Positions 1 through 29,018 of a stretch of 29,018 nucleotides of DNA are shown one piece after another. Under the pieces are notes generated by a model. That model made no database searches. It was given only the letters and a program-made list of their open reading frames with translations, and was not told the DNA's origin. The position numbers and the translations under genes were made by a program. This DNA is from Thermoproteota archaeon (GTDB lineage Archaea > Korarchaeota > Korarchaeia > Korarchaeales > Korarchaeaceae). Position 1 is the stretch's first letter. The number at the start of each line of letters is the position of its first letter. The stretch covers positions 1 through 29,018 of the forward strand of contig JAOZGP010000010.1 of NCBI GenBank assembly GCA_027491735.1. The letters run 5' to 3'.

Positions 1-1220
1 GCATAGGGTTTGCAGAACTTGGACATGAAGTAATCTTTGTAGACATAGATAGAGCTAAAATTGAAGCTATAAACAACCTTAATCCACCGATATACGAAAG
101 AGGTCTCGATGAGCTGATGAAGAAGAACAGAGGTAAATTCTACGCCACAGACGATTATAGAGAAGCTATAGCTAACACCGAAATAACGTTCATCTGTGTC
201 GGAACACCATCAAGAGAAGACAGTTCTATAGATCTAAAATATGTCAAATCAGCCGCTGAAAGCATTGGAAAAGCTCTTGCCAGCAAGGAAGATGTTCATG
301 TTGTAGTAGTTAAAAGCACAGTCATCCCAGGAACTACAGAAGGTGTCGTGAAGCCGATAATCGAGAAAGAATCCGGCAAGGAAGCGTTCAAAGATTTTGG
401 TTTAGCAATGAATCCCGAGTTTCTCAGGGAAGGGAACGCTGTTGAAGATTTCTTCAATCCTGATAGGATAGTAGTTGGTGTCAGAGATAACAAAACTAAA
501 TCGATCTTGGAAGAGATATATAAGCCGTTCAGCTGTCCGAAACTTTTCACTGACATAAAGACGGCTGAGATGATCAAATACACTTCAAACGCTTTTCTTG
601 CCACCAAGATTTCATTTGCTAACGAAATAGGAAACATATGCAAAAAATTAGGCATAGATGCCTATGAAGTATTTAAGGGCGTTGGACTTGATCACAGAAT
701 AAACCCCTCATTCTTCAGAGCTGGTATAGGCTTTGGTGGAAGCTGTTTTCCCAAAGATGTTAAAGCCTTAATCACGAAAGCTGAAGAACTTGGTGAAAAT
801 CCAAAACTGCTGAAAGCAGTGATAGAAGTAAACGAAGAGCAACCCTTAAAGTTAATTGAGCTGCTGAAGAAACACGTTCCAGACTTGAAGGGTAAAACAG
901 TTGGCGTGCTTGGCTTGTCCTTCAAACCCGACACCGATGATATTAGAGAGAGCAGAGCAATACCTATTGTTAGAATGCTACTCAACGAAGGTGCCAAAGT
1001 GGTTGCATACGACCCGAAAGCAATGGAGAACTTCCGGAATATATTTCCCCAGGTTGATTATGCCTCGTCTGCCGAAAAAGTGCTTGAAGCCGACGCAGTT
1101 TTGATAGTCACAGAATGGGAAGAGTTCAAAAACCTGGACTACAAGGGAAGAATAGTTATTGATGGGCGACGGATCGAAAAAGCAAAAGAAGCTGCTGTTT
1201 ATGAGGGAGTGTGCTGGTGA
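1..1220 (+). CDS. ugd: UDP-glucose 6-dehydrogenase (5'-partial; gene starts upstream of the window)
   Basis: Frame is open from base 3 (IGFAELGHEVIFVDID...), upstream of the ORF-track ATG. Motifs FICVGTP, KSTVIPGTT, NPEFLREG, AEMIKY, catalytic GFGGSCFPKD and GLSFKPDTDDIRES. Confidence 0.95.
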   Translation, partial: IGFAELGHEVIFVDIDRAKIEAINNLNPPIYERGLDELMKKNRGKFYATDDYREAIANTEITFICVGTPSREDSSIDLKYVKSAAESIGKALASKEDVHVVVVKSTVIPGTTEGVVKPIIEKESGKEAFKDFGLAMNPEFLREGNAVEDFFNPDRIVVGVRDNKTKSILEEIYKPFSCPKLFTDIKTAEMIKYTSNAFLATKISFANEIGNICKKLGIDAYEVFKGVGLDHRINPSFFRAGIGFGGSCFPKDVKALITKAEELGENPKLLKAVIEVNEEQPLKLIELLKKHVPDLKGKTVGVLGLSFKPDTDDIRESRAIPIVRMLLNEGAKVVAYDPKAMENFRNIFPQVDYASSAEKVLEADAVLIVTEWEEFKNLDYKGRIVIDGRRIEKAKEAAVYEGVCW

Positions 1221-2056
1221 TGAAAGTCAAAAAGGCTGTAATTCCTGCTGCAGGTTATGGAACGAGAATGTTACCAATAACAAAAGCCCAGCCTAAGGAA
1301 ATGGTGCCTGTTGTTCACAAGCCAGTTATCCAGTATGTGGTGGAGGAAGCATATTACTCTGGGATCAGAGATATCCTTATTATAACCGGAAAGGGTAAGA
1401 GAGCTATTGAAGACCACTTTGACAGAAGCGACTTACCAAAGAAGGATAAGTACGTAGACGAGCTTGACAGAATTCTCGAAGAAGTTGATATATTCTTTGT
1501 GAGGCAGAAAGAACAAAAAGGGTTAGGTGATGCTGTTAGATATGCAGAATCCTTCGTTGATGATGAACCATTCGCTTTGCTACTTGGTGATACTATTACC
1601 TTTCCACCTTGTACCAAAGAACTGATCCACGCATATAACAGATACAAAACGTCTATTATTGCAGTTGAAGAAGTACCCACAGAGAGAGTCAGTCTGTACG
1701 GTATTGTAGCATGCAAAGAGATCGAAAATAACGTTTATCTGATAGAAGATTTGGTTGAAAAGCCAAGTGTTGATGAAGCTCCATCGAATCTAGCGATCCT
1801 AGGTAGATATATACTAACACCGGAGATTTTTGATTGTATCCATGAAACTAAACCTGGCAAGAGTAACGAAATACAGCTTACAGATGCGCTGAGAATACTG
1901 AATACAAGAGAAAAAATGTATGCGTATCTGTTTAAAGGCAAGAGGTACGACATAGGAAACAAGCTGGACTGGCTCAAGGCAAATATCGAGATGGCGTTAG
2001 AGGATGAAGAAGTCGGGAAAGAGATAAGGGAGTTTATCAAGTCGATGGGGGTTTAA
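1220..2056 (+). CDS. galU: UTP-glucose-1-phosphate uridylyltransferase
   Basis: KAVIPAAGYGTRMLPITKAQPKEM, QKEQKGLGDAV, VEKP, GRY, EIQLTDAL, YDIGN motifs. The ATG at 1220 overlaps the ugd stop (TGATG coupling). Confidence 0.95.
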   Translation: MKVKKAVIPAAGYGTRMLPITKAQPKEMVPVVHKPVIQYVVEEAYYSGIRDILIITGKGKRAIEDHFDRSDLPKKDKYVDELDRILEEVDIFFVRQKEQKGLGDAVRYAESFVDDEPFALLLGDTITFPPCTKELIHAYNRYKTSIIAVEEVPTERVSLYGIVACKEIENNVYLIEDLVEKPSVDEAPSNLAILGRYILTPEIFDCIHETKPGKSNEIQLTDALRILNTREKMYAYLFKGKRYDIGNKLDWLKANIEMALEDEEVGKEIREFIKSMGV

Positions 2057-2057
2057 G

Positions 2058-3101
2058 ATGTCCAGCAAAGATGTTGTTCGGGAAGGAGTAGATGAAATCG
2101 TCAGAAATCTCGGAGAAATAAGCTTCGAAGACCAGACTGTGCTGATAACCGGTGGAGCTGGTTTCCTCGGTTCCTGGATATGTGATGTGCTTGTCAGGCA
2201 GAATGCAAGTGTAATCTGTCTGGATAACTTCGCGAGTGGTCTGGAGAGCAATGTTGCTCATTTGATGAATCATGAAAATTTCACGTTTGTCAGGCACGAT
2301 GTTTCCCAGCCAATATATTTCGACGATGAAAGGATAGATGTCGTCATGCATTTGGCTTCGAGAGCATCCCCTTTGGAGTTTAACAAATTCCCCATACAGA
2401 TTATAAAAGCAAACACGCTTGGCACGTGGATTGCGCTTGGCATAGCAAAAAAACATAATGCGAGACTCCTTTTCACGTCAACCAGCGAGGTTTATGGTAA
2501 TCCTGAAATCGTACCAACTCCTGAGACATACAATGGAAACGTGAATCCGGTTGGTATAAGGGGTTGCTATGATGAGGCGAAAAGAGCTGGAGAAGCGATG
2601 TGCATGGCGTATATGAGGCAACATGGTCTGGATGTCAGGATTGCCAGAATTTTCAATACGTATGGGCCAAGGATGAGAGCAGATGGTGTATACGGAAGAG
2701 TAGTTCCAAGATTCATTACTCAAGCTTTGAATAACGAACCGATTACAGTGTTTGGAGATGGTAAGCAGACGAGGAGTTTTTGTTATGTGACAGACCAAGT
2801 TGAAGGTTTGCTAAGATTGGCTTGGTTTGATGACTTAAGAGGGGAAGTGATAAACATAGGTAATCCAAACGAGATTACAGTACTGGAGCTGGCTGAGATT
2901 ATTAGGAGAATTGCAAACTCAAATTCCGAAATTAAGTTCTACCCTCCAATGCCTGACGACCCAAAAAGAAGATGTCCTGACATAACCAAAGCCAAGACTC
3001 TCCTAAGATGGAGACCTAAAGTTGGGCTTGAGGATGGATTAAGGAATACTGTAGAGTGGTTTAGAGATGTTTTCAGTAATTTTACAGGATACAGTAAATA
3101 G
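2058..3101 (+). CDS. uxs: UDP-glucuronate decarboxylase (UDP-xylose synthase), extended SDR family
   Basis: ITGGAGFLGS, HLASRASP, STSEVYG, GCYDEAKR (YxxxK), RIFNTYGPRM, GKQTRSFCYV, DDPKRRCPDI are the UXS signature set. Confidence 0.9.
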   Translation: MSSKDVVREGVDEIVRNLGEISFEDQTVLITGGAGFLGSWICDVLVRQNASVICLDNFASGLESNVAHLMNHENFTFVRHDVSQPIYFDDERIDVVMHLASRASPLEFNKFPIQIIKANTLGTWIALGIAKKHNARLLFTSTSEVYGNPEIVPTPETYNGNVNPVGIRGCYDEAKRAGEAMCMAYMRQHGLDVRIARIFNTYGPRMRADGVYGRVVPRFITQALNNEPITVFGDGKQTRSFCYVTDQVEGLLRLAWFDDLRGEVINIGNPNEITVLELAEIIRRIANSNSEIKFYPPMPDDPKRRCPDITKAKTLLRWRPKVGLEDGLRNTVEWFRDVFSNFTGYSK

Positions 3102-3112
3102 GAGGGAGTAAA

Positions 3113-5182
3113 CTGAATCACGGATCAAAAATATTTAATTTTTATGTATTGACATATTTAGTTATTGCATCTATAGGAGTAATTTCATTTTTATCTAATA
3201 AATATCTATTTCTTTTAGATTTGAATCCAATATTAAACAGTTATAGAGTATTAGAACCATTCTACGGAAAATATACTCCTGTAAGTGGTGGTCTGCCTGT
3301 CAATTTAATATCAGCTATCATCCCAGCAGAACTCTTTCAAAAAATTATGCTCTTCCTCATACTCTTTTTAAGTGGATATTCGATGTACAATTTAGCCAGT
3401 AAGTTTACATCATCAAAGACAGCCCAATTTTACGCTGGTTTGTTATATATGCTTAATCCTTACACATACATCAGGATAGTCGTCGGGCACTGGCTGATAT
3501 TATTTGCATATGCTATTTTTCCGTTAGCAGTTAGATATTTTTTAGAGTTACTGGACAAGAAGGATTTAAGAAGTATAATAAAAACAGCTTTAATAGCTAC
3601 TCTTGTAGCATTCAATGCCCACACTCTTTTCATAGCATTTTTAATCTTCTCAATTCTTTTCTTATTCAGACTCTGCAAAGATAAATCAATCAACCTGATA
3701 AAGCCCATCGCAATAGCTTTTGCTCTCTTCATAGCGTTAAACACATACTGGCTCATACCTCTATTCACAGCCCAAAAAGAAACGATACTATCTCACATCT
3801 CATCGGAAGACCTTGCAGTCTTCGCTCCTCGCATAGAATCGGTCTCAGCGCTCTTCACTCTTGCAAGCATGCATGGATTCTGGAGACCCGGCTACATCTA
3901 CGCTAAAGACTTTCTGCCGTTTTGGTGGATTTTATTTGTCTTCATTCTATTCTTGGCAGTTCACGGTTTTGTCTCATACTACAGACACGAAAGGCTTGGA
4001 ATTTACGTCAAAGCTTTTGCAGTAATCTGGCTTGTAGGCTTAATCTTAGCGGCTGGAATAAGAAGTCCTTTTGCAGATTTCTTCAAATTTCTCTTTGACC
4101 ACATACCCTTAATGAAAGGAATGAGAGATACGCACAAGTTCGTGACAATGCTATGCTTATCATATTCCTGCTTGGGAGCTTTAGGCTTAGCTGAAATAGA
4201 GAAAAGCTTGGAAAACAAAAAACTGTTAAAGAAAGCTGTAATCTTAGCAATTCTGCTTGTTCCCTTAATATATTCTTTCACGTTCTTCAACGGATTTGCT
4301 GGTCAAATAAAGCCAACTGACTACCCAAATGACTGGTATAAAGTTAATGAGTTCCTGAACAAGGATAAAGACGATTTTAGAGTTCTATTCTTCCCATGGC
4401 ATCTCTACATGGACTTTCACTGGGTACCTAACAAGGATAAGCGCATAGCAAATCTCGCACCCCTCTTCTTTGATAAAGAGATTATTTCAGCTAAAAACAT
4501 CGAAGTTCCCGGAATATACAGACAGATGTATACTCCCTACCAAGTCTATATCGACTATCTCCTAAGCAAAAGAAACGAAATAACGAACTTCGGCGAACTT
4601 GTAAGCATTTTGGGCGTCAAATATATTTTGCTGACAAAGGAAGTAGACTATAAAAACTACTTCTTCCTGTTCAACCAAACAGATTTAGAATTGGTAATGG
4701 AAACAGAAAAGTTCTACGTATTCAAAAATAAGGCGTTTAAGGGCTTAATATTTTCGGTGGACGGAATTGCATACGTCAAAAACTGGGACGAGCTGATAAA
4801 CGTAAGCAAAATGGAAGACATAACTAAGAGACTGTATTTAATCGGCGACGGTAAGGAAGAAGGGAACGAAAGTTACAAGAGACTTAAATACGAGAAAGTC
4901 AGTCCAGTAAAATACGTTATCAAAGATGAACCCTTGAAATACATTATTTTCACAGAAGAATACTCCAAAGACTGGAAGCTTAATGATAGGGAGCCTATGA
5001 AAGCTTATGGTGTTGTTAATGCTTATGTTGTGCCTGAACTACCCACACCAAGTGAAATAGTTTACGAGAGGTTCCACAAAATTTGTTTACCTTCCTACGT
5101 TGTATCTATTATGACTTTTCTGGGATGCATTGGATATTTATTCTATGACTGGAGAAGGGAAAAAAGGAGATGGATAGGCTAA
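3113..5182 (+). CDS. Polytopic membrane protein, GT-C-like (AftD/YfhO-like) putative glycosyltransferase
   Basis: Many hydrophobic segments, AGLLYMLNPY motif, MRDTHKF loop, soluble region with FRVLFFP and LGVKYILL, and a C-terminal TM with a basic tail. The frame is open back to a CTG at 3113 behind GGAGGGAG; the ORF-track start is TTG 3149. Start uncertain. Confidence 0.65.
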   Translation: MNHGSKIFNFYVLTYLVIASIGVISFLSNKYLFLLDLNPILNSYRVLEPFYGKYTPVSGGLPVNLISAIIPAELFQKIMLFLILFLSGYSMYNLASKFTSSKTAQFYAGLLYMLNPYTYIRIVVGHWLILFAYAIFPLAVRYFLELLDKKDLRSIIKTALIATLVAFNAHTLFIAFLIFSILFLFRLCKDKSINLIKPIAIAFALFIALNTYWLIPLFTAQKETILSHISSEDLAVFAPRIESVSALFTLASMHGFWRPGYIYAKDFLPFWWILFVFILFLAVHGFVSYYRHERLGIYVKAFAVIWLVGLILAAGIRSPFADFFKFLFDHIPLMKGMRDTHKFVTMLCLSYSCLGALGLAEIEKSLENKKLLKKAVILAILLVPLIYSFTFFNGFAGQIKPTDYPNDWYKVNEFLNKDKDDFRVLFFPWHLYMDFHWVPNKDKRIANLAPLFFDKEIISAKNIEVPGIYRQMYTPYQVYIDYLLSKRNEITNFGELVSILGVKYILLTKEVDYKNYFFLFNQTDLELVMETEKFYVFKNKAFKGLIFSVDGIAYVKNWDELINVSKMEDITKRLYLIGDGKEEGNESYKRLKYEKVSPVKYVIKDEPLKYIIFTEEYSKDWKLNDREPMKAYGVVNAYVVPELPTPSEIVYERFHKICLPSYVVSIMTFLGCIGYLFYDWRREKRRWIG

Positions 5183-5229
5183 AAAGTTAAAAAGAGGATT
5201 AAAGAGATTCTAGGAATTAGGTGAGTTGA

Positions 5230-5474
5230 ATGGAGATAGAATTTACAAACCACGCAAGAGACAAATTTCTAATTCTGGAAAGGCATGGTTTTCGAGTGAG
5301 TGAGGAAACCGTGTTAAAAACTGTTAAAGAACCGGACAAAATAAAGGCTGGTAGAAAAGGTCGGTTAATTGCACAGAAGGCAATGGATGAGGGACATTTA
5401 TGTTGTATACGAAGTAAAAGGTGACAAAGTGATAATAGTTATATCCAGCGAGGAGGGACAGATATGAAGATTAA
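5230..5474 (+). pseudogene. DUF4258 (RelE/BrnT-like) toxin, doubly frameshifted
   Basis: MEIEFTNHARDKF... continues in a second frame from 5402 (VVYEVKGDKVIIV) and a third from 5442 (YPARRDRYED*, stop 5472-5474), overlapping the antitoxin start. Confidence 0.75.
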
Positions 5475-5679
5475 ATATGATAGAGAAGTGGACATACTTA
5501 TGATAGAACTCTCTGACGAAAAAATAGATTACGCTGAGGAAGCCGGACCTATGATAATACATTTTAAAGATAACAAACCAGTGTTAATAGAGATCCTCGA
5601 CGCAAGTGAATTTCTTGCAGAACTGACAAAAATATCCATGAAAAGCACAGGCAGAGAGGCAGTAGAAGTTAAAACATAA
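5464..5679 (+). CDS. DUF2283 family protein, putative antitoxin
   Basis: MKIKYDREVDILMIEL...PVLIEILDAS pattern; usual downstream partner of DUF4258. Confidence 0.85.
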   Translation: MKIKYDREVDILMIELSDEKIDYAEEAGPMIIHFKDNKPVLIEILDASEFLAELTKISMKSTGREAVEVKT

Positions 5680-5682
5680 CTT

Positions 5683-5870
5683 GAATGGGAGTTAAGGTTT
5701 TTACAAAATGACAAAATTGTCGAATCAATTCTTCTGTATTCTGTTATTAGTTTTTGGATGACGAGGCAACGAGACACAACTTCAAAGCCGAGTATTTAGA
5801 TGTTGCCAAGCTCAGGAAAAGGAGGCTAGCTAAAAGTTGAGGAAGGGATGAAGAAGATCTGGAGATTCGG
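5683..5870 (+). pseudogene. Degraded 3'-end remnant A of a GT-C-like membrane gene paralog
   Basis: From 5683 it reads EWELRFLQNDKIVESILLYSVISFWM, which aligns with WEVRIYKDGKLVEKVRSIPLYSVINGF of remnant B. Bases 5815-5858 resemble the tail at 5157-5208. Confidence 0.55.
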
Positions 5871-5884
5871 AAAAAGTTTATTAG
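5871..5884 (+). promoter_or_regulatory. Archaeal BRE/TATA promoter for the UPF0175/DUF3368 pair
   Basis: AAAAAGTTTATTAG, followed by an SD-like GGTGA at 5911 and ATG at 5920. Confidence 0.55.
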
Positions 5885-5919
5885 TCATCTCACATTGATT
5901 TTTTGTTATAGGTGATGAA

Positions 5920-6168
5920 ATGATAACCATACCGGAAGACGTGCTCGCTTCCATGAAGCTGCCCGAAAAGGATAGAGAGAGGATCTTAAAGGTAGAGTTA
6001 GCCATAGCCCTTTATCAGAGGGGGGTTCTGTCCATTGGCAAGGCAAGAAAACTTGCTGAGATGAGCAAATGGGAGTTCATAGAAGAACTTGGCAGAAGGA
6101 AAATCGAAAGGCACTATACAGAGAAGGAACTTGAGGAGGATATCGCCTTTGCAAAAGGTAGTAAGTAA
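5920..6168 (+). CDS. UPF0175 family antitoxin
   Basis: ELAIALYQRGVLSIGKARKLAEMSKWEFIEELGRRKI...YTEKELEEDI is the UPF0175 pattern. Confidence 0.9.
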   Translation: MITIPEDVLASMKLPEKDRERILKVELAIALYQRGVLSIGKARKLAEMSKWEFIEELGRRKIERHYTEKELEEDIAFAKGSK

Positions 6169-6637
6169 TTCTTCACCACTCATCCATCTATCAAAAATCT
6201 CGAGATTAAACCTGCTGAAAGACTTTTTTAGCGAAGTAATTGTTCCGGAAGCTGTTTATAAGGAGTGTGTCGTTGAGGGCGGAGACAGAGATGATGCAAG
6301 AAAAATTGCGAAAGCGAAATGGATCAAGGTTCTAAAAATAAGGGATGAAAAGCTCAAAAGAGCTTTCATGATGGAACTTGATGAGGGTGAAGCTGAGGCA
6401 ATAGTGCTTGCCTTGGAAGAATCTGCCGATCTGATCCTTTTGGATGACTATGAAGCAAGAAGAGTGGCCAGGAGTTTTGGATTGAGCGTTACCGGAACAG
6501 TAGGTATTTTAATCAGGGCAAAGCGTGAAGGTAAAGTAGAGAGTTTAAAGGATGAGATTGAAAAGCTTATGAAAACAGGATTCTGGTTAAATAGAGAATT
6601 GTATGAAAGAATACTGGAAGAGTCGAGGGAGTTATAG
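6149..6637 (+). CDS. DUF3368 PIN-domain (VapC-like) toxin
   Basis: Likely TTG start at 6149 (VVSNSSPLIHL), overlapping the antitoxin. Motifs VPEAVYKE, LDEGEAEAI, LLDDYEAR, GTVGILIRAK. Confidence 0.9.
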   Translation: MQKVVSNSSPLIHLSKISRLNLLKDFFSEVIVPEAVYKECVVEGGDRDDARKIAKAKWIKVLKIRDEKLKRAFMMELDEGEAEAIVLALEESADLILLDDYEARRVARSFGLSVTGTVGILIRAKREGKVESLKDEIEKLMKTGFWLNRELYERILEESREL

Positions 6638-6695
6638 GCAGGCAGAATAAATCAACGTCAATAGGAACAATTAATTAATATAGAATAATAAAAAA

Positions 6696-7100
6696 ATGCT
6701 CCCAGATATGACCTGGTTCCTAATCCAATACAAAAACAACACTCTGGAAAGTCAACGCCACGAACATTTCATGCTCTCATTTGTCGAAGCATACGATCCT
6801 CTATGGGAAGTCAGAATATACAAAGACGGTAAACTGGTAGAAAAGGTTAGATCCATTCCATTATACTCGGTTATAAACGGATTCTGAATCAATGAAACTG
6901 GAGAACTTGGAAATAGTAATCAGATATACACCGTAAGATTTGTTTGAAATCGGTTTAATGATTTCTGCAACAACCTTCATAGGTTGCATTGGTTACCTAT
7001 TCTACGAATGGAGAAGAGAAAGATGGATGGGTTAAGAAGATTGAGGAAAGGCTAAGAATGTTCTTGAAGAGAATTTACCGAAAAATTAAAACCATTTAAT
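6696..7100 (+). pseudogene. 3'-end remnant B of a GT-C-like membrane gene paralog
   Basis: FMLSFVEAYDPLWEVRIYKDGKLVEKVRSIPLYSVINGF*INETGEL / EIVIRYTP*DLFEIGLMISATTFIGCIGYLFYEWRRERWMG*. The end matches TFLGCIGYLFYDWRREKRRWIG* of the 3113-5182 gene. Contains internal stops and frameshifts. Confidence 0.8.
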
Positions 7101-7115
7101 CGTTAACTAAACGAG

Positions 7116-7320
7116 ATGGAAAGAGTGTACGAGCTTTTTCAAAAACTCCCGGATGAGCTCAAAAGAGAGGTTATAGACTACAATAGAGTTCTTATTAGAA
7201 GAGAGATCAAAGAAAAAAAGAGGACAGCTTAGCTTATCATGGAAAGGCGCTCTGAAAGAGCTGAGAGATAAATACGCATCGGTGGAACTCCAGCATAAAG
7301 CTCTTGAATGGTGGGACTGA
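7116..7320 (+). pseudogene. DUF2281-type antitoxin, one +1 frameshift (absent from the ORF track)
   Basis: MERVYELFQKLPDELKREVIDY / IEFLLEERSKKKRGQLSLSWKGALKELRDKYASVELQHKALEWWD*, with an extra A near 7182. ATG TAT TTG at 7321 looks like the MYL start of a lost PIN toxin. Confidence 0.75.
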
Positions 7321-7322
7321 AT

Positions 7323-7596
7323 GTATTTGATGTATTCCTTCAGGCGGTAGAAGGGCATCGAGTTAACCCTCCTGTTCACTTCCCTCCCTTGCCGTTGTCT
7401 CTGACGCCGTCTAAGTTTCCCATAGCGATTATTGCATTGTGCCTCCCAGCTTCATCAACGACTTCCTTTGCTATCCTGTGCAATTCATCGTTCACGATTC
7501 TTCTCTCCTTATGACCAATTTTTCCTTATCGCCCTAAGTTTCTTCTCTCTCCCAAGCTTCCTTCTCAACCAGAAATACCTTCCACGAACCTCCCTC
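7323..7596 (-). mobile_element. tnpB: IS200/IS605-family tnpB internal fragment (pseudogene)
   Basis: The minus strand reads across two frameshifts as REVRGRYFWLRRKLGREKKLRAIRK / IGHKERRIVNDELHRIAKEVVDEAGRHNAIIAMGNLDGVRDNGKG / VNRRVNSMPFYRLKEYIKY, the helical and RuvC-II region of TnpB. Confidence 0.8.
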
Positions 7597-7601
7597 TGGA
7601 G

Positions 7602-7657
7602 GGAATCCCCAGCCGTGCTGGAAGATGCCCTCTATTTTAATGGAGGGAAGAGGTCAC
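7602..7657 (+). mobile_element. IS200/IS605-like right-end hairpin
   Basis: GGAATCCCC...GATG-CCCTCTATT-TT-AATGGAGGG-AAGAGGTCAC: a 9-bp stem (one G-T pair) at 7628-7647 followed by GGTCAC, resembling archaeal tnpB element ends. Confidence 0.5.
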
Positions 7658-7788
7658 GGAATATTTCCGAACGACTTTGTCCATATTACATTTAGATTTA
7701 GATTGTATTGTAATAGAAGGGCTGTGCATCCTCTGCATGTATGATTACTGTCACGATGTCATAATACTCTTTCCCCTTAGCCCTCATT

Positions 7789-9471
7789 TCATTTCTTGCT
7801 GCGTATGGAAGTACCTTCACAGACTTCCCGTACAGCTTCAAGGTACTTCATCCCGTATTCTTCTGATGGTTCTATGCTGGTATACTCATGCCACTCGTTG
7901 AAAGATGTTATTATAACGATCTTATGAGGCCAGGAATAGCTGAGGGCTATCCTCAACTGTTCCTTAAACCTATCAATGCTCCTCGGCAGCGGTATGTTCC
8001 CGGACCTCACAGCCCGGTCGTCAAAGCCTGGTATGGCTGAAGGGATGAAGTCCACCCTCTTAGTCCTCAAGAAGGTATACCACTCGCTGTATTTTTCTCT
8101 GAGCCTCTTCTCGAAGTTGTTCAGTATGCCGGGCACGCTTGTGTGCATGTTGTATGAGGTCACCCCATCGAAATACCGGACAACCTGTGAGGTCTCAGAG
8201 GGGCTCTGCCAGTACACCAGGTCCCCCAGCAGGTAGAACCCGTACCTCCTTCCGCACTCATGTATTGCCTTCAGGGCGCTTCTCGGCAGTGTTCGTGCCA
8301 AGTAGATCTCCACCACCGGCTTGCCGTTTATCCTTAGGTAGCGAGGGTCTCTGGAGTAGGTCCTGTTCAGGTAGCTGAAGTCCTCCTCAATCACCTTTTC
8401 GGCCTCGTTCAGGCTCAGACCTCCTATCCTGCCGGTGATCTCGTAGAGCACAGCGAACCTCATGCTTTTCGCCAGGGGGTTTTCCAGCATGTGGTTCTTA
8501 AGGGTCAGATCTTCGTAGCTCCCGGGACCCCACCAGCTGACTATGAAGAAGTCTATTCCATGTCCCGTTGCCCAGTCTATGTGCTTGGAGATCACTACCG
8601 GGTTTCTAGAGTCGTACTCGCCTAAGAGAGGCTTGCCCGTATATCCCTCGTCCCAGTGTCTTCCGATGCCGTACCAGGGGTAGTAATGGGCGCCAATGAG
8701 TACACTGTCCAACCTGGCCATATTCTCATATTCCCTTAGGTACGTGGTTCGTATCGTCTTCACCTGCGTGTTTCCAGCAGAATCCCTAACCTCAACTCTT
8801 ATCTCATATTCTCTACCACCAGCAAAGCCGGATACAGTGACAGAGAACTTCTCCCTTAGATCTCCATAGCTACCGTCTAATGGTGTTAGGTTGAAAGTCC
8901 TTATCTTCTCCTCTGGAAAAGCCTCGCTTGGAAGATTTTCGTAGTTGATGGGGATCCATGTAAGGACCGCAGAGACTATTGGATTACAGGAGTCCTCGGC
9001 TTCAAATGACACGGTGACCTCATATACCTTCTCGTTCATCACCTTAGACGGAGCCCACTTCAATCCTTCAATTACAAGAGCTGTAGGGTTAGCGTACTTG
9101 TCCCTCAAGAAGGAGAGCTCATCCCTCGTTATCCCACCATCCGCGGTCACTTGGTCTAAGTCCTCCAGGAAGTTCTTGCTGCTCGTCACGCTGGATGGTA
9201 GGGAGGCCACCAGGTTCACAAGCCTCACATCCATTGGATCTAATCGACCGTCCAGTCCTAGAGGCGCAAAGTGCTGGGAGAGCTTTTCCAGACCTTTCCT
9301 CCTCACGTATTCCAACACCGGGTTGACGCTGGACGAGGTCCTCCTCTGTGATACGTTTTGGGAGGTTTCCCTTGTTGAGGCAGGGTGTGGTCCTCCCGCC
9401 CATCGAAGCATGAGGACCACAAGAACAGCTAGGACGACAAGCACGGATAGACGTAAGAGAGGCCTCCTCAT
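7789..9471 (-). CDS. Membrane-anchored glycoside hydrolase, GH99/GH71-like (endo-alpha-mannosidase-like)
   Basis: N-terminal TM, Ser/Thr linker, beta-rich middle domain, then AHYYPWY, PLLGEYDS, HGIDFFIVSWWG, PGFDDR and ITSFNEWHEYTSIEP (GH99 ExxE motif). Confidence 0.8.
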   Translation of the reverse strand: MRRPLLRLSVLVVLAVLVVLMLRWAGGPHPASTRETSQNVSQRRTSSSVNPVLEYVRRKGLEKLSQHFAPLGLDGRLDPMDVRLVNLVASLPSSVTSSKNFLEDLDQVTADGGITRDELSFLRDKYANPTALVIEGLKWAPSKVMNEKVYEVTVSFEAEDSCNPIVSAVLTWIPINYENLPSEAFPEEKIRTFNLTPLDGSYGDLREKFSVTVSGFAGGREYEIRVEVRDSAGNTQVKTIRTTYLREYENMARLDSVLIGAHYYPWYGIGRHWDEGYTGKPLLGEYDSRNPVVISKHIDWATGHGIDFFIVSWWGPGSYEDLTLKNHMLENPLAKSMRFAVLYEITGRIGGLSLNEAEKVIEEDFSYLNRTYSRDPRYLRINGKPVVEIYLARTLPRSALKAIHECGRRYGFYLLGDLVYWQSPSETSQVVRYFDGVTSYNMHTSVPGILNNFEKRLREKYSEWYTFLRTKRVDFIPSAIPGFDDRAVRSGNIPLPRSIDRFKEQLRIALSYSWPHKIVIITSFNEWHEYTSIEPSEEYGMKYLEAVREVCEGTSIRSKK

Positions 9472-9493
9472 ACCATCTATTTAAGAGAACTAG

Positions 9494-9526
9494 ATTACTC
9501 AAAACTATTACTCAAAAACTTTTAAT
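9494..9526. promoter_or_regulatory. Divergent promoter region with a 13/14-bp tandem repeat
   Basis: ATTACTCAAAACT (9494-9506) and ATTACTCAAAAACT (9507-9520) run into the BRE/TATA-like AAAAACTTTTAAT. Confidence 0.5.
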
Positions 9527-9647
9527 TCCAACAAACATGCCGTCAGGATAACCCACGATGAGCTGGGTGCCACAATCCGTCTGACGACAAGCGAAAGATT
9601 TTTCTGGAAGAGGGCGCCAGTATTCGATCTCATAGCAGAGGAGTTGC

Positions 9648-11579
9648 ATGTCCAGCAGAGGAACGAGGAAGACGGGTAAAAAACAGAGAAAATCGTTTGG
9701 GCCCGTGGAAAGTCTTGAGGAACACGTTCCCTCTGACTGGTGGAGACGGATATTCAACTCCATCTACCTCAAGACGGATGGCGACGTCGTGAACAACCCA
9801 TCGATCACGAAGAGGGAGGTGGATCTCTTCACGAGGGTCCTCAAGCTATCCCCTGAGGACAGGGTGCTGGACCTTTGCTGTGGTCACGGAAGGCACACGC
9901 TCGAGCTAGCGAGAAGAGGCTTCAAAAACGTTGAGGGTTTGGATATCTCCCGCTACCTTGTGCAGAAAGCAAGATCTCAGGCCAAGAGGGAGGGACTCAG
10001 GATCAGATTCAGGATCGGTGATGCCAGGAAGCTGCCCTATCACGAGAACGCCTTCGATGTGGTCATGATCCTGGGGAACAGCTTCGGCTACTTCGAAACA
10101 ATTGAGGAGGATATGAGGGTTCTAAGGGAGGTCTTCAGGGTCCTCAAGCCCTATGGGCGGATCCTCATAGACGTTGCAGATGGGGAGTACTTGAGGGAGA
10201 ATTTTAAGCCGAGATCCTGGGAGTGGATTGATAGAAAGCACTTCGTCTGTCGTGAGCGATCCCTTTCACTCGACAAACAGCGCCTGATCTCAAGGGAGAT
10301 CTTCACTCATATCGAGAAAGGAGTTGTTGTCGATCAGTTCTATGCTGAGAGGCTTTACACACGGGAAGGTTTGAAGGAGCTTCTGGAAAGAGCAGGTTTC
10401 AGTGATGTCACCTTCCACGGAGCTATCACCTCGGATTCGCAGAGAGGTCAGGACCTCGGAATGATGGAGAAAAGAATTGTGGTGACTGCTATCGTGAGAA
10501 AAGATTGGAAACCGACTGTGAAGCAAAGAAAAGAGCTGAAGACGATCGTTGTGATCTTAGGCGATCCTACAAAAAGGGATCCCGTCAAGCCAGGGCAGAT
10601 CTTCGATGACGATGATCTCCACACGATCAGCAGATTGAAGGAGGCCTTGAGGGAGCTTGAGCCTAGGGGTTACAGGTTCGTGTACCTCAACAACCACAGC
10701 ACTTTGATCCACGATCTGATGAAGCTAAAGCGGATAGATCTCGTCTTCAACCTATGTGATGAGGGCTACAACAACGATCCGAGGAAGGAGCTTCATGTCC
10801 CGGCCTTGCTGGAGGTCCTCGGCATTCCATACACAGGAGCCCCACCACACTGCCTGGCTTATTGCTACGACAAGATGCTCGTTAGAAGCCTTGCGATGAA
10901 CATGGGGATTCCTGTGCCGTCTACATATGTCATCGAGCCAGGAACCATCTCATTCGAGATACCCTTCGAGTTTCCGGCCGTGGTGAAGCCGAACTTCGGG
11001 GATTCCAGTTTTGGAATAACGCAGAGGAGCGTGGTGAACAGCGCAGAGGAGCTTCTTAACGCGATCTCGGAGATCAGAGGTAGATTCGGTTACGACAAAC
11101 AGATCCTCGTCGAGGAATTTCTGCCCGGAGATGATCTAACGCTGGGGATAATAGGCAATCCCCCCGACGACTACGTTGTCCTTCCCATCACTAAGGAGGA
11201 CTACTCGTCGCTTCCGCCGGAGCTCCCGAAGATATGCGGGTATGAGGCGAAGTGGTGTCCACACTCCCCTTACTGGAACATAAAATCTGTTTCAGCTGAC
11301 CTTCCGGAGGAGGTCGAGAGGTTCATCGTTGAGTGCAGTCTGAAGCTCTTTGAGAGGCTTGAATGCAGGGACTACTGCCGATTTGATTGGAGGATTGACT
11401 CGAAGGGAAAGCCAAGGCTTTTGGAGGTGAACCCAAATCCCGGATGGTGCTGGGACGGACACCTCGCAAAGGCAGCAGGGATTGTGGGCATCCCCTACTC
11501 CGAAATGCTGGAAATGATACTGAGGACCGCCATGAGGAGGTTGAATTCGGGCGGAGGTGTTGCAGAGGAACCGAGATGA
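9648..11579 (+). CDS. Class I SAM-methyltransferase fused to a D-Ala-D-Ala-ligase-like ATP-grasp domain
   Basis: N-half: VLDLCCGHGRH, GDARKLPY, ILGNSFGYF, VLKPYGRILID. C-half: DLVFNLCDEG, LGIPYTG, DKM, VVKPNFGDSSFGI, LVEEFLPG, RFDWR, LEVNPNPG. Confidence 0.85.
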   Translation: MSSRGTRKTGKKQRKSFGPVESLEEHVPSDWWRRIFNSIYLKTDGDVVNNPSITKREVDLFTRVLKLSPEDRVLDLCCGHGRHTLELARRGFKNVEGLDISRYLVQKARSQAKREGLRIRFRIGDARKLPYHENAFDVVMILGNSFGYFETIEEDMRVLREVFRVLKPYGRILIDVADGEYLRENFKPRSWEWIDRKHFVCRERSLSLDKQRLISREIFTHIEKGVVVDQFYAERLYTREGLKELLERAGFSDVTFHGAITSDSQRGQDLGMMEKRIVVTAIVRKDWKPTVKQRKELKTIVVILGDPTKRDPVKPGQIFDDDDLHTISRLKEALRELEPRGYRFVYLNNHSTLIHDLMKLKRIDLVFNLCDEGYNNDPRKELHVPALLEVLGIPYTGAPPHCLAYCYDKMLVRSLAMNMGIPVPSTYVIEPGTISFEIPFEFPAVVKPNFGDSSFGITQRSVVNSAEELLNAISEIRGRFGYDKQILVEEFLPGDDLTLGIIGNPPDDYVVLPITKEDYSSLPPELPKICGYEAKWCPHSPYWNIKSVSADLPEEVERFIVECSLKLFERLECRDYCRFDWRIDSKGKPRLLEVNPNPGWCWDGHLAKAAGIVGIPYSEMLEMILRTAMRRLNSGGGVAEEPR

Positions 11580-11958
11580 GATGTACATCCACAGAATTTA
11601 CATCACGCCAAGCTCTCTCGACTAATCCTCAATAAACTTCCTTCTTTCTCCTCCTTCAGACTTTTCTATGAGATCCTTGAAGATCTTGCTATCATGAACC
11701 ACTCGTCCGTAACTCGTAAGCTGCGATCCGCTTTGTTTCAATGTCGACAGCGAAGTGGATCTTTACTACGTATTGTTCTATGCTTGTTTGTTCGACAAGG
11801 CACAGCGAGGAGGCAACAACCTTCAGACGGCAAAATGAGCTGTGGGTTTCTCAGATATCCGATGCGTGGGGCTTGCGTGACAGGCCCTTTTAGCGCGAGG
11901 ATGGACACGGTCTGTGACCGCTAAGCTCGGTGAACCTGTTCAAACCCGGGTGCGCGAG

Positions 11959-11979
11959 GAGCTGCTGTTACAGCAGCTC
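11959..11979. repeat. Perfect 10-bp inverted repeat with 1-nt spacer
   Basis: GAGCTGCTGT-T-ACAGCAGCTC, about 17 bp upstream of the TATA-like AAAACCTTAAAAG at 11997. Confidence 0.7.
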
Positions 11980-12073
11980 ACCGTCAGGACGACACTAAAA
12001 CCTTAAAAGCGAGGATCGGAGGTGATCTGCTGATCTCAGATCATCCACAAATGAGCTGAGGTGAACGCCTTTC

Positions 12074-12550
12074 ATGGCAACTTCTAAACCCTCATCGACT
12101 GAAGATGAAGGGGGGAAGGGCTCTACAAAACCCGGAGCTAGTGGATCAAAATCGGAACACTTGTCCTCGGGCCAGAAGCTTGTGTTAGCGGCCGTGATCC
12201 TCCTGATCGCAGCCGCCATAATCCTGGTAGCTGGCAACGAGGTTGAGGCCAACAGAACAGCAGTTCTTTCCTACTACTTCCTGGTCCTCGGGGTCACGAA
12301 CCTCCTGGTGGAGTACTCCAAGGAGGGCTGGCGGCCCACAGCTAGGCTCATCACAAGCCTCCTCCTGATAGCAATCCTCGCATGTGTAACCAAAGATCTG
12401 GCCTGCGATCCAACATCATGGGCTCTGCTCCTCATCCTATCGTCTTTCCTCGTCATCACGACATTCAGGATCAGGGTGAGCATAAGGATTCGGTGGAGAT
12501 CAGTCGAGCCTGAACGAATCGATTTTCATCGGAAACGTCAGAGGAATTAA
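12074..12550 (+). CDS. Small membrane protein (about 4 TM), hypothetical
   Basis: SD-like GAGGTGA at 12058, four hydrophobic segments, and an ANxxAxxxYYFLVLGV motif of the kind seen in small archaeal membrane proteins near glycosylation loci. Confidence 0.65.
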   Translation: MATSKPSSTEDEGGKGSTKPGASGSKSEHLSSGQKLVLAAVILLIAAAIILVAGNEVEANRTAVLSYYFLVLGVTNLLVEYSKEGWRPTARLITSLLLIAILACVTKDLACDPTSWALLLILSSFLVITTFRIRVSIRIRWRSVEPERIDFHRKRQRN

Positions 12551-12744
12551 GGGCTTCAGGTCTGTAGAGCTCAGGTGATCGGTGGCTCAGAGGCCCACCT
12601 CTCAAACAAACAATGATGGTCCATACCGACTCCTGCATTCGTCCGCACGATCGGCCGACATCTTGATCTAGAGGCTTCCACCTTCACGATCCATCAAAAA
12701 GTTGTTAAAGGGACGTGAGGTCTGACTTCATAGCTCAGAAGCAG

Positions 12745-13398
12745 TCACCTCTGGTAGGAGGCCACCACATAAAGCCCAAGACTTCTGGCGCGCTCCTGAG
12801 CTGATGGATGTATTAGGTAACCAAAGAGGACTCCTAGAACCTCCTTTCGACTTTCCTCAACCAGGGGCCTGTAGATCTCACTATAAAACTTGTCGACATC
12901 CCTTCTATGTATCCTCGACTTGCACTCGCCAACTACTACAACTCTTGAGCCGTTCCTGTATCCCTCCCCGTAGAGGTTCACCTCAACTTCCTCTCCTCGC
13001 AGGATCAGGAAGCGTCTCTCCAGCTCTTCTACTTCAACCCCAAGGTTCCTGTGCAACCATCCGGGCAGCACGACTCTAGCTATATCCTCTAGGCCGAACC
13101 CAACGACCTCAGAGAGCTTGCCCACTTCATGTCTCAGGGAGTCCACAGCCTTCGCCAGCCTTGCAACGACCTCCTCAGTCCTCCTCTGAGCCTCTGCAAG
13201 CTGATCTACCCTCTGAGCAAGCTGATCTACCCTCTGAGCAAGCTGATTCAGCCTCTCCTCAGTCCTCCTCTGAGCCTCTGCAAGCTGTCTCACAACATTT
13301 GTCAGTCTGTCGAACTCCTCTCTCGTGACCTTTATCTCCCTGACCTTGTCCTCAACGACCTTGGTCACAAATTCGTAGAGCTCAGGAGTTATGGTCAT
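12745..13398 (-). CDS. Archaeal heptad-repeat coiled-coil protein with C-terminal PD-(D/E)XK-like domain
   Basis: LAEAQRRTEE and LAQRVDQ repeats, then GFGLEDIAR, EVEVNLYG and VVGECKSRI (ExK). SD GGAGGT upstream. Confidence 0.8.
   Translation of the reverse strand: MTITPELYEFVTKVVEDKVREIKVTREEFDRLTNVVRQLAEAQRRTEERLNQLAQRVDQLAQRVDQLAEAQRRTEEVVARLAKAVDSLRHEVGKLSEVVGFGLEDIARVVLPGWLHRNLGVEVEELERRFLILRGEEVEVNLYGEGYRNGSRVVVVGECKSRIHRRDVDKFYSEIYRPLVEESRKEVLGVLFGYLIHPSAQERARSLGLYVVASYQR
13171..13287. repeat. Intragenic 21-bp tandem repeat nested between 33-bp direct repeats
   Basis: GCAAGCTGATCTACCCTCTGA at 13196 and 13217, plus a partial copy at 13238. CTCCTCAGTCCTCCTCTGAGCCTCTGCAAGCTG at 13171-13203 and 13255-13287. 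Confidence 0.9.
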
Positions 13399-13530
13399 TT
13401 CAACCTCCTGAATAACGGAGCTATGGTCTTATTAACTCTCCTCCAAAACAGTGATACTTTTCATTTGATCATGTTAGCATGGGACCAGAAACCAATAAAT
13501 AGTTGTAGGCATCCGTAAGGTGGTGGTTTC

Positions 13531-14856
13531 GTGGAGAGGTTGCTTGTTGTAGGGCTTGACTGCGTTCCCATGAGCTTGCTCCAGAGGTTCAGGGACGTGA
13601 TGCCCAACATCTCCTCTCTCACGGAGGAAGGCCTCTACGGAAACCTAAAGACTTGCTACCCGCCGATAACTGTTCCTGCTTGGGCCGTGATGGCCACTGG
13701 CAAACAGCCTGGGGAGATGGGAATATACGGCTTCAGGCACAGGAGAACCGGCACATACAACGGCATGTACATAATAACCTCCAAAGACCTCAAGGTGGAG
13801 GCGGTGTGGCACAAGCTCGCCAGAAATGGTGGGAGATCGATTCTGATCAGCTTCCCGCCCTCATATCCTCCCCCTATGATCAACGGGATTGTGGTAAGCG
13901 ATTTTCACACGCCATCAACGGCCGAAAACTACACCTTCCCTCCCTGGATCAGATCCGAGCTGGAGAGGAGGTTCGGCAGGTTCATATTCGATGTGGAGTT
14001 CAGGGTGGAGGACAGAGATCCCCTCGTGAGCAGGCTGTTCGAGATGACGGAGCAGCACTTCAAGGTTGTCAAGTACATGGCTCAGAAGAAGTGGGATCTC
14101 CTCTGGTACGTTGAGATAGGACCCGACAGACTCCACCACGCCTTCTGGAAGTTCTTCGATCCCGAGCATCCGAAGCATATCCCGGGCAACAAGTATGAGG
14201 ACATAGCCGAGAGATACTACAGGATGCTCGATGATAAAGTGGGTGAGCTGCTAGGCTCCATCGAAGCCCCGGTGTTGATAGTCTCGGACCACGGAGCTAA
14301 ACCGATGCATGGAGCCTTTGTCGTAAATGAGTGGCTTGCGGACAACGGTTACCTGAGGTTTGAGATGCCTGATGGAAGGAGGGACATCACGGAGGTCAAG
14401 GTGGACTGGGATCACACAGCTGCCTGGGGATGGGGTGGCTACTACTCCAGGATCTTCATAAACCTGAGAGGAAGGGAGCCCAATGGAAAGGTGAGCCCGG
14501 AGGACTACGACTCTGTGGTGGAGCAGATAAGGGACGATCTCTCAAGGGTCAGCACTCCTGATGGGAGGACCATGAGGAACATAGTCCACAGACCCCACGA
14601 GGTCTACAGGGAGGTCAGGGGAGACTACCCAGACCTCATGCTCTACGTTGATGACCTGAACTGGAGGGCCGCAGGAACTGTGGGATACGGGAGCTGGTAC
14701 CTTCCCGAGAACGACAAGGGTCCAGACGATGCCATGCACGACTGGCGTGGGATCTACATACTGTACGATCCTGAGCGGAGGGTGAAGGGGGGAGAGGAGG
14801 ATAGGGAGATATACGACATCAGGCCTCTGATCGAGAGGGTTATGGAGATTGACTGA
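13531..14856 (+). CDS. Alkaline phosphatase superfamily protein (type I phosphodiesterase / nucleotide pyrophosphatase-like)
   Basis: VVGLDC, PPITVPAW (Thr nucleophile), TGKQPG, DRLHH, VSDHG, DDAMHD. TATA-like CAATAAAT at 13493. Confidence 0.85.
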   Translation: MERLLVVGLDCVPMSLLQRFRDVMPNISSLTEEGLYGNLKTCYPPITVPAWAVMATGKQPGEMGIYGFRHRRTGTYNGMYIITSKDLKVEAVWHKLARNGGRSILISFPPSYPPPMINGIVVSDFHTPSTAENYTFPPWIRSELERRFGRFIFDVEFRVEDRDPLVSRLFEMTEQHFKVVKYMAQKKWDLLWYVEIGPDRLHHAFWKFFDPEHPKHIPGNKYEDIAERYYRMLDDKVGELLGSIEAPVLIVSDHGAKPMHGAFVVNEWLADNGYLRFEMPDGRRDITEVKVDWDHTAAWGWGGYYSRIFINLRGREPNGKVSPEDYDSVVEQIRDDLSRVSTPDGRTMRNIVHRPHEVYREVRGDYPDLMLYVDDLNWRAAGTVGYGSWYLPENDKGPDDAMHDWRGIYILYDPERRVKGGEEDREIYDIRPLIERVMEID

Positions 14857-14890
14857 GCTCAGACCCTTAAAAAATGCTCTTACAGGCCTT

Positions 14891-14917
14891 GGCGGCATGA
14901 GATCACCTCAAGCCGCC
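14891..14917. terminator. GC-rich hairpin between convergent genes
   Basis: GGCGGC-A-TGAG-ATCAC-CTCA-A-GCCGCC in the gap between the AP-family and TauE stop codons. Confidence 0.35.
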
Positions 14918-14919
14918 GT

Positions 14920-15678
14920 CTAAAGGCGGTAGCAGTTAACCAACACGGACACGCCGGCTACGAGTATCATCACGGAGAGCAAAAGTCGAAGAGACCTCCT
15001 CGAAATCCCCTTGTTCAGCCTGGTCCCAACAACAGTCCCTGGTAGAGAGCCCATCAGCAGGGCTCCCGCTATCGCCGGGTCAACTCCACCTATCGACATG
15101 TGGAACAGACACCCCAGCAGGGACGTGGTGAAGCCGAAGGCCAGATCGGTTCCGACCATCTTCCTGGGGGAACTCATGACCTTCATGAGGTATGGCATGA
15201 GCATTGAGCCGGCTCCGACGGACGTCAACTGGATGGCCAATCCCACAAGGAAGGACGTGCTGAGGAGACCTCTCCCCGCGCCGTCGGTGACCTCAGGTTC
15301 CTCTCCAAAGAACCTGTAGATGTGGAGAAGAGATACGCACACAAGCACCACGCCAACAGCTACAGCGATGACCTCGTTGAGCAGGGAGATCTCTCTGAAG
15401 TACTCTATCATGGCTGAGCTCACGGCCAGACCGACCAGACTTCCAACGAACAGGTTTTTGAGGACTGTCAGGTCGATATCCCCTCTCCTCATGTAGAGGG
15501 CAGATCCAAGCCCCTTATTCACTGTGTTAAACAGGAGGTCTGATCCCACAGCTATCCTGGGCTCCACTCCCATGAGTATCAGAAGAGGCGTTGTCAGGGA
15601 AGCCCCTCCTATCCCGGAGAGAGCTACAAGCACTCCTACAACGAAACCAGCCGTTGACAACAACAGGAGATCAATCAT
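14920..15678 (-). CDS. TauE/SafE (TSUP) family sulfite/sulfur-oxyanion transporter
   Basis: Duplicated motifs LSGIGGASLTTP...AVGSDL and LTSVGAGSMLMP...MVGTDL; about 8 TM. Confidence 0.9.
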   Translation of the reverse strand: MIDLLLLSTAGFVVGVLVALSGIGGASLTTPLLILMGVEPRIAVGSDLLFNTVNKGLGSALYMRRGDIDLTVLKNLFVGSLVGLAVSSAMIEYFREISLLNEVIAVAVGVVLVCVSLLHIYRFFGEEPEVTDGAGRGLLSTSFLVGLAIQLTSVGAGSMLMPYLMKVMSSPRKMVGTDLAFGFTTSLLGCLFHMSIGGVDPAIAGALLMGSLPGTVVGTRLNKGISRRSLRLLLSVMILVAGVSVLVNCYRL

Positions 15679-16198
15679 CCAGGTAACCCAGCTCCTCCAG
15701 CTTCCTCAGGATCTTATCTACGCACTCGTCCAGACTCTCCTTTTCGGTATCCACGACGACCTCTGGGTCGAGGGGCTCCTCATATGGATCTTGAAGTCCT
15801 GTCATGTTGGCTATCTCCCCCTTGAGGGCCTTCTTGTAGAGTCCCTTTGGATCTCTTCGAACGCAGGTCTCCAACGAGCACCTGACGTACACCTCCACGA
15901 AGTCACCGATGGCCTTTCTGGCCAGATCCCTCACCGATCTGTAAGGTGAGACAAAGGAGGCTATCACAGCTACGCCGTTCCTGGCCAAAAGCTTACACAC
16001 GTATGCAACCCTTTTAAGGTGAAGCTCTCTGTCCTCTCTGGAGAATCCCTCCTTAGGGCTCAGCCATCTCCTCACCTCATCTCCATCCAGAAGCTCCACG
16101 TTTCTTCCCTTCCTCCTCACCTCATAGGCCAACCTTCTGGCTATGGTCGTTTTGCCCGATCCGGGCAGCCCAGTAAGCCAGACGACGAACCCCTTCAT
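15671..16198 (-). CDS. cysC: Adenylyl-sulfate (APS) kinase
   Basis: WLTGLPGSGKTT, LDGDEVR, SFVSPY, RDPKGLYKKA, TGLQDPYEEP. Confidence 0.97.
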   Translation of the reverse strand: MKGFVVWLTGLPGSGKTTIARRLAYEVRRKGRNVELLDGDEVRRWLSPKEGFSREDRELHLKRVAYVCKLLARNGVAVIASFVSPYRSVRDLARKAIGDFVEVYVRCSLETCVRRDPKGLYKKALKGEIANMTGLQDPYEEPLDPEVVVDTEKESLDECVDKILRKLEELGYLDD

Positions 16199-16210
16199 GA
16201 GGTCACCTCC

Positions 16211-17359
16211 CTACTCGACAAACGGATCCTCAAAGCTCATTATCACATCCACAACCTCGGGCCTCATGATCTCCTCAGGGGGCCTCCTGCCCTCCATTAT
16301 GTGCCTCCTAACCTTGGTTCCACTGAACCTGATCTTCTGGCTCTCATCGTGTGGGCAGAATCTCTCGTTGACGACTCCTCCACACTTCCTGCAGTAAAAA
16401 AACTCCTTGAAGAACAGAGGGGTTATACCCAGATCTGGAAATTCTCTGAAGATCTCCTGGGCCTCATACGGTCCGTAAAAGTTCCCCACACCAGCGTGGT
16501 CCCTGCCTACCACGAAGTGAGTGCATCCGAAATTCTTCCTCATTATCGCGTGAAATATGGCCTCCCTGGGACCTGCGTATCTCATATTGTAGAGAAGAAC
16601 GCTCATCACAGCGGAGCTCCTGGGGTAGTAATGCTCTATCAGGGCCTTGTAGGCCTCCAAGATCACCTCATCCCTGAAGTCTCCCTTCTTCTTTCTTCCT
16701 ATCACGGGATTTATGAACAGGCCATCCACAAAGGTCAAAGCAGTCTTCTGAAGATATTCATGTCCTATATGAGGAGCGTTCCTGGTTTGAAAGCCTACGA
16801 CAGTTCTCCATCCCCTCTCCTGAAATAGAACTCGGGTCTCGGCGGGCCACAGGAGGTACTTCTCAAACCCACTCCTCATGTGATCCAGGAGAGTTACCCT
16901 TCCGCCGAGCATGAGATCTTTCCTGGAGTAGATCTCCTTCACCCCGGGGTGCTCGGTACTCTCGGTCCTGAACACCTTCCTGGCGTACTCCTTCCTGTCA
17001 TACCCGTAGATCTCCTCCACCTCCATGACTGCTATTATCCTGCCATCAACCTCTAAAGCAACCTCATCTCCCTCTGACACGCCGACTACCTCATCCTCGC
17101 TCACGTCCAGAACTATAGGCAGGGTCCAGGGTGTGTCATCAGGCAGTCTCATGTTGTCCAAAACATGTTGAAACTCCTCAACAAGCAGAAAACCCTCTAG
17201 TGGGCTGTAAACTTCATGAGCTATGTTCATCACATCAACAGCTAGATCTCTAGTTATTCTCAACCTCTTAAGCTCACGAGCTTCCTCGAGAAGCCTCTCT
17301 CTCTTCTGACCGGAGGCCACTCTGTTCACCAACTTTCCTCCATGTGGAGCTGAGACCAT
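16211..17359 (-). CDS. sat: Sulfate adenylyltransferase (ATP sulfurylase)
   Basis: PHGGKLV, SPLEGF, GFQTRNAPHIGHE, MRYAGPREA, HFVVGRDHAGVG, and a Zn-site CxxC...C..H. Confidence 0.97.
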   Translation of the reverse strand: MVSAPHGGKLVNRVASGQKRERLLEEARELKRLRITRDLAVDVMNIAHEVYSPLEGFLLVEEFQHVLDNMRLPDDTPWTLPIVLDVSEDEVVGVSEGDEVALEVDGRIIAVMEVEEIYGYDRKEYARKVFRTESTEHPGVKEIYSRKDLMLGGRVTLLDHMRSGFEKYLLWPAETRVLFQERGWRTVVGFQTRNAPHIGHEYLQKTALTFVDGLFINPVIGRKKKGDFRDEVILEAYKALIEHYYPRSSAVMSVLLYNMRYAGPREAIFHAIMRKNFGCTHFVVGRDHAGVGNFYGPYEAQEIFREFPDLGITPLFFKEFFYCRKCGGVVNERFCPHDESQKIRFSGTKVRRHIMEGRRPPEEIMRPEVVDVIMSFEDPFVE

Positions 17360-17373
17360 GAGGACACCTCCTC

Positions 17374-17601
17374 TCAGATGTAGCCCAGAGCCTTGAGCTT
17401 CTTCTTTATCTCCTCAACCTCCCTTTCGCTGAGCGGGCTGGTCATCTTCTCGGCTTCGTGCATGGCAACTACCTCTCTGAGCACATATGTGACGTAATCT
17501 GAGACTGATTTAAAACCAGTAAGCTCAACAAGTTTTTTTATCCTCTCATAAAGCGTGACGGGTATAGAAACCGTTGTATACTTCCCCTTAGCCAAAAGCA
17601 A
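17374..17601 (-). CDS. Ribbon-helix-helix (CopG-like) protein with C-terminal EEIKKKLKALGYI tail
   Basis: YTTVSIP strand, LYERIKKLV helix, GFKSVSDYVTYVLRE helix. SD GGAGGG upstream of TTG; first gene of the sat operon. Confidence 0.85.
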   Translation of the reverse strand: MLLAKGKYTTVSIPVTLYERIKKLVELTGFKSVSDYVTYVLREVVAMHEAEKMTSPLSEREVEEIKKKLKALGYI

Positions 17602-17623
17602 CCCTCCTCACAGGATAATTATA

Positions 17624-17646
17624 TGTAATTAAATTAAAGTTTTTGC
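17624..17646 (-). promoter_or_regulatory. BRE/TATA promoter of the RHH-sat-cysC-tauE operon
   Basis: Minus strand reads CAAAAACTTTAATTTAATTACAT about 25-45 nt upstream of the start. Confidence 0.55.
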
Positions 17647-17861
17647 TGAACCGTTCTCCACGCAACCGTTGAATATTTAATAGACATGAAGTGACTGTGT
17701 TCAATGAAGGCTTGGGCTGATCGAGCCGATCCTGAGAAAAAGTGGGGCTACCCTGAAAGGGGACGAGACCGATGATACGCTCCCGATTAACCCAGAGGGG
17801 CTGAGGTTTATGTGTCCCAAGGCGAACGCATATCTACAGAAGGATATGTCCGCTGAACCCC

Positions 17862-18608
17862 TCATTCCACAAAGACCCAGCTTCTGGTCCTGATGGGCCG
17901 GTAACCCAGAGCCATGTAGACCTTCATGGCAGAGCTGTTTGTGGAGCTCACGTGAAGCATTGCCACGGCTCCAGAGGAGATGGCATCCCTCGTGATAGCC
18001 GATGTCGCGATCTTGGCATAACCTCTTCCCCTGGCCTCGGGCACTGTGAAGACGTCCCCGACTATCCAAACCTCGGGCATCCTGATGTAGGCACAGGCGA
18101 TCGACAGGAGCTCCCCCTTCTCAAGGAGGCCGTAGTACCTCCACCTTCTCAGTAGCTCCTTGGCCCTCGCCTCATTGATCTCTCTGCCCTGCACCTCTTT
18201 GATCCTCAGGAAGGCCTCCACATGTCCCTCATCGTCATGTCTCAGCCTGATGGCTCCACCCGGGACAGGATTGAAGCCTCGCTCGTCGACTACCATGTCC
18301 ACAAACTCCTCCCCTCTGCCCCTTAACCTCACCAGAGCTGGCTCCTCCCTTCCCCATATCTGAATCACAGCCTTGCCCTCTGGGATCATATTTAGGAGAG
18401 GTTCGTACTCACCCCAGAGATGAACGCTCAACGTCTCGGACCTCCACACGAGCATGTAGCCCTTCACGCTCCTTCCATCCGTGTTGAACATGACCGATGT
18501 CCTGTCGATCTCCCTTACGAGGTCGTTCATCAGATAGGCGTGGCTCATGGGATCGCTCAGGTATAGCTTGGTCACCATCCTCCAGAGGCCATCCAGCTCG
18601 ATTATCAT
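17862..18608 (-). CDS. GNAT family acetyltransferase (C-terminal FR47-like domain)
   Basis: VGDVFTVPEARGRGYA (motif A) and NSSAMKVYMALGY (motif B). TATA-like TTATAA about 25 nt upstream (leaderless). Confidence 0.9.
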   Translation of the reverse strand: MIIELDGLWRMVTKLYLSDPMSHAYLMNDLVREIDRTSVMFNTDGRSVKGYMLVWRSETLSVHLWGEYEPLLNMIPEGKAVIQIWGREEPALVRLRGRGEEFVDMVVDERGFNPVPGGAIRLRHDDEGHVEAFLRIKEVQGREINEARAKELLRRWRYYGLLEKGELLSIACAYIRMPEVWIVGDVFTVPEARGRGYAKIATSAITRDAISSGAVAMLHVSSTNSSAMKVYMALGYRPIRTRSWVFVE

Positions 18609-18734
18609 CAGCAGGGGACTGCTGTGGATACCTTATAATCATTTGGATTGAATTTGCCCCTGAACTCCTTGTGGACACCTGTCGTGCTTTCCTCAGCGCT
18701 GTTCACCGGGGATTACATACCGAGGTTCGCTTGT

Positions 18735-18900
18735 GGGAGAGGACCTCCACGAACACGCTGTGGTCGCCAACGCATCGCCTGCGCGCACGCAATCCTCGAC
18801 CTTCACCTTCCAGTCGTCTGCTGAGATCTCGGAGGGGCCCTGGGCAGACCCACGACATAGTTTAGGATGGGTCCGAGGAACAGAGGATCTACGGCATCGG
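18735..18900 (-). pseudogene. Possible heavily decayed flavin reductase-like gene
   Basis: Fragments in different minus-strand frames occur in the expected order: TMSWVCP, KVKVEDCV, VGDHSVFVEVL. Compare MTADWVVP, KVSVPSLEGCV, TGDHVLFVGRIL at 25520-26047. Confidence 0.3.
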
Positions 18901-19230
18901 ACGCCAATTGATCTCTCTGAGCCTGAGCATCGTGCAATCCTGTTGTACTCGGGAAGCACCTTCCGTGAAACCCTGATAGACCACGCCAAGAAGTCCTCCA
19001 TCCCGCTTACATCAGACTCCAGGTCGTGATTCTAGAAATGCCATCACATGAGATAGCTTAGACAGCGAGCTCCTAGCAGATCGGTGAGTGATCTAACGCT
19101 TGAAAACGGCTTCAAGATATGCTCTCCTTGAGGAATCATTCGAGCCGTGATATGCTTCCAGGATCAGGCGCCTGTCCTCCATCAGATGAATTCGCACGAA
19201 TTTTTTAAGTTGTCGTGCTGAGAAGCTCTC

Positions 19231-19722
19231 GTGAGGGTCGTAAACTATCCCCTTAGGATAATAGGAGTGGTTCGCACGCACCTCTCAGATGAGGAGATAA
19301 AAACCACTGAAAACGCCAGAGGGGTCGTGGAGGTCTTTGAGGAATTCAAAGAAGGGTTAAGGGGTATAGATGGTTTTTCTCACATACTCATCATATCTCT
19401 CCTCGACAGAGTGGACGATGAGCTGAGGGGCACCCTCGTCGTGAGGATGAGGAGACTTCGGAGGTTTGGAATAAGTCCGGAGGAGGTTCCGGAGGTGGGT
19501 GTGTTCTCCTGCGACTCCCCCCACAGACCCAACCCGATAGGGCTCAGCATAGTGAGGCTTCTGGAGAGGCGAGGGAGGTTTCTGGAGGTGGAAGGCCTGG
19601 ACCTCTTCGACGGCACACCCGTCCTGGACATCAAGCCCTACACCCTGGCCAGGAGGATAGAGGACGTAGAGGTTCCGGAGTGGCACAGGAGGCTTTGGAG
19701 GAGATTGGGGAGAGAACCGTGA
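19231..19722 (+). CDS. tsaA: TrmO/TsaA (YaeB/AF0241-like) SAM-binding tRNA t6A37 N6-methyltransferase family
   Basis: IIGVVRT, GLRGIDGFSHI, GVF..SPHRPNPIGLS, GLDLFDGTPVLDIKPY. TATA TTTTTAAG at 19202 (leaderless). Confidence 0.9.
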   Translation: MRVVNYPLRIIGVVRTHLSDEEIKTTENARGVVEVFEEFKEGLRGIDGFSHILIISLLDRVDDELRGTLVVRMRRLRRFGISPEEVPEVGVFSCDSPHRPNPIGLSIVRLLERRGRFLEVEGLDLFDGTPVLDIKPYTLARRIEDVEVPEWHRRLWRRLGREP

Positions 19723-19733
19723 GGATGTCCTGA

Positions 19734-20441
19734 ATGACCGAGAGCAGGATAGAATCCATCAAGAGGAGAGTGAGAGCTGTGGAGATGTTGAGGATTTTGG
19801 CTGAGGAGTTCGGCTCCGGGAGGATAGCTGAGCTTCTGGGACTTCCTGCCCCGGCTGTTAGCAGATACGTCAACGGGCACGTCCTTCCAAAGGAGGACAG
19901 GGTCGATCAGATAACGAGGCTCTTTGAGGCGAGGATGAGGGAGGCCATAGTCTCCAACATGAGGAGGAGGGGAGGAGTTCTCGATGTCACCCCTCTGCTC
20001 TCCAACGTGAGGCTCCTCAGATCCATCGCCATGTGCATAGCTCAGGAGCTTCCCAGCGAGATCGAAAGAGTTTTGACCAAGGAGGTGGATGGAATACCTC
20101 TGGCCGCGCTCGTCAGCGATGAGCTAGGTGCCTCCCTGGTGGTGGCCAAGAGAAGGAAGGAGCCAGGTGTGGAGAGGTTCTACGAGGTCAGGCAGACATA
20201 CGAGTCTGGGATCTACAGCTACATCTATGTGCCCAAGCATCTCCTGGGCAGAGGGGACAGGGTTCTGATAGTCGATGACATAGTGAGGTCGGGCTCCACG
20301 GTCAGGGCGCTGATAGAGGTCGTGAAGAAGGCCAGGGGAAGGGTCGTGGGCGTGTACTCAGTGGCCTCCCTGGGAGGGACCATGGAGCACCTGGCTGAGG
20401 AGTTTAGCTTTCCAGTGCGCTCCTTCGTGAGGATCGTATGA
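19734..20441 (+). CDS. HTH + phosphoribosyltransferase-domain protein (PurR-like purine regulator / PRTase)
   Basis: N-terminal IAELLGLPAPAVSRYVNGHVLP HTH; DGIPLA and the PRPP-binding loop VLIVDDIVRSGST. Confidence 0.85.
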   Translation: MTESRIESIKRRVRAVEMLRILAEEFGSGRIAELLGLPAPAVSRYVNGHVLPKEDRVDQITRLFEARMREAIVSNMRRRGGVLDVTPLLSNVRLLRSIAMCIAQELPSEIERVLTKEVDGIPLAALVSDELGASLVVAKRRKEPGVERFYEVRQTYESGIYSYIYVPKHLLGRGDRVLIVDDIVRSGSTVRALIEVVKKARGRVVGVYSVASLGGTMEHLAEEFSFPVRSFVRIV

Positions 20442-20444
20442 GGA

Positions 20445-21314
20445 TCACTCTCTGAAGTACGGTTCTCCTAAGGCCGCCGGAGCTCCTATCCTCCTTTTCA
20501 CAGACCTGGAGGAGGCAACAACGAGAACAACTATCGTCAGGGCATACGGAAGGGAGTTCAGGAGCCACTGGCTTATTCCGAAGTTCTGTAGTGAATATCC
20601 AGCCGACTCGACGATTCCGAACAGGACGGCCCCTCCCACAGCCTTTGCTGGATCCCACGTTGCGAATATCACCAGAGCTATGGCTATCCATCCCATCCCA
20701 GCTGTTATGCCGTCCACCCACATTCCGTTGTGTATGGTGGAGATGTACCCCCCGGCGGCCCCAGCGAGGAGACCCCCGAATGCCGTGCATAGGTACCTGA
20801 TCGCGTGAACGTTCACTCCGACGGAATCCGCGACCGCCGGATTTTCGCCCACGGACCTTATCACGATCCCAGCCCTTGTCCTGAACAAGACGAGCCACAG
20901 GATCCCAGATAAGGTCACGCTCACGTAGAATATGAGGTCCTGTCCGAGGAGCGCTGGAATCCTCCTGGAGCCCATGGGAAGGGGTGTCCCCACGTAGCCC
21001 CTTCCTATCAAGCTGCTAAGACCACAGCCCACCATGACGAGAGCCAGCCCTGAGACCACCTGATTTCCTCTCAGGGTCACGCTGATAAAGGCATGTGCCA
21101 GGGAGAGGGCAGCGCCCACGATCGCAGCCGTTAGGAGTCCCAACGCTGGATTTCCTGTTTTCAAAGTGATCGCAAAGCTTGCGAGCGCTCCAGCGCTCAT
21201 CATCCCCTCCACACCGAGATTCATCACCCCGGACCTCTCAGCGTAGATCTCCCCGAGCGATGCCAAGAGGAGGGGGACGGCCAGCTGGAGACCTGTGCTC
21301 ACGAACTCCAGCAT
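20445..21314 (-). CDS. Nucleoside/sugar ABC transporter permease
   Basis: ERSGVMNLGVEGMM, RSVGENPAVADSVGV, GWIAIALV, LPY, APAALGEPY. Confidence 0.92.
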   Translation of the reverse strand: MLEFVSTGLQLAVPLLLASLGEIYAERSGVMNLGVEGMMSAGALASFAITLKTGNPALGLLTAAIVGAALSLAHAFISVTLRGNQVVSGLALVMVGCGLSSLIGRGYVGTPLPMGSRRIPALLGQDLIFYVSVTLSGILWLVLFRTRAGIVIRSVGENPAVADSVGVNVHAIRYLCTAFGGLLAGAAGGYISTIHNGMWVDGITAGMGWIAIALVIFATWDPAKAVGGAVLFGIVESAGYSLQNFGISQWLLNSLPYALTIVVLVVASSRSVKRRIGAPAALGEPYFRE

Positions 21315-21318
21315 GTCA

Positions 21319-22344
21319 TCACCTCGCCCTGTATCTGGTCAGGAACTCGCCGGCAGCGACGAACATCAGTATCAATCCGTTGAACACGTTTATCGCGCCG
21401 AAAGGAAGGCTGTATACTATCATCATCTCCTCTCCCCCCACAAGCAATCCTCCGAAGAACATATTGGCCGCTATGAGCCCCAGAGGACTTGTCCCCCCAA
21501 GCCAGGCTGTTATTATTCCTGTAAAACCGTAGCCGCACGGAAACTCGGGTATGAGCCTATGCTGTATCGCCAACAGGTCTCCAGCCCCGGCAAGTCCGGC
21601 CAAACCTCCGGAGATCATCATCGTCAGGGCAGCCGTCCTAAAGTAGCTCATTCCGGATATCTCAGCCGCTTTAGGGTTTCCACCGAATGCCTTTATCTCA
21701 AAACCGAGTTTTGTCCTCTCCATCACAAAATAGATCAGCACAGCTGAGCTCAAGGCCAGGAACAGCATCACAGGGCTGATCCTGGTTCCAGGCACGGTTC
21801 CGAGTTCAGCTGGAATTATGCTTGTGTGAGCGAATCCTCCGTAGGAGACCTCTCCGACCTTCTCTCTGGCCTTCCACGGACCGTGAATCAGGTACTGAAA
21901 CACCCAGTACACCACGTAATATATCATGAGGGTGGAGAGAACCTCGTTCACGCCCAGCCTCGACTTCATGAGGGCTGGTGGAACCGCTAGGACTGCTCCA
22001 GCAGCGAAGGCACTCAGAAGAGCTACGATCGGCTGTCTTGTAGATTCGACCGCCAGGAAGGCTGCCATTGCTCCCACTATGTACTGTCCCTCAGCCCCTA
22101 TGTTCCAGAACTTCATCCTGAAGCATAAGGCGAGGCCGGAGCTTATCAGGAGGAGAGGTATCATCCTGACGAGCAGCTCGGAGAACCCCACCTTCGTGGT
22201 GAAGGCTGAGATGAGAGCTGAGAACACATCAAGAGGATCTACTCCCTGAAGCATGTAGATCATGCTGGCCACGAGAACGGCCAGAAAGGAGAAGATCAGT
22301 CTCGTCAGAACTCCATTTCTCCTCTTACTTCGCTCCAATCTCAT
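21319..22344 (-). CDS. Nucleoside/sugar ABC transporter permease
   Basis: WNIGAEGQ, NEVLSTLM, TKLGFEIKAFGGNPKAA, GYGFTGI. Confidence 0.92.
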   Translation of the reverse strand: MRLERSKRRNGVLTRLIFSFLAVLVASMIYMLQGVDPLDVFSALISAFTTKVGFSELLVRMIPLLLISSGLALCFRMKFWNIGAEGQYIVGAMAAFLAVESTRQPIVALLSAFAAGAVLAVPPALMKSRLGVNEVLSTLMIYYVVYWVFQYLIHGPWKAREKVGEVSYGGFAHTSIIPAELGTVPGTRISPVMLFLALSSAVLIYFVMERTKLGFEIKAFGGNPKAAEISGMSYFRTAALTMMISGGLAGLAGAGDLLAIQHRLIPEFPCGYGFTGIITAWLGGTSPLGLIAANMFFGGLLVGGEEMMIVYSLPFGAINVFNGLILMFVAAGEFLTRYRAR

Positions 22345-22355
22345 ACTAAGCCCTC

Positions 22356-23819
22356 CTAGGAGGCCATCATCTTCCCTATTCTCTCAGGATCGTACTCCCT
22401 GGGGTTCAGCACACCCACGATCTCTCCGGAGCTCATCACTGCAAGCCTGTGGCTCAAGTTCATGAGCTCATCGAGGTCCTCCGACACGAAGAAGATCGCT
22501 GTCCCCTTTTTGCTCTGTTCCACTATCATCTCTCTTACCTGACTTGTTGCCGCTATATCCAGCCCTCTTGTGGGATTATGAGCTATCAGGAGCTTTGGTT
22601 CTGTGGATAACTCCCGAGCGCACACCATCCTCTGGACGTTTCCCCCAGAGAGGTTCCCTGCGGGAAGCAGGGGGGATTTAGGTTTGATGTCAAAGCTCTC
22701 CATGAGTCTCGAGGCCATCTCCACGATCCCCCTTCTGTCCAGAAGGAGAGAGCCCATTCTCCTGTAGAACTTGAGGGCGAGGTTTTCAGCGATGCTCATG
22801 TCCGGGACGATGCCCTCACCGACTCTGTCCTCCGGTATGTAGGCCACGCCCATATCATACAATCTCCTGGGCGTCATGTTCGTCACGTCCACGCCTTCCA
22901 AGTATATCTTCCCCTTACTCACCTTCCTCAGGCCGACTATGGACTCGACAAGCTCCTTCTGGCCATTTCCGGAGATCCCGGCCAGACCCAGTATCTCCCC
23001 CCTTCTCACCTCCAGGGAGACGTTCCTCAACCTTCCCGAGGAGAGGTTCTCCACCTTCAGGACGACCCCGTTGGAGGAGGGTGGATCCGGACGCACGACC
23101 CTTGGAAGATCTCTTCCTATCATCATGACAGCTAGCTCAGACGGGCTCACCTCGTCCACGAACCTTGTGTCCACGACCCTTCCCCTTCTCAAGACTGTAA
23201 CTCTATCCGCCACCTGGAAGATCTCTTCCAAGCGATGGGTTATCAGCACCACGCCTTTGCCTCTCTCCTTCATCCTGAGCAGTGTGGAGAACAGGTTCCT
23301 CCTCTCATCAGGTGTGAGAACTGTGGTCGGCTCGTCCAGGATGAGGATCTCGGAGTCCCTGCAGAGGACCTTGAGCAGTTCGACCTTCTGCCTCTCCCCC
23401 ATAGACAGATCAGCCACCACAGCGTTTGGATTCAGGTTCATGCCGTAGGCCCTGCTCACCTCAACAATCCTGGATGAGACCTCCCTTAAGGATCCCACAA
23501 GAGATTCCTCGAGAGCCAGAATTAGGTTCTCAGCAACCGTAAACCCCTCGACAAGCATGAAGTGTTGATGAACAATCCCGACGCCCAGATCCATCGCCTT
23601 CTTGGGGTTCAGCATCCCGACCTCTCTCCCTCTTATCAGTATCTTCCCCTCGTCAGGAGAGATCTCCCCAGCGAGGATTCTCATGAGTGTCGTTTTTCCA
23701 GCACCGTTTTCACCTAGAAGAGCGTGTATCTCCCCACTCATGAGATCGAAGTCCACATGATCATCTGCTGTTATGGATCCGAACCTCTTCACTATTCCCT
23801 CCATCCTCACGAGCTCCAA
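22356..23819 (-). CDS. ABC transporter ATP-binding protein, two NBDs (CUT2 type)
   Basis: GENGAGKTT, LSMGERQ, ILDEPT, second domain GISGNGQ, IPEDR, LSGGNVQ, PTRGLD. Confidence 0.95.
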   Translation of the reverse strand: MELVRMEGIVKRFGSITADDHVDFDLMSGEIHALLGENGAGKTTLMRILAGEISPDEGKILIRGREVGMLNPKKAMDLGVGIVHQHFMLVEGFTVAENLILALEESLVGSLREVSSRIVEVSRAYGMNLNPNAVVADLSMGERQKVELLKVLCRDSEILILDEPTTVLTPDERRNLFSTLLRMKERGKGVVLITHRLEEIFQVADRVTVLRRGRVVDTRFVDEVSPSELAVMMIGRDLPRVVRPDPPSSNGVVLKVENLSSGRLRNVSLEVRRGEILGLAGISGNGQKELVESIVGLRKVSKGKIYLEGVDVTNMTPRRLYDMGVAYIPEDRVGEGIVPDMSIAENLALKFYRRMGSLLLDRRGIVEMASRLMESFDIKPKSPLLPAGNLSGGNVQRMVCARELSTEPKLLIAHNPTRGLDIAATSQVREMIVEQSKKGTAIFFVSEDLDELMNLSHRLAVMSSGEIVGVLNPREYDPERIGKMMAS

Positions 23820-23849
23820 GGAGAACCCCCACAGAAAATGAAGGAGAGG

Positions 23850-25160
23850 TCAGCCTCCGGAGAGAGGAGGACCTATCACGTTTTCCACCCACCACTGCAT
23901 GCTCCACAGTGCGTCATGTCCTAGCCTCTGCCCCGGCAGAACCCTGAGCTCACCTGTGTTGTCGTAGATCGGTCCTGTGAAGGGATCGAATGTCTCATCG
24001 TTCACGTACTTCCAGCCATGACCGGTCCATATAGCTCCCATCTGAGCAAGTCTGGCCATGACCAAGGTGTAGGCATTTGGATCCTTCAGCACAGTTCCGT
24101 TGGGCAGCTGTACGGTCTCGTTTACTCTGACCTTCTTAAGCTCCGGTATGAACCTCGGATTTATTGGCTGATCGGCTTTACAACCGAGTTCCACAGCGCC
24201 GGAGTTCATCTTGTCCCAGTAGTCCACATACTCCAGGTTAGTGGAGTTGTAGAACCCGCTGTAGACCTTGGAGAGTATGTCGTTATATATGACGTCCCAA
24301 TGGGCTATCTGACCACTGACACACACATCGGGACCATATCTGTACATGGGACTATAATGACCGAAGACAAGAACGCGCTCTCCCTTCTGGTAGTGCTCCT
24401 CCGCCACCTGGACCACTGTCGGTGAGTCCTCAGTAAAGGCCAGCACGTCGCATCCCTGATCTATAAGGGACTCCGCTGCCTCCCTAGCCTTGTTAGGATC
24501 GAACCATGCTCCTATCTCCTTTACGTGAACCTCGCACTTGGGACAGGTCTCCTTGACCCCTATGGCAAAGGCGTTTATATGCCTCACCACCTCGGGAATC
24601 GTGTGGGCGGCCACGTACCCTATCCTCTTCGTCCTGGAGAGAGCGCCCGCCATCAGACCGTCTAGATAGTAGGCTTGATAGAGATCCAGGAAGTAGGTCC
24701 CCATGTTCCTGTATCTCTTGTAACCGGAGCAGTGAAAGAAGAGCACATCGGGGTGCTTCTTGGCCTCCTCCAGGGTGGGATCCATGAAGTCGAAGCTCGT
24801 GGTGAATATCACCTTGTACCCCTTGGATATCAGCTGCTCTATCACGCCAGCACAGTCAGAGGGATTGACCTTCTCCACCTCAGTCATTCCAAGCCATTTT
24901 CCGAATCTGATGGCCGCTTCCTGAGCTGCTAGATGATGAGCGTGGGACCACCCGTAGTCACCTATAGGCCCTATGTACACAAAGGCAGCCTCGAGCTTGC
25001 TTATCTGGCCTTGATTCGAGGAATTCTGGGTCTGGACGTTCTCCTTATTCGTTGGATTAATAAGTGCGGGCTTGCTTGCGAACAAAAAAACGATCAAAAG
25101 GGCGACTACCACCAACAGAACTGGGATGGCCAGTTTCATCCCTGAGTCCAGCTCTACCAC
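23850..25160 (-). CDS. BMP family ABC substrate-binding protein (purine nucleoside type)
   Basis: GPIGDYGWSHAH, IFTTSFDF, IPEVVRHINAF, WFDP, FDPFTGPIYD, MQWWVENV. N-terminal TM anchor. The start may be the ATG at 25139. Confidence 0.9.
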   Translation of the reverse strand: MVELDSGMKLAIPVLLVVVALLIVFLFASKPALINPTNKENVQTQNSSNQGQISKLEAAFVYIGPIGDYGWSHAHHLAAQEAAIRFGKWLGMTEVEKVNPSDCAGVIEQLISKGYKVIFTTSFDFMDPTLEEAKKHPDVLFFHCSGYKRYRNMGTYFLDLYQAYYLDGLMAGALSRTKRIGYVAAHTIPEVVRHINAFAIGVKETCPKCEVHVKEIGAWFDPNKAREAAESLIDQGCDVLAFTEDSPTVVQVAEEHYQKGERVLVFGHYSPMYRYGPDVCVSGQIAHWDVIYNDILSKVYSGFYNSTNLEYVDYWDKMNSGAVELGCKADQPINPRFIPELKKVRVNETVQLPNGTVLKDPNAYTLVMARLAQMGAIWTGHGWKYVNDETFDPFTGPIYDNTGELRVLPGQRLGHDALWSMQWWVENVIGPPLSGG

Positions 25161-25212
25161 CTAGGCCAGCTGCCTGATGAATATTAAATTTTTGAGTCCT
25201 AAGGAAATAAAA

Positions 25213-25230
25213 TTAACATGATTATGTTAA
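25213..25230. promoter_or_regulatory. Candidate operator upstream of the ABC operon promoter
   Basis: TTAACAT-GATT-ATGTTAA inverted repeat about 20 bp upstream of the minus-strand BRE/TATA (CAAAAATTTAATAT, 25182-25195). Confidence 0.5.
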
Positions 25231-25411
25231 GAAGGAGCTCCTCTACATATAAGGATCACTGAGAGGAGCGAGGGGTTGGAGATGAAATTGATGTTACAGA
25301 GAGATATCATGATCGTCATGAAGGCATGATCATTTTGTGAAGATCCTCACAGCTATCAGGTCGACCATTATAACACCTCCGTTGCGGGGTTGTATGGAGC
25401 GGAGATCACTC

Positions 25412-25427
25412 CACAGGTCGACCTGTG
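25412..25427. repeat. Perfect 16-bp palindrome
   Basis: CACAGGTCGACCTGTG; the core CAGGTCGACC recurs at 25357-25366. Confidence 0.65.
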
Positions 25428-25519
25428 AGATACTCTATAAGTTGAGACTATATGGGCTGTCCGGTTCAGCGGCCATGAGTAGGTTTTTTACCCGGAGGCG
25501 TGAGCTTCATCGGTGAAGG

Positions 25520-26047
25520 ATGATGGATCTCATCAGGGCCCTCTATCCGCTCCGAACATATCTGGTGATCTCCGGTGTTGAGAAGCCGAATGTCATGACA
25601 GCTGACTGGGTCGTGCCCCTGAGCTTTGAGCCTCCTCTGCTCGGCGTCTCGATCTCCAAGAAAAGGCACACATACTCCGTGATCAAAAGGGTTTGGGAGT
25701 TCGTCATCTCTGTCCCGAAAGTTGAGATGCTGGAGGACGTCTGGACCGCTGGCACCAAGAGCGGCAGGAATGTGAACAAATTCGAGGTGACCTCCCTGAG
25801 GACCAAGCCCTCGATGAAGGTCTCCGTTCCAAGCTTAGAGGGATGTGTGGCCAACATAGAGTGTGTGGTTGAGAGGGAAGTCGAGACGGGCGATCATGTG
25901 CTTTTCGTCGGCAGGATACTCCATGTGGATGCCTCCTCTGAAGCGTTCTCCGGAGAACTGCCCAGGAATGACTTCCCATTCCTGCTGCACCTGGGAAAGG
26001 ATGTCTTCACCACGACCTCGGGTGAGATCCTAAGGGCGGGAGGATGA
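25520..26047 (+). CDS. Flavin reductase-like (FMN-binding split barrel) protein
   Basis: LYP, PNVMTADWVVPLSFEPPL, EFVISVP, GTKSGR, ANIEC, GDHVLFVGRI. Confidence 0.92.
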   Translation: MMDLIRALYPLRTYLVISGVEKPNVMTADWVVPLSFEPPLLGVSISKKRHTYSVIKRVWEFVISVPKVEMLEDVWTAGTKSGRNVNKFEVTSLRTKPSMKVSVPSLEGCVANIECVVEREVETGDHVLFVGRILHVDASSEAFSGELPRNDFPFLLHLGKDVFTTTSGEILRAGG

Positions 26048-26322
26048 CCCCTCCACGTACCCATATGAGTGTACTGAAAAATCTCGAAAAATTGTTAGAT
26101 CAGCAAACTCGGGCCTTTAGTCTGTTAAAATGTCGATTGAGGGCCCAGCATTGAAGAACTTTCTCAACATATGGTGCTCTCTAACTCATTTAAATGAAAA
26201 ACAGGAGTTTTTATTTCCTTCAAGACAATTTTTTCCCTAGAAAAATTTTTCTATAACCTCCTTGGGACATACGTTCGGAAAACCAGACAGGAGCGACACC
26301 TCCACCTCCTTTTTATGGATGT

Positions 26323-28650
26323 TCAGGGAGTTATCACATACTCAAACCTGATCTTTACGTCTGGAGATAGGAGAACTCTTATCGTTTCCTCAGCCAAGGA
26401 GATAGCTTTGCTTGGCAGTTTCCATCCTCTGTCCAGCTCCTTGTGGCTCACAAATATCTTTATCAAGAGGTAGTTCTGAGATCTGGGATAGGAGACCTCG
26501 ACGTTTGACTCATTGATGTTGAAGATGCCGGCCACCGCCTCCTTGCAGAGGACCTCCAGATGCGGGTTCTCGTAGATGGATGCCACGGTAGCCTTGTTGA
26601 AGACCCCTACGGTGTACACAAAGGAGATCGTGAGCGCAAAGATCGCAAGCCCGTATCCGAGTAGGACCGCCTTGTTCTTCGCCTTGGTCAGGTAGACGAT
26701 TCCAGCGAAGAGCATGGTCAATATAGCCGCGCTCCTCGGAAACATGTCAAGCCTCAGAAGATATCCTACTGTCCCCCAGATCAACACCAAGATCAGTAGC
26801 TCCACAGGCATTCGATTCTTCCTGCTCTTCCTGAGATGAACCCTGAGGAGAATACCTATCAGCGCCATCAACAGGATGAGGAGTATGTATTCGGAGAACG
26901 GAAGCTTTGTGATGGGATCATAGATTCTGCCGAACACCCCCAGCACTCCCGTGAACAAGGAGGACACGTTTGTGGATATTACGAAGGCCAATATGGAGGG
27001 GGACATCACTATCAGCAGAAGCTTGGTGAACTTCCAGATCTCCCTCTCAAGAATCCTCAGGTTGGGGCTCGTCTCCGGCAGGAGGCCCATTGTCGATCTG
27101 ATCCATACAATGACCAGTTCCTTGAAGTTGGTCAGGAGCGCTACAGGATATTTCAGGAAGCCGTATTGTCCTGCGTCCTCAAGCCGGGATTCCAGAGCCG
27201 GGAGAAGGGATAGAGTGAGAACGTAGAACTTCGAGGATAGATAGCTCAGGGAGATTATTGCCACGACGTTTATGGTAAGCAGCGCTAGGGCACCCAGGGT
27301 TATGTCCACTCTGGCCATGGCTATGCCAATCCCGACCGTTGCAGCTGGAGGGACAAGGGCTATCGCTATGGCCACACCAGTAAGGGCGCCGTACTCCCTC
27401 CTCACGAAGACTATCGATCCAGCTAACCCTGCTGTCGCCGCGACGGCGACATCGCTCAGGTTGGGCATTGCCCTCTTCATGATCTCCGTCGTGGCCGCGA
27501 GGGGAAGGACCTCAGACGACACCGATGAGGATATGTAGGCCACGATCACGGATATGAGCGCGAGGGCAAGTCCTCTTTCCAAGCTCCTAACGAGAACCTC
27601 CTTAGCCCTTTGTCCGAGGTTCTCATGATCTAGGTTCAGGAAGGAGAGGGAGACCCCTGAAGAGATCATCACCGTGAGCAGGGGGGCCATCAGCATGGAT
27701 CCTATGATCGTCACCACGCTGTTTGTGAGCAGACCTGTGGTGGCCAGAACCGTGGACACCACCATGAGCAGGTACCCGGCTACGCTTATCTCAGCATCCC
27801 TCTCAGCTGCGTAAAGCATGTTTTTCGCTTTGTTTATGGCTATCATCTTCACCTTCTCCTTTACATCGTCCCTGGCCATGCTCACCACATTCTGGAGTAT
27901 CACATCGAAGTCGGAGATTATTATAGGAAGCATGGCCAGGACCATCAGGAGTACCAGGACGGACATCCTCGACACACGAGACCAAAATTCTACTGATATG
28001 GATGGATTGAAGTTGAGCGACTTTTCTATCTGTACCAAGACCCTTTGAAGGAAGGATCTAGAGTAAAAGCCCTCTAACTCACTTTTCACGCTTGAAACCC
28101 TTTTGAGGAGGGATTGGTAGTTCTCGACATCCTTAACCTCAAATTTTGATTTCAAGCTCAGCCCTCTGGCCTCAACCATAATCCTTCCTATTGTGAGATT
28201 GATCCTGCTCCAGTTCTCCGTCCTTATCTCCGAGACCTCTGAGAAAAGCACCTTGACCTCCGATATCTGCTCCCAGAGCCTGGCCAGATTCCTTCTTGAA
28301 GGCGCTACCCACAGGTCTCCGAGGAGATTGAAGCCCTTTGAGGACAGCTTCACCGTATATCTGCCAGGAGCGATATCTCCAGGTATTCTCAGAGATACCG
28401 CGGCCTCTCCATTGACTGATCGAAGCAAGATCTCTTTGGATAGAACCAACTTGCCTGAGCTTGCTATCAGATAGAAAGACGCCCGTTTCTGGCCGACCAA
28501 TCCATATACATGGAGGGTGATATTTCTCCCTGGCTCGATAACGCTTGGAGTGACGTTAAGCCCAGGGCTCTGCGCTCTGACATCAGTTGGACTGATGAGC
28601 AGGAGGATCAGAAGGATCAACACCATCAGTGAGAGGGCTGAGCTCTTCAT
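26323..28650 (-). CDS. Large membrane protein with central DUF389 (TIGR00341-like) domain
   Basis: Signal peptide, Ig-like VTPSVIEPG...PGRYTV domain, helical linker, then LATTGLLTNS, IIGSMLMAPL, EIMKRAMPN, GVAIAIALVPPA, plus additional TMs. TATA TTTATA about 25-30 nt upstream. Confidence 0.8.
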   Translation of the reverse strand: MKSSALSLMVLILLILLLISPTDVRAQSPGLNVTPSVIEPGRNITLHVYGLVGQKRASFYLIASSGKLVLSKEILLRSVNGEAAVSLRIPGDIAPGRYTVKLSSKGFNLLGDLWVAPSRRNLARLWEQISEVKVLFSEVSEIRTENWSRINLTIGRIMVEARGLSLKSKFEVKDVENYQSLLKRVSSVKSELEGFYSRSFLQRVLVQIEKSLNFNPSISVEFWSRVSRMSVLVLLMVLAMLPIIISDFDVILQNVVSMARDDVKEKVKMIAINKAKNMLYAAERDAEISVAGYLLMVVSTVLATTGLLTNSVVTIIGSMLMAPLLTVMISSGVSLSFLNLDHENLGQRAKEVLVRSLERGLALALISVIVAYISSSVSSEVLPLAATTEIMKRAMPNLSDVAVAATAGLAGSIVFVRREYGALTGVAIAIALVPPAATVGIGIAMARVDITLGALALLTINVVAIISLSYLSSKFYVLTLSLLPALESRLEDAGQYGFLKYPVALLTNFKELVIVWIRSTMGLLPETSPNLRILEREIWKFTKLLLIVMSPSILAFVISTNVSSLFTGVLGVFGRIYDPITKLPFSEYILLILLMALIGILLRVHLRKSRKNRMPVELLILVLIWGTVGYLLRLDMFPRSAAILTMLFAGIVYLTKAKNKAVLLGYGLAIFALTISFVYTVGVFNKATVASIYENPHLEVLCKEAVAGIFNINESNVEVSYPRSQNYLLIKIFVSHKELDRGWKLPSKAISLAEETIRVLLSPDVKIRFEYVITP

Positions 28651-29018
28651 CCAGTACCCGTTCCTTTTCGCTAGGATATAAAGGTTCAGGGAGTGAACTA
28701 CCGTTCTGATTCACCACTACTTTCGTAATACATGTTTCTTTTGTAGTGAAGAACCTTCCTGTCTCCGCTCATCGACAGGCGTTCAGGGAAACGGAAGCTC
28801 CCCACTGCATCTTTTTGTACCCGAGAACAGCGGGTGAGCGTGAGATCGCCACCTTCGGCCGATGGGGCTCCCATCCAGGTCATTCCCCGCAGGGCTTGAC
28901 AGCCGTCCATGGCCACATAACCCTGACCCGAGGACGAGGTGGGCTCCCTAAGGAGGTTCCATCGAGGTCCTGCTGCAGCACAACACGCTATTTGAGCGGA
29001 ATGAGGCGGCGGGGACAA

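Follow-up and report, generated by a model that had tools for sequence, protein, structure and literature searches.

The DNA analysed here (the window; 29,018 nucleotides of a Thermoproteota archaeon of the Korarchaeaceae, GCA_027491735.1, JAOZGP010000010.1, positions 1–29,018 of the forward strand) carries, in the order intact GT-C gene, TA1, remnant A, TA2, remnant B, TA3, three toxin-antitoxin (TA) modules of differing kind separated by co-oriented copies of a gene end, and confirms the layout proposed in the initial annotation. By its sequence, the window appears to be one instance of a layout that recurs in Archaeoglobales-like vent archaea and of which literature searches returned no description. 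The explanation that we favor, with a probability of roughly 0.6, is that a conserved gene-end module acts as the place where homologous recombination brings in and reshuffles cassettes, and that TA pairs gather there and then erode.

The array lies 3' of genes for UDP-glucose dehydrogenase (3–1220, + strand, Pfam E 2.5e-58), a nucleotidyl transferase (1211–2056, +, Pfam E 1.3e-35) and an NAD epimerase/dehydratase (2058–3101, +, Pfam E 7.4e-53), which form the sugar-nucleotide portion of a low-GC island (GC 0.33–0.44 at 1–7500, and 0.50–0.58 further on). The intact gene that follows encodes a "type 1" AftD-like GT-C membrane protein of 677 amino acids (3149–5182, +); its GT-C-like identity is borne out by PF11847, GT-C_AftD (38.8 bits; cut-off 26), and the start first placed at 3113, which is not among the listed start codons, is replaced by 3149. 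The protein has 115 homologues at E ≤ 0.001 and matches the NCBIfam MmpA family at 2e-42, under the family cut-off. The tail of the gene (5071–5204, +) duplicates the 3' portion of the terminal module of type 2, a longer GT-C paralogue of 1000–1400 amino acids (type-2 profile in nhmmer, E 9e-14, positions 210–344 of the profile); it contains the membrane anchor TFLGCIGYLFYDWRRE, and the homology extends 22 bases beyond the stop codon. Only the closest type-1 homologues share a type-2-like tail, and distant ones, e.g., in Methanocaldococcus, have different ends.

Remnant B (6730–7099, +; nhmmer and tblastn) comprises the last ~110 codons and the tail of a type-2 gene, and its sequence identifies it with certainty as a copy of a GT-C gene end. 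It was detected by nhmmer with E values of 2.7e-77 (6737–7057) and 7.9e-78 (6730–7083), and genome-wide with E 3.4e-68 (6765–7070) by a DNA profile built solely from the copies of another genome. The segment 6768–7032 shows 72–85% amino-acid identity with full-length type-2 proteins in tblastn, and its tail (6958–7032) matches residues 651–677 of the intact protein (18/27 identical, E 4.5e-7), in agreement with the resemblance noted earlier. At the DNA level, 64 bases of the intact tail align with remnant B at 75% identity. Remnant B is a pseudogene fragment, with TGA for the W of NGFW, TAA for a Q, together with frameshifts near 6760, 6905 and 7016. Remnant A (5683–5795, aligned 5708–5775, +; nhmmer) is a short and degraded piece from the middle of the type-2 terminal module, of which ~70 bases are supported and the membrane-anchor end is absent. 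With a profile of 98 distinct copies that excluded those of the window, it scores 16.4 bits, for an E value of 0.0011 across the 1.36-Mb genome, and ranks third genome-wide behind remnant B and the intact tail, the following match having E 0.83. It does not match the intact protein and its 115 homologues in tblastn, and fails with two smaller profiles, one built from 6 DNA copies (4.9 bits, E 5.6) and one from 15 protein sequences (6.7 bits, E 18 across 49,691 frames); module copies of similar extent occur at L019 6481–6562. The alignment of remnant A is thereby upheld, and its previous extent of 5683–5870 shrinks to the envelope 5683–5795. The motif reported as common to remnants A and B and unlike the intact gene is real: both belong to the type-2 module, and the intact gene is type 1 and only ~35% identical to its type-2 paralogue over the equivalent segment. 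The suggestion that older 3' ends of the intact gene had been pushed downstream is therefore rejected; the remnants derive from the longer paralogue.

The three TA modules are preserved to different degrees. The first gene of TA1, a presumed toxin (5230–5467, +), is frameshifted near 5400 and read in two frames; neither piece matches Pfam or NCBIfam and PF14076 is absent from the genome of the window in a profile search, so that the assignment to DUF4258 is withdrawn, whereas the DUF2283 partner stands (5464–5679, +, 71 amino acids; PF10049, E 2.9e-13, 50.2 bits, cut-off 23). A contig of a related organism (depth 2.7) has four extra bases at 5401–5403, and differs from this first-gene region at 28 letters and by 10 gaps within 365 bases. 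TA2 is intact and as annotated, consisting of a UPF0175 antitoxin of 82 amino acids (5920–6168, +; PF03683, E 8.9e-28) and a PIN-like DUF3368 toxin (6161–6637, +; PF11848, E 1.7e-16) with relatives in L019, L024 and L050. TA3 retains a DUF2281 antitoxin (7116–7320, +; PF10047, 3.9e-6 and 0.0024 for two pieces) that is frameshifted near 7230. Window positions 7086–7331 are 78.8% identical to 8377–8628 of L024, where a module copy is followed by intact DUF2281 (8416–8631) and PIN (8618–9013) genes; the homology to this unit stops at 7331, about three codons inside the toxin, and the PIN stub previously ascribed to TA3 is rejected, the PIN partner being missing. With TA1 and TA3 broken, i.e., two of three modules damaged, the proposed stabilization by TA pairs could at present depend on TA2 alone. 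No gene-end repeats were found around other TA pairs of this genome.

A survey of 100 non-duplicate loci from metagenome-assembled genomes (MAGs) and metagenomes places the window in a wider context; all comparison data are MAG or metagenome contigs. The terminal module of the large AftD-like GT-C proteins, ~330–400 bases made up of the final ~110 codons and a short tail, is their most conserved part, with 57–84% identity vs 20–40% for the protein body. Among 163 module copies, 162 are co-oriented, and 28 loci contain two to eight copies, 91 in total, of which 7 are long and 84 are short 3' remnants. The array copies are 5'-truncated pseudogene fragments of differing alleles with a common 3' end: in 76 of the 84 remnants the end lies at profile column ≥700, and pieces from the N-terminal or middle part of GT-C genes were not found between cassettes. 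Their starts cluster at columns 475–499 (15/84) and 675–699 (12/84), two peaks that hint at preferred sites. Modules are spaced end to end by a median of 1008 bases (39 of 62 within 700–1400), and the arrays L040 and L024 lack any intact head gene. The cassettes are mostly type II TA pairs. Pfam searches with 104 inter-copy ORFs from 10 array loci gave, among the 25 families listed of 55 matched, PIN (16), AF2212-like (8), MNT-type nucleotidyltransferase (6), HEPN (4), DUF433, UPF0175 and DUF3368 (3 each), PIN_2, HepT and TumE (2 each), and VapB and DUF2281 (1 each); other cassettes hold sugar-nucleotide genes, one GT-C gene or an ATPase. For 45 ORFs that follow 19 lone intact GT-C genes, the 25 families listed include no TA family. 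TA pairs thus go with extra module copies, not with lone GT-C genes, and the proposed check whether homologs of the membrane gene are generally followed by TA pairs comes out negative for the lone genes. Neither a circular cassette nor a plasmid-borne or viral module copy was found; the viral collection contained no module copy and the plasmid collection gave a single match, in Halobellus, with 37% identity.

Comparison of related loci supports the initial view that the array did not arise by simple tandem duplication and originated by recombination at a conserved gene end. L040 has orthologous ugd, NTP transferase and epimerase genes in the same order (82.5, 85.8 and 75.0% amino-acid identity; 77.6% at the nucleotide level, which fits vertical inheritance), and directly 3' of them a four-copy module array that differs from that of the window. 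Relatives accordingly vary in the number and identity of end-plus-TA units, as had been anticipated, and the array of the window itself was not found in any closely related genome. L082 matches L040 at 99.1% identity along 7,367 bases until a break at module column ~440, beyond which L082 has an intact type-2 gene of 1059 amino acids and L040 carries ugd-ntp-epi instead; of the 63 differences, 33 fall within the first 250 bases, which identifies the L040 module copy as a chimera, and at least one module copy is thus chimeric for two alleles. In pairs with at least 96% identity, 8 of 15 internal homology breakpoints lie inside module copies, at columns ~340, 440, 559–574, 642 and 740, i.e., near-identical strains differ by exchanges that break inside modules at varied positions. 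Shared TA cassettes are mostly 86–96% identical, whereas their flanking modules are only ~50–78% identical and their neighbors differ; contigs of another study contain the window's TA2 cassette (5900–6760) at ~95% similarity, between flanks that do not resemble those of the window. Copies within one array are not mutually closest in a tree from a short alignment without support values.

We propose that the module, being conserved across lineages, could serve as a homology arm. Module-cassette-module DNA would be exchanged between arrays by double crossover, and a circle of one module and one cassette, popped out between direct repeats, could re-enter at any module by single crossover, which would add a cassette and a displaced truncated copy and leave the head gene whole. 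TA pairs would pile up because the toxin penalizes their loss by recombination between the flanking repeats, and they and the module copies would later erode, as TA1, TA3 and remnants A and B have in the window. The layout thus looks like a cassette store made by recombination without a dedicated enzyme. Several observations stand against this reading: the collections searched yielded no circular, plasmid-borne or viral module copy, the remnant starts have two peaks, all data are MAG or metagenome contigs, no closely related genome has the array of the window, and gene-end repeats are missing around the other TA pairs of its genome. Module copies are, moreover, only 50–80% alike and form a poor substrate for homologous recombination. 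Furthermore, selected TA genes and neutral remnants would diverge at unequal rates even under purely vertical descent, and part of the pattern of same cassettes with different flanks could therefore be differential decay and loss; the 79–81% identity of the window and L024 over DUF2281 is compatible with vertical inheritance. Of the proposed allele swapping for surface glycans, recombination at the gene end is retained, but the copied module is the most conserved part, so that swapping it would not change glycan specificity, and arrays exist without a head gene.

Site-specific recombination, in which an integrase acting in trans moves cassettes via an attachment site in the module (integron-like, exploiting Xer, or by successive insertion of elements whose target is the 3' end of the gene), is in our judgment unlikely. 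It would account for the shared orientation and 3' ends, the cassette-sized spacing, the peaks of remnant starts, and type-1/type-2 chimeras that meet at the membrane-anchor core. However, the breaks between near-identical strains fall at five differing module positions, and the moderate similarity of the intact tail and remnant B leaves no exact shared core. Within each 10-codon window of the module, 51–67% of sequence pairs use different codons for identical residues, i.e., there is no synonymous-site conservation and no dip at the anchor, and neither attC-like inverted repeats nor Rfam matches are present in 5000–7900. No integrase is among the families listed for the inter-copy ORFs, where single weak matches may hide; the genome of the window has one PF00589 match, on contig C27 and not on the window's contig, and G053, which holds L040, also has one, in a stretch that does not match L040.

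Ordinary decay is quite improbable in our view. According to this alternative, deletions reduced tandem full-length GT-C paralogues to stubs, and TA pairs entered a permissive island of fast turnover independently, with vertical descent and differential loss. Tandem GT-C paralogues do exist in L021, L022, L031, L033, L043 and L081, and the damage to two of the three window modules and the identities of the window with L040 and L024 suit such a course, as does, in the available part of one report, the gathering and erosion of bacterial TA pairs in high-turnover spots (PMC13617665). Decay of full-length paralogues is nevertheless disfavored since 84 of 91 array copies are short 3' remnants, only the last ~400 bases of genes of 3–4 kb being left, and N-terminal or middle pieces are lacking. 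The presence of as many as eight copies at ~1-kb spacing, lone GT-C genes without TA neighbors among the families listed, and a chimeric copy together with replacement of a gene by a gene cluster between 99%-alike strains argue in the same direction. Least probable is retention for expression, whereby the module's 3' part was kept upstream as TA promoter or terminator while deletions trimmed the rest: it explains the shape of the remnants (common 3' ends, variable 5' starts), not their origin, and although L019 748–845 and 3702–3796 are 84.8% identical from the tail through the spacer and into the opening codons of the following gene, with an AT-rich TTTATAAA-like box, presumably the archaeal TATA consensus, ~25 bases ahead of that gene's start, cassettes lie on the opposite strand at L019 4676–5358, L024 9820–10564 and L040 10390–10967, and the 3' end is missing in 8 of 84 copies and in remnant A. 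A sigma-70 scan gave 5 sites vs 5.4 expected with a model that is not archaeal.

The arrays share features with several known systems. In Rhs/CdiA orphan arrays, a full-length gene precedes displaced C-terminal fragments that are each paired with an immunity gene, and swapping is proposed to occur through homologous recombination within a conserved stretch. The arrays described here likewise have an intact head gene and 5'-truncated end copies, each with a small gene set, but the displaced ends of Rhs/CdiA are variable toxin domains adjoined by the cognate immunity gene, whereas here a conserved anchor module is displaced and the intervening TA pairs are self-contained and unrelated. Integrative elements accrete in tandem at the 3' ends of tRNA or protein genes, duplicating att, restoring the target gene end and leaving displaced 3' fragments downstream, co-oriented after repeated events; such fragments have an exact att core in common and come with a present or former integrase. 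A co-oriented series of displaced 3' gene fragments is common to both, however, the present arrays have no exact core, no integrase, divergent alleles and units of ~1 kb. In laboratory pop-in/pop-out of archaea, a circle with one homology arm enters by single crossover, and recombination between the resulting direct repeats removes the insert, as would be possible for the inserts here. In Acinetobacter pdif modules, TA pairs also often lie between repeated sites, in that case XerC/D sites in inverted orientation. Neither process is known to operate in nature with a gene-end module. As in chromosomal integrons, ~1-kb cassettes with frequent TA cargo stand in a one-directional row between repeated elements and are shuffled between arrays; the repeat here is, in contrast, a coding gene end of 330–400 bases, not an imperfect palindrome of 60–150 bases (attC), IntI was not found, breakpoints are scattered over the repeat, and copies are often truncated. 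Clusters of attC sites without integrase are reported in Archaea too, in the accessible part of one source (PMC9668308). Bacterial TA islets, as far as the available text describes them, are small high-turnover spots, often without mobility genes, that erode by toxin pseudogenization and are proposed to spread via homologous recombination at flanking genes; that text describes no gene-end module repeated between TA pairs (PMC13617665).

At the right edge of the array, a TnpB gene fragment of 49 codons (IS200/IS605 accessory; 7379–7525, − strand) matches the NCBIfam models guided_TnpB (1.9e-5) and TIGR01766 (2e-5), both under their cut-offs, and has no Pfam match; PF01385 matches contig C18 of the window's genome only, not the window's contig. 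The earlier statement that no recombinase is visible holds for tyrosine recombinases and does not extend to this fragment. The place of the TA3 toxin is taken by an unstranded 157-base element (7322–7478) that is 99.4% identical to an intergenic site (G000:C36:77052-77207) and occurs in other contexts on contigs of runs X1 and X2.

The arrays described here consist of truncated, co-oriented copies of a conserved gene-end module, derived from different alleles, with toxin-antitoxin (TA) cargo between them. The module comprises the last ~110 codons and a short tail (~330–400 bases) of large AftD-like GT-C genes, which occur as type 1, represented by the intact gene of the window, and as a longer paralogue, type 2. 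In the window, the array lies in a glycan/TA island of low GC content (0.33–0.44 over 1–7500, versus 0.50–0.58 in the rest of the contig), the opening genes of which encode UDP-glucose dehydrogenase, nucleotidyl transferase and NAD epimerase. The GC shift falls near a TnpB fragment and a convergent GH99/WbsX-like gene (7789–9471, minus strand).

The type-1 membrane gene (3149–5182, plus strand) is intact, encodes 677 aa and belongs to Pfam family PF11847 (GT-C_AftD; 38.8 bits against a cut-off of 26), the match to this N-terminal GT-C membrane domain spanning residues 56–437 of the protein and profile positions 66–455 of 661. The protein also resembles the NCBIfam 'MmpA family trehalose lipid delivery protein' (E 2e-42), at 145.5 bits under the cut-off of 210. 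Homologues with 60–75% identity are carried by Geoglobus and Methanocaldococcus, which suggests transfer of the gene among hyperthermophiles. The window gene and its closest homologues carry the anchor and tail of type 2 (…GCIGYLFYDWRRE…) at the C-terminus, whereas type-1 proteins at greater distance have other ends, and the DNA homology of the intact gene's tail to the module extends 22 bases beyond the stop codon (E 9e-14); the end of the intact gene is therefore itself a partial module copy. Type-1 genes are often found directly 3' of a type-2 gene or its remnants (loci L081, 2095–6077; L053, 8004–10432; L033; L043), and for this reason the type-1 gene may be a cassette too, with module copies as its borders.

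Three TA units, all on the plus strand, are located 3' of the intact GT-C gene. TA2 is a predicted type II pair with both frames intact, in which the UPF0175 gene (Pfam, E 8.9e-28, 96.2 bits, cut-off 27.9) and the DUF3368 gene (E 1.7e-16, 60.2 bits, cut-off 27.3) overlap at 6161–6168. The second gene of TA1 is a DUF2283 member (Pfam, E 2.9e-13, 50.2 bits), as the initial annotation had it; its label for the first gene, DUF4258, has to be withdrawn, since this gene is broken over two frames near 5400, neither piece matches a Pfam or NCBIfam family, and PF14076 is absent from a profile search of the window's genome. A contig from public run X1 (~92% alike over 5202–5566, depth 2.7) has 4 extra bases at 5401–5403, the point of the frame change. 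In TA3, the DUF2281 antitoxin is split between two frames (27.8 and 18.9 bits, Pfam) and has no adjacent PIN gene, a 157-base repeat standing from 7322 onward in place of the toxin formerly labelled PIN. This element (7322–7478) is 99.4% identical to an intergenic stretch of the same genome (G000:C36:77052–77207), begins at the exact position expected for the start of the TA3 toxin gene and overlaps the TnpB fragment (49 codons, 7379–7525, minus strand; NCBIfam guided_TnpB, E 1.9e-5, below cut-off); positions 7322–7390 were found in other contexts in contigs of public runs X1 and X2.

The presence of gene-end copies between the TA units is confirmed, firmly so for remnant B (6730–7099). Its tail is identical in 18 of 27 positions to residues 651–677 of the intact protein (E 4.5e-7), a DNA profile of six module copies taken from a different genome recovers 6765–7070 with an E-value of 3.4e-68 over the whole 1.36-Mb genome, and full-length relatives, aligned through frameshifts, one TGA and one TAA, match it with 72–85% aa identity; on this similarity, it is beyond doubt a module copy. 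Together with DUF2281, remnant B is collinear with 7998–8628 of locus L024 (69% identity over 635 bases), where a module copy is followed by an intact DUF2281-PIN pair, the counterpart of TA3. Remnant A (5683–5795) is less certain. It has no match with the intact protein or its 115 homologues, tblastn with the latter finding the anchor tail of remnant B alone (17 proteins with E ≤ 7e-5, none on remnant A), and it is recovered neither by the six-copy DNA profile (E 5.6) nor by a protein profile of 15 sequences (E 18 over 49,691 frames); a protein HMM of 97 full-length type-1 homologues gave scores below 7 bits throughout the six frames of 5183–7800. A profile of 98 distinct copies, none of them from the window, finds 5708–5775 (16.4 bits, E 0.0011 genome-wide) as the third-best match of the genome, on the right strand, the next match having an E-value of 0.83. 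We accept remnant A as a probable decayed middle piece of the module, the weakly supported claim of a second copy standing for the aligned 5708–5775. Profile searches of the window's genome gave no module copies beyond this locus.

The remnants had been taken for displaced alleles of the intact gene; they match instead the end of the type-2 gene (950–1400 aa) and are not alleles of type 1 (~680 aa). Full-length type-2 proteins have no match in Pfam or NCBIfam, and type 2 is linked to GT-C by tblastn with the type-1 protein alone (L021, for example, gives 28% identity over 372 aa with E 1e-26). In a comparison of ten type-2 proteins with at least 900 aa, the bodies are typically 20–40% identical, some pairs aligning over few residues, and the last 110 residues are typically 57–84% identical, with lower values for pairs involving the outlier L052. 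In 20 intact tails, synonymous codons for identical residues differ in 51–67% of pairs in every 10-codon window, with no drop at the membrane anchor. Because codons for identical residues differ throughout, without a dip at the anchor, conservation of the module is, as judged from codon choice, at the protein level.

Further arrays were sought by scanning genome and metagenome collections with the module, leaving out L017, which is part of L019, and 18 metagenome loci with an exact 120-mer in common with a locus from a metagenome-assembled genome (MAG). The scan yielded 163 module copies in 100 loci, 162 of them co-oriented with the seed match. Multiple copies are present in 28 of the 100 loci (2–8 copies each, 91 in total), counts that apply to module-holding loci and not to genomes at large, because the loci were fetched through the module. 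Eight co-oriented copies, alternating with small gene pairs, occupy 9.6 kb of one contig (L017/L019) from the MAG of an uncultured member of the Archaeoglobaceae. Only seven of the 91 array copies extend upstream of profile column 400, the remaining 84 being short remnants; 76 of these end at column 700 or beyond and therefore share a common 3' end. Their starts are ragged, with peaks at columns 475–499 (15) and 675–699 (12), and the median end-to-end spacing of copies is 1008 bases. A tree of the module copies (165 columns, low resolution) was treated as a hint only. When 5183–7800 was compared at the DNA level with 36 genomes of the same family, no orthologous array appeared; the only matches were TA2 relatives (67–73% identity), one TA1-like piece and, in a single genome (G042), a short one of 54 bases. 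There was no module relative in the viral collection, and the plasmid collection gave one match of 37% identity, in Halobellus, where the gene carries the annotation DMT transporter.

Comparison of loci reveals recent exchanges with breakpoints in the module, and chimeric copies. L040, from an Archaeoglobus sp. MAG (genome G053), carries the first three genes of the window with their order kept (82.5, 85.8 and 75.0% aa identity), and its sugar genes are followed directly by a module remnant and a four-copy array, without an intact GT-C gene. Over 7,367 bases of that array, the metagenome contig L082 and L040 are 99.1% identical; the two part upstream of module column ~440, where L082 has a type-2 gene (1059 aa, intact) in place of the sugar genes of L040. 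The first 250 bases hold 33 of the 63 differences, and the two are virtually identical after ~160 bases; from this pattern, the module copy of L040 is a chimera of two alleles. The breakpoint set comprised locus pairs with at least 96% identity over at least 600 bases, 11 of them with homology ending inside both sequences, and of these 11 the pair L044/L132 is probably a duplicate of L039/L044, L132 having an exact 120-mer in common with a MAG locus. Of the 15 breakpoints, eight fall within a module copy or on its boundary (columns ~340, 440, 559–574, 642 and 740) and seven outside. Near-identical genomes thus break inside repeats at variable positions and a chimeric repeat is present, the pattern expected of the proposed cassette exchange by homologous recombination. 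These data bear out the earlier proposal of recombination at the gene end; its extension to allele swapping of surface glycans is judged not to hold.

TA cassettes recur across arrays with different neighbours: for example, L040 shares one with L029 (87% identity) and another with L024 (88%), and a third is common to L029, L050 and L053. Along such alignments the cassettes are mostly 86–96% identical and the flanking modules about 50–78%. The TA2 cassette of the window (5900–6760) is ~95% alike in contigs of a second study, a comparison of contigs only, with a small share of words, in which both sides run into unlike sequence and the right-hand loose end starts near the 5' edge of the module. 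Contigs from the public runs contain at most 0.14 of the sampled words of the stretch, all from relatives; none spans the array, joins two modules or shows the joint of a 'module + cassette' circle, and the single joint listed (4977 to 5116) has one side of 32 bases at 88% likeness; the uncovered parts of the stretch carry no weight in either direction.

We consider that the arrays are explained, with a probability of roughly 0.6, by homologous recombination at the conserved gene-end module, with TA pairs accumulating and then eroding. The module would serve as homology arm, and double crossovers in two modules would swap the intervening cassette. Recombination between neighbouring direct repeats would give a circle of one module and one cassette, which could re-enter any module by a single crossover, whereby a unit would be added and a truncated copy displaced while the head gene stays whole. 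TA addiction would penalise loss through repeat recombination, so that TA pairs would pile up and later erode. Such erosion is visible in the window, where the first gene of TA1 and the TA3 antitoxin are frameshifted and the TA3 toxin is gone.

A site-specific recombination system acting in trans is an unlikely source of the arrays. One PF00589 match is present in the window's genome, on contig C27, and one in G053, on a stretch of contig without a match to L040, but no IntI-type tyrosine recombinase lies next to the array, and integrase families do not occur among the best 25 of 55 families for 104 ORFs between module copies. The inverted-repeat search of 5100–7400 for attC-like palindromes returned just three weak pairs with arms 341–1533 bases apart, Rfam gave no match in the array region, and there is no exact att core, the intact tail and remnant B being 75% identical over 64 bases and linked by no direct repeat of at least 14 bases. 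Synonymous-site conservation is likewise absent from the module and the breakpoints are spread along it, not at one position, all of which speaks against such a system. The peaks of remnant starts coincide with the onset of inter-allele conservation and with the membrane-anchor core, where homologous crossovers would be favoured too.

The genes between copies were surveyed as 104 non-overlapping ORFs of at least 45 aa from ten array loci, with Pfam matches taken from the best 25 of 55 families: PIN 16, AF2212-like 8, Polbeta 6, NTP_transf_2 6, HEPN 4, DUF433, UPF0175 and DUF3368 3 each among the matches listed, PIN_2, HepT and TumE 2 each, and VapB and DUF2281 1 each. Larger genes are few and include those for an archaeal ATPase, an AlbA_2 protein and, in L040, sugar-nucleotide enzymes. 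The 45 ORFs in the 1.6 kb that follow each of 19 intact type-1 or type-2 genes standing alone are, by comparison, glycosyltransferases and unrelated genes, with no TA family among the best 25 of 75 families. TA pairs thus accompany extra module copies, not the gene itself. An origin by ordinary decay of tandem paralogues, with TA pairs inserted independently, is slightly less probable than a site-specific system acting in trans. Retention of the module tail as a promoter would account for the shape of the remnants and not for their origin, and is the least credible explanation; a sigma-70 promoter and terminator scan of the stretch, with a model unsuited to archaea, gave chance level.

Homologous recombination at the module could, more tentatively, be given a wider role, in which the terminal module of AftD-like GT-C genes is a portable homology arm and forms, with its cassettes, an integrase-free platform, the archaeal functional analogue of integrons, that spreads selfish TA pairs and occasional glycan genes across hydrothermal archaeal lineages, TA addiction guarding each new duplication against loss by recombination. 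The layout works like that of an integron array, but the searches above gave neither IntI nor attC. It is also like tandem accretion at the end of a tRNA gene, from which it differs by the lack of an exact att core, and like Rhs/CdiA orphan arrays, where variable C-terminal toxin domains are displaced with cognate immunity genes, whereas here the displaced part is the most conserved region (57–84% versus 20–40% identity) and complete TA pairs lie between. In a study of Photorhabdus, TA islets are acquired, streamlined and eroded (PMC13617665); the window fits that picture and adds a visible boundary element. The same study names, for bacteria, the movement and settling of TA pairs in chromosomes without visible mobility genes as an open question (PMC13617665). 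The full-text literature searched, with subscription journals mostly and supplements outside its scope, contains no description of archaeal gene-end copies alternating with TA pairs, and to that extent the layout is new.

Cassette boundaries are marked by recognisable gene-end copies, and single events of gain, loss or exchange are therefore readable from sequence, as comparison of near-identical strains already demonstrates. Should the module act as a homology arm, it would provide hyperthermophilic archaea with a simple, enzyme-free route of cassette capture and would tie selfish TA elements to hypervariable surface-glycan islands. The module profile is a search handle for arrays, in which gene callers will list many small 'hypothetical membrane proteins' that are really module remnants.

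In L024, a PIN/antitoxin pair on the minus strand (3279–3924) lies between two direct-repeat copies of a small membrane-protein gene (2674–3083 and 4107–4512; 79.5% identity over 410 bases). Because this flanking repeat is no GT-C end, the 'repeat – TA – repeat' pattern may be wider than GT-C ends. Self-comparison of the window's genome for other repeat-flanked TA pairs gave only paralogous domains (ABC ATPases, CDC48 etc.) and a periodic region of 8.6 kb (G000:C27:50300–58900), with self-matches of ~64% identity at many offsets, apparently multiples of roughly 64 bases, which may represent a tandem-repeat gene or else a CRISPR-like array of unusual length. Further along the window, a 643-aa ORF (9648–11579) combines a SAM methyltransferase domain (residues ~60–180) with an ATP-grasp domain of the D-Ala-D-Ala-ligase type (439–625).
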